Source of the DNA: Acidimicrobiaceae bacterium
GTDB taxonomy: Bacteria > Actinomycetota > Acidimicrobiia > Acidimicrobiales > RAAP-2
Direction: 5' to 3'
Length of the DNA: 64,000 nt
NCBI GenBank assembly: GCA_003155915.1
Contig: PMFA01000029.1
Coordinates: 2,717 to 66,716, forward strand
This document shows positions 1-64,000 of this stretch, piece by piece (the stretch's first letter is position 1; each line of letters opens with the position of its first letter). The notes under the pieces were generated by a model. It saw only the letters and a list, made by a program, of their open reading frames with translations. It had not been told where the DNA came from and ran no database searches. A program made the position numbers and the translations under genes.

Positions 1-1002
<1,002 letters not shown>

Positions 1003-1067
1003 TGATTTCCTCCGACATGACCTCCGCCGCGACCATCCTACGAGGCGACAACGTCAAATCTTGGCAC

Positions 1068-1676
1068 CTACGCCCGCGCCGTGATTACTTCGTCAATCAG
1101 TCCGTATTCCACGGCTTCGGTGGCACTGATGATGAAGTCACGGTCGGTGTCCTTGGTGATGCGCTCGACGGACTGACCCGTGTCCTGGGCGAGCATGTCG
1201 TTCAACATGTCCTTCATGCGAAGGATCTCGCGGGCCTGGATCTCGATGTCCGACGCCTGTCCTCCGACGCCTCCCCACGGTTGGTGCAGCAACACGCGCG
1301 CGTGCGGCAACGCGAAGCGCTTGCCCTTGGCACCGGCGCCGAGCAACACGGCGGCGGCCGAGGCCGCCTGACCGAAGCAGAACGTCGAAACGGCCGGCTT
1401 GATGTACTTCATCGTGTCGTAGACCGCGAGCAGTCCGGTGATGTCACCGCCCGGTGAGTTGATGTAGAGGTTGATGTCCTTGTCGGGGTCCTCGGACTCG
1501 AGAAAGAGCATCTGGGCGCAGATCAGGTTGGCGATCGTGTCGTCGATGGGCGTGCCGAGGAAGATGATGCGCTCGCGCAGCAGTCGGCTGTAGAGGTCGT
1601 AGGCGCGCTCGCCCCGGTTCGACGATTCGACGACCGTGGGGACGAGGTAGTTCTGGGCTCTGAAGTATTCGTTCAC
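1068..1676 (-). CDS. clpP: ATP-dependent Clp protease proteolytic subunit ClpP
   Basis: 202-aa ORF with GQAASAAA (Ser nucleophile context), LLHQP (His) and DTDRD. Family-typical length, between tig and clpX. Confidence 0.95.
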
Positions 1677-1685
1677 CCGACTACC

Positions 1686-3080
1686 TTAGGCGTCAGCGTC
1701 CGTCACCTCGGCGCCGTCATCGTCGGTTTCGGCGGCTTCGGACTCGGATTCGTCGGCTTCCACGGACTGATCGGCGCGCAACATCGCGTGGTCGATCTCG
1801 ACACCCTCGGGGTCCACGTAGACGACGTTCTCGATCAACCACTTCGACGCCTTCATCTTCGAGACCTCGGCCGTGAAGCTGACGACGCGGCCGGAATCGC
1901 GGAGGTTGTCGCGGAGTAGATCCGCCGACACCCCCATCGCCTCGGCGGTGCGTTCGAGTTCTTCGTCGATCTCTTCGGGCGTTGCCTCGAGGTGCTCGGC
2001 GGCGACCAACGCGCGCATCGCGAGATCGACGCGCACGGCGCGCACGGCGTCGTGGCGCAGCGTGGCGAGCAGGTCTTCGGGTGACTGATTGGTCACCTGC
2101 AAGAACATCTCCAACGTGAGTTTCTGGGCGCCGAGTCGCTCGCCGAGGTCGTGCAGACGCTCGTTGGTCTCGGCGTTGATCAGTACCTCGGGGGCGACGT
2201 CCTCGGCCACGAGTTCGCTCAACGCGATCAGCGCCGCGTCACGTTGGGACATCTGGGCTTCAACGATCTTGCGCCGACGCATCTGCACAAGGATCGCCTC
2301 GCGCATCTCTTCGGCGCTCGTCCATTCGGAGTTCTCGGCGACCCACTCGTCGCTCAATTCGGGCAGTACTCGCTCTTGGACCTGCTTCAATTTCAACTCG
2401 TAGGTCGCGACAACGCCCTCGCCCACCGGCGCGTTCATCTTCAGATCTTCGCCGGCCTTGAGTCCCAGGATCAGTTCGTCGATACCCTCGGCGATCGAAC
2501 CTGTACCGACGGTGTACATGAAGTCGGTCATGTCGAGCGGCTCCGCCTCGGTGGCGATCTGTTGGACGTGCACGTCCATCGTTACGAGGTCGCCGGTGAC
2601 AATCGGCCGGTCGACGGGATTGAGCACGGCGTCGGTCTCGAGGTAGCGGTTGATCTGGAGGTCAACCTCACTATCCGTGACCACCGGGGAAGGAATGGTG
2701 ACGCGCAGTTCGCGTTGGCCCTTGATGGAGATCTCCGGTCGCACCTCGACCTCGGCTTCGAAGGTGAGCTGGCCCTCCTCCTCACCGGCGGTGATGTTGA
2801 TGTCGGGCTGACCGATCGGGTCGATGAGCGAATCGGCGACGGCGCGAGCGTAAAAGTCGGGCAGCGACTCACGAATCGCCTCAGTGCGCAGAACCGAAGT
2901 GCCGCCGATATTGGCGATCAGGACGTTCTTGGGGACCTTGCCCTTGCGAAAGCCCTTCACCGACACCTGCTTGGAAAGGACCTTCGCGGCCGCGTCCATC
3001 GCCTCGTCCATCTCGGCGTCGTCGATTTCGACGGTCAGCATGATTCGGTTGTTCTCGAGCAGGGTGGTCGTGGCGCGCAT
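1686..3080 (-). CDS. tig: trigger factor
   Basis: 464-aa ORF with the N-terminal ribosome-binding signature GFRKGKVP and an acidic C-terminal tail. Synteny with clpP/clpX. Confidence 0.93.
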   Translation of the reverse strand: MRATTTLLENNRIMLTVEIDDAEMDEAMDAAAKVLSKQVSVKGFRKGKVPKNVLIANIGGTSVLRTEAIRESLPDFYARAVADSLIDPIGQPDINITAGEEEGQLTFEAEVEVRPEISIKGQRELRVTIPSPVVTDSEVDLQINRYLETDAVLNPVDRPIVTGDLVTMDVHVQQIATEAEPLDMTDFMYTVGTGSIAEGIDELILGLKAGEDLKMNAPVGEGVVATYELKLKQVQERVLPELSDEWVAENSEWTSAEEMREAILVQMRRRKIVEAQMSQRDAALIALSELVAEDVAPEVLINAETNERLHDLGERLGAQKLTLEMFLQVTNQSPEDLLATLRHDAVRAVRVDLAMRALVAAEHLEATPEEIDEELERTAEAMGVSADLLRDNLRDSGRVVSFTAEVSKMKASKWLIENVVYVDPEGVEIDHAMLRADQSVEADESESEAAETDDDGAEVTDADA

Positions 3081-3115
3081 AGGCGTGCCAGCCTACTGGA
3101 GGGACTGCGAATGCA

Positions 3116-4015
3116 TTAAATCATGATGACCAGCGAGTCAGCGAAGGCGCCCGCTATCACGCGATCCCCCCGGACGTCCGTCGCCGAAGCGGCAAGAAAC
3201 GCCGCGGCGCTGATGCGTCCAGCGGCGCGACGCCAGAAGAGGGCGACCGGCGTCGTGATTTCGAGCGTCGGCGTGTCCGCGCTGTCGTTGAGGGCGAGCG
3301 CGCGTCCGTCGACGACGCCGATCAGCACGGATCTCGCGAGACGACCACTCAAGTTGACGCGAACCAGCGTGCCGTCGGGCGACTTCATGCGTTTGCCCAC
3401 GATGTAGGGCAGCGCCGACTCGAAGCGGTTCACGACGATCTCTTCGCCGGGCCCGTGATCGTCCTCGGGTTGCAAGAGCGCGTCGCGGATGTCCTGGAGG
3501 TGTATCCAGCTATCGACGACACGCGTCTCTTGGAACCGATGGTACGGTCGCTCCCCTTCGGGACTCCAGCCGACCTTCTCCCAACCTTTGTCGTCGAGCG
3601 CGCGAAGCGCGGCGATCGAACGCGCGCACTGCACGCGCAGTTCGTCGAGTACTTCGAGGCCCGGTCGCTCGCGATTGGCCTGCACGAAGGCCTCGTTGAA
3701 CTCGCCAATTGGATTGTGCACGTACTGCGGCCACTCCCCGTGATGCGCCGGTACCGCTTCACCGTGGAGCATTTTTTCAAATCCCACCAGGTGGCTGAGG
3801 ACGTCTTTCACGCTCCAGCCGGGACACGGCGTGAGCGCGTCATAGCTCTCGGGGGGCTGCGGCCGAACCAACCGGTCAATCGAACCCCACGTCGTATCCA
3901 GCGCATCGATGATCCACTCGTAGGCCACGTCCGCCTCCACTGGTCCTGGTGCCAGCCTACGAAAGAGCGGTGGTGCGGATGACGATTTCAGCGTTTGTGT
4001 AACGATGGTGGGCAC
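3116..4015 (-). CDS. DinB-like / maleylpyruvate isomerase family mycothiol-dependent enzyme (putative)
   Basis: 299-aa ORF. The N-terminal region (CPGWSVKDVLSHLVGFE) resembles the DinB/MDMPI_N fold of actinobacterial TIGR03083-type proteins. Family assignment is from memory of the motif only. Confidence 0.6.
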   Translation of the reverse strand: MPTIVTQTLKSSSAPPLFRRLAPGPVEADVAYEWIIDALDTTWGSIDRLVRPQPPESYDALTPCPGWSVKDVLSHLVGFEKMLHGEAVPAHHGEWPQYVHNPIGEFNEAFVQANRERPGLEVLDELRVQCARSIAALRALDDKGWEKVGWSPEGERPYHRFQETRVVDSWIHLQDIRDALLQPEDDHGPGEEIVVNRFESALPYIVGKRMKSPDGTLVRVNLSGRLARSVLIGVVDGRALALNDSADTPTLEITTPVALFWRRAAGRISAAAFLAASATDVRGDRVIAGAFADSLVIMI

Positions 4016-4089
4016 GGGGCGTAGCGCAGCTTGGTTAGCGCGCCTGGTTTGGGACCAGGAGGTCCCGGGTTCGAATCCCGGCGCCCCGA
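4015..4089 (+). tRNA. tRNA-Pro (anticodon TGG)
   Basis: Hand-folded cloverleaf. Acceptor CGGGGCG/CGCCCCG, anticodon arm CCTGG-TTTGGGA-CCAGG, T-arm CCGGG-TTCGAAT-CCCGG, discriminator A. CCA is not encoded. Confidence 0.9.
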
Positions 4090-4205
4090 CGAAGTGACGG
4101 TGTGGGATTCGTCCTTCTCGCGCAGCGGAAATCGACGCGGCGAAATTGGGCGCCGCTGGCCCTTTCGCTCACCTGATGGGCGCAGGCTGCTCGTCCGCCC
4201 TTTGG

Positions 4206-4469
4206 CTACGGCTGATCGGGCAGTCCCCCGCCGGTCGTCTCGATGCCCTTCAGAATTCGATCGAGGCGCCCCTGGCGATTTTTCTCCACCGTCTCAGCCT
4301 GTGTGACGTTGAAGTTGGCCAGCTCGGGATCGACGACCATCCCCTCGGTCACTTTCAGTGCCGCCCCGCACCGAGCGCAGCGCGTCGAGCCGAGTTTGTT
4401 CTCTTCGGAGCACGCTTAGCACGTGATGTAGGAACTCGTAGCGCCCCTCTCGTCGTCGATTCTCACCAT
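4206..4469 (-). pseudogene. small zinc-ribbon ORF interrupted by an in-frame TAA (possible pseudogene or sequencing error)
   Basis: ATG at 4469 is preceded by GGAAGGGG (SD-like). Translation: MVRIDDERGATSSYITC*ACSEENKLGSTRCARCGAALKVTEGMVVDPELANFNVTQAETVEKNRQGRLDRILKGIETTGGGLPDQP*. The TAA (4416-4418) sits inside the first CxxC of a CxxC...CxxC pair. Confidence 0.4.
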
Positions 4470-4547
4470 TGTACGGCCCCTTCCAAAGTGTGGCCTCCGT
4501 TAGCGCGCCCCAATCGATTCTGGATCGGACAGTGCAACAATGACGTG

Positions 4548-6200
4548 ATGAGTGAGTCGAACCCTCCGACGTTTCGACACGATTCGTTCAAGAAGTCGTC
4601 GCCCCATGATCGACGTACATTCCTTCGACGAACGCTCGGCGTCGGAGTGGTCGCCGGTGCCGCGGTCGCCGGAGCTGTGTATCTCGAGGAACGTCGGCCG
4701 TCGTCGGTCGCAACCACGACCACTCGGCCCTCTCCAACAACGACGACGACATCAGGTCCCGCCACCGCCGCGTCGTGGACACAACTCGGCACGTCATTGA
4801 CCGGTTCCTTGGTACTTCCGTCCAATCCCCGCTACGCCATTGACCGTCTGCTGTACAACTCCAAGTTCGTCAACCTCCATCCCCGCGCCATCGCGTATTG
4901 CGCCACGCCCGATGACGTCGCGCGGTGCCTCGACTTCGCGACGTCGCACGACGTTGCCATCGCTCCACGTTCGGGCGGACATAGTTACGGCGGATATTCG
5001 AACAGCGAGGGCTTAGTCATTGACGTCAGTCGAATGGCGTCGATCAGCGTTGATCCGGCGGCAAACACCGCGCGGGTCGGTGCGGGCGCCAAATTGATCG
5101 ACGTGTACAACGTGGTCGGCAACGCTGGACGACTCCTTCCGGGCGGATCGTGTCCGACGGTCGGCATCGCCGGACTCGCCCTCGGTGGCGGGATCGGTGT
5201 CTTCGGCCGCAAATTCGGTCTCACGACGGACAACATCCGTTCGGTGACCATCGTCACGGCCGACGCAAATGTGCTCACCGCCGACACGAACACCAACAGC
5301 GATCTGTTGTGGGCCAGTCAAGGCGGCGGCGGCGGCAATTTCGGTGTCGTGACGTCATTCGAGTTCGACGTACACCCCATGCCGGAGGTGACGCTGTTCA
5401 CCCTCCAGTACCCGTGGGCGGCAGCGTCATCGATGTTGAGCGCGTGGGGTCAATGGGTTAATACCGCGCCGGACGAACTCTGGTCGAACTGCCAGTTGCT
5501 CACCCAGGGGACCTACGGGTACCTTCCCCAGATCGCTGGGGTGTACTGCGGCACACCGAGTGAACTCGCGAGCGTGCTCGCACCGCTCAAATCGGCCATC
5601 GGGACCGCGCCGACGTATTCCTTCAGCGGATCGAACAGCTACCTGAGTGCCATGGAGATTGAAGCGGGTTGCTCGGGCCTCTCGATCGCGGCGTGCCATC
5701 TGACGACCCAGAACCCGGCCGGCCGCCTAAGCCGAGAGGCGTATTCGGCGAAATCGAGTTACGTGGACGGTCCCATGAACGACGCGCAGGTGGCCGCGTT
5801 CATCAGCGCGGTCGAGAACCTCCACGCACACGCCCCGACGCTCGGCGGCGGTCTGGCTTTCGACTCCTACGGTGGAGCGATCAACCGCGTGGCGAGCGAC
5901 GCGACGGCATTCGTCCATCGCGACAAACTGGCCTGCATCCAAGCGACGTACTCCTGGTCGAGCTACACGCCACCGTCGGTGATCGCCGCGGGCGCGCGGT
6001 GGCTGGCGTGGCTCGGGCGTCACGTCTTTGATCCAACGACGGGCGCGTATCAGAACTACATCGACCCGACGCTCGCGAACTGGCCGAACGCGTACTACGG
6101 AGCGAACCTCTCACGCCTCGCCTCGATCAAGAGCGAATACGATCCCGGCAACCTGTTCTCATTCGCCCAGTCGATCCCCAGACTCGCTCGAGCGGTCTAG
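4548..6200 (+). CDS. secreted FAD-linked oxidase with berberine-bridge-enzyme (BBE)-like C-terminus
   Basis: Same frame as track ORF 4146..6200, but the plausible start is the ATG at 4548. That start gives a twin-arginine signal (DRRTFLRRTLGVGVVAGAAVAGA). Motifs: PCMH-type FAD domain with SGGHSYGGYS, and the C-terminal BBE signature YQNYIDP...YDPGNLFSFAQSI. Confidence 0.85.
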   Translation: MSESNPPTFRHDSFKKSSPHDRRTFLRRTLGVGVVAGAAVAGAVYLEERRPSSVATTTTRPSPTTTTTSGPATAASWTQLGTSLTGSLVLPSNPRYAIDRLLYNSKFVNLHPRAIAYCATPDDVARCLDFATSHDVAIAPRSGGHSYGGYSNSEGLVIDVSRMASISVDPAANTARVGAGAKLIDVYNVVGNAGRLLPGGSCPTVGIAGLALGGGIGVFGRKFGLTTDNIRSVTIVTADANVLTADTNTNSDLLWASQGGGGGNFGVVTSFEFDVHPMPEVTLFTLQYPWAAASSMLSAWGQWVNTAPDELWSNCQLLTQGTYGYLPQIAGVYCGTPSELASVLAPLKSAIGTAPTYSFSGSNSYLSAMEIEAGCSGLSIAACHLTTQNPAGRLSREAYSAKSSYVDGPMNDAQVAAFISAVENLHAHAPTLGGGLAFDSYGGAINRVASDATAFVHRDKLACIQATYSWSSYTPPSVIAAGARWLAWLGRHVFDPTTGAYQNYIDPTLANWPNAYYGANLSRLASIKSEYDPGNLFSFAQSIPRLARAV

Positions 6201-6204
6201 GAAT

Positions 6205-8775
6205 TTAGGACGTGGTTCGCACGTCGGACTGGTATATAAGGTCAGCGGAGGACTGGCCGATTCCGATGCCGTAGTTTCCGGCGGCCAAGGTGAAGGCGCC
6301 GTGCTCATAGACCTGTAATTCCGACCACGGGATGACGAGCAATATTCGTTTGGTCTGTGACGGCGTCAAGAGAACTCGCGCGAAGGCGCGCAGTTGCTCG
6401 GGCGGTTCATCGGTCACAGCCGGATCACGTACGTAGGCCTGCACGACGTCATCACCACTCCGAGCGCCCACGTTCGTGGCTGACACCCGGACTTCGACGC
6501 CACTCGTCGACGCGGTAATCAGCGGATCGGACAGAACGAAGTTCGTGTAGTCGAGTCCGTAACCGAAGGCGAACAGCGGAGTCACGTGAGTCGCTTGGTA
6601 CCACCGATACCCGATGTCGAGGTTCGAACCAAAGTCGACGGTGCCGTCGACCCCGGGAAACATCCGCGCCGACGTTTCGGGCATCTCGTTTTCGCTGGCC
6701 GGGAAGGTGATGGGCAGTCGACCGGAGGGGTCGACGCGGCCGCTAAGTACTTGCGCGATGGCCGCGCCGGCCTCTTGGCCCGGGTACCACGCTTCGAGCA
6801 CCGCGGCGACGTGACGTAACCACGGCATCAAGACGGCTCCCCCGGTATTGAGGACGACCACGGTGCGTGGGTTCGCCGCGGCCACCGCTGCAATAAGCGC
6901 GTTCTCGTCCCCGGGCAGGTTCAGGTTCGGACGATCGGCGCCCTCGGTCGTCTGGTCGCCGGCGAACACAATGGCCACCTTGGAGCGCTTCGCCGCCGCG
7001 ACCGCCGCGTCGATTTGGGATGTCACGTCAATGATCGAGAACTTCGGTGGCTGGTGGTGGGCAACCGCGAACCATCGCGCGCCGAAGGTGTACACGTGTC
7101 CTCGCGTGAGATGCACGGCAGCCGCCGTGTCGTCGCGGGCGTGAAGTCCCGGGGAGCCGAGGATCATTCGGCCGTTCACGTAGAGCCAGGTGTCGCCGTA
7201 CTGCTGAATTGTGAGATCGAACGTGCCGGTCGCCTCGGCGCGCGCCTTCATCGTCCACTTCATCCAAAAGCGACCACGGCGCGGCGCGGCCGCGGTGACG
7301 ACGTAGGGCGTCACGTTCGGTGCTTCGTCAATTCGCAGGTCGGCCTTGCCCGGTTCGCCGAACAGACGCAGCGGCGTGACCAATTTGAGCGGTCGGCCGC
7401 TCACGACGCGCAGCCCCTGAAAGGCGTCGAGGTCTTCGGTGACCGGTCCACCCGGGGCGTAGATGACGTGGCACTTCGCACCGAGCGTCGCTCGAAGTCC
7501 CGACAACGGCGTGATGACGTGACTCGTGATGACTCGCGAACTGCCGCCACCGGCGTCGATGATTCCCTGATCAGCGTCGGTCCCGATCAACGCAATCGAG
7601 GAATCTCCTCTCGTGAGCGGCAAGACGCCGTCGTCTTTCAAGAGCACGACGCTGCTCTCGGCGGCACGAAGAGCCACCGCCACGTGTCCGGGCGTCGTCG
7701 CCGGAGTGAAGATCGAATTTCTGACGGGCCGTCCGATGTCGTGAAAACGAAACATCTCGACGAGCACCGATCGCACCGCTCGATTGAGGTCACTGATGGA
7801 CAACTGTCGCGAAGTCACGCTTCGTTGAAGTCGACGCAACGACGCCGGCTTCACCAGTGAGATCCCGGCTCGAAAGGCGGCGGCGATGCTGTGCGCCGCG
7901 CGCTGATCCGACCGGACAAATCCGGCGAAGTGCCACGAGCGCAACGTCGAATAGATGTACGGGTTCGCGCACGTGTCGACGCCGTTGAGCTTCCCGTAGG
8001 CGCACATGATGCCCGCCACGTGTCCCTGCTGCACGACCGCACGGAACGGCGCGTCGTAGATTTCGGCGAGTGTCCGGGCCGAGACGACCTGGTTCAGACG
8101 AGCTCGGGCCGTCTCTTGGGTGTACGCGCCGAAGTGCTTCGCTTCGGCCATGACACCGGTCGACTGGATGCCTTGCACGTCGGCCACGCCGAGCACGCTC
8201 GCGAGGAAGGGATCTTCGCCGTAGGTTTCGAAACCGCGGCCGTCGAGAGGTTCGCGAAGGAGGTTCAACTCCGGTCCCTGCATCACCGTGATCCCCTTGG
8301 TGCGGGCCTCGTGGCCAATCGCTTCGCCCACGTCGCGCACGAGCGAAGGGTTGAAGCTCGCCGCGAGTCCCAACTCCGCGGGAAACGCCGTGACGCCGGT
8401 GAGTCCATTCGCGAGACCCATGGGTCCGTCGGAGAGTGAGAGCGGCGGAATACACAGTGACGGCACACCAACGTTCTGGTTCTCCAATGGAGGGTACGTA
8501 GAGAGAACGACGAAAGAGACTCGTTCGGCGAGCGTCATTCGCCGAAGCACCTCATTCGCCAATGCGACGTCACTGATTCCACGATGTCGCGACTGCGCCA
8601 CCCACGGACACGAGGTGGAAGTCGAGAAGCCATTCGCCGGCGCGCCGTACTTGTAATCGGACGCTCCGGCCACCGTGGGCGCCAGATTGAGGGTCAAGAA
8701 AACCGAGACGGCGGTTGCGGCGACTCCGGTGCGTCTCAATCTTCCCCGACGAATCTCTCGCTCTTTGAGAATCAT
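6205..8775 (-). CDS. glycoside hydrolase family 3 (beta-glucosidase-like) with PA14-like insertion, secreted
   Basis: 856-aa ORF with an N-terminal signal-like segment (VAATAVSVFLTLNLAPTVAGA). GH3 motifs KHFGAYTQE and AGFVRSDQ (nucleophile region). A beta-sandwich insertion around TFDLTIQQYGDTWLYVNGRMILG resembles PA14. Confidence 0.88.
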   Translation of the reverse strand: MILKEREIRRGRLRRTGVAATAVSVFLTLNLAPTVAGASDYKYGAPANGFSTSTSCPWVAQSRHRGISDVALANEVLRRMTLAERVSFVVLSTYPPLENQNVGVPSLCIPPLSLSDGPMGLANGLTGVTAFPAELGLAASFNPSLVRDVGEAIGHEARTKGITVMQGPELNLLREPLDGRGFETYGEDPFLASVLGVADVQGIQSTGVMAEAKHFGAYTQETARARLNQVVSARTLAEIYDAPFRAVVQQGHVAGIMCAYGKLNGVDTCANPYIYSTLRSWHFAGFVRSDQRAAHSIAAAFRAGISLVKPASLRRLQRSVTSRQLSISDLNRAVRSVLVEMFRFHDIGRPVRNSIFTPATTPGHVAVALRAAESSVVLLKDDGVLPLTRGDSSIALIGTDADQGIIDAGGGSSRVITSHVITPLSGLRATLGAKCHVIYAPGGPVTEDLDAFQGLRVVSGRPLKLVTPLRLFGEPGKADLRIDEAPNVTPYVVTAAAPRRGRFWMKWTMKARAEATGTFDLTIQQYGDTWLYVNGRMILGSPGLHARDDTAAAVHLTRGHVYTFGARWFAVAHHQPPKFSIIDVTSQIDAAVAAAKRSKVAIVFAGDQTTEGADRPNLNLPGDENALIAAVAAANPRTVVVLNTGGAVLMPWLRHVAAVLEAWYPGQEAGAAIAQVLSGRVDPSGRLPITFPASENEMPETSARMFPGVDGTVDFGSNLDIGYRWYQATHVTPLFAFGYGLDYTNFVLSDPLITASTSGVEVRVSATNVGARSGDDVVQAYVRDPAVTDEPPEQLRAFARVLLTPSQTKRILLVIPWSELQVYEHGAFTLAAGNYGIGIGQSSADLIYQSDVRTTS

Positions 8776-9243
8776 CCCCGTCCCTTGAAAGTGTTGACGC
8801 CATCACTTCGGCGAAGATTTCTGGCAAAAGCATTCGACCCGCCCGAGGACCATACTTTTCGATCTTCGTCGCGAGCAGTCAACCACGTGAATGATTACGA
8901 CTTTCTTACGGATACCGCGCCCCCGCATCCATCGGGCGGAAGTTCGAGCACGTCGCGCACCAGATTCCACGTCCGCTTCTACTGACTCTGGCGCAATATT
9001 CTCCAGTCGATTTGGCGCTCGAATCGTGGATTTACCAGTGCGCGCATGGAAATGCCAACGCCCGCAATCTTCGACTCACGATTCACGATGCGTAAAAACT
9101 CAAGGTCGATTTCGTTGCTTTTCGTCACGCGCTGCAAGAACAAGCAGCCACTTCGGCGCCTCGCTACACTCTGCTCAATTCGACTTTGGGTACTAGGCAA
9201 GGGCGGACACGAGATTGGCGAACGACTCGTCATTCTCTAAGTC

Positions 9244-11286
9244 ATGGGGGACTGGATGAGAAGGATTCATATTGGATTTCGCACCGGCATTGCGCTCGCC
9301 GCTATGACGTTGGCATTATCGCCGGTGCTCAGCTTGAGCGCCGGAGCGAGTGGCACCGGTGCCAACGCCCCGGTGAACGTCGCGGGTGGAATCAGTCCCG
9401 CGAACGTCTCCGGAGCGGTGCCGTTCGGCCCGACAGTAGCGAGTACTCCTGAAGAGGTCTCGTTCATCCTGGACGAGAACCACCCGGCTCAGCTGCAGAA
9501 CATCGTAGAAAGTGGTATTCCGAACGAGAACTTCCTTTCCGTTGCACAATTCGCCGCACAGTACGGGCAGTCACAACAGAACATCAACGCGCTGACCAGT
9601 TATCTTTCCGGCTTCGGTATTACGACCACCGTTCTGCCCGACATGATCGACGTCAACGCGACCGGTACTGCGGGCGAATTCGACGCTGCGCTCTCGGTGG
9701 TGCAAGACAATTACCACTCGCCCGGTGGACAAGGCGCGAACAGCCAGCAGAAGGTCCCGGGCCAGACGTTCCACGGTCCCACAACCTCACCGCAGCTCCC
9801 GTACGACTTGTCGAAGTTCGTTCTCTCCGTACTCGGTCTGACGAACTACTCACCGTTCACGAGTGACGCGATGTCCGCCGTGTCCCAGAAGGTCACGACC
9901 ACGCCCTCGACGTTGAGCACGAATTCGTGCCTCGCGCTCGTCGGTCTTCCGGACGCGTGCAACACGCCGTCGAACTTCGAGAGCAACTACGGACTGACGA
10001 ATCTCGAAAAGCACTACAACGGAAGTGGCCAGACACTGGCCATCGTCACCTTGGCGACGATGGACGCTGGCTCACCGCAGTACTTCTGGGGCAACGTTCT
10101 TGGCATGACGCCGACCGGGCGTACGCTCACCGAGGTGCCCGTGGACGGCGGATCAGGTGCACCCAGCAACGGTGCCGGTTCGACCGAGACCGACCTCGAC
10201 GTCGAGCAGTCCGGCGCCATTGCCCCGGGGGCCAACATCTTGGTCTACGAGGCGCCGAACACCGACTACGGATTCGTTGACGCGTTTGCCCAGGCGGCCA
10301 GTTCGAACATCGCGTCCACCGTTTCGTCCAGTTGGGGCGAAGCCGAGTCGTTGATCAACGTCTACACCGCCGCGGGTGCTGAGACCACCGAGTATCAGGC
10401 ATCCTTCGACGAGATCTTCGAAGAGATGGCCATGCAGGGTCAGACGGGATTCATCGCGGCTGGTGACGCGGGCGCCTACGACGACAGCGACGAGATCGGC
10501 ACCACCAACCTCGACGTCGACTCACCGGGCGACAGCCCGTACATCACGACCGCCGGCGGCACGACGCTGCCGTGGAGTGGCACGTTCTCGGACTCCACCA
10601 CGAATCTGAGTGCGTCGGTTTCGGTCACCTCGCAGCGCGCGTGGGGCTGGGACTACCTCTGGCAGCCCATCGCCACGATTACCGGAGCTCCGTTGGCGTC
10701 GATCGCCGAATCTGAGTCGGCGGGCGGCGGCGGCGGTTACAGCCTTCTCGAGCAGACGCCGTACTACCAGCAAGGCGTCTCGGGCGTGCAAAACTACTCG
10801 GCGGTGCCGTACCTGACACCGACTGATCCGCAGAACATTTATGGCAGCGGCGTCATCTTGCCGACCGCGTGGAATTTCAACGCCACGCCTTCGGTGATCA
10901 CGGGTTCCAACACAGGTCGGGCGACGCCGGACTTGGCCACGGACGCCGACCCCGAATCCGGGTACCTCGAATGGTCCGGGTCGTTCACACCGACCACGGC
11001 CAACGGCTACCTCGAGGGCGGTTGGGGTGGCACGAGTTTCGTCGCTCCCCAGTTGAACGGTTCGGCCGCGTTGATTGATTCGGCGCTCGGTTACCGCACC
11101 GGTTTCTGGAACCCGGACCTGTACTGGGCGGCATCGCACGGCAACTCGCCGTTCACGCCGCTCGACACCGCCGGGACCAGCAACGACAACCTCTTCTTCA
11201 CTGGTACCCCGGGCACGGTGTTCAACCCAGCCACGGGACTCGGTGTTCCGAACCTCGGCCAGGTGAAGAGCCTGTTCGACAAATAA
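9244..11286 (+). CDS. S53 family (sedolisin/kumamolisin-like) serine peptidase with pro-domain, secreted
   Basis: 680-aa ORF with a signal peptide (IALAAMTLALSPVLSLSAGASG). ETDLDVEQSGAIAPGANILVYEAP carries the Glu/Asp of the S53 triad, and GGTSFVAPQLNGSAALI carries the catalytic Ser. Confidence 0.85.
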   Translation: MGDWMRRIHIGFRTGIALAAMTLALSPVLSLSAGASGTGANAPVNVAGGISPANVSGAVPFGPTVASTPEEVSFILDENHPAQLQNIVESGIPNENFLSVAQFAAQYGQSQQNINALTSYLSGFGITTTVLPDMIDVNATGTAGEFDAALSVVQDNYHSPGGQGANSQQKVPGQTFHGPTTSPQLPYDLSKFVLSVLGLTNYSPFTSDAMSAVSQKVTTTPSTLSTNSCLALVGLPDACNTPSNFESNYGLTNLEKHYNGSGQTLAIVTLATMDAGSPQYFWGNVLGMTPTGRTLTEVPVDGGSGAPSNGAGSTETDLDVEQSGAIAPGANILVYEAPNTDYGFVDAFAQAASSNIASTVSSSWGEAESLINVYTAAGAETTEYQASFDEIFEEMAMQGQTGFIAAGDAGAYDDSDEIGTTNLDVDSPGDSPYITTAGGTTLPWSGTFSDSTTNLSASVSVTSQRAWGWDYLWQPIATITGAPLASIAESESAGGGGGYSLLEQTPYYQQGVSGVQNYSAVPYLTPTDPQNIYGSGVILPTAWNFNATPSVITGSNTGRATPDLATDADPESGYLEWSGSFTPTTANGYLEGGWGGTSFVAPQLNGSAALIDSALGYRTGFWNPDLYWAASHGNSPFTPLDTAGTSNDNLFFTGTPGTVFNPATGLGVPNLGQVKSLFDK

Positions 11287-11307
11287 CGATGTAGCCAGAG
11301 TTCTTGG

Positions 11308-11351
11308 CAACAATGCCCGCGTGCCACGAAAGTGTCACGCGGGCATTGTTG
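11308..11351. terminator. strong hairpin downstream of the S53 peptidase gene (intrinsic-terminator-like, no clear T-tract)
   Basis: Perfect 16-bp inverted repeat CAACAATGCCCGCGTG (11308-11323) / CACGCGGGCATTGTTG (11336-11351) with a 12-nt loop. It lies between the convergent peptidase gene and tRNA-Arg. Confidence 0.5.
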
Positions 11352-11379
11352 TGTGGCGAAACAGCGTCCCGCGCCACGG

Positions 11380-11453
11380 TGCCCCCGGCAGGAGTCGAAC
11401 CCGCAACCTGACGGGTAGAAACCGTCTGCTCTATCCAGTTGAGCTACAGGGGC
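11380..11453 (-). tRNA. tRNA-Arg (anticodon TCT)
   Basis: Minus-strand cloverleaf. Acceptor GCCCCTG/CGGGGGC (one G-U), anticodon arm GACGG-TTTCTAC-CCGTC, T-arm GCGGG-TTCGACT-CCTGC. Confidence 0.9.
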
Positions 11454-11528
11454 GTACCGGTAAGCGTACTGAACGACTGACGGATTCTTGGCTCACGTGA
11501 GGGACCCTGTGCAATACTGGTTCCACTT

Positions 11529-11603
11529 GGTGGGCGTAGCTCAGTTGGTTAGAGCGCCAGGTTGTGGTCCTGGAGGCCGCGGGTTCGACCCCCGTCGCTC
11601 ACC
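11529..11603 (+). tRNA. tRNA-His (anticodon GTG) with encoded G-1
   Basis: G(-1) followed by acceptor GTGGGCG/CGCTCAC. Anticodon arm CCAGG-TTGTGGT-CCTGG, T-loop TTCGACC, discriminator C opposite G-1, as is typical for bacterial tRNA-His. Confidence 0.9.
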
Positions 11604-11611
11604 CCACGTAA

Positions 11612-11655
11612 CACCCGACTCCCCCGGTTCGCCCGATGGAGTCGGGTGTTTTTTC
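11612..11655 (+). terminator. rho-independent terminator after tRNA-His
   Basis: Stem CACCCGACTCC (11612-11622) pairs with GGAGTCGGGTG (11638-11648), followed directly by TTTTTT. Confidence 0.7.
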
Positions 11656-11728
11656 TTGTCGCGTGCGTCCGTACCGACTAGTAGATTTCGCCTAGGCAGC
11701 CTCGTGGGAGGTTCGACTGGAGAGACCA

Positions 11729-13153
11729 ATGACTATCGTTCGCGACTCGTTCTACATCAACGGCGAGTGGGTAAAGGCCAGCTCACCCGAGACCCTGGAA
11801 GTGACCACGTCGGGCACCGGCGAGCTCTTCGCCACCATTCCGGCCGGCACGGTCGAAGAGGCCAACAGTGCCGTCGAAGCGGCCGCCGCCGCCTTCACCG
11901 CGTGGGCGAACACGAGTCCGAAGGAACGCGGTGAGTTCCTCATGCGTATCTCGGAGAAGTTGGCCGAGCGTGACGATGAAATCGCCCTCGTCATCGCGAA
12001 TGAAGTGGGAATGCCGCTCATGCTCTCCAAGGGGATCCAGGTCGGACTGCCGACGATGGCCTTCGCCGAGAACGCGACGCGCGCCGCGGAGTTCGAATGG
12101 GAGGAAGAATCGGGCAACTCCACCTACGTCCGCGAGCCGGTGGGCGTCGTGGCGGCCATCACGCCGTGGAACTACCCGCTCTACCAAGTCTCACTCAAGG
12201 TGGCCGCGGCACTGGCCGCCGGTTGCACGGTGGTGCTGAAGCCGAGCGAAGTCGCACCCATCAACGCGTTCATCCTCGCCGACATCATCGACGAGGTCGG
12301 ACTGCCCAAGGGCGTGTTCAATCTCATCACGGGACTCGGTCCCGTCGTCGGCGAAGCGATCGTGGCGCACCCGAAGACCGACATGGTCTCGTTCACGGGA
12401 TCGACGCGCGCCGGAAAACGCGTGATGCAATTGGCCGCCGAGATGGTGAAGCGGGTCTCGCTCGAACTGGGGGGCAAGTCGGCCAACGTGATCCTCGAAG
12501 ACGCCGATCTTTCCAAGGCCGTCGCCGACGGAATCTTCCAGTGCTACCTCAACTCCGGTCAGACCTGCTCCGCGCTCACGCGAATGGTCGTGCCACGTTC
12601 GAAGCTGGCCGAGGTCGAGGACATCGCCGTGGCGACGTCCGCGGGCTTCGCGCCGTCGGATCCCATCACCGGATCGAGCCTGCTCGGGCCACTCGTCAGC
12701 GCCGTTCAACAGCAGCGCGTGCGCGATTACATCAACAAGGGCATCGACGAAGGTGCGCGACTCATCACCGGCGGCACCACTCCCCCGGAAGGTCTCGAGA
12801 AGGGTTTCTACGTGCAGCCGACGATCTTCTCGGACGTCCGAACGGACATGACGATCGCCCAAGAGGAGATCTTCGGTCCCGTGCTCTCGATCATTCCCTT
12901 CGACACCGAAGAAGAGGCCATCGCCATCGCCAATGACTCCGCGTACGGATTGGCGGGCGGCGTGTGGGCCGGGACCGACGAGAAGGCGTTCGAGGTGGCG
13001 CGAAAGATTCGTACCGGCCAGTTGGCGATCAACGGCGGGGCGTTCAACCCGTTGGCACCCTTCGGTGGCTACAAGCAGTCGGGCATCGGCCGTGAACGCG
13101 GACTCTACGGCTTCGAAGAGTTCCTCGAAGTAAAGGCAATACAGCACAACTAA
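11729..13153 (+). CDS. NAD(P)+-dependent aldehyde dehydrogenase family protein
   Basis: 474-aa ORF with [11 protein letters not shown] (catalytic Glu region) and [11 protein letters not shown] (catalytic Cys). Confidence 0.9.
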
Positions 13154-13188
13154 TCCATTGGGCACCGGTGAGTGGTTAGACTCGTCTC

Positions 13189-13264
13189 GCGCCGGTAGCT
13201 CAATTGGCAGAGCATTTGACTCTTAATCAACAGGTTCCGGGTTCAAGTCCCGGCCGGCGCACCA
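13189..13264 (+). tRNA. tRNA-Lys (anticodon CTT), CCA encoded
   Basis: Acceptor GCGCCGG/CCGGCGC, anticodon loop CTCTTAA, T-arm CCGGG-TTCAAGT-CCCGG, discriminator A plus CCA. It is the reference for three downstream partial duplicates. Confidence 0.9.
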
Positions 13265-13289
13265 ATTTCTGTCGTTTCAAGCCACTCCC

Positions 13290-14156
13290 CTATTTGAGTA
13301 AACGGGACAAGCGTCGGTCTTTGAGTTGTCGTCCACCGGTCTGGCACGAGGGACAGTACGTCATCTCGTAGGACTCAAAGGACACGCGGCGCAACGTATC
13401 GCCACATTGGGAAGGGCATAGTTCTTCGGCGCGGCCATGTACCTTGAATCGGCCACCAAGCTTGGCCTCCGAGAGTCCGCCCTCGCGCGTGCGCTCGAGC
13501 TCGAGGGCTTCGTCTAACACGCTGGTAGCGGCGTTCAGCAAGGACTCGCGCTGCTCGGGACTCAACGAACTGAACGAGGTGAAGGGTGACAGATGGGCGC
13601 GGTGCAGAATGTCGTCACCCCAGCCGCGCCCGATACCTGACACAACGTGCTGATCGCGGAGGTCGGTGGTGAGACGGCGTTTCGAAGTACTACTGCGGAT
13701 AAGTTCAGCGAAATCTTCGCTTCCCGGTTCGGGCCCGAGCCCGGCCAGCGGCCCCTCCTCTTCGGGCGCGAGCACCCACCACGCGGCCTTTCGGTGGGTG
13801 CCATATTCGCGAACTAGTACGCCGACGCCCGGCCCCTCGATTCCGGCGACACCCCGACCGAACACGAAGCGCACTGCCGAGCCGCGGGGCCGCGTCTGCT
13901 TGGGCGGCTGCTCAACGTCTACTCGCCCCGCTTGAGACAAGTGCACCACGACGCGGATTCCGTCATCAAACTCCCACACCAGGTATTTAGCCCTCCTAGA
14001 GACCGATACGAGTCGGTGATGCAGCACGGAGTCGGGCGTGGGAGCGTAAGTCTTGAGCGATGAGAATCCGAGCAAGTCGGCCCGGAGCAACGTGGTGCCC
14101 TGGAGCAGCGTATTGAGTCGTTCAGATAAGGCCTGCATCTCAGGTAATTCGGGCAC
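13290..14156 (-). CDS. Fpg/Nei family DNA glycosylase/AP lyase
   Basis: Track ORF 13290..14198. The functional start must be the GTG at 14156 so that the N-terminus reads (M)PELPEM, because the catalytic Pro must follow the initiator Met. It has an H2TH region and a C-terminal zinc finger CPSQCGD...YCPSCQ. Confidence 0.85.
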   Translation of the reverse strand: MPELPEMQALSERLNTLLQGTTLLRADLLGFSSLKTYAPTPDSVLHHRLVSVSRRAKYLVWEFDDGIRVVVHLSQAGRVDVEQPPKQTRPRGSAVRFVFGRGVAGIEGPGVGVLVREYGTHRKAAWWVLAPEEEGPLAGLGPEPGSEDFAELIRSSTSKRRLTTDLRDQHVVSGIGRGWGDDILHRAHLSPFTSFSSLSPEQRESLLNAATSVLDEALELERTREGGLSEAKLGGRFKVHGRAEELCPSQCGDTLRRVSFESYEMTYCPSCQTGGRQLKDRRLSRLLK

Positions 14157-14193
14157 GCCACAATGTACCCATAACTTCTCCGTAAGCCTCCCC

Positions 14194-14233
14194 ATCAACA
14201 GGTTCCGGCTTCAAGTCCCGGCCCGCGCACCAA
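14194..14233 (+). repeat. duplicate 1 of the tRNA-Lys 3' segment (att-like scar)
   Basis: ATCAACAGGTTCCGGCTTCAAGTCCCGGCCCGCGCACCAA matches tRNA-Lys positions 13226-13265 at 38 of 40 nt by hand alignment. There is no 5' half, so it is not a functional tRNA. Confidence 0.8.
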
Positions 14234-14580
14234 ATAAATCAGACCAGTAATGGTCTTCGTCCTCGCGAACATTGCCGACTCGGTCGAGTACGTGTTCTTG
14301 AACGAGGACACCTCGACTATGGCGTCGCGCACCGCTTGACAGTGATGGTTCCGCGACGTGGTCGTGGTGTCGCGGACACGACGACGAGTCTCGTTGGTCT
14401 GATATTGAGAATTGTCTGAGACCTTCGTCGCTGCCGATTCATCGTGTCGCGGCGTCCGTAGGATGAGTTTTACCTCATGTACGAGGGTATTCGCGATGGT
14501 TTGGACCCCGCTTTCCGCGAATGCAGCAGTTGAAGCAGTCCGTCAGATCGACGATGTCGTGGACAACTGGAGGTCCGATC

Positions 14581-15957
14581 ATGGAACAAATTAACTCCCG
14601 TCCCAAGGTGCTTCGCACGCTTGGCCGGTGGGTGCTCCCACTACTTCTCACGGCGTCCGGCCTGGTTCTCGGTGTCGCGGGGCCGGCGAGTGCCGCGGCG
14701 GCGAACGGCACCGGGACTATGACAGCCAAGACCACGAGCGTGACGTATGGCTCGACCGGTCACGTGCTCACTTTCACGTACACGGCCGCCACCGGTGGCG
14801 TGTCGAATGGCGGCGTCCATCTCACGGTTCCCTCGGGCTGGTCGGCTCCGTCAACGACGGGTACGTCCGCTGGCTACACGACGGCGAGCACTGGTACGGT
14901 CTCGGTCGACGGTCAGACCGTCGTCGTGCTCGGCGTGACGCTCGCCGCCGGCGCCACCCTCACCGTTAATTACGGCTCCAAGGCGGCCAAGGGGCCGGGT
15001 GCGACTGCGTCCACCAGCGTCGGCGCCGCGACGTGGATAACGACTGAGAAGTCAACCTCGGGCGGAACCGAGACCACTCTCGCCAAGTCGCCGGTCATCA
15101 CGGTGACCCAGACCTTGGCCACGCCGGCCGCACCGTCAGTCTCCCTCGTTACGCCAAGTTCGATCGTCGTCAACTTCACGCCCAACGTCGACGCCCAATC
15201 GAGCACCGTCACCATTCGACTGGCGAAGGACGGCTCATTCGTGAAGGCCGTCGAGGGCAACACCTCCGGCACTGAGACCATTACCGGTCTGACCCCGGGT
15301 GACGCCTACTACGCGACCATCACGTCCGTGGGCAACGGTACGGACTACTTCACGTCCGCCGTGGGTGCTCACTCCGTCGTCATCACACCCGGCGTACTCA
15401 CAATCGCGGCGAGAGCGACCAACGTAACCGTCGGTCACCCCGTTGACATCGTGGTGGTGGTGACCGGGCTCACGGCGACCGATCGGGCCACTGTCACCAA
15501 GGACACCTTCACCTACACCGGCGTCGCTCCGACCGTCTACGCGACGTCCAGCATCGCACCGTCGGCCGTGGGCACGTACCTCGCCCTGCCCGCGAACGCC
15601 ACCGTGGTCGTGACGCCCAGCACCGATCAAGGCGTCTACGCCACCACGTACAACTACAGCGCGGGCTCACTCGTGATTTCGGCCCTCTCCAAGGTCCCCC
15701 TCCACGCATCGAGTGTGGTCGGCGGCGCGTGGGCCGGACGAACCGTCGACGTGACCATCATCGGAACCGGCTTCTTCGGTCAACCGAGGATCATAAGCAA
15801 CATGGGGCGAGGCACCACGGCACGCGTGATTCACGACACGGGGAAACGATTGACCGTACGCGTGAGCGTGCGATCAGGAACACCAAGGGGCGTCCACGTC
15901 TTTCGCATTACGTTAGGCAACGGAAAATCCTGCAACGTGCACTACAGCCAGTTCTAG
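14581..15957 (+). CDS. secreted multi-domain beta-sandwich protein (FN3-like and MBG-like repeats, conserved C-terminal module)
   Basis: Same frame as track ORF 14521..15957. The ATG at 14581 gives the signal peptide MEQINSRPKVLRTLGRWVLPLLLTASGLVLGVAGPASA. The protein is Thr/Ser/Val-rich and has an FN3-like segment (ITGLTPGDAYYATITSVGNG). Its C-terminal ~86 aa are homologous to the C-terminus of the ORF at 52686..53504. Confidence 0.7.
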   Translation: MEQINSRPKVLRTLGRWVLPLLLTASGLVLGVAGPASAAAANGTGTMTAKTTSVTYGSTGHVLTFTYTAATGGVSNGGVHLTVPSGWSAPSTTGTSAGYTTASTGTVSVDGQTVVVLGVTLAAGATLTVNYGSKAAKGPGATASTSVGAATWITTEKSTSGGTETTLAKSPVITVTQTLATPAAPSVSLVTPSSIVVNFTPNVDAQSSTVTIRLAKDGSFVKAVEGNTSGTETITGLTPGDAYYATITSVGNGTDYFTSAVGAHSVVITPGVLTIAARATNVTVGHPVDIVVVVTGLTATDRATVTKDTFTYTGVAPTVYATSSIAPSAVGTYLALPANATVVVTPSTDQGVYATTYNYSAGSLVISALSKVPLHASSVVGGAWAGRTVDVTIIGTGFFGQPRIISNMGRGTTARVIHDTGKRLTVRVSVRSGTPRGVHVFRITLGNGKSCNVHYSQF

Positions 15958-16127
15958 AATCCCGGCCGGCACCGAGGCTTCTTTGCATGCCGGTCGTCAA
16001 CGGACTTGTCAACACATCTCCGACTCGGTACGCACAGAGCTGCGCAACATCGGCTCACTCACCCAACGTGGGATTGCCATTCTGATGGAGCGCCAACGCA
16101 AATGCCGTTCGTCTGACTCACGCCAAT

Positions 16128-16180
16128 CATCCGACTCTTAACCAACATGTTCCGGGTTCAAGTCCGCGGCGACGCACCAA
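16128..16180 (+). repeat. duplicate 2 of the tRNA-Lys anticodon-loop-to-3'-end segment (att-like scar)
   Basis: CATCCGACTCTTAACCAACATGTTCCGGGTTCAAGTCCGCGGCGACGCACCAA matches 13213-13265 at 45 of 53 nt by hand alignment, and includes the CTCTTAA anticodon loop. Confidence 0.7.
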
Positions 16181-16473
16181 GTGACAATCCTGATACACGG
16201 CGCTTCTTGACGTACCTCTCAGAGCATTTTTAGCGCCAAAATCCATCACGAAATCCCACACAATCGCCGATCCCTGCGTTCACTCCTTGATACCGCAGCA
16301 CTATTGATCGCAATATCTATCCCAACCTCTGGCCCCGTAACGACGTTCCAAACACGCGGGCTCACATCCGTCAATACGACCGTGCCTCCCGCAAAAAACC
16401 TGAACTCGCCGTTGATATTCCATTTCTTAAGCATATACTCAAACTATTCACTCAAGTTAGGGAGACAACGATA

Positions 16474-17127
16474 ATGGCGAAGTCTGGCACCCCGGGCAAG
16501 GTGACGGCGGGAGGAACCGCACGATCTGCTCAGACGCGGCGAGCCCTCGTGGAAGCCGCTATTGAAACGCTGAAGGATGAAGGTTTTGCGGGAACAAGCG
16601 CTCGAGCAATCTCCGAACGTGCGGGGCTCAACCAAGCTCTGATCTTCTATCACTTCGGCTCGGTGGTAAATCTCCTCCTCGCCGCTCTTGATTCTGTCAG
16701 CAATGACCGCATGGTCAAGTTCAGTGCGGCCATCAATAATGTTTCTTCGCCGACCGATCTCACGAATATCGCTGCTCAAATTTTCCGAGATGACCTCGAC
16801 TCCGGGCACGTGACTGTGCTCGCCGAGATGATTGCTGGCGCTTCTTCAGTCGAGGGTCTCGGCGTTGAGGTGGCCACTCGCTTAAGCCCATGGTTCACAT
16901 TTGCCGAAGAGGCAATTGAAAAGTCCTTTGGCGACTCTCCACTAGCCTCGCTCCTTCCTTCAAGTGATGTCGCGTACGTGATTGTCGCGCTCTATCTCGG
17001 ATTTGAGATGCTCACTCATCTCGACGGAAACCGCGAGCCCGCTCTTAGAATCTTCGGCCACGCCCAGCAACTCGTCACTCTGCTCGGCGCCTTTAGCGCC
17101 TTCATGCCGCCGAGGGCGACAACATGA
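16474..17127 (+). CDS. TetR/AcrR family transcriptional regulator
   Basis: 217-aa ORF with an N-terminal HTH (TSARAISERAGLNQALIFYHFGS). RBS-like GGGAGA lies upstream. Confidence 0.9.
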   Translation: MAKSGTPGKVTAGGTARSAQTRRALVEAAIETLKDEGFAGTSARAISERAGLNQALIFYHFGSVVNLLLAALDSVSNDRMVKFSAAINNVSSPTDLTNIAAQIFRDDLDSGHVTVLAEMIAGASSVEGLGVEVATRLSPWFTFAEEAIEKSFGDSPLASLLPSSDVAYVIVALYLGFEMLTHLDGNREPALRIFGHAQQLVTLLGAFSAFMPPRATT

Positions 17128-18092
17128 CGACCAACCCCGTCGCTCGGAATCAACCGACAAGTTTGTCCGACACCGGACTCGACGCAGTAACGGGCGCCTT
17201 TAGCTACTCGGGGAAAGCAATCAGTAGCGCTCTTATCAATTCCGGTCGCTTAGTACGAACACTCACTGGGCACCCCAATAGGGCGGTCGAGCGATCACCC
17301 ATCGAGATTCGACCACTCGACTTTGAAGATCAGATCGGTTTAGTCGGGTCACTCGAAGGCGTCACCACCCTATACAACACCTATTGGGTCCGCTTCGCTC
17401 ACAATCGAATCGATCATGACCTGGCCGTAGAGAATTCCCGAACACTTTTCCAGGCCGCGAAGCGCGCGGGGGTCCAGCGCATCGTGCACGTCAGCATCAC
17501 GCACCCAAGTGTCGATTCGCCGCTTCCCTACTTTCGAGGTAAGGCTCTCGTCGAACGCTCACTCGCCGAGACCGCAGTGTCGTACGCCGTGTTGCGGCCC
17601 GCCATTCTCTTTGGTGGCGACGGAGTGCTACTGAATAACATCGCTTGGCTGCTTCGGCGTCTTCCCGTGTTCGCCATTGGTGGGCGTGGCGACTATCGCA
17701 TTCGAGGAATCCATGTCGATGACCTCGCCCAACTCTGCCTCAAAAGGGGTGCCGAGCGATACGACAGCGTTGTCGATGCCGTGGGACCGGAACGTCCTAC
17801 ATTCATCGAACTGGTCAACTCGATTAAGGACGCGGTCGAAAGTCGCTCCTTGATCGTTCACCTGCCAGGTGACGCTCTGCTAATCCTTTCGCGCCTCGTG
17901 GGCATGGCACTTGGTGACGTGCTCTTAACTCGCGATGAATATCGTGCGATGGCTGATGGACTTGCCGACACCGATGGGCCGGCCACCGGTTCAATTGCTC
18001 TCTCGGATTGGTTGGTCAACCATAGATCCGAACTCGGCGTCACGTACGCCAACGAACTCAAGCGCCACTTTGACGTAGCGAGTGACCAATGA
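17124..18092 (+). CDS. NAD(P)H-binding atypical SDR (NmrA/NDUFA9-like)
   Basis: 322-aa ORF with the Rossmann motif VTGAFSYSGKAI. Its start overlaps the TetR stop by 4 nt. Confidence 0.75.
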   Translation: MTTNPVARNQPTSLSDTGLDAVTGAFSYSGKAISSALINSGRLVRTLTGHPNRAVERSPIEIRPLDFEDQIGLVGSLEGVTTLYNTYWVRFAHNRIDHDLAVENSRTLFQAAKRAGVQRIVHVSITHPSVDSPLPYFRGKALVERSLAETAVSYAVLRPAILFGGDGVLLNNIAWLLRRLPVFAIGGRGDYRIRGIHVDDLAQLCLKRGAERYDSVVDAVGPERPTFIELVNSIKDAVESRSLIVHLPGDALLILSRLVGMALGDVLLTRDEYRAMADGLADTDGPATGSIALSDWLVNHRSELGVTYANELKRHFDVASDQ

Positions 18093-18553
18093 TGACTCGG
18101 AACGTGTCGTTACCTCTTGTCGCAGCGATTTGTTGGGCCGCGTTACTACTACCGGCGTCGTTGTATATTCCAATCGAGAATCCTCAGAATCTCTCGTATC
18201 AAGTCCACGGTCAGACCGTCAGTCGGTGGGTCTCGTTAGTTCGTGGCAACGGTGATTGGATATTGCTCATTGTCGCCATTCCGCTCGTCCTCTCTCTGGT
18301 CGCTGCGGTTCTTTTGATACTTCAAGCTCGCTCAAAGCAACGGATCCTCGCGGGCGCGGCGTGGTGCTTAGGATTCCTAATTCTCGCCGGAGCTTTTGTT
18401 GGCACCGTGACATTTTTGGTTGGGATATTCGTTGTTCCCGTTGGAATCTTTCTGATCATTTCATGTACGAATTTGCGTCGAGATCAAATCTTGATTTCTC
18501 CACCTACCAAATCCGGAAGCCGACAGGCCGTTCAACAGAGGAACGCGGCTTAA
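18089..18553 (+). CDS. small integral membrane protein, unknown function
   Basis: 154-aa ORF with about four hydrophobic helices. It overlaps the upstream SDR stop by 4 nt (ATGA). Confidence 0.55.
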   Translation: MMTRNVSLPLVAAICWAALLLPASLYIPIENPQNLSYQVHGQTVSRWVSLVRGNGDWILLIVAIPLVLSLVAAVLLILQARSKQRILAGAAWCLGFLILAGAFVGTVTFLVGIFVVPVGIFLIISCTNLRRDQILISPPTKSGSRQAVQQRNAA

Positions 18554-18675
18554 GGGCAGTAAATCCCACACACCAGCACGTACCAAATAAACCAGACCAA
18601 CTCGAGACAACACGATTGCCAGGTTGTTCAAGACAGAATCAACCAAATTGACACACCAAAACGGTACGGAACTCG

Positions 18676-18705
18676 CTCTTGGTCAACAGGTTCTGGCGGG
18701 CGCAC
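18676..18705 (+). repeat. duplicate 3 of the tRNA-Lys 3' segment, heavily degraded
   Basis: CTCTTGGTCAACAGGTTCTGGCGGGCGCAC retains CTCTT, TCAACAGGTTC and CGGGCGCAC blocks of tRNA-Lys. The T-loop region is deleted internally. Confidence 0.4.
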
Positions 18706-18726
18706 TAGGTAGGATTTTTGGTCGCT

Positions 18727-19542
18727 TTACGTATCTCTTCGAGTCATCATCCAGCCCCCTACGGCCAGGAGAACAACCGCGTACAAGGCAATAATTAGCA
18801 GTCCGATGAGTGGACTAAAGAGTGGCGTTCCCTGCAACTGGCTCGGCGTCGTCGAGGCGAAAATCGTGGAACTGATGTTGGCGGGCAGGTATCGACTCAT
18901 GTCGTGGACGATGACTCCGGGCATCGCGAAGAGCACGACGGTCAAGACCAGCATGACGCTGGTGAAGATTGAGAGTGAGGCGGCCGATGATCGAACGATC
19001 GAGGCGATGCCCAGGCCGATGAGACCCACGATTGCCAGGTCGATACCGCTTTCAATCAGCACGCGAAGTATGCCGGGCTGCGAGATGGATATCTGGCTCG
19101 CGTGTCCCGCGAGAATGAAACGCCCAAGGAAATAGGTGGAAAACGAGAGCACCTCACCGAGAGCGAGTCCGACTCCCCCAACAACGATGGCTTTGGCCCC
19201 GAGCACAATTCCTGGTCGCGGCATCGCGGCCACGGTCGAGCGAATTTGGCCGGTGCTGTACTCCGAACTCAAGAAGAGCACTCCGAGCACACCCATGACG
19301 AACTGACCGAAGTTGAAGCCGACGAGGACCCGCATGATCGGATCGTCGATGCGGGCCTGGCTGCGCAGAGCGTTCGTCGAGAGATAACACAGTCCGTACG
19401 TGACGAGAGCGAGCGCGAACACGCTCCATCCAGCGGAGCGCAACGACCAGAACTTGGTCCATTCACCGCGAAGAGCGCAGCGCAGTCCCGCTCGAGAGTT
19501 TGACTCCGTGACATCGTCACGAATGAGAAGAGTAGTTGTCAC
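18727..19542 (-). CDS. ABC-2 type transporter permease
   Basis: 271-aa ORF with about six hydrophobic helices. It overlaps the upstream ATPase gene by 4 nt. Confidence 0.75.
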   Translation of the reverse strand: MTTTLLIRDDVTESNSRAGLRCALRGEWTKFWSLRSAGWSVFALALVTYGLCYLSTNALRSQARIDDPIMRVLVGFNFGQFVMGVLGVLFLSSEYSTGQIRSTVAAMPRPGIVLGAKAIVVGGVGLALGEVLSFSTYFLGRFILAGHASQISISQPGILRVLIESGIDLAIVGLIGLGIASIVRSSAASLSIFTSVMLVLTVVLFAMPGVIVHDMSRYLPANISSTIFASTTPSQLQGTPLFSPLIGLLIIALYAVVLLAVGGWMMTRRDT

Positions 19543-20438
19543 GACGCTCGGTACTCGACCGCGCCTTCGGTCAATTCCATGAACGCGTCTTCGAGTGAGG
19601 AGAGATCGGTTAACTCGTAGAGGGCATTTTGCTGTTCGAGGGCCAGTTCACCGATGGCCTCCGCACTTAGGTTCATCACAGTGAGGCACGAGTTCGGTTC
19701 TCTCAACGTGAGCGCTCCGGCGTCCTCGAGAGCCGGAATCAATAGATCCAGGTTGGCCGCGCGCACTTTGAACGACTGTTTGGAACTGCACGCGACGAAG
19801 TCGTCAACGGAGAGTTCTGCGATAAGGCGCCCCTTACCGATGAGGACTAACTGGTCGGCGGTGCGCGCCATTTCGGCCATCAAGTGACTCGAAATAAGCA
19901 CCGTGCGGCCTTCGGCGGCGAGATCGCGGCAGAGGGATCGCGTCCAGCGAATGCCTTCGGGATCGAGGCCATTCACAGGTTCATCAAGCAAGATGACCGC
20001 TGGGTCACCCAGCAAGGCGCCGGCGATGCCGAGCCGCTGACCCATTCCCAGCGAAAACTTGCCGACCCGTCGTTTGGCGACCGAGGTGAGTCCGACCAGC
20101 TCCAGGACCTCATCGACACGCGATTTCGTGATGCCGCCGTATTGGGCGAGCGACCAAAGGTGAGCGTACGCCGAGCGACCAGGGTGAATAGCGCGTGCTT
20201 CGAGCAACCCACCGACTTCGCGCATCGGCCAGCGAAGATCCTTGTACTTTTTGCCGGAGATTGTGACTGAGCCCGAGTTGGGATGATTGAGGCCCATAAT
20301 CATCGACATCGTCGTGGACTTTCCCGATCCGTTCGGACCAAGGAATCCAGTTACTTGCCCTGGTGCGACGTCAAAAGAAAGGTCGTCGACGGCGACAACA
20401 TCACCGAAACGCTTCGTGAGTCCGCGAACCTTAATCAC
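19539..20438 (-). CDS. ABC transporter ATP-binding protein (ABC-2/exporter type)
   Basis: Walker A GPNGSGKST, signature FSLGMGQRL, Walker B ILLDEP, H-loop SSHLM. Confidence 0.92.
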   Translation of the reverse strand: MIKVRGLTKRFGDVVAVDDLSFDVAPGQVTGFLGPNGSGKSTTMSMIMGLNHPNSGSVTISGKKYKDLRWPMREVGGLLEARAIHPGRSAYAHLWSLAQYGGITKSRVDEVLELVGLTSVAKRRVGKFSLGMGQRLGIAGALLGDPAVILLDEPVNGLDPEGIRWTRSLCRDLAAEGRTVLISSHLMAEMARTADQLVLIGKGRLIAELSVDDFVACSSKQSFKVRAANLDLLIPALEDAGALTLREPNSCLTVMNLSAEAIGELALEQQNALYELTDLSSLEDAFMELTEGAVEYRAS

Positions 20439-20707
20439 CCGACGACCTTAAGTGGCTCAGATAACAAGAGCATGCAGACCTCATAAGAATGACTAAATTC
20501 TACGCGCCATCGACTTCAACCGTGTCAGGACTCACGACGCCACGCAATCCAATTCACGCAGACACCTACTCGATGAACGCTCTCACACGACGTTGTCATG
20601 CAGATGTAACTATGACCCACGCGACGGGGAATGTCGACGTACCGATCACCGATTCGCGTGCCCTCGATCACGCACGATACAGGGAACAAATGGGCGCCGT
20701 CGACGCT

Positions 20708-21550
20708 TCACGCCAGCGCCGAGGGGTCAAAAGCCTCTTCGACGTCATTGAGTGAGACCACCATCGTGGGTCGGACGAGTTGATGCGAATCCTTAGCGAG
20801 TCGCACCACGGTGCCCCAGACCGCGAAGCCCACCGCGTGAGTGGCGAAGCTCATTGGACCTTCCACCAGTTTCACCTCGACAACACCACTACCCTTGAGC
20901 GCCAACGCGTCACTCTGCATTCGTTCCATGGCCGTCTCACGAGCCGAGTACATCGCCTCGGTGAAGTTCTTCAACTCGACGTTTTGGGACTGCTGTTGCA
21001 GCACCGTACCCACCGTGCGACGGGGGGCGTAGACGAAACTTGCCCCGGTCGCCAGACCGAGAGGTTGCCATCCGGCCACCATCAACATCGTGAAGTCGCG
21101 CGCCGATAAGTCCGAGACGAAGACGGCACTCGCGTCCACCGCTTTCGCACCCACCGGGCGAACGGCCGTGCCGAGCAGGGAGATCTCGATATGGGTGGAG
21201 TACACGCGTCGCTCAACGTGCACGCCCACGACACCGTGACCTCCGGCCATGGCGGCCTCGCCGTGGATGCGCTTGATGGCGTACTTGAATGCCTGTTCGT
21301 GCGCCTCACCGGCGGCGACTATCTCTCCCTGACCCCAGTTCCACAGTCCCGCCGGCGTGGAAAAGACCGACAGACCACTGACGAGTTGGACGGGCTCCCA
21401 ACCAATGGAGTGCAGGTTCAGTTCCTCGTCGATCGAAAGGTCCGACGTGGTCGAACCCGCGTCGGGCGCATTTTCTTTTAGTGAGGCGACGGCTCGACGT
21501 ACTTCGGCTTTGGCGTCGGGAGCGCTCGTCGGGTGCTGTGCGTTCGTCAC
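20708..21550 (-). CDS. tandem YbjQ/UPF0145-like (putative heavy-metal-binding, PF01906-like) domain protein, paralogue C
   Basis: 280 aa with a GTG start overlapping the upstream stop (GTGA). Two repeats each end in the ...GVVGV/GVVEV...GTAV-type core. The second repeat carries QNVELKNFTEAMYSARETAMERM, matching paralogue A. Confidence 0.7.
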   Translation of the reverse strand: MTNAQHPTSAPDAKAEVRRAVASLKENAPDAGSTTSDLSIDEELNLHSIGWEPVQLVSGLSVFSTPAGLWNWGQGEIVAAGEAHEQAFKYAIKRIHGEAAMAGGHGVVGVHVERRVYSTHIEISLLGTAVRPVGAKAVDASAVFVSDLSARDFTMLMVAGWQPLGLATGASFVYAPRRTVGTVLQQQSQNVELKNFTEAMYSARETAMERMQSDALALKGSGVVEVKLVEGPMSFATHAVGFAVWGTVVRLAKDSHQLVRPTMVVSLNDVEEAFDPSALA

Positions 21551-22434
21551 GAGAGTCGTACCGTTGGTTTGGGAACCGGCAATGGGTCAAAACCCTTGTA
21601 GCGCCGAATGCGATTGCCGCGCAGTACTGCTTCGACCTCCAGGTCCCCCTTCTCGAACTCTCGTTCACTGAGTTGCAAGTCCGCGCCGTGCAGCGCGTCG
21701 CCGTGGAGTTGATCGCGCGCCGACGTGCGTACCATGAAGCGCGCTTGAGACATCGCGGTGACGATCTGTTCGATCTCGGTGGGGCTCGTCGAGTTTGACC
21801 ACATGCCCATACCTTCCATCAGGTACTCGGTGACGCAGGACGCCCACACCCGGATTGATGAGACGGACGCGACAATCGACACCGGCACGTAGCCCGCTTC
21901 GAAGACCTTCGCGAGACGCTGCCCGGCCAGATACGTGCTCCAGGGCGTTGACGCCGCCGCCGGCGTGTCCAGCACCTTCACGGCCGTACCCGACATGTGA
22001 AACTCGGTCACGTTGGCGTCGGTCAGACGGCTCACCGTATCGACGACACCCACGACGCCGTGCGCGCCGAGCTCAGTCGCTTCTTCAAGCATGCGCGAGT
22101 ACGAACTCGTGAAGCCTTCGTTCCACGCACTTTCGACCCACGTTTGTTGGTAGTTCTGGCCCCACATTCGATGTTCGCCAGCGATCATGCCGTGGGGACA
22201 CTGATAGTTCTGTACGTAGCCGCCCTGGGATCCTCCGTAGGGCGAGAGGCCTCGAGAGAGTCCCATCATCGAGTACACGCCCTGTTGCATCGCGCAGAAT
22301 CCTTGCACGAGCCCCACGGGCTCGAGACCCAACTCCAGGCACGCCGCGAAGTCCGACACGCTGAGCCCCGAAGAGAACGCGCCGGCACTGAGCCGGCGCT
22401 CCGCCGCTTCGGGTAGGTCGCTCGGCGGCGTCAT
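21547..22434 (-). CDS. tandem YbjQ/UPF0145-like domain protein, divergent paralogue B
   Basis: The true start is the ATG at 22434, overlapping the upstream stop (TAATG). The longer track ORF to 22734 is a shadow extension through gene A. The first repeat retains LEEATELGAHGVVGV...SGTAVKV but holds a ~35-aa insertion. The second repeat is strongly degenerated. Confidence 0.65.
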   Translation of the reverse strand: MTPPSDLPEAAERRLSAGAFSSGLSVSDFAACLELGLEPVGLVQGFCAMQQGVYSMMGLSRGLSPYGGSQGGYVQNYQCPHGMIAGEHRMWGQNYQQTWVESAWNEGFTSSYSRMLEEATELGAHGVVGVVDTVSRLTDANVTEFHMSGTAVKVLDTPAAASTPWSTYLAGQRLAKVFEAGYVPVSIVASVSSIRVWASCVTEYLMEGMGMWSNSTSPTEIEQIVTAMSQARFMVRTSARDQLHGDALHGADLQLSEREFEKGDLEVEAVLRGNRIRRYKGFDPLPVPKPTVRLS

Positions 22435-23231
22435 TAGTTGTCGAGCGTGATGATCGTCGTGGGCTTGGCCAGGGTGACCTCGTCCGAGGTCTTCAAGACG
22501 GCGGTGCCGAGTGAGAGGAACTCGATGGTGTGCGAACCCCACTGGTGCGACTTCTCTTCGAGGCGAACGCCCACGATGCCCGTAGCGCTCAGTCGTGTGG
22601 CCTCGTCTTGCATGCGCGTCATGGCCAGTTCTCGCGCTTCGTAGAGCGCCTGAGTGAAGTTCGGCAGCTCCACGTTCTGACCCGTCGTCCCCAGTGTCTG
22701 GCCGATGCCGCGGTGCGCGATGTGGTACACGCACGTGCCCATCACGAGACCTTGAGGGAAGTAGCCCGTCTGCAGCAGTGTCCAGAAATCCTGGCCCGAG
22801 AGGTCCGACGTGAAGGGCTTACCTAGTTTGTTGAGGCGCGACACGCCGTCCTCGGCCTTCACGGCGGTCCCGACCGCAATGAACTCCGCGGCGTCCTTGC
22901 CCCAGTCGTAGTAGTTGACCGTCAAGCGTACGCCCACGACACCGTCGGCACCCAGTTCGGCCGCCTCTTCTTCCATTCGCGTCATGGCGAGTTCACGCGC
23001 GTTGTACATCGCCTCGGTGAGCTTCGTCAACTCCAGACTCTGTCCCCACTTACGCGTTTGAATGCCGGTGTGATAGATCGACGACCCCATCACAAAACCG
23101 GCGGGGTGAAAGCCCACCTCCTTGATCAAGAGGAACTCATTGACCGAGAGATCCGAGGTGAAGAGACCTTTCTCCAACTCCTCGAGTCGATGGCCCGTCG
23201 CTTGGGGTAGATCGTTCGTTACGTCGCTCAC
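22434..23231 (-). CDS. tandem YbjQ/UPF0145-like domain protein, paralogue A
   Basis: 265 aa with an obvious internal duplication. Repeat 1: FTSDLSVNEFLLIKEVGFHPAGFVMG...TEAMYNARELAMTRMEEEAAELGADGVVGVRL...AVGTAV. Repeat 2: FTSDLSGQDFWTLLQTGYFPQGLVMG...TQALYEARELAMTRMQDEATRLSATGIVGVRL...SLGTAV. The core resembles single-domain YbjQ proteins (A.E.A...M...A..LGA.AVVGV....GTAV). Confidence 0.75.
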   Translation of the reverse strand: MSDVTNDLPQATGHRLEELEKGLFTSDLSVNEFLLIKEVGFHPAGFVMGSSIYHTGIQTRKWGQSLELTKLTEAMYNARELAMTRMEEEAAELGADGVVGVRLTVNYYDWGKDAAEFIAVGTAVKAEDGVSRLNKLGKPFTSDLSGQDFWTLLQTGYFPQGLVMGTCVYHIAHRGIGQTLGTTGQNVELPNFTQALYEARELAMTRMQDEATRLSATGIVGVRLEEKSHQWGSHTIEFLSLGTAVLKTSDEVTLAKPTTIITLDN

Positions 23232-23629
23232 GTGTTGCCTCCTATGACAAGGTTTTCGAGGGCCTGTCGAGCCGTGTCACTGTGGGCCGCTTCGGCCTGG
23301 AGTGCCCCGAGAAGTTTGACGATCCATACGTTGACGTCAACGTTTTCGTTACGGATGCGAATCCCGCCCGAGAAGTGTCCGACCGTGCAGCGAAGGTCCG
23401 ACCCATCGATCACCGCCTCGAACTGGTCACTGGCCATAGTGATCTGCACCGAGGAGATGGCTTCGGACTTCTTGAATCGACTGCCGCCGCGCTGGACGCG
23501 CAAGCGATCGCCGAGCGTGTCGGAGAGCTCTTCACAGAGCGCCTTCAAGAGGAGTCGAAGGTCGGTGCTGTTCGAGCGAAGCATCGCCGCCGCCATGTTG
23601 AGGTCGTACGAGTCGTCCATCGAAGTCAT
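23228..23629 (-). CDS. hypothetical protein, first cistron of the YbjQ-like operon
   Basis: Same frame as track ORF 23228..23689. The ATG at 23629 is preceded by AAGGTGG. 133 aa (MTSMDDSYDLNMAAAMLRSN...) with no motif I recognise. Its stop overlaps the start of paralogue A (GTGA). Confidence 0.55.
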   Translation of the reverse strand: MTSMDDSYDLNMAAAMLRSNSTDLRLLLKALCEELSDTLGDRLRVQRGGSRFKKSEAISSVQITMASDQFEAVIDGSDLRCTVGHFSGGIRIRNENVDVNVWIVKLLGALQAEAAHSDTARQALENLVIGGNT

Positions 23630-23821
23630 TAGTGGCCACCTTACAGGGAACACTTTTCCCTGTTCTCTGTGCCGTATCGCTCGCCGCACTCGCCGGCCGG
23701 CGCACCAAGATTAAGTTGCGTTACGTGAATCCGTTGAGCTCCTCGGTACTGTTTCGACGACTAAGTGCCCAGCCAACGAACACGTCGTCGCCTCCTTCCC
23801 ACGAGATGACGGAGTGAAGTC

Positions 23822-24631
23822 GTGACCGACGGACCAGACCACAATGACTTCGTCACTGAGTGGGAGCATTGGCATCACGACCACGAGCGTCAACTCGCCA
23901 GTCCGCACGGGTTCCTCGCGATCAGCGGTTTGCATTGGCTAGGTCTCGAGCCCGAACGTTTTGATGACGTGCCCGGTGTGTGGCGGCGCGATGCCAAAGG
24001 TGTCGAGGTGCTACTCGGCGACGGCGAGGAGCTCGTCGTCGAAGGCTCGCGCGTCACTGGGCACTATCACTTCAACAACGTCGACGAGCACGGGCAACGT
24101 GCCAGTTTCGGTGACGCGATGGTCGAAGTGGCGCAGCGCGACGGCGACTTCATGATCCGCCCGCGTCACCCCGATCACGAAAATCGCACTCGTTACGTCG
24201 GTACTCCGACGTACCCCGCAAGCACCGAATGGGTCGCCCGTGGAACATTCCTTCCCTACGACGAACCTCATTCCGTCACGGTTGGTGCGAGCGTTGAGGG
24301 TCTGGCGCACGTTTTCGAATCATCAGGCGAAGTCGAATTCGAACTGTTGGGACAGACTTTGCGACTCATCGCCTTCAACGAAGAACAGTCCGATGAACTC
24401 TCATTCATTTTCACCGACTTGACCTCTGGTGTGACCACATACCCGGCGTGCCGGTTCCTCACCGTTGTCGGTCCGCGAGAGAACGGAAGAGTCGATTTGG
24501 ACTTCAATCGCGCGACGAATCCAGCGTGCGCCTACACCGATTTCGCGACGTGCCCACTACCTCCGCCAGGAAACCACTTATCAGTGCGGGTGGAAGCCGG
24601 CGAAACGATGCCCCTTGAGTCGCATTCGTAG
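23822..24631 (+). CDS. DUF1684 domain-containing protein
   Basis: 269-aa ORF. The C-terminal NRATNPACAYTDFATCPLPPPGNHLSVRVEAGE matches the conserved DUF1684 C-terminal signature as I remember it. Confidence 0.75.
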   Translation: MTDGPDHNDFVTEWEHWHHDHERQLASPHGFLAISGLHWLGLEPERFDDVPGVWRRDAKGVEVLLGDGEELVVEGSRVTGHYHFNNVDEHGQRASFGDAMVEVAQRDGDFMIRPRHPDHENRTRYVGTPTYPASTEWVARGTFLPYDEPHSVTVGASVEGLAHVFESSGEVEFELLGQTLRLIAFNEEQSDELSFIFTDLTSGVTTYPACRFLTVVGPRENGRVDLDFNRATNPACAYTDFATCPLPPPGNHLSVRVEAGETMPLESHS

Positions 24632-25195
24632 TTCCGAGCTGACCTTGAGATGCCGAGAGCGCGCGTCAATTTGAAAGTGTGACACCTGGCAACAATCGAA
24701 CATCCGTCGACGTCGAGGTCAAGGTTCAGGGCGTGAAGGCCATCGTGAGGTTCATGATTGCCATAGCTCTCATACTCGTCGCTCTCGTCGTTTTCATCAG
24801 ATCGGGCCGGTGGCATCACTCTGATCGCACCACTCTCACTCCGAGTCAGAAGGTGACGTAGCTCGCGATTGAGAAGACGCTGACAACGTCCGGATCGCAG
24901 GTTCCGCGCGGACTCGTCGGCGTTCTTTCGAAGGACCGGCAACGTCTTGGCGAGGATGGACGGCGAAAGCACACTTCTCAACACGTGGTGGAACCAGCAC
25001 TGCACCGATCCACTGATGGAGGCGCCCGCGTCGGCCAGCCACGTAGGGTCGGGCATCGACTCACGTGCGACGTTCACGCACTATCCCAAGGACGTCGTCC
25101 ACGTCGAGTACTTCTTGAAACTCAGAGCGTGACCGCAGTGCGTCGAAAATACGTCAGCAGAACTTCACTCGTTTGACGTGTGCCAGTCGGGTGAA

Positions 25196-25918
25196 TCAGC
25201 CCATCACCGTGGCGTACGCGATGGTGTCGGTCCCGCTCGGTGCCTGTTCGACGACATTCTCGCCCCACTTGGAAAAGGTCGTCGTTCCCCCACCCGTAGA
25301 GCCGGTGATGACTTCCTTGACGGGAAGGGTCTTGGACCCCGAGGAGATCGTCAAGACGCTCTTCGTCGCCGAAGTCGTGCTCGACGCCGCGGTCTTCCAG
25401 GTCAGTTGATAGTCCTTGGCACCGTCGCTGCTGACCTTGTACTTCGTGCCCTTGGCCGTCGGCATGATCCCCTTGAGGACCGAGGTCGTGAGATTGGAGT
25501 GGAAGCTGGTGTAGGGAGTCGTCCCGGACTTCATCACGACCGAACGCGTGCCGACCTTCTTCTGCTCGGCCGCGGTGAGACCCATGATCGTCGTGAGACC
25601 GGTCGGGCTGCCGCTCAGGAACGCGTCGGTCGGGGTGACCACGATCTTCACGGAGTTCTTGCCCGATTGAATCGTCTCTTCGCCGTAGTTGGCGCCAATG
25701 TCGACGACCACGACGCTGGACTGCGTGCCGGTCTTCGACGTGACGTAGATGTGGACCCCGGAGACCTTGGCCATGGCCTTGAGCGTGGCCTTAAGGACCG
25801 ACTTTGTCGTCGGATCCTTCACCGAGGCCTGAGCCGCAATCGGCGTGACGGCCAGCACCAGTGTGGCGCCCAGGGCGAGGGAGATGAGTTGGAGGCGGCG
25901 ACGGGGTGAAAAGGACAT
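25196..25918 (-). CDS. secreted protein of unknown function
   Basis: 240-aa ORF with the signal peptide MSFSPRRRLQLISLALGATLVLAVTPIAAQA. The mature part is Thr/Ser/Lys-rich and I recognise no catalytic motif. Confidence 0.6.
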   Translation of the reverse strand: MSFSPRRRLQLISLALGATLVLAVTPIAAQASVKDPTTKSVLKATLKAMAKVSGVHIYVTSKTGTQSSVVVVDIGANYGEETIQSGKNSVKIVVTPTDAFLSGSPTGLTTIMGLTAAEQKKVGTRSVVMKSGTTPYTSFHSNLTTSVLKGIMPTAKGTKYKVSSDGAKDYQLTWKTAASSTTSATKSVLTISSGSKTLPVKEVITGSTGGGTTTFSKWGENVVEQAPSGTDTIAYATVMG

Positions 25919-26032
25919 GGTACAGAGCCTACGGTGAAAAAGGAGTTCGATTCGTTCACGCGACGCCCGGCGTCGCCTCGACCACGCAATTCTCTAGTGA
26001 ATGAGCGGAACCTATGCTGACGCCAGGACAGA

Positions 26033-27688
26033 ATGTCCGGAGGTGACCAGATGACCCCGTCGGCCTACGACCAATGGCTTGCACTGTATGAAGCGTCCGC
26101 CAAGCGTGACGCGGTGTTCGCGACGATGTCCGGGGTCCCGCTGGACGCGGTCTACGGAGCGGAGGACGGAGAGTTCCCCGGTCTGTTCCCCTACACCCGT
26201 GGGGTGCACGCCTCCATGTACCGGTCGCGGCTCTGGACCATGCGAATGTTCGCCGGCTTCGGCACTGCAGTCGACACGAACCAGCGCTTCAAGGAGATCA
26301 TCGCCGCCGGCGGTCAGGGCCTCTCCACGGCCTTTGACATGCCGACGCTGTTGGGGCTGGACTCCGATGACCCGATGGCCCTGGGCGAGGTCGGACGCTG
26401 CGGCGTGGCGATCGACAGTCTTTCGGACATGCGCGACCTCTTCAAAGACATCGACTTAGGCACCATCACGACGTCCATGACCATCAACTCCCCGGCCGCG
26501 GTGATGCTGGCGCTCTTCGTCGCCCAAGCCGAAGAGTCGGGCGTGGCGCGCAGCCAGCTCGGCGGCACGTTGCAGAACGACATCTTGAAGGAGTACCAAG
26601 CCCAGAAGGAGTTCGTCTTCCCGCCGCGCCAGTCCATGCGACTCGTGCGCGACACCATTGCCTTCACCGCCGCCGAGATGCCCAAGTGGAACTCGATCTC
26701 AGTCTCGGGGTATCACATTCGAGAGGCCGGGTCGACGGCCGCCGAAGAGCTCGCCTTCACACTGGCCAACGGATTCGCCTACGTCGAACTCGCGCGCCAA
26801 GCCGGTCTCTCGGTCGATGAGGTCGCGCCACGGCTCTCGTTCTTCTTCAACGCCCACATCGACTTCTTCGAAGAGATCGCCAAGTACCGAGCGGCGAGGC
26901 GACTGTGGGCGACGTGGATGAAGGACCACTACGGCGCGAGAAACGAACTCAGTTGGAAGCTCCGTTTCCACACCCAAACCGCCGGGGTCTCACTGACCGC
27001 CCAACAGCCCGAGGTCAACATCGCGCGCACCGCGATCGAGGCCCTCGCGGGCGTCCTGGGCGGCACCCAGTCGCTCCACACGAACTCCATGGACGAGGCC
27101 CTGGCCCTGCCGTCGGAGAAGGCGGCGCGAATCGCGCTGCGCACCCAGCAGGTGATCGCGCACGAGACCAACGTCACCAACGTCGCCGATCCACTTGGCG
27201 GTTCGTGGTTCGTCGAATCACTGACCGACGAGATGGCCGCTCAGGCCGAAGCGATCTTCGCCGAGATCTCAGCCATGGGTGAGGGCTCGATGCTCGAAGG
27301 CTGCATCAAGGGCATTGAAGAGAACTGGTTCCAGGGTCGCATCGCCGAGTCGGCCTACAACTTGGAGCGCTCGTTCAACCGGGGCACGCGCGTCATCGTC
27401 GGCGTGAACGACTTCACCGAGGGCAACGACGACGCGGACTTAGAGATTCTTCGCATCACCAACGAAGACGAACGCAAGCAGGTCGCTCGCCTCAATGACG
27501 TTCGCGGCGCTCGCGACGATGCGAAAGTATTGCTGGCCTTGGAAGAGTTGACCAGAGACGCGCTCGATCCCGAAGTGAATCTGATGCCGGCCTTGATCAA
27601 CGCGAGCCGCGCCGACGTCACCGTCGGCGAGATGATGGGCGCCATGGAGAAGGTCTTCGGTCGCCACATCGAGGTGCCGACGCTATGA
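26033..27688 (+). CDS. icmA: B12-dependent acyl-CoA mutase large (substrate-binding) subunit, isobutyryl-CoA mutase-like
   Basis: 551-aa TIM-barrel mutase domain with [27 protein letters not shown] and [15 protein letters not shown]. Phe and Gln occupy the positions that are Tyr and Arg in methylmalonyl-CoA mutase. Confidence 0.8.
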
Positions 27689-28080
27689 CCGTCCGGGTCC
27701 TGGTCGCCAAAGTCGGTCTCGACGGACACGACCGCGGCATCAAAGTCGTCGCGCGACTACTGCGCGACGCGGGCATGGAGGTCGTCTACACCGGACTCTT
27801 CCAGACGCCCGAGACGGTGGCGATCGCGGCCATTCAAGAAGACGTCGACGTCGTCGGCCTCTCGATGCTGTCCGGGGCACATTTGACCCTGGCGCCAATG
27901 GTCGTCGAGGCACTTCGATCGAAGGGGTCCGACATCCCGGTCATCGTCGGTGGCATCGTGCCGAACAACGATCTCGAGGACATGCGCGCGGCCGGCGTGG
28001 CGGCGGTCTTCGGTCCCGGCGCGAGCGCCGAGGAGATGGTCGCGTCAATCAATGAAGTGGTGGCACGGGCCAGCTCGTAA
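27685..28080 (+). CDS. icmB: acyl-CoA mutase small subunit (cobalamin-binding domain)
   Basis: 131 aa with the B12-binding DxHxxG motif ([12 protein letters not shown]). Its start overlaps the large-subunit stop by 4 nt. Confidence 0.82.
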
Positions 28081-28116
28081 GTCCCGCGTCGAGCGGAGGA
28101 GTCGACGCCCACGTCG

Positions 28117-29313
28117 CTACGAGACGGGCGTGATGAGATCGAGTTTCGTCGACCAGTTGTTGAGTATCTTGTCGGCGTCGGCGCCGAGGACGTCTTCGAG
28201 CATCGAGGCGTAGACGTCGCGAAAGTCGACCACGACCGCGAGGTCGCCCTGCACCAGGTTCGTGAGCGAGGGCTGTTCGCCATAGAAGCCACCGGCGACC
28301 CGGTTCCCGGCGACGAAGACCGGCGCGGACGTCCCGTGGTCGGTCCCCTCGCCCCCGTTCGCCTCGACTCGCCGACCGAACTCCGAATAGACCATGACGA
28401 CGACGTCGTTCGCGCGCGCGGTCGTCCCGACTTGGGTGAGGAACGCGGTGATCGCGTCCGAGACCTGACCGACGAGCACGTTCTGTTGGCTCAGTTCGTC
28501 CGCGTGGGTGTCAAAACCACTGAGCGACACGGAGTACACCCGGGTCGGCACGTTGGCCGTAATCATGTTGGCCACGACGTCGAGTTGTTGGGCGAGCGGC
28601 GTCGCGGACGTCGGCGGGGCGTTCTGCAAGACCGGCGTGAGGGTGGACGACAGTGAAAAAAGGTCGCCGATGGAACCGGCGGCGTCGGCGATCAGCTCGG
28701 AGTCCTGAGTGGAGGAGACGGCGAGCAGTTCCAATTGGGTGGCCAGTGAACCGTTGGGGACCTGCAAGCCGCTGATCGGCACCATTGAACCGACCCGGTG
28801 GTCGCCGGCCAAGAGCGGCGTCAGCGTCGAGCCGACGCCGATCGCGCGGAAGGGGTCCCGCGGGAGCGAATCGAGGTAGCGGCCGATCCAACCACTCGAG
28901 ATCTCCTCGATCGGCGATCCGCTCTGCCAGATCGCCATGGAAGAAAAGTGCGAGAGGTTCGGGTTGGGATAGCTCGTGCCGAGCACGATCGCCAGCTTGT
29001 TGGCCGTCCACAGCGACGCGAATCCCGTCATCGTGCCGTTCAGCGCCAGCGAATCGCTCAGGGGAATCACCTCGGACGCGTCAAGGGACATGTCGGGTCG
29101 ATTCGACAGGTAGGCCGGATCCAAATACGGCACGACCGTATTGAGCCCGTCGTTGCCGCCGTAGAGCGTGACGATGACGAGGATCGGCGTGCCGAGCGGC
29201 AGCGGCGTCACGCTCGCGGCCTGGGCCACGTCCTGCATCGAGAGCGTCGCGGCGATCGTCGCGGCGCCGGTGTACTTGAGGAACTGACGGCGGTTGAAGT
29301 CGCACGGACTCAT
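28117..29313 (-). CDS. DUF1501 domain-containing protein (Tat-exported, sulfatase-like fold)
   Basis: The likely start is the ATG at 29313, giving MSPCDFNRRQFLKYTGAATIAATLSMQDVAQA (twin-arginine signal). The track ORF extension to 29691 overlaps the upstream gene. It is paired with DUF1800, as is commonly seen. Confidence 0.8.
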   Translation of the reverse strand: MSPCDFNRRQFLKYTGAATIAATLSMQDVAQAASVTPLPLGTPILVIVTLYGGNDGLNTVVPYLDPAYLSNRPDMSLDASEVIPLSDSLALNGTMTGFASLWTANKLAIVLGTSYPNPNLSHFSSMAIWQSGSPIEEISSGWIGRYLDSLPRDPFRAIGVGSTLTPLLAGDHRVGSMVPISGLQVPNGSLATQLELLAVSSTQDSELIADAAGSIGDLFSLSSTLTPVLQNAPPTSATPLAQQLDVVANMITANVPTRVYSVSLSGFDTHADELSQQNVLVGQVSDAITAFLTQVGTTARANDVVVMVYSEFGRRVEANGGEGTDHGTSAPVFVAGNRVAGGFYGEQPSLTNLVQGDLAVVVDFRDVYASMLEDVLGADADKILNNWSTKLDLITPVS

Positions 29314-30602
29314 GCGTTCACCAAGTACTCGGGCGCGTTGAGCGCCAACAGCGCCAATCGAGCCGAGTCCGAGACGGCCTGATTGAGCGAGCGCTCGGTA
29401 CGAACGCTCCACTGCGCGACGCCCAACCAGTCGGCGGCCGCTTGGACCATCTTTGATTTCGGCACCGAGGTGAGCGCATCGATATGACCGTTCTGAACGA
29501 GGTAGTAGGCGAGATTGATGCGGTACTGCGTCGCCGCCGCCGTCAGCCACGCCTCGTCGTAGGGCCAGCCGCCGACGCTGGGTGGATTGAAGGGGAACTG
29601 ACCCATCGAATCCAGGTACCACGAGACCGCGCCCGAGGACGGGAGCTTCGAAGGTGTGACCCGCAACGCTCGACAAGCCGAGACGAACCACTCGACCGGG
29701 GACTTCGCCTGCGAGTACTGGGGCCGTCGCATGGCGGGATTGCGGGCGATTGAGTTGATGAGCGGTGAGATGTCGCGGTTCTCGAAGACTTTCGACAATG
29801 ACGCGGGCGGCTCAATCGACGACGAGATGAATCGGAACCAGAGTCGTCGCGCGATGAACGTCGCGTTCTCGGGGCGCGACACGATCCAATCGCTCAAGGT
29901 CACCGCGTCAAAGACCTGTCGCTTGCCGAGCACGCTGACCTTGTCGTTGTCGTGCAGTTTGGGATCGAAGGTCACCGCGCCGCTCGTCTGATCGACGTTG
30001 TAGCCGGTGAAGCCGAGCGCCGCCTGGTGGACGTCGGACTGGGAGTAGTTACCGACGCCCAGGGTGAAGAGCTCCATGAATTCGCGACCGAGATTCTCAT
30101 TGGGTGAGTACGCGACGTTCTCTTCCCCGTCGAGCCAAAAGATCAGCGCACCGTCGCGCACCATCGCCCTCGACATGTCCTTGAAGTTCCCCAACGCGTG
30201 CGTTCGCAACGTGTCGTTCTGGATCTTCATCGGCAGGGCGTAGGTGACCTTGGAGATCGAGGTCGCCCAATGGCCGTGCCAGAACCACGTCATACGCTCT
30301 ACGAAGGGATAATCGGCGAGCACCATGCGGTCCATCCACCACATCGCCACGCTGACCGACTGGTCGTAGACCTCTTTCCAGTACGCCGCGCTCGCGGTCG
30401 GGTCCGAAGGCGCCTGACCCATGGTGGGAAAGGGCGGGGTCACCAGAGCGTTGAGACCGGGATCGGATCGACGCGCCAGGATCTTGGCGCGCGCCTGCGG
30501 GATGCCGCCGGCGAGCAACTGAAGGTACTCGCCGGGCTTGGGCCCGAGTCCGAAGCGGTGAACGAGACGCGACAACTCCAGTCGATCCGAGGCCGCCGTC
30601 AT
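29310..30602 (-). CDS. DUF1800 domain-containing protein
   Basis: 430-aa ORF directly upstream of the DUF1501 gene, overlapping it by 4 nt. Family call rests on the partnership and overall similarity from memory. Confidence 0.7.
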   Translation of the reverse strand: MTAASDRLELSRLVHRFGLGPKPGEYLQLLAGGIPQARAKILARRSDPGLNALVTPPFPTMGQAPSDPTASAAYWKEVYDQSVSVAMWWMDRMVLADYPFVERMTWFWHGHWATSISKVTYALPMKIQNDTLRTHALGNFKDMSRAMVRDGALIFWLDGEENVAYSPNENLGREFMELFTLGVGNYSQSDVHQAALGFTGYNVDQTSGAVTFDPKLHDNDKVSVLGKRQVFDAVTLSDWIVSRPENATFIARRLWFRFISSSIEPPASLSKVFENRDISPLINSIARNPAMRRPQYSQAKSPVEWFVSACRALRVTPSKLPSSGAVSWYLDSMGQFPFNPPSVGGWPYDEAWLTAAATQYRINLAYYLVQNGHIDALTSVPKSKMVQAAADWLGVAQWSVRTERSLNQAVSDSARLALLALNAPEYLVNA

Positions 30603-30683
30603 TCAGCGAGACTAGAACGTCGATCTCACTAAAAGTCTCGTGTGGATTGGAATTGTCCGAGATTTGTCTCGGCCCGCGGCCGG

Positions 30684-31118
30684 CTAGAAACAGGCGGCGA
30701 GATCGAAGAGCAGCGACTGTATGGTCCGCACGTAACTCAGCATCTGTTCGTCGGCCTCGGCCAACAGTTCGTCGGTGAGCAAACCGTTCGTTTGGGCCGT
30801 CGAACGCAGCGCGACTTGGAGCGTCGTGAGCCAGACCCACGCTTCGGCGTCATTCAAGAACTGTTCGTCGACCGTGAGACTGGCCAATTCGGCGTTGGTG
30901 GAGGTCTCGGTCTGGCGTGCGAGCATCGCGACCGGATTGTCTTGATCGAGACTCGGATCGATCGGACCCGTCAACGAGACGTGCCACTCGTGGTCGGGGT
31001 CGCGTTCGGCGGCTAAGACATTCGCGAACGCACTTCGAACAACGGAACGCCCGTAGTCGTTCATACGCACTTCAACCCGGCCGTCGCGACGACGCGTGAA
31101 GATCTTGCTGCCCGCCAC
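30684..31118 (-). CDS. DUF2017 domain-containing protein (ClpS-associated)
   Basis: 144-aa acidic protein immediately downstream of clpS (1-nt overlap, TAGTG), the conserved actinobacterial arrangement. Confidence 0.7.
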   Translation of the reverse strand: MAGSKIFTRRRDGRVEVRMNDYGRSVVRSAFANVLAAERDPDHEWHVSLTGPIDPSLDQDNPVAMLARQTETSTNAELASLTVDEQFLNDAEAWVWLTTLQVALRSTAQTNGLLTDELLAEADEQMLSYVRTIQSLLFDLAACF

Positions 31119-31423
31119 TAAGCGTCCTGTTCGATCGTGCTCTGGAGTCCCGAGACCTGCAACTTGACGCAGTAGCTCTCGGCTCGTTCACGGTGTCCGG
31201 ACCACACGAGTGCTCGGCCCTCGTGGTGCACCGCCAGCATCAATTGGGTGCATTTATTGTTCGAATAACCGAAGATCTTGCGGAAGATGACGACGACGAC
31301 CGCCATGGGCGTGACGGGGTCGTTCCACACGATCACGTTCCAGGGTTTCTTGGTCTCGACGGCGTCTTCGGTCTGGACGTCACCCTCGGTCGTCGTGCGA
31401 CGAAGTGGTTGCGTGGAGGCCAT
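31118..31423 (-). CDS. clpS: ATP-dependent Clp protease adaptor ClpS
   Basis: 101 aa with the core WNVIVWNDPVTPMAVVVVIFRKIFGYS...LMLAVHHEGRALV, typical of ClpS. Confidence 0.9.
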   Translation of the reverse strand: MASTQPLRRTTTEGDVQTEDAVETKKPWNVIVWNDPVTPMAVVVVIFRKIFGYSNNKCTQLMLAVHHEGRALVWSGHRERAESYCVKLQVSGLQSTIEQDA

Positions 31424-31478
31424 GTCACCAGTGTCCCAGACCGCCGTTTGAAATGAAAGTTACGAACGTAGTCTGGCC

Positions 31479-32363
31479 ATGGGGAACACGAGAAAGGTGT
31501 CAGCCACGGTGGCCAGTGAAGCCCTGACACGGTTGCGACGACGCGTCAATCGCGATATCCGCAATGCCGTCGGACTGTCCAAGGAACCACCACCTCGCTG
31601 TAACGATCCCGACGAGGCGTACTTCGCCCTCGACAGCGTGGCGCGCATTATTCACGGCGACCTGCCGCCCATGCTGGTCGGCGGGCTCGGATCGCTGTTC
31701 ATTCAGATGCTCCATCCCCACACCATGGCCGGCGTCGCCCAACATTCGCGCTACCGCGAAGACCCCCTCGGGCGACTCCTCCAGACGGCGAACTTCATCG
31801 GCTTCACGACCTACGGCACGAGGTCCGAGGCCTACGCGTCGATTGAACGGGTCCTCGCCGTGCACCAAGTCGTTCGTGGTGTCGCCGACGACGGCGTCCC
31901 CTACTTCGCGAACGATCCGCACCTCCTGGCGTGGGTCCACGCCGCCGAGACCTCGATGTTCCTCACGGCCTACCGACGCTTCGGCGTGGTGCGATTGAGC
32001 GACGAAGACGCCGATCGCTACGTGCTCGAAATGGCGAACCTGGCTCTCGACCTGGGCATGGTCGATCCGCCAACATCGGTGGCGGCACTGGAGGCCACCA
32101 TCCAGCGATTCCGGCCCGAACTGCGTCTCAGTCCCGACGGCGCCACGGCGCGTGACTTCGTCGTGCACGGTGTCCAGCGCGGACCGATCCAGCGTTCGGT
32201 CAACTGGCTGCTCGTTCGCTGTTCGTTCGCCCTCATGACACCCTGGGAATTGGAGCTCCTCGGCGTGAAGCGCCGACCGTTGCGCAACCGGCTCTTCATC
32301 GTGCCAGCGACGGCGTTACTGTGTCGGCTGCTGCGCCTTTTCGTGCCGCCGCCGCCTAGGTAG
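31479..32363 (+). CDS. DUF2236 / MpaB-family oxygenase-like protein
   Basis: 294-aa ORF. LGSLFIQMLHPHTMAGVAQHSRYREDPLGRLLQT resembles the MpaB/rubber-oxygenase catalytic-domain signature. Confidence 0.6.
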   Translation: MGNTRKVSATVASEALTRLRRRVNRDIRNAVGLSKEPPPRCNDPDEAYFALDSVARIIHGDLPPMLVGGLGSLFIQMLHPHTMAGVAQHSRYREDPLGRLLQTANFIGFTTYGTRSEAYASIERVLAVHQVVRGVADDGVPYFANDPHLLAWVHAAETSMFLTAYRRFGVVRLSDEDADRYVLEMANLALDLGMVDPPTSVAALEATIQRFRPELRLSPDGATARDFVVHGVQRGPIQRSVNWLLVRCSFALMTPWELELLGVKRRPLRNRLFIVPATALLCRLLRLFVPPPPR

Positions 32364-33105
32364 CGAGCCCGAGTCCGCCGTCAACGACCACGACCTGGCC
32401 GGTCACGTACGCCGAACTCGCCAGCGCCACGATGACGTCCGCGACGTCCTCGGGCGTGCCGCTACGTTTCAATGGAGCGACGGCGCGCACGTATCCGCGC
32501 ACGGTCTCCCAGTCCTCGGTCCACGGCGTGTCGATGAGTCCCGGCGCGACGGCGTTGACCCGCACCTCGGGCCCGACGACCTTGGCGAGCAGCGCGGTCA
32601 TGTGATTGACCGCCGCCTTCGAGGCCGCGTAGGGAATCGAAGAACCGGTCTCTCGCACGCCCGCCAACGACGAGACGTTCACGATGGCGCCGTGACTCGC
32701 TCGCAGTGCGTCCATCGCCGCGACGCAGAGACTCCACGTACCAAAGACGTTGACTTCGAAGATCTCGCGCCACACGTCGAGCGACGCCGCCTGCAGGTCC
32801 GCGTGGGGAATCACTTTGGTCGTGCCCGCGTTGTTGATCAGAACGTCGAGGCGTCCGTAGTGTTCGAGGACCGCGGCGACGAGTCGCGTGCAATCCTCAC
32901 TCTTGGCGACGTCGCCTTGCACGTAGATCGAGTTCGGCGTCGCGCCCGCGAGTCGTTCTCCCGCCTCGACACTGCGCACCGAGTTGAAGACCACGTGGTC
33001 GCCGTCCTTCGCGAAGCGAAGCGCCGTCGCCTCGCCGATGCCGCTCGTCGACCCGGTCACCAGGACGACGCGCTCGGCCACCGCTATCTCCGTCGCAGTC
33101 GCCAC
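32356..33105 (-). CDS. SDR family oxidoreductase (FabG-like)
   Basis: TGSTSGIGEA cofactor motif, NNAG, and the catalytic YAASKAAV (YxxxK). Confidence 0.9.
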   Translation of the reverse strand: MATATEIAVAERVVLVTGSTSGIGEATALRFAKDGDHVVFNSVRSVEAGERLAGATPNSIYVQGDVAKSEDCTRLVAAVLEHYGRLDVLINNAGTTKVIPHADLQAASLDVWREIFEVNVFGTWSLCVAAMDALRASHGAIVNVSSLAGVRETGSSIPYAASKAAVNHMTALLAKVVGPEVRVNAVAPGLIDTPWTEDWETVRGYVRAVAPLKRSGTPEDVADVIVALASSAYVTGQVVVVDGGLGLAT

Positions 33106-33992
33106 GAGCCGGCCCAGTGTTGACCCGGCTCGAGCACCACGACGTCCTTGCCACTGCGCAGCGCGTCCGGCGGACAGGTCATTGGTTCGACGGCGACCGC
33201 GGTGCGACGGCGACCCCTTTCCAGGTGGTCGCCGGTGAAGACCTGGAGATACGGGAAGTTGCGATCGACACTCAACTCGATCTCACCGCCAGTCGAATCG
33301 GCAAGGACCACGGTGGCGAGTCCGGAATCGTCACGCACCAGTTCGGTGAACGTCGTGTCGAGCACGTGTCCGCTCACTGATTTGCGGGTCGTGAAGTCCA
33401 AATTGCCTCCGACCACCGGCAAGATCTCACCGGTCGGTAGTTGGCGATCGTTCAGCGCGACGTACGCCTTGGCCGGGATCTCCAACTCGGCCCCTTCGAT
33501 CGTTGGTGTCGTGACCGCGAGGTAGGGATGGAAGCCCACGCCGAAGGGTATCGGTACGTCGTCGCGATTGGTCACGGTCGTCGTGACCGTCAGACCGAGT
33601 CGTCCCAGGTGATAGGTCACGTTGATCTCGCTGAGGAAGGGATACTCGGGCGACGGGTGCAAGAGCAGCGTCAGGGAACAGCGATTCTGGTTGACCGAGT
33701 CGATCCGAAACGGCCGCCAGCGCACGAGTCCGTGAATCGCCGTTGCGTGCGCGACGTCATCGATCGTGGGACGGGCGGTTCGATCGGAGAACGCCCACTG
33801 CCCGTCGCCCATACGGTTCGGCCACGGGAAGAGCACCTGTCCCCTCGCCCCCGTGGGCACCTCTTCGCCGGCGAAGCCCTCGATAACGCTGAGTCCGCCC
33901 TTCACGAAGGTCCGCAGCGTCGCTCCGACCTCGGTGATCACGGCCCGTTCCTCGCCGTGGGCAATGGCAATCTGTTCACCGGATGGAAGCAT
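33084..33992 (-). CDS. aldose 1-epimerase (galactose mutarotase-like) family protein
   Basis: 302-aa ORF with FPWPNR and GVGFHPYL motifs typical of the mutarotase fold. Confidence 0.75.
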   Translation of the reverse strand: MLPSGEQIAIAHGEERAVITEVGATLRTFVKGGLSVIEGFAGEEVPTGARGQVLFPWPNRMGDGQWAFSDRTARPTIDDVAHATAIHGLVRWRPFRIDSVNQNRCSLTLLLHPSPEYPFLSEINVTYHLGRLGLTVTTTVTNRDDVPIPFGVGFHPYLAVTTPTIEGAELEIPAKAYVALNDRQLPTGEILPVVGGNLDFTTRKSVSGHVLDTTFTELVRDDSGLATVVLADSTGGEIELSVDRNFPYLQVFTGDHLERGRRRTAVAVEPMTCPPDALRSGKDVVVLEPGQHWAGSWRLRRR

Positions 33993-34049
33993 CAGTGGCT
34001 TTTCCCTCTAATCACTGGCGTGTAACGTACGCCCGATATCGTACGCCGT

Positions 34050-34901
34050 ATGCGAATCCTCATAACCAACGACGACGGAATCTCCGCTCTGGGCCTCGAG
34101 GTGCTGGCGCGAAACGTGGAGCGCTGGATTGACGAAGCCCCCGCGGACGAGGTCCGCGAAGCCATCGTCGTGGCGCCGAGTGAGAACCACTCCGGCATGT
34201 CCTCGGCGGTCGGCGACGTCTTTACCCACCCCAGCGTTCACTACGAACGGCGCAGCATCCCGGGAGCGGAATCACTCGTGGCGTACTCCCTCGAGGCTCC
34301 CCCGGCGTTGTGCGCGATCCTCGGCGCCGTGGGCAGCTTCGAGTTTCAACCGGACCTGATTCTCTCGGGTATCAACGCCGGCGCGAACGTCGGGCGAAGC
34401 GTCCTGCACTCGGGCACGATCGGCGCCATACTCACCGGCGCGCAACTCGGCCTCTCGGGACTCGCGGTCTCGGTGCAGTGGGGCGAGAACGTCCATTACG
34501 ACACCGCCGGCGAGGTCGCGATCGAGGTCCTCCAGGAACTGATGAACGCGCCGTCTCGTACCCTTTTCAACCTCAACGTGCCGAATCTCTCGGCGGCCGA
34601 AATGAAGGGCGTACGCCGTGGGCGCATCTCGCGCGCCGGCGTCGTGAAGTCCGCGCGCCCGTCGATCAATGGTGAAGCACTCGGTGACGAGGGAGAACTG
34701 ACGTTGCGACTCGGCGCGGCGACGCCCGACATCGGCGACGTCAGTGACGAGGACGCCGATGAGGACGGAGCGTTACTCGTGGCCGGTTACGCGTCACTGA
34801 CGCCGCTGCGCGGTCCCCACGAGGACGCGGACCCGGGACTCGACGGCCTCGTTCATTCGGCCCTGGAAGCGATCGCCCGGCACCTGAACAAGGTCCGCTA
34901 G
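34050..34901 (+). CDS. surE: 5'/3'-nucleotidase SurE
   Basis: N-terminal MRILITNDDGI and the SGINAGAN motif. Confidence 0.9.
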   Translation: MRILITNDDGISALGLEVLARNVERWIDEAPADEVREAIVVAPSENHSGMSSAVGDVFTHPSVHYERRSIPGAESLVAYSLEAPPALCAILGAVGSFEFQPDLILSGINAGANVGRSVLHSGTIGAILTGAQLGLSGLAVSVQWGENVHYDTAGEVAIEVLQELMNAPSRTLFNLNVPNLSAAEMKGVRRGRISRAGVVKSARPSINGEALGDEGELTLRLGAATPDIGDVSDEDADEDGALLVAGYASLTPLRGPHEDADPGLDGLVHSALEAIARHLNKVR

Positions 34902-35329
34902 TCGTCCGTAGGGCGACGGCGCTGTTCCTTCACTCGACTTCGGGCTTTCTTGTCGTCGACTCGACGAACCTTCGAACCCTTCGTCGGCTTGGTCGCGCGT
35001 CGCGGTGGCAGACGGGTCAACGCAACGGCGATCTTCTGGGCCAACTGTTCGAGCGCGGCACCGCGATTCTGTCCCTGCGAGCGGAATCGACCGGCGCTCG
35101 CGCGAACGACCGGTCCAAGTTTTTCCAAGAGCAACTCGCGGTCGGCGTTCGAGAGGACCTGGGACTCTCTCACGTCGAAGGACGCCACGACGCGCGTCAG
35201 TGATCGATTCGCGTGCTGACCCCCCGGACCGCCGGACGTCGTCACGCGAAGGACGATTTCGTCCGACGGAATGGTGAGGCGATTTCGAATGAAGAGCGAA
35301 CCGTCTTCGAGCCCGTGTGGCGAACTCAT
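34898..35329 (-). CDS. arfB: alternative ribosome-rescue factor ArfB (peptidyl-tRNA hydrolase, RF-1 domain)
   Basis: 143 aa with the GGQ motif (SGGPGGQHANRS) and a Lys/Arg-rich C-terminal tail. Confidence 0.85.
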   Translation of the reverse strand: MSSPHGLEDGSLFIRNRLTIPSDEIVLRVTTSGGPGGQHANRSLTRVVASFDVRESQVLSNADRELLLEKLGPVVRASAGRFRSQGQNRGAALEQLAQKIAVALTRLPPRRATKPTKGSKVRRVDDKKARSRVKEQRRRPTDD

Positions 35330-36159
35330 TGGGCGCGCGCCGAAAATCGGACCATCGCCAACTGACTCGACGTGGCCACGAGTTGATCACGGTCGTCGAA
35401 CAGTTCGCAGCGTTCCTCCACCAGACCGTCGGTGATGACCACGCACCACTGGCGCGCTCGCAACCATTCACCGTTCGGTATTTGGTGGACGTAGGACGTC
35501 AACTGGAGGGTCGGCACCCACCCCGAGGAACCAAGTGGAAAGGTGGCGGGCGGCAAACCGTCGCTCGCGAAGAGCAGGGTCCACGCGTCCCACGTCCCAA
35601 CGCCATCGTTGAGACGAAGCCAGCCCTTCACCTCCGCGAGGTCGCTGCGTTCGCCGTCCAACCACATCGCGCACGTGGGGTCCAAACGAAAATCGACCAC
35701 GCTCATGAGCTTGATCTCCTCGACCACCGTACGCCGTAGGCACTCCTCGAGAGGGGCCAGCGCCGGTAGTTCGTCGAGGCGGTAACGAACCGTGGCGTCG
35801 TCGGCGAGAGTGCCCAGGGTGACCAGTGACTCGGACGTGACCGCTTCGTCTTGGACGAGTTCGACGTGAACGAACGTGACGCTCCGACCCACTCGTCGCA
35901 CTTTGGTGTGCAGTTCCACCGGACCGACGTTCGGGGCCGTGACGTAGTTCGTCGTGATGGCCGTGGTGTGGACGTGGGCCGATCCCTCGTCGCTCGCGGC
36001 CGCCAGTGCCGCGTTCGCCAAGAGGCACTGGAGGTACCCGCCGTTCGGGTGTCCCACCACCGTGTAATCATCGGATATCTGCGCGGCGTAGCGTCCGGGA
36101 CCGATCGGATCGACGGCCGCCGCGTCGCGCAATGAACGGCTCTCGGGCGCGGCGCTCAT
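35326..36159 (-). CDS. thioesterase-like superfamily protein (double hotdog, putative acyl-CoA thioesterase)
   Basis: 277-aa ORF whose size and composition fit TesB-like or thioesterase-like proteins. I identified no sharp motif. Confidence 0.5.
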   Translation of the reverse strand: MSAAPESRSLRDAAAVDPIGPGRYAAQISDDYTVVGHPNGGYLQCLLANAALAAASDEGSAHVHTTAITTNYVTAPNVGPVELHTKVRRVGRSVTFVHVELVQDEAVTSESLVTLGTLADDATVRYRLDELPALAPLEECLRRTVVEEIKLMSVVDFRLDPTCAMWLDGERSDLAEVKGWLRLNDGVGTWDAWTLLFASDGLPPATFPLGSSGWVPTLQLTSYVHQIPNGEWLRARQWCVVITDGLVEERCELFDDRDQLVATSSQLAMVRFSARAQ

Positions 36160-36222
36160 AGGGAAACCTTAACGGTGGATTTCCTTCGAACCGTTAGATT
36201 GGCCAATGAGAAAGAGGTTTCG

Positions 36223-37701
36223 ATGAGGACCATTCCCTATTTCATTAACGATGAGCGCGTCGATGGGGCGGGCGATCTACTCGTCTTCAACCCGGCGACC
36301 GGTGATGTCAACGCCCACGTCCCCATCGCCGACGCGAAGCTCGTCGACGACGTCGTTACGATCGCGCGTGGCGCCGCCGACGGTTGGCGTAATTCCTCGC
36401 TCTCCCAGCGCACCAACGTCCTCTTCACGCTGCGCCAACTCCTCGTCGAACACGCCGACGAACTGGCGGCCCTGATCACCCAAGAACACGGCAAGACCCT
36501 CGCCGACGCGAAGGGTGAACTGGCGCGCGGTCTCGAGAACGTGGAATACGCCTGTGGGCTCACCGAGCACATGAAGGGTGAGTTCTCCAGCCAAGTCGCC
36601 GACGGCGTCGACGTGCATTCGGTACGCGAACCGGTCGGTGTCGTGGCCGCGATCACGCCGTTCAACTTCCCGATCATGGTGCCCCTGTGGATGACCGCGA
36701 ACGCGATCGCGACCGGCAACGCCGTGATCTTGAAGCCGTCCGAGCGCGACCCTTCGGTGTCGGTTCGCTTGGGCGAACTGCTTCGTGAAGGCGGTCTGCC
36801 CAAGGGCGTCTTCAACGTGATCCACGGCAACGCCGACACGGTCAACCAACTCCTCGAGCACCCGGGCATCGACGCGGTGAGCTTCGTCGGCTCGACCCCG
36901 GTCGCTCGTCACGTGTACCTCACCGGCACCGCGCACGGCAAGCGCGTGCAGGCGCTCGGTGGAGCCAAGAACCACATGGTCGTCTTGCCCGACGCCGATC
37001 TCGACATCGCGGCCGACGCCGCTATCAACGCCGGGTTCGGCTCGGCCGGTGAACGGTGCATGGCGATCAGCGTCGTCGTCGCGGTCGGGGACATCGCCGA
37101 CGAACTGATCGGGCGCATCACGGAACGACTGGACCGTTTGACGGTCGGACCGGGCGACGATCCGAGTAGCGACTTTGGTCCGGTCATCACGAGAGAGCAC
37201 CGCGACCGCGTCGTGGGCTACGTGACCTCCGCGCCGAGCGAGGGCATCACCGTCGTGCGCGACGGCACCTCGTGGGCCGACAAGCCCGGGTTCTTCGTGG
37301 GGCCCTGCCTGCTCGACGGCGTCGAGCCGGGGATGAAGGCCTACGATGACGAGATCTTTGGTCCGGTACTCGGCGTGTCGCGTGTCGCCTCCTACGCCGA
37401 GGCGGTCGCCATGGTGAACGCCAATCAGTACGGCAACGGCGTGGCGATCTTCACCCGCGACGGCAACACAGCGCGGCTCTTCTCGCGCGAAGTGAGCGTC
37501 GGGATGATCGGCGTCAACGTGCCGATTCCGGTGCCGATCGCCGCCTACTCATTCGGCGGATGGAAGAATTCTCTCTTCGGCCACAGTCACATCTACGGAC
37601 CCGAGGGCTTCGCCTTCTACACGCGCGCCAAGGTCGTCACGACACGCTGGCCCCAACCCTCGGAGTCACAGATCGATCTCGGCTTCCCGACCACCCGCTA
37701 A
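36223..37701 (+). CDS. mmsA: CoA-acylating methylmalonate-semialdehyde dehydrogenase
   Basis: The ATG at 36223 is preceded by GAGAAAGAGG. Motifs GGAKNHMVV and GSAGERCMAIS (catalytic Cys), with the C-terminal AYSFGGWKNSLFG typical of MmsA. Confidence 0.88.
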   Translation: MRTIPYFINDERVDGAGDLLVFNPATGDVNAHVPIADAKLVDDVVTIARGAADGWRNSSLSQRTNVLFTLRQLLVEHADELAALITQEHGKTLADAKGELARGLENVEYACGLTEHMKGEFSSQVADGVDVHSVREPVGVVAAITPFNFPIMVPLWMTANAIATGNAVILKPSERDPSVSVRLGELLREGGLPKGVFNVIHGNADTVNQLLEHPGIDAVSFVGSTPVARHVYLTGTAHGKRVQALGGAKNHMVVLPDADLDIAADAAINAGFGSAGERCMAISVVVAVGDIADELIGRITERLDRLTVGPGDDPSSDFGPVITREHRDRVVGYVTSAPSEGITVVRDGTSWADKPGFFVGPCLLDGVEPGMKAYDDEIFGPVLGVSRVASYAEAVAMVNANQYGNGVAIFTRDGNTARLFSREVSVGMIGVNVPIPVPIAAYSFGGWKNSLFGHSHIYGPEGFAFYTRAKVVTTRWPQPSESQIDLGFPTTR

Positions 37702-38982
37702 GTGGTGGTCGCCTCGGTTCACACCTTTTTCCACGGCGTCGGCGACGGGCTGCGCGAGGCCCTGGCGATGCTGTGGATCACGTGGTGGCCGCTGGTCCTC
37801 GGATTCACGTTGTCCGGTTTCGTCCAGAGCCTGCTCCCGCGCGACGGCCTACGCGCCCAACTCGGACGGACTACCGCCGCGTCCGTGGCGAAGGCCTCGG
37901 TGCTCGGCGTCATCTCGTCGTCGTGCAGTTACGCCGCCAGTGCGATGTCGCGCGCGCTCTTCGCGCGCGGCGCGTCGTGGACGAATTCGATCATCTTCAT
38001 GATCGCGTCGACGAACCTGGTGATCGAACTGGGCATCGTCTTGTACCTGTTGCTCGGGTGGCAGTTCGTCGTGGCGCAGTTCGTCGGCGGCGCGCTCATG
38101 ATCGCGGCGCTGTCGTTCACCACGCACTACGTCTTCTCGCGGCGCTACCAAGACGCGATGCGCGAGCGGGTGTTGCGAGACTCGCCGCCCGCGATGAGCT
38201 CGCTCACCCAGACCTGGCGCGAACGGGCGCGCGATAAGGAGAACTACCGACTCGCCGCGCGCTTCACCATTGGGGATCTCACGATGCTGCGTAAGGAACT
38301 GCTCGCCGGCTTCGTCGTGGCCGGCTTCCTGATGTCCGACGTCCCGAATCGCTGGTGGTCGCATCTGTTCGTCAGTGGTCACGGAATCTGGACGGTACTG
38401 GAGAACGTCGCGATCGCTCCCGTACTGGCCGTCATCTCCTTCGTCTGTTCGGTCGGCAACATCCCTCTCGCCGCCGCGCTCTGGGCGCACGGCGTCGCCT
38501 TCGGCGGCGTGATCAGTTTCATCTTCGCCGACCTCGTGACGCTGCCCCTGCTGTTCATCTACCGACGTTTCTACGGCACGAGGGCCGCGCTTCGACTCTT
38601 CGGCCTCTTTTGGTTCGTGATGAGCGCGAGCGGGCTCGTCGTCGACCGGCTCTTTCATCTCGCGTCGTTGGTGCCCAGTTCGCACCACACCCGCTTCGCG
38701 AGCGGCAACTTCGCGCTCGGTTGGACCCTGGCGCTCAACATCGTCGCGACCGGCGTGCTGGTGACGCTCTGGTTCTTGGCGCGCAACAGTCGTCATTCGA
38801 CGTCAGTCGCCACCGATCCCATCTGCGGCATGGCGGTCAACACTTCGGCGCCGGGCGCCACGCGTCACCTCGAGCACGTCGACTACTACTTCTGTTCGCC
38901 CCGGTGTGCCGAACGCTTCGATCAGCGCCAACGCACCGGCGTCATTGACGACGTCGCGGGCGACGCCATGGATTCGCACTGA
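37702..38982 (+). CDS. multi-pass permease (DUF318/ArsP-like) fused to a C-terminal YHS/TRASH metal-binding domain
   Basis: 426-aa ORF with many TM helices. C-terminal DPICGMAVNTSAPGATRHLEHVDYYFCSPRCAERF is a YHS-type motif. The start is uncertain (GTG directly after the mmsA stop). Confidence 0.7.
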   Translation: MVVASVHTFFHGVGDGLREALAMLWITWWPLVLGFTLSGFVQSLLPRDGLRAQLGRTTAASVAKASVLGVISSSCSYAASAMSRALFARGASWTNSIIFMIASTNLVIELGIVLYLLLGWQFVVAQFVGGALMIAALSFTTHYVFSRRYQDAMRERVLRDSPPAMSSLTQTWRERARDKENYRLAARFTIGDLTMLRKELLAGFVVAGFLMSDVPNRWWSHLFVSGHGIWTVLENVAIAPVLAVISFVCSVGNIPLAAALWAHGVAFGGVISFIFADLVTLPLLFIYRRFYGTRAALRLFGLFWFVMSASGLVVDRLFHLASLVPSSHHTRFASGNFALGWTLALNIVATGVLVTLWFLARNSRHSTSVATDPICGMAVNTSAPGATRHLEHVDYYFCSPRCAERFDQRQRTGVIDDVAGDAMDSH

Positions 38983-39131
38983 ATACGGCGCGACGCTCGG
39001 CGGTTCTCGCCCAACGGAGCCCCCAGGAACGGCGTCGCCTACTATTTCTCCAGCGAAGGCGGTCGCTGTGTTCCTCTCGGGAGCGAGTTCAGCGACGCCG
39101 GGCATCACACAGTCAGGACGTCAAGGTATTC

Positions 39132-39551
39132 ATGAGTAAGCAGCACACCAGTGTCCGGTCCTACGGCGTCCTCATCGACGCCACTCGGGTCGCGCTCGTT
39201 CGTTCCTCCAATCCTCGCCACACCCCGCCCCTGTGGTGGCTGCCCGGCGGCGGCATCGACTTTGGTGAGGCGCCGGAAGACACGTTGATTCGTGAGTTCC
39301 GTGAAGAGACGGGCCTCGAGGTCCAGCATCCGGTCCTGCTCGGCGTGACCAGCGACGTGCGCCGTCGCGACAACGGCGACAAGATCCACACGGTGCGCAT
39401 CCTGTTCACCGTCGAATTGGCCGGCGGTGAACTCCACCACGAGGTCCACGGCACGACCGACCACGCGGCGTGGTTCGAACTTCGCGACCTCGAGAGTATG
39501 AACATCGCCGAATACGCGCAGGCGGCGATCGCCGCGGCTCAGGGGAAGTAG
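39132..39551 (+). CDS. NUDIX hydrolase
   Basis: Nudix box GGGIDFGEAPEDTLIREFREETGL. Confidence 0.85.
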   Translation: MSKQHTSVRSYGVLIDATRVALVRSSNPRHTPPLWWLPGGGIDFGEAPEDTLIREFREETGLEVQHPVLLGVTSDVRRRDNGDKIHTVRILFTVELAGGELHHEVHGTTDHAAWFELRDLESMNIAEYAQAAIAAAQGK

Positions 39552-41275
39552 ATCCCCGGCATCTCGCGCTTGACGAATTTTCCCGCGGCGTTTCGCGGCA
39601 GCGGCGAGCTCGTGATCGAGACGCGAGTCGGGACCTTGAAGTTCGCCAGTCGCGTCTGAAGGTGGACCCGCAACTCGTCCTCACTGAGGTGCTCGCCCGG
39701 CTTCAACATCACGGCGCACGCGACGACCTCACCGAGGCGCTCGTCCGGTAGTCCGAAGACCGCGGCCTCGTAGACCGCGGGGTGCTCGTAGATCGCGGCC
39801 TCGACCTCGGCGGAGTAGACGTTCTCCCCCGCGCGAAGGATCATGTCCTTCACGCGGTCCTCCACGAAGAGGTACCCGTCGTCGTCGATATGACCGAGGT
39901 CGCCCGATCGCAGCCACCCGTCAACGATGGTCTCGGTCGTCGCCTCGGGCTGTCGCCAGTAGCCCCGAATGAGCGTCGGCGATTTCATCCAAATTTCGCC
40001 GTTCTCATTCGGGCCCAGGGTGCGCATCGCTTCATCGCGGATTTCGACCTCCATGACCAGCGTCGGGACCGGTCCCGTCGAATTGGGATGGGAGACGGAG
40101 TCGTCGCCTTCGATACGCGGACCGTAGGCGTTGGTCTCGGTCATGCCGTAGCCGAGGCCCGAACGACCATTCTTGAATGAGTTGTTGATCCGGTTGATCA
40201 GGGTCGGTGGCGCCGGCGCGCCGCCGCCGCCGACCGAGGTCAACGACGACGTGTCGTAGTCCGAGAACTGCTGTGACTCGACAAGGTCCCAGGACTGCGT
40301 CGGCACGCCCACGAAGGTCGTCACCTTGTGACGCTCGATGAGCTGTAACGCTCGTTCCGGATCCCAGCGGTACATCATCACCAGTTTCAGGTGAACGCTG
40401 AAGCACGACATCATGACCGGGATGCACCCCGTCACGTGGAAGAGCGGGACGATCAAGATGAAACACGGCGGCAGGGCGCTCGTCGGTTCGTCGGGCCCAC
40501 GGCGCACCGCGGCCACGGCCACGCCCGAGGAGAAGGCGTAGACCGTTTGCGCGATAGTGCCGTGCGTCGAGACCGCGCCCTTGGGATAGCCGGTCGTGCC
40601 CGAGGTGTAGAGGATCGTCGCGTCCATGTCCGCGCTGAGTTCGACTTCCGGCATCGCGACCCCGCGTACGACCACGTCGTGCCAGTGTTCAACGTTCGGC
40701 GCCAGCGGCGCGAGCTTGTCCAGGCGCACGCCGAGCATTCGAACGTTGGCTCGCTGACACGCGTCGGCGCCGCGTTCGATTCGCTCGGTGTCGCCGATGA
40801 GGACCGACAGTTGTGCGTCGTTGATGGCGTACTCCAACTCTTGGCCGGTCCACCAGGCGTTCATCGAGACCGAGATCGCCCCGATCGAAAGGATCGCGGC
40901 GAACGAGATGATCCACTCCGGATAGTTGCGCATGGCGATGCCGACGCGGTCGCCCGGTTTGACGCCGTAGTGGTGAACGAGCGCGTGACTGAGGGCGTCG
41001 ACCTCTTCCATCACCTCGGCGAACGTCCAGTCCTCGTCTTCGTACACGATGAACGTCTCATCGATGCCGCGCGCCGTCTCGAACAACTGACGCAGGTCAG
41101 ACGGTGCGTTCTTGAAGGTCCGATTCGTGACGCCGTCACGTTCGACGTCGATCACTTCGAACGGACTGCCGGGTCCACCCACCACGGCGTTCGCCTCTTG
41201 AAAGCTCAGTCCCACCGGACCCTCCTTAGTGTTGCCAAATACTAGGCAACGAAGGGACGGAGATTGTGACAGCAC
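39539..41275 (-). CDS. AMP-dependent acyl-CoA synthetase/ligase
   Basis: ANL superfamily motifs LYTSGTTGYPKGA and GYGMTE, with C-terminal PRNAAGKFVKRE. The exact start is uncertain. Confidence 0.88.
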   Translation of the reverse strand: MLSQSPSLRCLVFGNTKEGPVGLSFQEANAVVGGPGSPFEVIDVERDGVTNRTFKNAPSDLRQLFETARGIDETFIVYEDEDWTFAEVMEEVDALSHALVHHYGVKPGDRVGIAMRNYPEWIISFAAILSIGAISVSMNAWWTGQELEYAINDAQLSVLIGDTERIERGADACQRANVRMLGVRLDKLAPLAPNVEHWHDVVVRGVAMPEVELSADMDATILYTSGTTGYPKGAVSTHGTIAQTVYAFSSGVAVAAVRRGPDEPTSALPPCFILIVPLFHVTGCIPVMMSCFSVHLKLVMMYRWDPERALQLIERHKVTTFVGVPTQSWDLVESQQFSDYDTSSLTSVGGGGAPAPPTLINRINNSFKNGRSGLGYGMTETNAYGPRIEGDDSVSHPNSTGPVPTLVMEVEIRDEAMRTLGPNENGEIWMKSPTLIRGYWRQPEATTETIVDGWLRSGDLGHIDDDGYLFVEDRVKDMILRAGENVYSAEVEAAIYEHPAVYEAAVFGLPDERLGEVVACAVMLKPGEHLSEDELRVHLQTRLANFKVPTRVSITSSPLPRNAAGKFVKREMPGIYFP

Positions 41276-41318
41276 GAAGAGGCATTATCGGCTGAAGTGA
41301 CGCGAGCAACGTGGCGAA

Positions 41319-42245
41319 TTAGGCGAGGAGCGCGGCCGCGGCGGCCTTCTGCGTCAACCGCTCGACGCCCTCGCCGAGTTTGGCGACGAATTCACTGAGA
41401 TCCTGTCGGGCCTTCTCCGCTTCGGCACTGAGACCGGCCAAGTGATCGACGTCCCAGAGACCGAGCACTGGATCGACCACGTCGCGCAAGAACTGCTTGA
41501 GGCCGTAAATACCTTCGCGCGCGATGCGCACGGCGTGTCGAGTGAAGTTCGGGATTCCGGTACCGGGCATCGCGAAGTCGCGCACCTGCTTGGCAACCGC
41601 GATCATCATGGTGGAGGGGTCGATGGCGAAGGCCGCGAGCGTGAGGTCGCGGTAGAAGAGGTAGTGCTTGGTCTCGTCGCCGGCGATGAGGCCCAACACG
41701 TTTCGACCGATCTTGTCGTCCTTGGGCAGCTTCGCCCCGGTGTTGCGGTGCGCGATCTGTGTCGCGCGTTCCTGGAACGACACGTAGGCGATCAACTCGG
41801 CCATGTCGTTGGGTTGGGGTACCTGGCCCTTTTTCATCTGCACGCGACGACCGTCTTCGAGCAGGGTCGGGTCAATGCAACGACTGACGTGCACCCAGTC
41901 ACGCATGACCATGGCGTGGCGGTTCTCCTCCATCGTCCACTGATGATTCCAGTCGACGATGGGGTGATCCTTGGGGGCGTGACTGAGCAGGGTATGGGTG
42001 TAGTACGGCAGGTTGTCCTCAGTGAGCAGGTTCACGTAGATCGAACTACGCACACCCTCATTGAGTGGATACTGCGACGGCTCCCACGGCACGTCCGCGA
42101 AGTTTTCGCCCTCGCCCCAATTGATCTGCTCGTGTGGATACCAGAGGCGCGGTGCCTCAAGGTGTCGGTTATAGAGGCGCTCGACGTCGGGCGCAATTTC
42201 ACAGAGGAGATCGGTACGGCTTTTCGGGGAACTCTTAAGGACCAT
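41319..42245 (-). CDS. soluble acyl-ACP desaturase (DesA-like di-iron enzyme)
   Basis: Di-iron ligand motifs EENRH (WTMEENRHAMV) and DETKH (GDETKHYLFY). Confidence 0.85.
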   Translation of the reverse strand: MVLKSSPKSRTDLLCEIAPDVERLYNRHLEAPRLWYPHEQINWGEGENFADVPWEPSQYPLNEGVRSSIYVNLLTEDNLPYYTHTLLSHAPKDHPIVDWNHQWTMEENRHAMVMRDWVHVSRCIDPTLLEDGRRVQMKKGQVPQPNDMAELIAYVSFQERATQIAHRNTGAKLPKDDKIGRNVLGLIAGDETKHYLFYRDLTLAAFAIDPSTMMIAVAKQVRDFAMPGTGIPNFTRHAVRIAREGIYGLKQFLRDVVDPVLGLWDVDHLAGLSAEAEKARQDLSEFVAKLGEGVERLTQKAAAAALLA

Positions 42246-42366
42246 CGACTGCCTTCCACTCGCGCGACGAGGTGAGTTGTGTCTTCAAGCGTAATACTCC
42301 ACGCCATATGACAATCTATTAACTTGTGATTCGCTGCACAAGACGCTGACGTAGTCTGGCGGTTTC

Positions 42367-43650
42367 ATGAAACTCATCGAGACGCTCGTTCCTGCCGATT
42401 TTCGCAGCTCTATCACCGGCCCACTGCGCCGGTACTTCACCGGCACGTTCGTTTCGTGCATGGGTCAAGGTCTGACGCTCTCGCTCTTCGTGGTCTACCT
42501 GCACAACGTGCGCGGCTTCTCCACGGACTTCGCCACGCTCCTACTCTCCGCCGCCGCGCTCGTCGGCATCGGTAGCAGCCCCGTTTGGGGATCGCTCACC
42601 GACCGATTCGGCCCGATCCGCGTGATCATGGTCGCGGTCATCGCCGACGCCGCGTCGCTGATTCTCTGGGCGCACGCGCATACCGAATCCCGAGCCACCG
42701 TGGCGGCGCTGTTGCTCGCGCTCTTCGGCGGCGCCGGCTGGGGGCCGAGCAGCACGTTGCTCTCTCGAATCGTGCCGTCCGAACATCGCCAGCGGGCTTT
42801 CGGTTTCAACTTCATGTTGGTGAATCTCGGCATCGGATTCGGCGGTCTCGTCTCGGCGAGCATCGTCGACCTCCATCACCCGGAGTCCTTCGTCATCCTC
42901 TACACCTTCAACGCGGGCATCACTCTGATGGGCGGTTTGATCGTCCTTTCGCTTTGGCGCTACGGGGGTCCGATCAAAGAACTCCGAGATGACGCGACAC
43001 TGAAGGCCGAGGGTTGGGGCGAGGTGCTGCGTGATCGTCGCCTGCGACGCTACGTGCTCGCGGCCGTCGTCTTGATGATCGGCGGCTACGGCTCCCAGGA
43101 AGCGGGCTTCAGTCTGTTCGTGGTGAACAACTTGAAACTGCCGATTCACGTGATCGGCATCATCTTCTTCTTCAATACCACCACCATCGTCTGCTCTCAA
43201 CTCTGGGTCTTGAATAAGATTGAGGGCAAGAGCCGCACGAAGGTCATGGCGACGGTCGCACTCTTCTGGCTCGTCTTCTGGGTGATCCTCGACGCCGCGC
43301 TCGCGCTCCCGAAGGTGCTCGCGATCGTGTCACTGTGTGCCGCGATGGTGATCTTCGCCCTCGGCGAGACGATGCTCTCGCCGGTGGGACCAGCGCTCGT
43401 GAATGAGATCGCCCCGGAACACCTGCGGGGCCGCTACAACGCGGCCGCCGGTCTGGCCTGGGGCGTCTCGGGCACGCTCGCCCCGGCGATCACGGCGCTC
43501 TATTTCAACGATCACCTCGGCGACTGGTGGCCCCTGGGTACTGGCGTCACGGCGCTGGTGGGCGGAGCGCTCATGCTGCGGCTTAAACACCTCTTGAGTG
43601 CCAGCGAAGACGGGCGCGAGCCCCACCCCTCTCACCACGTCGTCGAGTAG
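42367..43650 (+). CDS. MFS transporter
   Basis: 427 aa with about 12 TM helices and an MFS-like loop motif (GSLTDRFGPIR). Confidence 0.85.
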   Translation: MKLIETLVPADFRSSITGPLRRYFTGTFVSCMGQGLTLSLFVVYLHNVRGFSTDFATLLLSAAALVGIGSSPVWGSLTDRFGPIRVIMVAVIADAASLILWAHAHTESRATVAALLLALFGGAGWGPSSTLLSRIVPSEHRQRAFGFNFMLVNLGIGFGGLVSASIVDLHHPESFVILYTFNAGITLMGGLIVLSLWRYGGPIKELRDDATLKAEGWGEVLRDRRLRRYVLAAVVLMIGGYGSQEAGFSLFVVNNLKLPIHVIGIIFFFNTTTIVCSQLWVLNKIEGKSRTKVMATVALFWLVFWVILDAALALPKVLAIVSLCAAMVIFALGETMLSPVGPALVNEIAPEHLRGRYNAAAGLAWGVSGTLAPAITALYFNDHLGDWWPLGTGVTALVGGALMLRLKHLLSASEDGREPHPSHHVVE

Positions 43651-43655
43651 CCGCC

Positions 43656-44666
43656 GTGCACTTCACGCGCATCGACGCGAACAGCGACGAGAAGTTCGAC
43701 GCGTGGTTCGGTGTGCTCCAGCGCTCCGAGCGGAGCCGAGACGGTGAGTCCGGGCAGGGTTGGCACCCCGATGAGTGGCGCGCTCGGTCGATCGACGAAA
43801 CGGCACCGAGGGTCTTTCACCTCTACTCCTACGGCCCCACGGCGGAGCGACCGGTCGCGGTCGGCGCCCTCGAAGTCACCCGCGACGACAATCTCGCTTT
43901 CATCGAAGGGAACCTCTTCGTCGATCCCGCCGAACGGCGCCGCGGTTACGGCTCGACGCTCCTTCAAGAGCTCGAAGCCGCCGCGCGCGATCTCAGACGC
44001 CCGACGCTGGTCATCTTCGTGATCGAAGGTTCGCGCGAGATCGGCTCGGGTCCCAACCGCTCCTTCGCCGCCGGTCACGGATACCGCATCGCCGAGGAGC
44101 ACGTGCGTCGCGACCTCGAATGGCCCCGCCCGAGCGGCGAGCTCGATCACCTCTGGGAAACGTGGAGTCCATTCGCCACGGACTACGAGATCATCTCGTG
44201 GACCGACGGCACGCCCGAAGAGCTCGTCGAGGCACGGGCGCACCTTTCGGCGATCATGCCGACCGAGGCGCCGCACGTCGACATCGACGTCGAGGCCGAA
44301 CACTGGGACGCCGCGCGGGTGCGCCTCCACGAGGCGACCACGCACCGGATGGGTCGCGACCTACTCGTCGCGGCGGCCCGGCATCGAGCGAGCGGCGAAC
44401 TCGTGGGCTACAGCGAACTGACCGTGTCGCGCGATCAGCCCCAAACGGCCTATCAGTGGGACACGCTGGTCGTTCGTCGCCACCGGGGTCACCGACTCGG
44501 CGGTCTCTTGAAAGTGGCGACCATGCGACTACTCGAGTCCGGGCAGTACCCGACGAGAAAGATCACGACGTTCAACTCGATGCTGAACGAGCCAATGATC
44601 GCGGTGAACGAGGCGCTCGGGGCTCGTGTCGCCGGCGCCATGGTGGCGTGGCGCAAGGACCTCTAG
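43656..44666 (+). CDS. GNAT family N-acetyltransferase (two GNAT-like halves)
   Basis: RRRGYGSTLL and RRHRGHRLGGLL acetyl-CoA-binding (R/Q-x-x-G-x-G/A) motifs, one in each half. Confidence 0.7.
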   Translation: MHFTRIDANSDEKFDAWFGVLQRSERSRDGESGQGWHPDEWRARSIDETAPRVFHLYSYGPTAERPVAVGALEVTRDDNLAFIEGNLFVDPAERRRGYGSTLLQELEAAARDLRRPTLVIFVIEGSREIGSGPNRSFAAGHGYRIAEEHVRRDLEWPRPSGELDHLWETWSPFATDYEIISWTDGTPEELVEARAHLSAIMPTEAPHVDIDVEAEHWDAARVRLHEATTHRMGRDLLVAAARHRASGELVGYSELTVSRDQPQTAYQWDTLVVRRHRGHRLGGLLKVATMRLLESGQYPTRKITTFNSMLNEPMIAVNEALGARVAGAMVAWRKDL

Positions 44667-45475
44667 GGCTTGACCTTCCTCGGGCCTTCGACGATCATCT
44701 CGCGCACCTCGGAGAAATTCATGTTGTACGGACCGATCCAGCTCAAGAACCAGTCGACCCCGGCCCTCGCCCACGGTGAGGGATCGTCGCCGATGAAGCC
44801 ACTGACGACAACGTCGAAGTGTTCGAGATCGGCGCCGTCCTCACTCAGTCGCTGACGCAACGCGACGACATCGTTGGGGTCCTTCATTTGAATCACGAAG
44901 ACGCCACCGAAGCGCGCGGCGCGACGGATGGGCGCGCGATTCGGCCAGCGCGCGGCGAGCCATATCGGAATACCGCTCTCGCGTGCGGCCGTCGGCTGAA
45001 ACGTCACGTCATTCGCTTGGTAGGTCTCACCCCAGTGGTTGACCGGGCCACCGGACAGCAGTCCCGTCAAGACCTCGAGTCCTTCGCTCAGCATTCGACC
45101 GCGTACCTTCGCGTCAGTGGCTTCGCCAAACTTTGAGAGTTCACCGGATTCACCGTCGTCACCGATGCCGAATCCGAGGATCAAGCGTCCGTTCGAGAGA
45201 AGGTCGAGTGTCACGGCCTGGCGAGCTACGACCTGGGGCCGACGGCGATTGAGCGGCGTGACCATCGCACCGAGTTGGATGCTCGACGTTCCGGTCGCGA
45301 TGGCGGCGAGCGAAATGTACGGGTCGAGGATCTTGGTGACTCCTCCGGCGTACAGCAGGTGGTCCCAGAGGAAGATGCCGTCCCAGCCAGCCGCTTCGGC
45401 CATTTGGGCCAATTCGACGAGCCGATGGGGATCGGCCACGCCGTCAAAGGGAGGGAAAAATAGGCCTTGGCGCAC
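44663..45475 (-). CDS. LLM-class flavin/F420-dependent oxidoreductase
   Basis: Luciferase-like TIM barrel features (WDGIFLWDHL, GRLILGFGIG). Confidence 0.72.
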   Translation of the reverse strand: MRQGLFFPPFDGVADPHRLVELAQMAEAAGWDGIFLWDHLLYAGGVTKILDPYISLAAIATGTSSIQLGAMVTPLNRRRPQVVARQAVTLDLLSNGRLILGFGIGDDGESGELSKFGEATDAKVRGRMLSEGLEVLTGLLSGGPVNHWGETYQANDVTFQPTAARESGIPIWLAARWPNRAPIRRAARFGGVFVIQMKDPNDVVALRQRLSEDGADLEHFDVVVSGFIGDDPSPWARAGVDWFLSWIGPYNMNFSEVREMIVEGPRKVKP

Positions 45476-45528
45476 GATAAGTCACTACTCCGAACTGAGT
45501 CGATTGTCGAGCGTTTCGAAACGGGCGA

Positions 45529-45963
45529 CTATCGCGACTTCTTGTTCTCCCACGGCACTTTCTCACCGGACGCCTTGAAGAGGCGGTACGACAAAACGGC
45601 CTGAACGACGCCCGCGATGATCGTCAGGTACATGCCGTACTGGGGGCCGTAGCCGAAGCCCTTGGGAATCGTCAGCCACCGTAGAAGGACGATGAGCGTG
45701 CCGATTGCTGAGAGTCCGAGCACGGTGACGCCCGGTCCGTAGGAATTCTTCGGCATGTTCGAGCCGGATCGCAGCATCACGAGATATACCGCGGCGGCAA
45801 TGATCAGGATTGCGCCGATCCATCCGTAACTCGTACTAAAGCCACTTACCGAAAATGGTCCGGCACCCCACCACGGCAAGAACAGGCAAATGAGGGTCAA
45901 CGCTCCGGCACCGGCAACGATGCGGTCGGACGTGTCAAGTTTCTTCATATCGAATTGGGCCAT
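45529..45963 (-). CDS. small membrane protein, unknown function
   Basis: The ATG at 45963 is preceded by GGGGGAGCC. The product MAQFDMKKLDTSDRIVAGAGALTLICLFLPWWG... has about four TM helices. The upstream part of track ORF 45529..46113 is probably not translated. Confidence 0.55.
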   Translation of the reverse strand: MAQFDMKKLDTSDRIVAGAGALTLICLFLPWWGAGPFSVSGFSTSYGWIGAILIIAAAVYLVMLRSGSNMPKNSYGPGVTVLGLSAIGTLIVLLRWLTIPKGFGYGPQYGMYLTIIAGVVQAVLSYRLFKASGEKVPWENKKSR

Positions 45964-46106
45964 TGGCTCCCCCTGCTTTTGAGTGTTCTTATAGATATCA
46001 CAATGGACAGGTCGCTGCACGATATTTGAATGCACCTCGCTCGCGCGAGTACCACGTGCGTGACGCGAGTGTGAAAAAGTGAACATTTTCGACGATCCAT
46101 CACGGA

Positions 46107-46559
46107 ATGCCACGTAGTCGGGCGATAGTTACACTCAACGTCGTGACCGCCGGCTACTCAGGGACACCCTTGGCCAAGAAGTTGGGCGTAAAAGAGGGCC
46201 ATCGGGTGACGTTGATCGACGCTCCTCATGACTGGGCGATCGGCGACCTCCCATCCAGCGTGCGACTCCTTCGTCGAAGTGGTACTACGACGTCGGACGT
46301 GGTCATCGCGTTCATCAACGACGCCGCGTCGTTAGACCGCGAGATCGAGTCGCTTGCCAACACGATCACACCGGACGGATCACTGTGGATCGCATGGCCC
46401 CGCAAAGCTGCGGGTCATCGCTCGGACATCACTGACAACATCGTTCGAAATACGGTACTGCCTCTCGGTCTCGTCGACGTGAAGGTCGCGGCGTTAGACG
46501 ACGACTGGTCAGCCCTCAAGATGGTGTGGCGCAAGGAGTTACGCGCGACACGCCGGTAA
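46107..46559 (+). CDS. DUF3052 domain-containing protein
   Basis: Contains AGYSGTPLAKKLGVKEGHRV, characteristic of DUF3052. The true start is possibly the GTG at 46143. Confidence 0.7.
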   Translation: MPRSRAIVTLNVVTAGYSGTPLAKKLGVKEGHRVTLIDAPHDWAIGDLPSSVRLLRRSGTTTSDVVIAFINDAASLDREIESLANTITPDGSLWIAWPRKAAGHRSDITDNIVRNTVLPLGLVDVKVAALDDDWSALKMVWRKELRATRR

Positions 46560-46588
46560 CCACTTCGGCGCTCACCGACGTGGGTCCC

Positions 46589-48253
46589 TTATGGCCCCTC
46601 GGTGCCGTTAGGGCCACACGAACGCGGATCCCACGGCTGCAACGCTTGCGTGACGTCGGTCGGTGCCGAGAGTTCAGTGTCGTGCTTGACGGCCGACGGA
46701 TCGACGACGGTTATCTGAGTGACCGGCTTTGTGGTCGTCGTCGTTGCCGTTGCGTGGCGCTTCTTCTTGAGCGTGGTGGTGGTCGTCGACGTTTTGTGCG
46801 GCGGAGCGAGAACGCTGACGTCCGAGCCAGTCAGCACCGTCACGTCGGCACCGGTGGTCGTTCGTCCGAGCGCCATCACCGCCGGTCCCTCGATCGTATG
46901 GAGAACAGCCTGCGCCGCGGCCAACGACGTCGCGGAGTTGTTGGCGTGATAGACCACGGTCTCTTCACGAACACCGAAGGGGGTCGCCGTTCCGACGCCG
47001 CGGATTACGAAGCCACGACGACGAAGACCGGCCGCGACGACGTGCTGCTGGTTGAGGACACCCGTTCCGTCCAACACTGAAACGGTGATGGTCGAGCTCG
47101 CGGGCAGTGGCTGGCCGTCCATCGTGTTGATATCTGGAGCGACGTTCAAGAATCGATCGACCGTCTGGGTGACACCGGGCTCGATCGGGAACTCGACGTC
47201 ACCGTAGTAATAGCCCTGGTAGAGGTAGCCGTTTGGTGTCTCGACGAGCACGACCGGCACCGTCAATTCCGGCACTGAGCCAACCGAGACGCCGTGGAAG
47301 TGTTCGGCGAGACTGAGTAGGGCGCTCGTGGTAAGTCCCTGATCAACCGTCAGATATCGGGCGACCGACGTCGCCAGACGTTGGTCGGTCAGTGGGTTCG
47401 CGATGCCCTTCGCCTTGACGGCGTCGGCCAAGACCTTCAAGAACTCGTGGTCGCGTCGAATGCGCGCGAGGTCCGACAGCGCCTCTTGAGGCCACGTGCG
47501 ATAGTCCGTGCCGTCGCCGGGAAAGCGTATCTGCAAATGGCGAGCCCGCACGACCTGCAGCGCGCGAGTTCCGTTGAGTTGGATACATCCGGGATGACGT
47601 ACGTACAAACCGGAGTAGGCGTCGAATACTTCCATCGGGAAGTACATCTTGATTCCGCCGAGCACGTTCACGACGTCGGCGAACGTGTCGAAATTCAATT
47701 CGACGTAGTGGTTGATCGGAATGCCGAAGTCCTCTTGGATCGCCGCGACGAGCTGCGAGGGTCCGTTGTAGAGGGCGGCGTCGATCTTATTCGCGCCGTC
47801 GATACGTGCGTTCGGGACGAACACGTCACGGGGCAACGACAGAATCGACACCTGGTTGGTCGTCAGATTGAGGTGCAGGATCATGACGACGTCGCTGTTG
47901 ACCCCGGTCACGCCCTGGGAACAGAGTCCGTACGCCTTGTTCTGTACCTTGAGACCACAACGAGTCGTTGAACCGACCAACAGGATGTTCTCGGTGTTGT
48001 GGTACGTCTGCTTGGTCTCGGAACCAACATTGACGTGATTGATCAAGTGGTTGATGTACCAATAATCACCGCCCACCGCCGCGATGATGATCACGACGAC
48101 AGTGGCGAGTGTGACGAGGATGATCTTTTTCGGTGAGCGCTTCGCCCTCTGGCGGTGACGCGGTCCGCCTTGACGCCCTTCGACGGCTTGGCCGAGCGAT
48201 TCGAGACCGGCTCGATTCGGTACGCGCGGCGCTGGAGTACCGGAATCCGACAT
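46589..48253 (-). CDS. LCP (LytR-CpsA-Psr) family cell-envelope phosphotransferase with LytR_C domain
   Basis: 554 aa with an N-terminal TM anchor (KIILVTLATVVVIIIAAVGG), an LCP core (NILLVGS...SLPRD...IN) and a Thr-rich C-terminal tail. Confidence 0.85.
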   Translation of the reverse strand: MSDSGTPAPRVPNRAGLESLGQAVEGRQGGPRHRQRAKRSPKKIILVTLATVVVIIIAAVGGDYWYINHLINHVNVGSETKQTYHNTENILLVGSTTRCGLKVQNKAYGLCSQGVTGVNSDVVMILHLNLTTNQVSILSLPRDVFVPNARIDGANKIDAALYNGPSQLVAAIQEDFGIPINHYVELNFDTFADVVNVLGGIKMYFPMEVFDAYSGLYVRHPGCIQLNGTRALQVVRARHLQIRFPGDGTDYRTWPQEALSDLARIRRDHEFLKVLADAVKAKGIANPLTDQRLATSVARYLTVDQGLTTSALLSLAEHFHGVSVGSVPELTVPVVLVETPNGYLYQGYYYGDVEFPIEPGVTQTVDRFLNVAPDINTMDGQPLPASSTITVSVLDGTGVLNQQHVVAAGLRRRGFVIRGVGTATPFGVREETVVYHANNSATSLAAAQAVLHTIEGPAVMALGRTTTGADVTVLTGSDVSVLAPPHKTSTTTTTLKKKRHATATTTTTKPVTQITVVDPSAVKHDTELSAPTDVTQALQPWDPRSCGPNGTEGP

Positions 48254-48331
48254 GGATCGATTTTACTTGAACGCCTCAACGAGACGGGGAGGTCGAACGA
48301 CACGTTCAACCAAGACGGTTCAATCCCGCGC

Positions 48332-49924
48332 TTAGATGGAGCGACCAGTGTTTTCCCAGTAGGGCTGGCGGAGCTTGCGCTTGAACATCTTGCCCGAATC
48401 CTCTCGCGGCAGCGCTTCGTGAAACGTGACGACCTTGGGCACCTTGAAACCGGCCAAGTGCTCGCGAACGTGAGCACGAATATCGTCGGCGCTCAGGGTC
48501 ACTCCCTCGTCGAGTTTGATCGCGGCCGCGATCGATTCGCCGTACTCGTCGTCGGGGATACCAAAGACCGCGCAGTCCGCGACACCCGTGAGCTTCAAGA
48601 GGCAGGCTTCGATCTCGATTGGATAGATGTTGACGCCGCCCGAGATGATCATGTCGCGTGCGCGGTCACAGAGATACAAGAAGCCGTCGGCGTCGAGGAA
48701 CCCGATATCGCCACACGTGATGAGTCCGTCGCGCTCTATTTCGGCGCGCGCCTCGGACTTGCCGAAGTACGTGAAATCTGAATTCGCTCGGGCCCGAACG
48801 AACACCTCGCCGGACTCACCGACCGGGACCGGTCCGACGTCGTTGATGATTCGAACGTCACTCGATGGCAGGGGACGCCCGACCGTGCCCGGATGCGCGA
48901 GCCATTCCTCGCTGGTGCACCCGGTGACGAATCCCACCTCGGTACTGCCGTAGAACTCGTCCACGATCGGTCCCCACCACTCGATCATCGCGCGCTTCAC
49001 GTCCGGTGGACACGGCGCGGCGGTGTGCGATACGTGGCGTAGCGAGGACAGATCGTAACGGCTCCGCACCTCTGGCGGAAGTCGCAGGAGCCGAACGAAC
49101 ATCGTCGGCACCATATACATCGAGGTGATGCGATGACGCTCAATCAAGGCGAGGATCTCCTCCGGGTCGAAGCGGTCCTCGAGCACCAACAACGCGCCGT
49201 AGGCGCGCGCGGCCACCAGCGCGTAGGCGTAGGGCGCCGAGTGGTACATCGGCCCGGCGATGATGGTGCGCATACCGGGCCACGCGCCGAAGAGCTTGGT
49301 CACTTCAGTCAAGTAGTCAATGGCGAGCGACCCGTCATTCGTGCCGGGCAGCCGTCGAACTCCTTTGGGGTGTCCCGTCGTGCCGGAGGTATAGATCATC
49401 GACAGTGGATCGCCGATGTAGGCGTCACGGATCTCGTCGAAGCCCTCGAGCCACGTCGACCATACCGTGACGTCACTCGGAAGCGCGGCGGCAGCGGCAG
49501 CGATTTCGAAACTCTCGACGATGCTCGGCGGTGTCGCGACGCCCAAAATCGTGACCGAGGGCGGCAACGCGTGGCGAACGTGCTCCAAGAGATCAGCGTG
49601 CGCCACGACGACGGCCGCTTGAGAGTCATTGACGACGTAGGCCACCTCTTCGGCGCTGCCGTGCCAGTTGATGGGCACCGTCGCCGCGCCGAGCGCCGAC
49701 GTGGCGAACGCCGCTTCGAAGAACTCGTGGCTGTTTCGCAGCAGGAGCGCGACGGAGCCACCCGCTTCCACGCCGAGTGATCGTAGACCAGTTGCCGCTC
49801 GGCGCGCGCGAACCATTAACTCCTCGGTGGAGACGAAGACGTCGCCGTGCACGACGCCGGCGACCGTATCTTCATCGCTCACGTATTCGATCGACTCTTC
49901 TGCCTGACTCATCGTTTCCCCCAA
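48332..49924 (-). CDS. acyl-CoA synthetase (AMP-binding ANL family)
   Basis: IYTSGTTGHPKGV, YGSTE, and C-terminal PREDSGKMFKRKL. Confidence 0.88.
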   Translation of the reverse strand: MGETMSQAEESIEYVSDEDTVAGVVHGDVFVSTEELMVRARRAATGLRSLGVEAGGSVALLLRNSHEFFEAAFATSALGAATVPINWHGSAEEVAYVVNDSQAAVVVAHADLLEHVRHALPPSVTILGVATPPSIVESFEIAAAAAALPSDVTVWSTWLEGFDEIRDAYIGDPLSMIYTSGTTGHPKGVRRLPGTNDGSLAIDYLTEVTKLFGAWPGMRTIIAGPMYHSAPYAYALVAARAYGALLVLEDRFDPEEILALIERHRITSMYMVPTMFVRLLRLPPEVRSRYDLSSLRHVSHTAAPCPPDVKRAMIEWWGPIVDEFYGSTEVGFVTGCTSEEWLAHPGTVGRPLPSSDVRIINDVGPVPVGESGEVFVRARANSDFTYFGKSEARAEIERDGLITCGDIGFLDADGFLYLCDRARDMIISGGVNIYPIEIEACLLKLTGVADCAVFGIPDDEYGESIAAAIKLDEGVTLSADDIRAHVREHLAGFKVPKVVTFHEALPREDSGKMFKRKLRQPYWENTGRSI

Positions 49925-50052
49925 CAGCGCCGACTGCTTTAACGGACGATAACGCAGTCCGAAGTTGCGCCGTGTACACCGTCGACGGCGACTACCTCAA
50001 TCGAGTGCCACTACGACGCTCAACGGATCTCTGAGGACGGTACATTAGGGCC

Positions 50053-50406
50053 ATGGTCGAGGACTATCGAGAAAGAGGCATCGTGTGCGGACGCGACGTT
50101 CTAGAGATTCGCCACTACTACCTGTGGGGATCCAAGAAGGTTCCGTACCGCTCGATCGTCGGCGTGCAACGCGTGGCGCTGTCGGCTCTAATGGGCCGAG
50201 GGAGAATTTGGGGTACGGCCAACCCGGGCTACTGGGCCAACCTCGATACCAAGCGAACGTCCAAGAAGGAGGGCCTGGTCCTCGACCTCGGCAAACGAGT
50301 CAGGCCGTTCATCACCCCGGACGATCTCGAGCGCGTCGAAACGCTCATTCGCGAACGCGCCGGTCTTGGTCCGGCCGGACCAACGGTCTCGGCTCCGTTC
50401 ATCTGA
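50053..50406 (+). CDS. hypothetical protein
   Basis: 117-aa ORF in an otherwise empty interval. Codon usage looks coding, but I recognise no motif. Confidence 0.4.
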   Translation: MVEDYRERGIVCGRDVLEIRHYYLWGSKKVPYRSIVGVQRVALSALMGRGRIWGTANPGYWANLDTKRTSKKEGLVLDLGKRVRPFITPDDLERVETLIRERAGLGPAGPTVSAPFI

Positions 50407-50446
50407 TCCAGCTCAGCTACGCGCGAGCGCTTGGGAGCGTCCGTAG

Positions 50447-51334
50447 TTACTGAGTCGGCCCAAAGGCCGAGAAGAGCGCATAGATATCATCGTCGCCTTG
50501 GCCGCGCTCAATACCGAGAGCGAGGCAATCGCGAATTAGTTCCGCCACGCGAGGATCTATGCCGACGTCGTGTTCACTTTGCACGAATTGGTCAGCCCAG
50601 GCCCTCCACGTCATGAGGGTCGCCGACCCCGATGGGTACTCGTCAGCGGTCATCGCCCGTAGCGCGCCCTCGAGAAAACCACTGCTGAGGAACCCCAGGG
50701 CTGGAACAAACTCATCCAACGGCACCCCTTCGGCCTGCAGCAGCGAGACCACATTTCCCAAGACAGTCAACACGCCGGTGAGCGCACCGAGCCGAGCGAA
50801 GTCCAGCGCGGCGGCGTAGCCCAACTCCTCGCCGCAGTAGGTACTCGTGCCGATGAGTGGCGTTATCACGTCACGCCAGGCGTCAAAGACCTCCTGGCGT
50901 CCGGTGTAGAAGAACGTGCCGAGATTGTTGCCGATTTGCAGAGGACCACCGGACATCGTGCAGTCCAAATACGACACGTCGTGCAGGCGCGCCCACTGTC
51001 CCGCTTCGCGGGCACGCTCCGGCGTACCAGATGAGAATTGCACCAGCGTCTTTCCGGAGAGCGCCGCCGTGACGTCAGGGGTTTGCAGCATTTCGTCACT
51101 GGCCTCGTAGTTCACGACGCACACGAAGATGACGTCGCTCGATTCAACTGCGGCGAGCACCGTCGGAGCGATTTCAGCCCGCCCCGCGAAGGTCGCGGAC
51201 TTCTCTAGGATGCGATTCCAGACCGTGACGCCGTGACCCTCGCGGATCATCGTGTTGGCGATCGCGGCTCCCATCCAGCCCAACCCCAACACCGTCACCG
51301 TTCGTGAACTCATAGCCGCCTCCCTATGGTCCAT
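50447..51334 (-). CDS. NAD(P)-dependent oxidoreductase (HIBADH/6PGDH-NAD-binding, imine-reductase-like)
   Basis: Rossmann N-terminus VTVLGLGWMGAAIA. Length and C-terminal helical domain are typical of beta-hydroxyacid dehydrogenases. The start could be the internal MSSRTV. Confidence 0.8.
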   Translation of the reverse strand: MDHREAAMSSRTVTVLGLGWMGAAIANTMIREGHGVTVWNRILEKSATFAGRAEIAPTVLAAVESSDVIFVCVVNYEASDEMLQTPDVTAALSGKTLVQFSSGTPERAREAGQWARLHDVSYLDCTMSGGPLQIGNNLGTFFYTGRQEVFDAWRDVITPLIGTSTYCGEELGYAAALDFARLGALTGVLTVLGNVVSLLQAEGVPLDEFVPALGFLSSGFLEGALRAMTADEYPSGSATLMTWRAWADQFVQSEHDVGIDPRVAELIRDCLALGIERGQGDDDIYALFSAFGPTQ

Positions 51335-51359
51335 CTCACTTCAAGAGACGGAAATCATG

Positions 51360-52256
51360 TCAATCGAAGACGCACGTACGTGATCCGAAGACAATGACAC
51401 GCTGTTCCAGGTGCAACCGGATCGCCGTGGCGAGCACCGAACGCTCGATGTCCGCGCCGCGTCGCGTCATGCCGGCGACGTCATCGCGGTGCGAGATGTG
51501 CACGACATCCTGAGCGATGATCGGCCCCGCGTCCAGGTCAGCGGTGACGTAGTGGGCCGTCGCCCCGATGATCTTCACTCCGCGCTCGTGGGCGCGAGCG
51601 TAGGGGTTGGACCCGACGAACGCAGGCAAGAACGAGTGGTGGATGTTGATGATGCGTTGCTCGTAGCGAAGCACGAGCCAGGCGGGAAGGACACGCATGT
51701 AGCGGGCCAGCACGATCAGGTCGGGGTCCAACTCGTCGAGCACGTCGCCGAGTTGACGTTCTTGCTCGGCGCGATCCTCGCCTACCGGGAGGTGTGTGAA
51801 AGGAACGCCGTAGCGCTGGGCTAATTCACGCGCCGCGGTCCGATCGCTCACGAGGGCAATGACCTCACAGTCCAGCTGTCCGATGGCGCTTCGCGCGATG
51901 AGGTCGCTCGGGCAGTGAAGCGTCGAGGAACAGAGCACCGCCGCTCGAGAGCGGCGACGAGCAATCGGGGTCATCGTATAGATCATGGGGAGCGAAGATT
52001 GAATCACGTCGAGACGCCGAGCGAGTTCCAAGGCGTCCACTCCTTCAGCTACCTCCACGCGGCACCCAAAGTCACCCTCGACGACGTCGGCGTGCTGGTC
52101 CAATTCAACGATGTTGCCGCCCGCGGCCTGAATGCTGGAGGCCAGACTGGCGACGATCCCCACCCGGTCCGGGGATCGCACGGTGAGGATGAGTCCCTTC
52201 GACCAGTCGTCGCCTACCGTGACGTGATCATCTGGCGAAGTATCTAGGTCGGCCAT
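51360..52256 (-). CDS. purU: formyltetrahydrofolate deformylase
   Basis: The likely start is the ATG at 52256 (MADLDTSPDD...). An N-terminal ACT domain (LTVRSPDRVGIVASLASSI) is followed by a formyltransferase core (IINIHHSFLPAF). Confidence 0.88.
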   Translation of the reverse strand: MADLDTSPDDHVTVGDDWSKGLILTVRSPDRVGIVASLASSIQAAGGNIVELDQHADVVEGDFGCRVEVAEGVDALELARRLDVIQSSLPMIYTMTPIARRRSRAAVLCSSTLHCPSDLIARSAIGQLDCEVIALVSDRTAARELAQRYGVPFTHLPVGEDRAEQERQLGDVLDELDPDLIVLARYMRVLPAWLVLRYEQRIINIHHSFLPAFVGSNPYARAHERGVKIIGATAHYVTADLDAGPIIAQDVVHISHRDDVAGMTRRGADIERSVLATAIRLHLEQRVIVFGSRTCVFD

Positions 52257-52685
52257 GGAAACGAATGGTACCGGGCCAGCGGAACTTCGCCGCGCGTCGA
52301 ACCCAATCTGCGTTCGCCATGGTATGTCGAATGCCCGCAACAAGCACTGTCCTGCGCAGCTCGGTCAGAGGGGAATTGAGGCGACACCATTGCGCGACAC
52401 ACGGGGTGTAGCTGGGTCGCAATCCCACTGCGAACCGATCTGCGAGAACTCTCAAGAGAGTAACGACAGTGGGCGGGGAGACGTGAACCCATCGTGGTAG
52501 ATAACTAGTCGAGCGATTGCCCACGAGCATGCGAAATGAACCTACGTCCCACCGCGACAGTCACGCCCTCAATGAAGTACACCGAGCCGTTCTAGTCCAA
52601 GCCGTAGCTGGCGAACTCACATTCCCATTCAGTGGTCAACCGCATTCCAAGCCCGAAGGAAGTCTCGGTGCCAAGAATCTGACGA

Positions 52686-53504
52686 CTACTTCACCAAGTA
52701 GTTCACTCTAGAAGTCTGTCCGTTCGCCAAGCGAATCGTGAACGTGTGCCAGCCCTTCTTCGAACCGGCTCGTACCTTGACGCGCACAACGAGCTGCGTA
52801 CCACGATCGTGCGTGACAACGACGGTCGTTCCGCCTTCGTTACTCGTGACGCGTGGCTTCCCGTAGAAACCAACGCCAGTGATGACGAGTGTCTCGGTTC
52901 GACCCGGTACCGCGGATCCGTGAACCGCGATCGCGTGGAACTTGGGCTTGGGCGTGGTCGTGGTCGTTACCTGTGCCACCGTGGTGATTGAGAACGAGCT
53001 CGTCGTGCTCTGACCATTTACGTCGGTCATCGTTGCGGTGAACGGGAACGCGCCCGCTGCCGTCGGCGTGCCGCTGATGACTCCCGCACTCGAGAGGCTG
53101 AGTCCGGTCGGAAGTGCGCCCGTCTCGGTCCACACGTAAGTACCGGCCCCGCCAGAACCCGCGAGTGTCTGGGAGTAACTGGTGCCCACGGTCCCACCAG
53201 GGAGCGTCGTCGTCGTGACGGCGAGTGGACAGACTTGATTTCCGTAGCCGTAGCCAAAGGTACCGTTCTTCAGGTATCCGTATGCGTAGTTATTCCCGGT
53301 CCCGGAGCCGAAGCCCCCTCCGGCCGCGTTATAGCCGTAGCCGCACCCGGTCGTGTAGTCGGCCAGGGCGTTAGGCGTGGCGATGATACTGACGCCAAAG
53401 CCCGCCGCTAGCGCCACGGCGACGAGGCCCGGAATAATCCTCCGGCGGTGATTAGCGAGTGTATTTTGGATTCGCAACATGAGCCATCCCTTTGGTTTCG
53501 GCAC
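52686..53504 (-). CDS. secreted protein with putative Ig (He_PIG-like) domain and conserved C-terminal module
   Basis: Signal/anchor IIPGLVAVALAAGFGVSIIATPNALA. The Ig-like segment is LPGGTVGTSYSQTLAGSGGAGTYVWTETGALPTGLSLSSAGVISGTPTAAG. The C-terminal 85 aa are homologous to the C-terminus of the ORF at 14581..15957. Confidence 0.7.
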   Translation of the reverse strand: MPKPKGWLMLRIQNTLANHRRRIIPGLVAVALAAGFGVSIIATPNALADYTTGCGYGYNAAGGGFGSGTGNNYAYGYLKNGTFGYGYGNQVCPLAVTTTTLPGGTVGTSYSQTLAGSGGAGTYVWTETGALPTGLSLSSAGVISGTPTAAGAFPFTATMTDVNGQSTTSSFSITTVAQVTTTTTPKPKFHAIAVHGSAVPGRTETLVITGVGFYGKPRVTSNEGGTTVVVTHDRGTQLVVRVKVRAGSKKGWHTFTIRLANGQTSRVNYLVK

Positions 53505-53719
53505 TCCCGCGGCCCCCCCACGAGTACTTAACAGAAACGTTAGCGCTCATCAGGGACAAACAACGCACGAATTGGCCAATATTCACATCATTCCAAGTCA
53601 ATTCACAATATACGAGATATCAAGTTATCCGCAGACACCCCAGGCTCGTTGAAGTGAAGTTTTTGGGCCAAACGGACTCCCGGTTCTACTCAGTAAGACT
53701 GTGACGAAATGGCGCCGAC

Positions 53720-54172
53720 TTAGGTGCTGACTCGCTTCGTGCAAACTTCCGTTGCGCCGAGACGTGAGATAGGTATGTAGAAGCCCCAGTTGCTGACTGG
53801 ACTCAGAATCACTCCCCTAGCAGTGTCGGGCCTACAAAGTTTGGTCGTCCAGTCGGTCTCATTGACAACGTAATACTCGACGTACGCCTTCCCTCCGTGA
53901 GCGTGCAGTACCACCAATCCACGACGAGGAGCGCCCGAAAGTGATACGTACTTGGCGGCAGCACCGACCGCGGTTCTTTTCGGCCCATCTACGGCCTGCG
54001 CGTGAGGTACACCCGACATGGAGCAGGACGCTTTTCCACGATTGGTGAACTCAACTAGAAAGAAGAACCAAGTTCCGCCACCATTCACGTGACTCAGCTT
54101 CGCTGTGATGTGGTTGTGTGCGGTGCATTGCGGAACGATGGCAGCGCTCGCCATCCCGCTCGTGGAACTCAC
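53720..54172 (-). CDS. DUF4232 domain-containing protein (signal peptide apparently detached)
   Basis: 150-aa ORF with the pattern C....L.......GGGT.FF.L.FTN.G...C.M.G.P typical of DUF4232. See the finding about the upstream frame break. Confidence 0.6.
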   Translation of the reverse strand: MSSTSGMASAAIVPQCTAHNHITAKLSHVNGGGTWFFFLVEFTNRGKASCSMSGVPHAQAVDGPKRTAVGAAAKYVSLSGAPRRGLVVLHAHGGKAYVEYYVVNETDWTTKLCRPDTARGVILSPVSNWGFYIPISRLGATEVCTKRVST

Positions 54173-54408
54173 ATCGATGCTCGCCGAACACAGAAGGAGT
54201 GTTATGACTAAGAAAAATCATCAACGGTCTTGCCGTGCGCCTTCATTTTCTTGACACTATCTCTGCGTCTCCATCACAAAGCCAAAATCTCCACCAAACA
54301 AGTGCGCTGCGCCTCAGAACCGCGAAAGGCGATCAATTCAGAGGATGCAAATTCGCGTCATCGCTGTCGACCGGCGTCCCCTACGCCTGACTGGTGGTGA
54401 ATCAACTT

Positions 54409-54576
54409 TCAGCGCTCTTTGCGGACTCCTTTGTACGGGTCGCCTCCTTCTTTGCCCCCAATGAATTCGCCCGTCCCTGCGTCACGCTTGGTCCACGTCT
54501 TGGTCACTGGGTTGTAGACCTGACTCCTGTCACGAACTTCGCCTTCACGGTAACCGCGTCCTGTGTTCTTAGCCAT
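54409..54576 (-). CDS. unannotated 55-aa basic protein
   Basis: Below the 60-aa cutoff of the ORF track. The ATG at 54576 is preceded by AAGGAGGTGA with 4-nt spacing. Product: MAKNTGRGYREGEVRDRSQVYNPVTKTWTKRDAGTGEFIGGKEGGDPYKGVRKER*. Confidence 0.55.
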   Translation of the reverse strand: MAKNTGRGYREGEVRDRSQVYNPVTKTWTKRDAGTGEFIGGKEGGDPYKGVRKER

Positions 54577-54643
54577 CTAGTCACCTCCTTTCGATCTCTA
54601 TTCCTGCGGCCAACCAATTTTGGGCGAACCGATCAGAACAGTT

Positions 54644-54752
54644 ACTGAACTTCGATGCAACTCAACTGAAGTTCAGATGCAACCGCACTGAAGATGGATG
54701 CAATTCCACTGAAGTTCGAGTGCAATATCCACTGAAGTTCGAGTGCAATTTG
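54644..54752. repeat. five tandem imperfect direct repeats of 21-23 bp (iteron-like array)
   Basis: Units: ACTGAACTTCGATGCAACTCA / ACTGAAGTTCAGATGCAACCGC / ACTGAAGATGGATGCAATTCC / ACTGAAGTTCGAGTGCAATATCC / ACTGAAGTTCGAGTGCAATTTG. They run head to tail from 54644 to 54752. Confidence 0.85.
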
Positions 54753-54755
54753 ATA

Positions 54756-57581
54756 TCAAGAACAACCGCTCGTCGCGCCGCAACTCGAGCACACGTAGCA
54801 CGAGCCCGCTCGCTGCATGGCGTTACCGCACTGGTAACACATCGGCGCGTCACGCTGTTGGTCGCGACTCAGCAACTTCGGCTGTTCGGTCGGCTTCTCG
54901 CTCACGTCGACGAGTGTCGGCTGCACGCTGACGTTGACCGTCGGCGTCGCCTGCTCGGCGACCTCGGGCAGCGTGGGCTGAATGCGCTCACTGGTGGAGA
55001 GCACGCCCAACTCTTCGCGTTCGCCCGGACTTAAGTAGTCCAACGCCAAGCGGCGGAAGATGTAGTCCACCAGCGACGTCGCGATGCGCAGATCGGCGTC
55101 GTCGGTCATGCCCGACGGCTCGAACTTCATGTTCACGTACTTGCGCACGTACGTCGCCAACGGCACGCCGTGTTGCAGGCCGAGGCTTATTGAGATCGAG
55201 AAGGCGTCCATGATGCCGGCCAATGTCGAACCCTGCTTGGAGACCTTGATGAAGACTTCACCGGGTCGACCGTCCTCGTACTCACCGACCGTGACGTAGC
55301 CTTCGCAGTCCGCGACACGGAAGGCGAACGTCGTCGAGACGCGCCGGCGCGGCATGCGCTCGCGCAGGGCCTGGATCGTGACGTGGTGACTCTCGGACCT
55401 CGCGACCTCCAGCTCCAACTTGAGTTGCTCGATGCGAGTGACCAGTTCGGCCGCGACCGAGTCGGTCGCGGTGACCGACGAGGTGGACTCGCCGTCCTTC
55501 TTCGCGGTCGAGAGCGGTTGTCCGACCTTGCAGTTGTCGCGGTAGATGGCGACGGCCTTCACGCCCAATTTCCAGGCGTCCATGTGCAGGTTCGCCACGT
55601 CTTCGATGGTGGCGTCCTCGGGCATGTTCACGGTCTTGGAGATCGCGCCCGAGATGAAGGGCTGAACGGCACCCATCATCTTCACGTGACCGAGGTAGTG
55701 GATGGTGTTGTCGCCCATGGAGCAGGCGAAGACCGGGAGGTGCTCGGGGTGAAGGCCCGGGGCGCCCACGATCGACTTGTTCTCGTCGATGTAGGCCTCG
55801 ATGGCCAGGGACTCGATCTCGGAGTACCCGAGTTTGCGCAGTGCCCGCGGCACCGTCTGGTTGACGATCGCCATGTTGCCGCCACCCACCAGCTTCTTGA
55901 ACTTCACCAGTCCCAAGTCCGGCTCGATACCGGTCGTGTCACAGTCCATCAACAGACCGATGGTGCCAGTGGGCGCGAGCACCGAGGCCTGGGCGTTGCG
56001 AACACCGTGGCGAGCGCCGAGGTCGACGGCCTCTTCCCACGAGTGCTGCGCCGCTTCGAGGATCTCGACCGGGGCCAACGCCTCGTCGATCCGGTAGGAC
56101 GCGTCGCGGTGCATGCGAAGGACGTCGAGCATCGGCACGGCGTTCTCCTCGTAGCCCTCGTGGGGTCCCATGCGACCGGCGGTACGCGCGCTGACGGCGT
56201 AGGCGTGGCCGGTCATCAACGCGGTGATCGCGGCGGCCCAGGCGCGGCCCTCGTCGGAGTCGTAGGCCAGTCCCGAGGCCATGAGGAGCGCCCCGAGGTT
56301 CGCGTAGCCGAGACCGAGCTGACGGAACTTGCGCGAGTTCTCGGCGATCTTCTCGGTCGGGTAGTCGGCCGCGCCGACGATGATCTCTTGCGCGCTGAAG
56401 AGCACTTCGATGGAGTGCTTGAAGGCGTCGACGTCGAAGCTGCCGTCGTCCTGGAGGAACTTCATCAGGTTGAGACTGGCCAAGTTGCACGCCGAGTTGT
56501 CGATGTGCATGTACTCCGAGCACGGGTTCGATCCGTTGATGCGATCGGTGTTGGGTGACGTGTGCCACTTGTTGATCGTCGTGTCGAACTGGAGACCGGG
56601 GTCGGCGCACTCCCACGCGGCGCGCGCGATCTGGCGCCACAGTTCACGAGCCTTCACGGTCTGGACCGCACGACCACCGTGTCGGGCTTTCAAGTCCCAG
56701 TCACCGTCGGCCACGACCGCGTCCATGAACTCATCGGAGACGCGCACGGAGTTATTCGCGTTCTGGTACTGGATCGAATGGATGTCCTTGCCGTCTAAGT
56801 CCATGTCGAAGCCGTTGTCGCGAAGGACACGCGCCTTCTTCTCCTCGTTGGCCTTGCACCAGATGAACTCTTCGATGTCCGGGTGATCGGCGTCGAGGAT
56901 CACCATCTTCGCGGCGCGGCGCGTCTTGCCGCCGGACTTGATGGTGCCGGCCGAGGCGTCGGCCCCTCGCATGAACGAGACGGGACCGCTCGCGGTGCCA
57001 CCGCCCTCGAGCATCTCGGCGCTGGAGCGAATCTTGGAGAGGTTGACGCCGGCACCGGAGCCGCCCTTGAAGATGATGCCCTCTTCGGTGTACCAATTGA
57101 GGATCGAACGCATCGAGTCCTCGACCGAGAGGATGAAGCAGGCACTCCCCTGCTGGGGCACGCCCTTCACACCAATGTTGAACCAGACCGGTGAGTTGAA
57201 GGCCGCCTTCTGGGTGATCAAAAGGTGCTTGAGTTCGGCGCGAAAGGCCTCGGCCTCTTCGTCGTCGACGAAGTAGTCACGCTCGACGCCCCAGGCGGTG
57301 ATGGTGTCGACGATGCGATCAGCCACCTGCTTGAGGCTGGTCTCGCGCTCCTCAGTGCCGAGGGTCCCGCGGAAGTACTTCTGGGCGAGGATGTTAGTGG
57401 CGTTGAACGACCAGCTGGAGGGAACCTCGACGTTGAGTTGTTCGAAGGCGACTGATCCGTCGCGGAAGTTCGAAATCCGAGCGTCACGACGGTCCCAGGT
57501 CACCTCGTCGTACGGGTGCCGGTCGTCGGTCGTGAAGTAGCGGCGGATGCCAATTCCCAGTCGCTGAGGTGCGATAGCCAT
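54756..57581 (-). CDS. nrdJ: vitamin B12-dependent (class II) ribonucleotide reductase
   Basis: The likely start is the ATG at 57581 (MAIAPQRLGIGIRRYFT...). Active-site motif GSNPCSEYM, and a C-terminal Cys-rich tail CYQCGNAMQRAGSCYVCSSCGATSGCS. Confidence 0.93.
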   Translation of the reverse strand: MAIAPQRLGIGIRRYFTTDDRHPYDEVTWDRRDARISNFRDGSVAFEQLNVEVPSSWSFNATNILAQKYFRGTLGTEERETSLKQVADRIVDTITAWGVERDYFVDDEEAEAFRAELKHLLITQKAAFNSPVWFNIGVKGVPQQGSACFILSVEDSMRSILNWYTEEGIIFKGGSGAGVNLSKIRSSAEMLEGGGTASGPVSFMRGADASAGTIKSGGKTRRAAKMVILDADHPDIEEFIWCKANEEKKARVLRDNGFDMDLDGKDIHSIQYQNANNSVRVSDEFMDAVVADGDWDLKARHGGRAVQTVKARELWRQIARAAWECADPGLQFDTTINKWHTSPNTDRINGSNPCSEYMHIDNSACNLASLNLMKFLQDDGSFDVDAFKHSIEVLFSAQEIIVGAADYPTEKIAENSRKFRQLGLGYANLGALLMASGLAYDSDEGRAWAAAITALMTGHAYAVSARTAGRMGPHEGYEENAVPMLDVLRMHRDASYRIDEALAPVEILEAAQHSWEEAVDLGARHGVRNAQASVLAPTGTIGLLMDCDTTGIEPDLGLVKFKKLVGGGNMAIVNQTVPRALRKLGYSEIESLAIEAYIDENKSIVGAPGLHPEHLPVFACSMGDNTIHYLGHVKMMGAVQPFISGAISKTVNMPEDATIEDVANLHMDAWKLGVKAVAIYRDNCKVGQPLSTAKKDGESTSSVTATDSVAAELVTRIEQLKLELEVARSESHHVTIQALRERMPRRRVSTTFAFRVADCEGYVTVGEYEDGRPGEVFIKVSKQGSTLAGIMDAFSISISLGLQHGVPLATYVRKYVNMKFEPSGMTDDADLRIATSLVDYIFRRLALDYLSPGEREELGVLSTSERIQPTLPEVAEQATPTVNVSVQPTLVDVSEKPTEQPKLLSRDQQRDAPMCYQCGNAMQRAGSCYVCSSCGATSGCS

Positions 57582-57677
57582 ATGAATCTCTCTTTTCTTG
57601 CCGAAACCGACACTAAGAACACGCCTCTCGCGACGCCGGAGTCGGGAGGTCCAGTTTACTACCCTTTTCCCCTTCGG

Positions 57678-57724
57678 CCACAAGATGTAGTGGTCAGACC
57701 ACTTCTCGTCGCAAGATGCTGTGT
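57678..57724 (-). promoter_or_regulatory. two tandem NrdR-box-like operators upstream of nrdJ
   Basis: CCACAAGATGTAGTGG (57678-57693) and TCGCAAGATGCTGTGT (57709-57724) share CAAGATG...GTG. Their starts are 31 bp apart (about 3 helical turns), and they lie 97-143 nt upstream of the nrdJ ATG. Confidence 0.6.
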
Positions 57725-57841
57725 CATTACAGCACTGTAATTACACCGCGTCAACTCAATTTTGATTGTTTTTGAAACAATTATTTTTAGCCCAATGATC
57801 TACTCGAAAACCACCCGGTAACCCTCAGTAGCCTGACCCCG

Positions 57842-59317
57842 GTGGAACTGGTTCTCGCCCTCGACGCCGGCACGTCGGGAGTGCGCACCGTCGCCTTCGA
57901 CCGGTCCGCCACGGTCCAGGACACCGCGCACCGCGAACTAACCCAACACTTCCCACGACCGGGCGAGGTCGAACACGACGCCAACGAGATCGCCGCTCTC
58001 TGCGTCGCGACGCTGCGCGACGTCGCCACGCGAGCACGCGCGAACGGACATGACATCGTCGCGCTCGGCATCACCAATCAGCGCGAGACAACGGTCGCCT
58101 TCGACCGTGCGACGGGACGACTCCCCCACCGCGCCATCGTCTGGCAGGACCGGCGCACCGGCGCCTACTGCGACGAACTCGACGCGTGTGGTGCGACGCC
58201 GGTCGTGCGCGCCACGACGGGACTCGTGCTCGATTCTTACTTCTCGGCGTCCAAGATGCGCTGGTTCCTCGATCACGGTCACATGGACGACCTCGACGCA
58301 CCGAGCTTCGCCACCGTCGACTCCTGGTTGGTCTGGTGGCTCTCCGGCGGCGCCGAGGACGGAGCCTTCGTGACCGAGCCGTCCAACGCGTCACGCACGA
58401 TGTTGATGGACCTCGCGACGATGTCCTGGTCGAACACGATGACCACGTTGTTCGACGTCGATCCCGCGATGCTGGCGACGATCCAACCGTCACTGTCCAA
58501 CTTCGCCACCGTCAGCGCCGACGTCGTCCCGGAACTGGCCGGCGTGCCGATCACCGGGGTCCTCGGCGACCAACAGTCGGCGCTCTTCGGTCAGGCCTGC
58601 TTTCGCCCGGGCGTCGTGAAGGCGACCTACGGCACCGGTGCCTTCATCCTCGCCAACGTCGGCGAGAACCATCCCGGCGTCTTCGACGGGCTGATCACGA
58701 CCCTCGCGTGGGACTTGGGCGAGGTCGCGGCCCCGACCTACGCCGTCGAGGGATCGGCGTTCGTCGCCGGCGCGGCCGTGCAGTGGCTACGCGACGAGAT
58801 GGGATTCATCGACGATTCGTCGCAACTCGAGGCCCTCGCCACAAGTGTGAGCGACAGCGCCGGCGTGCAATTCATACCGGCCTTCACGGGACTCGGTTCA
58901 CCGTTCTGGCGCGCCGACGCGCGCGGATCGATCACCGGCCTCAGTCGCGGCGTCGGTCGAGGACAGATCGCGCGCGCGCTCGTTGAGGCGCTCGCGTATC
59001 AGGTGCGCGCGATGACCGACGCGTTCAACGACGGCGGCATTTCTCTGCACGAACTGCGCGCCGACGGTGGCGCGGCGGCCGTGGACCTCATGCTGCAACT
59101 GCAGGCCAGCAATTCGAAACTCCCAGTGTTGCGAAGTACGTCCCTAGAAGCGACCGCGCGCGGCGCGGCGACGCTCTGCGGTCTCGGGGCCGGTCTGTGG
59201 TCGTCGCTCGATGAACTCAACGATCTCTGGACCTACGACCGACGATTCGAGCCGCAGGACCCACTCTTCGTCGACCTCGGGTACGCGGCGTGGCGTCGCG
59301 CGCTCGAACACGCTTGA
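57842..59317 (+). CDS. glpK: glycerol kinase
   Basis: FGGY kinase motifs ALDAGTSGVR, GITNQRETT and TYGTGAF. 491 aa. Confidence 0.93.
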   Translation: MELVLALDAGTSGVRTVAFDRSATVQDTAHRELTQHFPRPGEVEHDANEIAALCVATLRDVATRARANGHDIVALGITNQRETTVAFDRATGRLPHRAIVWQDRRTGAYCDELDACGATPVVRATTGLVLDSYFSASKMRWFLDHGHMDDLDAPSFATVDSWLVWWLSGGAEDGAFVTEPSNASRTMLMDLATMSWSNTMTTLFDVDPAMLATIQPSLSNFATVSADVVPELAGVPITGVLGDQQSALFGQACFRPGVVKATYGTGAFILANVGENHPGVFDGLITTLAWDLGEVAAPTYAVEGSAFVAGAAVQWLRDEMGFIDDSSQLEALATSVSDSAGVQFIPAFTGLGSPFWRADARGSITGLSRGVGRGQIARALVEALAYQVRAMTDAFNDGGISLHELRADGGAAAVDLMLQLQASNSKLPVLRSTSLEATARGAATLCGLGAGLWSSLDELNDLWTYDRRFEPQDPLFVDLGYAAWRRALEHA

Positions 59318-59348
59318 GTAGGTTTCAGGGAACGTCGAACGGAGGACC

Positions 59349-60233
59349 ATGAAGGAATTCACCGCAACAGTCGTGCGCGAAGGACTCGGGTTTGGTGAGG
59401 GACCGCGCTGGCACGAGGGCCGTCTGTGGTACTCCGACTTCTACCGACACGGCATCTATTCCATGGCGAGCGACGGATCCGATGAGGTCCTCGAACACGA
59501 GGTCGCGACCCAGCCCTCGGGCCTCGGCTGGCTGCCGGACGGCGATCTCGTGAGCGTCTCGATGACCGACCAGAAGGTGTTGCGATTTCACGACGACCAC
59601 GTGGCCACCTTCGCTGACATCAGCGAACACTGCGTGTTCTGGGCCAATGACATGATCGTGTCGCCGACGGGCTACTGCTACGTCGGCAACTTCGGATTCG
59701 ACCTCGACGCGCGCTTGGCCGAACTGGGCGTCGAGCGCTTCATCGCCGAGCCCCCGCCCACCACGAACCTGGTGGTGCTCAATGCCGAAGGCGACGTCAT
59801 CCAAGTCGTGCCCGACATGGCCTTTCCCAATGGCACGGTCATCACGCCCGACGGCGCAACCTTGATCGTGGGCGAGACCTTCGGATCGAGACTCACGGCC
59901 TTTGACGTCCACGCTGACGGCACGCTCGCCAATCGACGGGTGTGGGCGCCACTCGAGATGGCCGCCAGTGACGGTATGTGTCTCGACGCGGACGGACAGA
60001 TCTGGTTCGCGAACGCGCTGACTCGTCAGTGCGTGCGCGTGGCCGAAGGCGGCGAGGTCACGGGGACCGTGACCTGCTCGCAACGCGCCTTCGCCTGCAT
60101 GCTCGGCGGCGGCGACGGCCGAACTCTTTACGTCATGACGGCGGGCTCGAGCGATCGATTCGAGGTCGCCGACAAGACCGAGGGGTGTATCGAAGCGGTC
60201 CGCGTCGACGTCGCGCGTGCCGGCACCCCGTAA
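59349..60233 (+). CDS. SMP-30/gluconolactonase/LRE family protein
   Basis: 294-aa beta-propeller-like ORF (GEGPRWHEGRLWYSD, PNGTVITPDG, DGMCLDADG). Confidence 0.8.
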   Translation: MKEFTATVVREGLGFGEGPRWHEGRLWYSDFYRHGIYSMASDGSDEVLEHEVATQPSGLGWLPDGDLVSVSMTDQKVLRFHDDHVATFADISEHCVFWANDMIVSPTGYCYVGNFGFDLDARLAELGVERFIAEPPPTTNLVVLNAEGDVIQVVPDMAFPNGTVITPDGATLIVGETFGSRLTAFDVHADGTLANRRVWAPLEMAASDGMCLDADGQIWFANALTRQCVRVAEGGEVTGTVTCSQRAFACMLGGGDGRTLYVMTAGSSDRFEVADKTEGCIEAVRVDVARAGTP

Positions 60234-60261
60234 GAGGAATCCGTTGAAGCCGTGACCCGGC

Positions 60262-61464
60262 TCAGCCCAGTTTCGTGAGGGCCTTGCGCAGGTTGCGAAT
60301 CGCCTGGGACGTGCGCAGTTCGTTCTCAATGAGCGCGAAGCGCACGTGTCCGTCACCACCCTCGCCGAAACCGACGCCGGGACTGGTCGCCACGTCGGCC
60401 GATTCGATGAGGAACCGCGAGAACTCGAGTGAACCCATCTCGCGGTACGGCTCGGGCATCGGCGCCCAGATGAACATCGATCCGCGCGGCGCTCTCACGT
60501 CCCAACCGATGCGATTCAGTCCCTCGATCAAGGTGTCGCGCCGCGACTGATAGATCACGCGCAGGTGTTCGGGGTAGTCCGTCGCCTCGTTCATGGCGAC
60601 GATGGCCGCGATCTGGACCGGCTGGAAGGTGCCGTAGTCGAGGTAGCTCTTCAACTTCGTCAACGCCGCCACGATCTCGGCGTTGCCGACGAGGAACCCG
60701 ACGCGCCACCCGGCCATCGAGAAGGACTTGGTGAGCGTGTAGAGCTCGACGCAGCATTCCTTCGCGCGCGGCACCTGCAGGATCGACGGCGGTTTGTAGC
60801 CGTCGAAGCCCAGATCGGCGTAGGCGAAGTCGTGACAGACGATCAACTCGCGTTCGAGTGCGAAGTCCACCAGCCGCGTCATGAACGCCAGATCCACGCA
60901 TGCGCTCGTCGGGTTGTGCGGGAAGGAACAAATCAGCACCCGCGGTTTCACCTCGGCGCTCTCCCACGCCTCGACGAGACCCGCGAAGAAGTCATCGCCG
61001 GGATCGTTCGTCGTGGCCCCGGGATCGAGCATCGGGACCGTGATCACCTTGGCGCCGGCGAAGCCCGGGCCGGCCAAGTGGATCGGGTAACTCGGACTCG
61101 GCACCAACGCGCTGTCACCGGGACCGAGCAGGACCCACATCAGGTGCGTGAGGCCCTCTTTGGCGCCGATCGTCGTGACAATCTCGGTGTCGGGGTCGAG
61201 GTCGACGTCAAAGAGCGATTTGTAACGCGTCGCCATCGCGAGGCGCAGGTTCGGGATGCCGCGCGAGGCGCTGTAGCGATGGTTGCGTGGGTTGTTCGCC
61301 GCCTCGGCCAACTTCGCCACCGCCACGTCGGGACTCGGCAGGTCGGGGTTCCCGAAGCCGAAGTCGATGACGTCGCGCCCGAGGGCGCGCGCCTCGGCCT
61401 TCAACCCGTTGATCTGCGCGAAGACGTACGGCGGCAAGCCGTTGACGCGACGAAATTCCATCAA
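60262..61464 (-). CDS. pyridoxal-phosphate-dependent aminotransferase (class I; alanine/aspartate aminotransferase-like)
   Basis: N-terminal LPPYVFA, HNPT, and the PLP-Lys context TLTKSFSMAGWRVGF. Confidence 0.9.
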   Translation of the reverse strand: MMEFRRVNGLPPYVFAQINGLKAEARALGRDVIDFGFGNPDLPSPDVAVAKLAEAANNPRNHRYSASRGIPNLRLAMATRYKSLFDVDLDPDTEIVTTIGAKEGLTHLMWVLLGPGDSALVPSPSYPIHLAGPGFAGAKVITVPMLDPGATTNDPGDDFFAGLVEAWESAEVKPRVLICSFPHNPTSACVDLAFMTRLVDFALERELIVCHDFAYADLGFDGYKPPSILQVPRAKECCVELYTLTKSFSMAGWRVGFLVGNAEIVAALTKLKSYLDYGTFQPVQIAAIVAMNEATDYPEHLRVIYQSRRDTLIEGLNRIGWDVRAPRGSMFIWAPMPEPYREMGSLEFSRFLIESADVATSPGVGFGEGGDGHVRFALIENELRTSQAIRNLRKALTKLG

Positions 61465-61470
61465 GTGATT

Positions 61471-62148
61471 TTAATCATCCTTTGCCTCGCGCCACTGTCG
61501 CAGCGCTTCGACGTCGACGTCGGGCGCGAATATCGCCCAGGTCGCACCAGCGTCGCACACCGCGTCCAACGTCGCGCGAAGGTCGCTCGGCACCGGTCCG
61601 GCCCAACTCACCTCGCCCGACGCCGCCATCTCGCGAACACGAGTCGCGGACGCGTCCCAGAGGTTGAGCGTCGCGCCGACCTCGCGGGCCACGCGATTCG
61701 TCTCGTCGTTCCCGGCGCCGAACCAGATCGGCATGCGGTCGATCAGTTCGCGCGCCGTCTCGGCCATCAGGGCTCGGCGCTCGTCGGCGCTGCGCACCGC
61801 AATGTCGTAGGCCTCGTTCTCCGCGGCCGAGAGTCTGTCGCCCGATCCCAGGGCGCAGATCACGCGCGACGGCGCGCCGCGCTCGAGGGTCAGATACTGC
61901 TCGACGAGGTGCGGCGTCCCGACCAGTCCGACGCGCGCCACGAGGGGACCGACGACGACGTCATGGCGTCGCGCCACGGCCGCGAGGACCGCAAAGGGCG
62001 CCAGGGACGGCCGCGTCGGTGAGCCCATGGGCCAGAGGTGGTCGTAGGCGAAGAGGCCGTCGATGCCGGCCTCGACGGCCCGGTCGGCGAAGGCGAGGGC
62101 GTCAGAGGCGCCGTTTCGAAACGTCGGTAGGAGAACGCCGAGTTTCAC
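61471..62148 (-). CDS. LLM-class F420/flavin-dependent oxidoreductase (short form)
   Basis: MKLGVLLPTF...GIDGLFAYDHLWP is typical of luciferase-like monooxygenase family members. Confidence 0.65.
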   Translation of the reverse strand: MKLGVLLPTFRNGASDALAFADRAVEAGIDGLFAYDHLWPMGSPTRPSLAPFAVLAAVARRHDVVVGPLVARVGLVGTPHLVEQYLTLERGAPSRVICALGSGDRLSAAENEAYDIAVRSADERRALMAETARELIDRMPIWFGAGNDETNRVAREVGATLNLWDASATRVREMAASGEVSWAGPVPSDLRATLDAVCDAGATWAIFAPDVDVEALRQWREAKDD

Positions 62149-63116
62149 GACGTGCGCTCAAAGGCCACGAGCGCGGCGCCCATCGCGCCGGAGCGAGGCC
62201 CGAACATCGAGGGGGTGACGGTGATCGCCGGACGGGCCCGGTACCCCTCGACGAGGTCGACGAGATACTCGCGCGCCGAGGGCAACACCATGTCCGAAGC
62301 GATCGACAGTCCGCCACCGATGACGAAATGACCGCAGTCCAGTATCGCCGCCAAGTTCGCCAGACCGAGCGCGAGCCACCACCCGATCTCCTTCATCAAC
62401 ACCACGGCCTCATCCAAGTTCTGTGCGGCGGCGGCCGTGACGTCCTCGGCGCGAACCGCGGCGGCGTTGCCGCGTTGGGCGACGAGCGTCGGGAGACGAC
62501 CTTCGATCGCCGCTTCGCGGGTGAGGCGGTTGAGGCCGCCGCCCGAGGCGTAACGCTCCCAACAGCCGTGACTCCCGCAGTGACAGGCGGCCCCTCGCGC
62601 GACCACGACCATGTGTCCGATTTCACCGGCGAAGCCGCTGTGGCCACGGATGAGTTTGCCGTCGGCGATGACGCCGCCGCCGATCCCCGTGCCCAGGGTC
62701 ACCATCACGAAGTCGTCGATGCCGCGTCCGGCGCCCCATTCGTGTTCGCACAGGGCCGCGCAGTTGGCGTCGTTCTCACAGAACACCATCGGGCTCGCCA
62801 ACGACGCCCCGAGCAGGGCACCCAAGTCCGCGCCCGACGCCGATTGAAGGTTCGGGGCGTAGACCAAACGCCCGTCGCGACGCATCATGCCCGGCAGACC
62901 GATGCAGACCGGCAGGGTCGCCGGGTCGAGTCCTTGACGCGCGCACAGCTCGTTGACCAACTCGGTCACGACGTCGGCGGTCGGTGTACCGACGTGGTCG
63001 CTGTGCAGATGCGGCGTCGGGGCCTGGGCTTCGGCGAGGACGCGACCGTCGCGCGCGACCAACAAGGCCAACGCCTTGGTTCCCCCGACGTCAACGCCGA
63101 TCGCGACGTCGATCAT
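62145..63116 (-). CDS. ROK family glucokinase
   Basis: N-terminal GVDVGGTK and the ROK zinc motif CHCGSHGCWE. Confidence 0.85.
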   Translation of the reverse strand: MIDVAIGVDVGGTKALALLVARDGRVLAEAQAPTPHLHSDHVGTPTADVVTELVNELCARQGLDPATLPVCIGLPGMMRRDGRLVYAPNLQSASGADLGALLGASLASPMVFCENDANCAALCEHEWGAGRGIDDFVMVTLGTGIGGGVIADGKLIRGHSGFAGEIGHMVVVARGAACHCGSHGCWERYASGGGLNRLTREAAIEGRLPTLVAQRGNAAAVRAEDVTAAAAQNLDEAVVLMKEIGWWLALGLANLAAILDCGHFVIGGGLSIASDMVLPSAREYLVDLVEGYRARPAITVTPSMFGPRSGAMGAALVAFERTS

Positions 63117-63553
63117 CGCTGCCGCTCGGCCTGCGCCTTCAACTCGCGAAGAGCCTGGGTCTGGATCCGGTAGGCCGCCCGGGACTTGATGAACGTGGGG
63201 ATCGGCACGAGCATCTCGACCTCGAGGTCATAGGTGACCTTGGTCTCATCGCCGTCGGCCTCGAACCTGTAGCGACCGTTCAGAGTCTCGGTGAGGTCAC
63301 CCTGGACCTGGCGCCACGACAGTTCCCCCGGCGCCTTGGCGTAGTCGTAATGCAGTGTGTAGGTCGTCGAGCGACCGAACGCGGCCGCGCGGAACTCGAC
63401 CTCGAGGGCCCGTCCCTCGTCGTCGCGCGTCACGACCTCGATCCGCTTCAGATCCGAGACCCAATCGGCGTAGTGCTCAAAATCGGTGACCACCGCGTAG
63501 ATCGTCTCAGGCGAGGCGCTGACCGTGATTGACTCCGTGGCTCGTTGTGGCAC
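63113..63553 (-). CDS. SRPBCC (polyketide cyclase/dehydrase-like) family protein
   Basis: 146-aa ORF of START/Bet v1-like size whose N-terminus matches cyclase/dehydrase family members. It overlaps the glucokinase start by 4 nt. Confidence 0.72.
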   Translation of the reverse strand: MPQRATESITVSASPETIYAVVTDFEHYADWVSDLKRIEVVTRDDEGRALEVEFRAAAFGRSTTYTLHYDYAKAPGELSWRQVQGDLTETLNGRYRFEADGDETKVTYDLEVEMLVPIPTFIKSRAAYRIQTQALRELKAQAERQR

Positions 63554-63573
63554 CGCACCCCCTCACTCTCACC

Positions 63574-64000
63574 CTAGGGCAGACGGTTTGTCTCGCCAAA
63601 GTGGTCGAAGCACGCGAGTTCACTCGAGAGACGCGCGGCCAACGTGTTCCAGTCGAATCGCTCGACCGCGCCCACGCGAGAGGCCCGCCCGAATTCGAGT
63701 CGAAGATCGTTGTCGAGCATCAACGTTCGAATCGCCTTGGCTAGGAGATCATCACTGCGCGAATCGCCGACGACGAATCCGGTCACACCGTTCTGCACCG
63801 CCTCATGACTACCGCCGGACCGTCCGGCGATTTGGGCCACCCCGGTTGCGGCGGCTTCGACGAAGACGATGCCGAAACCCTCTTGCTCGAGTCCGAACCA
63901 CCGGCTGCGACAGTCCATCACCATCAGGTCACTCGCCCCGAGCCAGTCGCCCAACACGTCATCCGGCACGCGGCCGAGGAACGTGACCGGCGCGCCGAGG
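63574..64000 (-). CDS. glycosyltransferase family 4 (C-terminal part; N-terminus outside window)
   Basis: GT-B C-terminal domain with EQEGFGIVFVEAAATG (E-x7-E motif). The reading frame stays open to the window edge. Confidence 0.8.
   Translation of the reverse strand, partial: LGAPVTFLGRVPDDVLGDWLGASDLMVMDCRSRWFGLEQEGFGIVFVEAAATGVAQIAGRSGGSHEAVQNGVTGFVVGDSRSDDLLAKAIRTLMLDNDLRLEFGRASRVGAVERFDWNTLAARLSSELACFDHFGETNRLP

Follow-up and report, generated by a model that had tools for sequence, protein, structure and literature searches.

A conserved four-gene operon of three tandem-YbjQ paralogues and a partner protein in an Acidimicrobiaceae bacterium and other soil bacteria

Why would a bacterium keep three related YbjQ-like proteins in one chain of overlapping genes, together with a fourth protein that does not resemble them? 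This question is raised by a locus in the window, the stretch of 64,000 nucleotides from an Acidimicrobiaceae bacterium that was analyzed here. The four genes are referred to as L, A, B, and C, and the answer was sought in their structure, the relationships of their products, and their occurrence in other species.

Gene order, junctions, and transcript signals

The four minus-strand genes are arranged in the order L-A-B-C and chained by start-stop overlaps of the types GTGA, TAATG, and GTGA. Such a chain of cistrons had been described in the initial annotation, and the ORFs and overlaps were all recovered where it had placed them. The genes and the signals around them are as follows.

23638 to 23643, minus strand: TAAGGT hexamer read from the sequence, ending 8 nt 5' of the ATG of L
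23228 to 23629, minus strand: gene L, first cistron, ORF of 133 aa from ATG, acidic soluble protein of pI 5.1
22434 to 23231, minus strand: gene A, 265 aa, tandem-YbjQ, slow-evolving core paralogue, PF01906 score of 85.4 bits in two stretches
21547 to 22434, minus strand: gene B, 295 aa, tandem-YbjQ, fast-evolving, PF01906 score of 26.4 bits in the first domain only
20708 to 21550, minus strand: gene C, last cistron, 280 aa, tandem-YbjQ, intermediate rate, PF01906 score of 44.6 bits in two stretches
20694 to 20706, minus strand: small GC-rich hairpin GCGTCGACGGCGC directly 3' of the stop of C, terminator-like with a weak T tract

L and A overlap by 4 nt at GTGA (ACGTGAGC), A and B by 1 nt at TAATG (AACTAATGACG), and B and C by 4 nt, again at GTGA (TCGTGACG). 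An upstream GTG at 23689 would extend the ORF of L to 153 aa; the ATG was chosen as the start because the L homologues are 128–134 aa long and because a −10-like box precedes it. This box, TAAGGT, is probably the −10 element of a leaderless or very short-leader mRNA, although AAGGTGG could instead represent a ribosome-binding site. A TANNNT box was found 6–8 nt before an in-frame L start in 51 of 82 related loci, compared with 0.65% of all start-like triplets. Judging from the −10-like box, transcription presumably starts at or just before the ATG of L. The mRNA, leaderless or nearly so, would probably run from a promoter directly before L to the hairpin after C, which was recognized as a consensus match only. 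A promoter-like site is present in the 270-bp gap that separates C from the ABC-2 exporter genes downstream. L-A-B-C is best read as a self-contained operon, probably leaderless.

Domain relationships of the four products

A, B, and C are paralogues, as the initial annotation had proposed. A aligns with C at 36% identity over 246 aa (E 2e-39) and with B at 27% identity over 302 aa (E 3e-22), far beyond chance. An internal duplication had been claimed for each of the three. It is clear in A, where the two halves share 46% identity over 114 aa (E 4e-33), and in C (30% identity, E 5e-7), whereas the second half of B is degenerate. In this second domain of B, GTAV has become GNRI, and similarity of this half was restricted to its counterpart in A (E 6e-8) and to the profile of tandem-YbjQ proteins, which spans B positions 14–263 (E 6e-26). 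The first domain of B carries an insertion of ~45 aa with many Gly, Gln, and Tyr residues. The suggested relationship to PF01906 (YbjQ/UPF0145) held in the profile check, with all three scores (A 85.4, C 44.6, and B 26.4 bits) above the membership threshold of 23 bits, the Pfam gathering cutoff.

With the canonical YbjQ/UPF0145/DUF74 proteins (1Y2I, 1VR4, 2GTC, 3QKB) the operon proteins share the motifs AR(E)xA...G(A)xGV(V/I)GV...GTAV. The canonical proteins are single domains of ~100–110 aa, while A, B, and C are tandems of two with 265–295 aa, and possess in addition an N-terminal helix, a loop insertion, and a conserved C-terminal tail. They further differ in being three ancient paralogues encoded with an unrelated partner, L. 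Against the NCBIfam equivalogs NF002989, NF002776, and NF002224 the best score was 56 bits (for A), far below the cutoffs of 160–181; A, B, and C are therefore not orthologues of E. coli YbjQ. Three parts of A can be delimited.

22851 to 23165, minus strand: first YbjQ domain of A, approximately aa 23–127, with the end ...EFIAVGTAVKA
22488 to 22817, minus strand: second YbjQ domain of A, approximately aa 139–248
22437 to 22472, minus strand: C-terminal tail of A (LAKPTTIITLDN), conserved within the paralogue class

A was the one of the three paralogues for which the fold was modeled, and its AlphaFold2 model (pLDDT 91, pTM 0.87) confirmed the predicted YbjQ fold (beta-alpha-beta-beta), as in 1VR4 and 1Y2I. 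Foldseek matched this model only to the YbjQ pentamer structures 1Y2I and 1VR4, the DUF74 structure 3QKB, and RcsF; for 1Y2I, 1VR4, and 3QKB the probabilities were 0.96–1.00 and the target-normalized TM-scores 0.6–0.77. The tail of A is of lower confidence and has no secondary structure in the monomer model. Such tails are class-specific and conserved, and have the core P-x-x-[VIL]-[VIL]-x-L in common in alignments of at least 56 species, and they may pair as strands with a neighboring subunit.

The A-, B-, and C-type sequences form ancient clades, each of which keeps its position in the operon, and the paralogue tree largely tracks taxonomy. The rate of change is much lower in A than in B and C: at least 80% identity was reached at 69% of the positions in A (over 56 species), compared with 18% in B and 30% in C. 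A has more than 8000 homologues; at the level of 50% identity clusters, 2304 were found, 348 of them with E<1e-30. Its identity is 62–66% between Acidimicrobiia and Thermoleophilia and 58% to a Streptomyces copy.

L had been regarded as an orphan. It proved instead to belong to a widespread unannotated family, with 200 homologues in a single-sequence search and 1337 protein clusters in a profile search, all named 'hypothetical'. It has no known relative by sequence, profile, or fold. No match was obtained in Pfam, NCBIfam, or PADLOC, nor by sequence in the PDB, Rv1761c (2K3M) included, and profile-profile comparison showed L to be unrelated to YbjQ. The AlphaFold2 model of L (pLDDT 75) consists of helix-helix, five strands, and helix-helix, and had no structural match in either the PDB or BFVD.

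Conservation of the cluster and its surroundings

The neighborhood survey, a check proposed in the initial annotation, showed that the four families co-occur outside this genome, with order and overlap types kept. All 80 species-representative loci found through A, which span Acidimicrobiales, Solirubrobacterales, Dormibacterota, and other Actinomycetota, also contain L, accompanied on its strand by two or more tandem-YbjQ genes. Conversely, all five loci chosen through L have two or three tandem-YbjQ genes directly downstream. With Y standing for a tandem-YbjQ gene, the locus types were LYYY (63), LYY (16), and YYL (2), counts to which the window's own locus contributes six copies. L beside two or three tandem-YbjQ genes was also found on a Streptomyces plasmid. 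No intact locus with a single tandem-YbjQ gene was found, and lineages without L also carry pairs. The junctions are conserved as well: among 25 loci, the L-to-A junction was −4 in 15 (overlap of any kind in 18), A-to-B was −1 in 16 (20), and B-to-C was −4 in 17 (19), and one locus chosen through L (L097) shows the same −4/−1/−4 pattern. The four-gene operon is thus real and conserved across many soil bacteria. Coupling and conserved gene order are also known in operons encoding non-interacting products, a caveat for any hetero-oligomer reading.

In the loci examined, L homologues always adjoin tandem-YbjQ genes. L occurs in Actinomycetota and Dormibacterota, and a remnant of it is carried by a cyanobacterial plasmid, while tandem-YbjQ pairs without L are found in Firmicutes and one other lineage. 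L is accessory, not universal, and its absence from some lineages means that it is not essential to the core function. No earlier description of the cluster was found in the literature searched, in agreement with the initial annotation. That annotation was unaware, on the other hand, that data on a family member exist, namely on Rv1762c (PMC8635971, PMC9846648).

The genes flanking the operon are unrelated between lineages, and the operon is independent of them. Same-strand placement of the ABC-2 pair, 270 bp downstream in the window, had been taken as a hint of a membrane or export link, and together with the Pfam and PGAP family names it could suggest that the proteins bind heavy metals and act with the exporter in metal handling or export. 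To this reading we give hardly any credence. The ABC-2 permease was absent from the loci of all species examined beyond the window's own population (L001–L006), and elsewhere the ABC ATPase gave weak, unlinked matches only; the hairpin and the promoter-like site lie within the gap, and the GC content of the ABC/TetR stretch is 0.56, against about 0.60–0.63. Moreover, no Cys or His is invariant in the family (C has zero Cys and A one), and the 'heavy-metal-binding' label is a guess from structure. The export link did not survive, and an accessory module of the ABC-2 exporter was rejected as a candidate, because the pair adjoins the operon only in the window's own population. The variable flanks could also point to a horizontally spread mobile stress, defense, or toxin-antitoxin-like cassette, in line with copies on Streptomyces linear plasmids, a decayed copy beside an antirestriction gene on a conjugative cyanobacterial plasmid, and toxin-antitoxin genes, transposases, or integrases adjoining some loci. 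This, too, appears most improbable. The window's own flanks are housekeeping genes and, as the initial annotation had noted, no mobile-element gene flanks the operon there; the paralogue tree is mostly taxonomic, and the identity of A between lineages (62–66% and 58%) is far above the usual conservation of defense genes. At E<=0.1, none of the four proteins matched PADLOC-DB 2.0.0, IMG/VR contained no relatives, and phage records gave only a weak partial match. The four proteins are acidic and soluble, with no nuclease, NADase, or pore-former match in Pfam or PADLOC.

Rv1762c and the proposed assembly

Among the family members, experimental observations exist only for Rv1762c of M. tuberculosis. 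This protein (UniProt O06797) has 262 aa and two DUF74 or 'heavy metal-binding' domains (PMC9846648), and its peptide 111–130 is EHLEFMAVGTAVRYTAKPGA (PMC5320590). EFMAVGTAVR in the peptide occupies the position equivalent to EFIAVGTAVK in the first domain of A, and over EF[IM]AVGTAV[KR]x the two share 9 of 11 residues, a comparison limited to the 20-residue peptide. By its architecture and this peptide Rv1762c may be of the A type. It was reported to co-purify with encapsulin in the sedimented fraction and to be consistently present in nanocompartment preparations (PMC8635971). The mutant Rv1762c::Tn is moderately susceptible to H2O2 at pH 4.5 according to the text of a preprint (10.1101/2020.08.31.276014), a phenotype that is missing from the published main text (PMC8635971). 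The product of the neighboring gene, Rv1761c (PDB 2K3M), is a small membrane protein without homology to L. We take an IS6110 to lie upstream of Rv1762c in H37Rv, and the L-A-B-C arrangement is therefore not evident in that strain.

The conserved co-occurrence, order, and overlap type are more readily explained by a hetero-oligomer of fixed stoichiometry than by three redundant enzymes. The age and constant position of the paralogues, their very different rates, and the lack of intact loci with a lone tandem-YbjQ gene speak indirectly for the same reading. We lean, if cautiously, towards L-A-B-C being a self-contained operon for one soluble cytoplasmic tandem-YbjQ hetero-oligomer, with L as an accessory. 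Start-stop overlap coupling would lead to the synthesis of A, B, C, and L in a fixed ratio, and the four proteins would assemble into one soluble cytoplasmic complex. The extremely conserved A would be its functional or hub subunit, B (with its degenerate domain and large insertion) and the more divergent C could be specialized structural partners derived from an ancestral homo-oligomer, and L may be a lineage-specific accessory or assembly subunit. By analogy with Rv1762c, the complex is likely to be large enough to sediment and may aid tolerance of oxidative or acid stress. Two known systems offer a comparison. Dodecin, a small module of the beta-alpha-beta-beta type, functions only in the form of a symmetric oligomer with ligand sites between subunits, and structural classifications presumably place YbjQ-like proteins in a dodecin-subunit-like fold. 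However, A has no sequence or Foldseek match to dodecin; the likeness would be in a possible mode of action and not in membership. The proteasome alpha/beta subunits and CCT are likewise ancient paralogues of one fold that are kept together, some degenerate and evolving at unequal rates; there is no homology to L-A-B-C, and the analogy is evolutionary only.

Other arrangements of the same proteins have to be weighed against this hetero-oligomer. A, B, and C could be independent, for example pentameric, homo-oligomers with separate ligand-binding or enzymatic roles, and L an unrelated, co-regulated protein. The solved single-domain YbjQ entries in the PDB have five identical chains each, and the strong divergence of B and C from A is what separate functions would lead one to expect. 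Still, we regard this as unlikely, given that no intact locus has a lone paralogue, that the overlap type is conserved across classes, and that the second domain of B lacks the family motifs, which is typical of a non-functional pseudo-subunit kept by its partner. With considerably more reserve one may imagine a large self-assembling particle, a cage or nanocompartment-like body in which all four proteins take part. Its symmetry would come from the YbjQ modules as pentamer formers, the three paralogues, quasi-equivalent and present at 1:1:1, would correspond to the three subunit types of pseudo-T=3 shells, and L would be a scaffold, plug, or cargo. This would explain the presence of Rv1762c in ultracentrifuged nanocompartment preparations without an obvious targeting peptide or adjacent encapsulin gene. 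On the other hand, Rv1762c may be an encapsulin cargo or contaminant and not a self-assembling particle. By extension, the tandem-YbjQ proteins in general might be secondary encapsulin cargo or partners, with their tails as targeting peptides, an idea that seems similarly improbable. It draws on the co-purification of Rv1762c with Cfp29 and DyP (PMC8635971) and on the conserved short tails [VI]-[ST]-L-[DN] in which all three classes end. Yet co-sedimentation is no proof of encapsulation, and no PDB encapsulin entry contains a YbjQ-like chain. Cargo-loading peptides of encapsulins have a G-S-L-[KR] core; the tails of A, B, and C are vaguely like it, but ...TIITLDN, ...PTVRLS, and ...VVSLND... 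do not contain it. A search for Cfp29- or maritimacin-like ORFs, with a query sequence validated against PDB 7P1T, found no family-1 encapsulin gene in the 64-kb window or within 5–8 kb on each side of the gene in ~95 related loci.

YbjQ/DUF74 is a long-standing and widespread bacterial domain family with structures but no function. The cluster offers a way into this function, as it combines three non-redundant, coupled tandem paralogues with a dedicated partner. Its hosts belong to soil lineages that are very abundant but have received little study (Acidimicrobiales, Solirubrobacterales, Dormibacterota), and the copies on Streptomyces plasmids suggest a culturable, potentially tractable host. 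The relative in M. tuberculosis adds an unexplained biochemical behavior and a hint of a stress phenotype. If the four proteins form one defined complex, a domain of unknown function would become a testable molecular machine, and the role of Rv1762c in mycobacterial nanocompartment preparations would be clarified.

Structure and putative transcription signals of the operon

The four genes of the operon and the sequence features in front of it are located as follows:

23629 to 23228, minus strand: L, 133 aa counted from the ATG
23231 to 22434, minus strand: A, tandem YbjQ, 265 aa
22434 to 21547, minus strand: B, tandem YbjQ, 295 aa
21550 to 20708, minus strand: C, tandem YbjQ, 280 aa
23638 to 23643, minus strand: TAAGGT hexamer, 8 nt before the ATG of L
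23643 to 23663, minus strand: perfect 8-bp inverted repeat ACAGGGAA-aagtg-TTCCCTGT, abutting the −10-like box before L

The four open reading frames and their junctions in the window sequence (GTGA for L/A, TAATG for A/B, and GTGA for B/C) were found exactly where the initial annotation had placed them. An alternative upstream start of L is possible at GTG 23689, but it is disfavoured by the length of the L homologues, 128–134 aa, and by the −10-like box just before the ATG.

A TANNNT hexamer ending 6–8 nt before an in-frame L start was present in 51 of 82 related loci (L007–L088), compared to 0.65% of all start-like triplets; the variants included TAGGGT, TAGCCT, TACCCT, TACGAT, and TAAGGT. 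This placement suggests that the operon mRNA is leaderless and begins at the L start codon. Leaderless mRNAs are common in Actinomycetota. Alternatively, the TAAGGT of the window could be a ribosome-binding site. The inverted repeat did not recur in the closest related loci, and chance alone would give about six 8-bp repeats of this kind in 64 kb, therefore no role was assigned to it. No riboswitch or other known RNA was found around the operon, as no Rfam family matched at E ≤ 1.

Conservation and genomic surroundings of the operon

The window derives from an Acidimicrobiales MAG population of Stordalen Mire. A genome scan with one genome per GTDB species revealed at least 474 loci with relatives of A, the best 80 of which, from Acidimicrobiales, Solirubrobacterales, Dormibacterota, and other Actinomycetota, were examined. 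In each of these best 80, a homologue of L shares the strand with two or more tandem-YbjQ genes, and in all five loci chosen through L, two to three tandem-YbjQ genes followed directly downstream. The co-occurrence and order of the four families hold beyond this genome. In a set of loci in which the window's own locus is present six times, the architecture was L-Y-Y-Y (Y being any tandem-YbjQ gene) in 63 loci, L-Y-Y in 16 (Solirubrobacterales), and Y-Y-L in two, one of them on a Streptomyces linear plasmid, where the copy is 58% identical to A. Plasmid NZ_CP108424 of Streptomyces sp. NBC_01294 carries the genes at 250.5–252.6 kb. Y-Y pairs without L occurred in two lineages, one being an Alicyclobacillaceae MAG. 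A single tandem-YbjQ gene was found in no intact locus; the two apparent L-Y cases were a contig end and a decayed plasmid copy.

The overlaps between the genes were likewise retained among 25 intact L-Y-Y-Y loci: −4 in 15 for L to A (18 overlapping in all), −1 in 16 for A to B (20 overlapping), and −4 in 17 for B to C (19 overlapping). In the neighbour-joining tree, the A-, B-, and C-type clades are older than the split of the orders and have kept their operon positions. In several MAGs with the MFD prefix (L017, L034, L040, L064, and L087), L and tandem-YbjQ genes appear to be split by frameshifts, which are probably assembly errors and not signs of pseudogenes. On the conjugative cyanobacterial plasmid AP018309 of Aulosira laxa NIES-50 (L090, ~41.1–41.9 kb), a truncated L-like and a truncated tandem-YbjQ ORF make up a decayed L-Y, with an antirestriction gene near the remnant. 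This is evidence for occasional horizontal movement of the module, followed by decay.

The flanking genes differ and are unrelated between lineages. No flanking ORF cluster was common to more than 15 of the ~80 loci in a clustering based on crude longest-ORF calls, which fall into wrong frames in high-GC DNA; the annotation of the flanking genes was taken from called genes. The initial annotation had suggested a link to the ABC-2 exporter lying 270 bp away on the same strand; this was not borne out. Outside the window's own population, the ABC-2 ATPase and permease pair was not found next to the operon, and a locus with an A 86% identical to that of the window has quite different neighbours. 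In addition, a hairpin lies directly 3' of the C stop codon, the 270-bp gap downstream of C contains a promoter-like site, and the GC content is 0.56 at 16001–20000 (the TetR/NmrA/ABC-2 exporter stretch) versus ~0.60–0.63 on both sides. Comparative genomics, the signals of the intergenic gap, and the GC content therefore rule out the export link. The low-GC stretch may be a more recent acquisition.

At four loci selected through L (L091, L093, L098, and L099), where the module is L-Y-Y as in Solirubrobacterales, it stands in conserved synteny with genes for an enoyl-CoA hydratase, an HMG-CoA-lyase-like protein, a 3-hydroxyacyl-CoA dehydrogenase, and a carboxyltransferase. In three of the four, L is preceded at ~100–150 bp by an unannotated gene of 365–375 aa. 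Neither the synteny nor this gene was seen in Acidimicrobiales.

The tandem-YbjQ proteins and the L family

The paralogy of A, B, and C and the internal duplication of each, both proposed from the sequence alone, were confirmed. A is 36% identical to C (E 2e-39) and 27% to B (E 3e-22). The two halves share 46% identity in A (E 4e-33) and 30% in C (E 5e-7), while in B the second half has degenerated and is recognised only through its match to that of A (E 6e-8) and through a tandem profile. The proposed relationship to YbjQ was upheld by a profile search, in which all three proteins exceeded the Pfam gathering score of PF01906. The AlphaFold2 model of A is of high confidence (pLDDT 91, pTM 0.87), and its only matches in the PDB are YbjQ/DUF74 structures and the similar RcsF fold; no solved tandem-YbjQ structure was found there.

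Homologues of A number more than 8000 in a 90%-clustered collection. At 50% identity, A has matches in 2304 clusters, and 348 of these are full-length-like with E < 1e-30. Across 56 species, the fraction of positions at least 80% identical is 69% in A, 18% in B, and 30% in C, and A is still 62–66% identical between the classes Acidimicrobiia and Thermoleophilia. In B, the first domain carries an insertion of ~45 residues and the second no longer shows the family motifs. The insertion (residues ~50–97 of the product of 21547–22434, minus strand) is rich in Gly, Gln, and Tyr, with a partly conserved QCPHG...W-G-Q-N. Each paralogue class has its own conserved C-terminal tail with the common core P-x-x-[VIL]-[VIL]-x-L; the tail of A is without structure in the monomer model. 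Some C-type proteins (L026, L029, L036, L039, and others) end in an Arg/Lys-rich extension such as ...GKNRRGRDRRR, which the C protein of the window lacks.

L had been called an orphan, which does not hold, as a profile from diverse L sequences retrieved 1337 clusters, every one annotated as "hypothetical". No relative of L was found in Pfam, NCBIfam, PADLOC, or the PDB, and searches of Pfam through divergent members gave only scattered matches with E > 0.007. The fold model of L (pLDDT 75) returned only noise from the PDB and BFVD by Foldseek, with TM-scores below 0.4. A remote or cryptic YbjQ domain was rejected on an hhalign probability of 0.4%, and homology to Rv1761c or any solved structure on the missing sequence match and the Foldseek noise. 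L is a new partner family.

Rv1762c of M. tuberculosis (UniProt O06797), a protein of 262 aa, has been described with two DUF74 or "heavy metal-binding" domains (PMC9846648). In this it resembles A. The product of the adjoining Rv1761c (PDB 2K3M) showed no homology to L by sequence comparison; in M. bovis, the gene upstream is BQ2027_RS09140. Peptide 111–130 of Rv1762c, published as EHLEFMAVGTAVRYTAKPGA (PMC5320590), aligns with EFIAVGTAVKA at residues 116–126 of A, the comparison covering the published peptide only. A preprint (10.1101/2020.08.31.276014) reports moderate H2O2 susceptibility of an Rv1762c::Tn mutant at pH 4.5. By analogy, the Rv1762c data, including its reported co-purification with a sedimented encapsulin fraction (PMC8635971), suggest that large sedimenting assemblies are built by, or take up, tandem-YbjQ proteins, which may also be of importance when cells face oxidative or acid stress. 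With a validated query, no family-1 encapsulin gene was detected in the 64-kb window or within 5–8 kb on either side of the gene in ~95 related loci. Encapsulin cargo-loading peptides have the core consensus GSL[KR], which the C-terminal tails of A, B, and C lack. Both observations speak against standard encapsulin cargo.

Proposed assembly of the operon products and alternative readings

The suggestion that the operon is a mobile defence or toxin-antitoxin-like cassette draws on the plasmid copies and the variable flanks, but A is very strongly conserved, the tree largely tracks taxonomy, and IMG/VR holds no viral relatives. The operon proteins had no PADLOC match, which speaks against a defence system, and no Pfam or PADLOC match linked them to nuclease, NADase, or pore-forming families. 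A phage origin was likewise rejected: PHROGs gave one generic match to a family of unknown function, IMG/VR none, and phage records one weak partial match. Only the family name speaks for metal binding; no Cys or His is invariant, and C has no Cys at all.

The main rival to the hetero-oligomer proposed initially is that A, B, and C form separate homo-oligomers. The conserved overlaps, the ancient clades, the unequal rates, the degenerate B, the class-specific tails, and the solved single-domain YbjQ relatives, with five chains per PDB entry, would be expected of an obligate hetero-oligomer. The hetero-oligomer, still unproven, therefore has the best support among the readings.

In full-text searches covering YbjQ, UPF0145, PF01906, and the PGAP product name, there was neither a description of the L-A-B-C cluster nor an established function of the family, so the view that no such architecture had been described stands for the searchable literature. 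The cluster, undescribed there, is a real, ancient, widespread, and self-contained unit that combines a known domain family of unknown function with a new partner family. We infer that an original homo-oligomer would here have become an obligate hetero-oligomer in which one functional hub subunit is joined by specialised partners.
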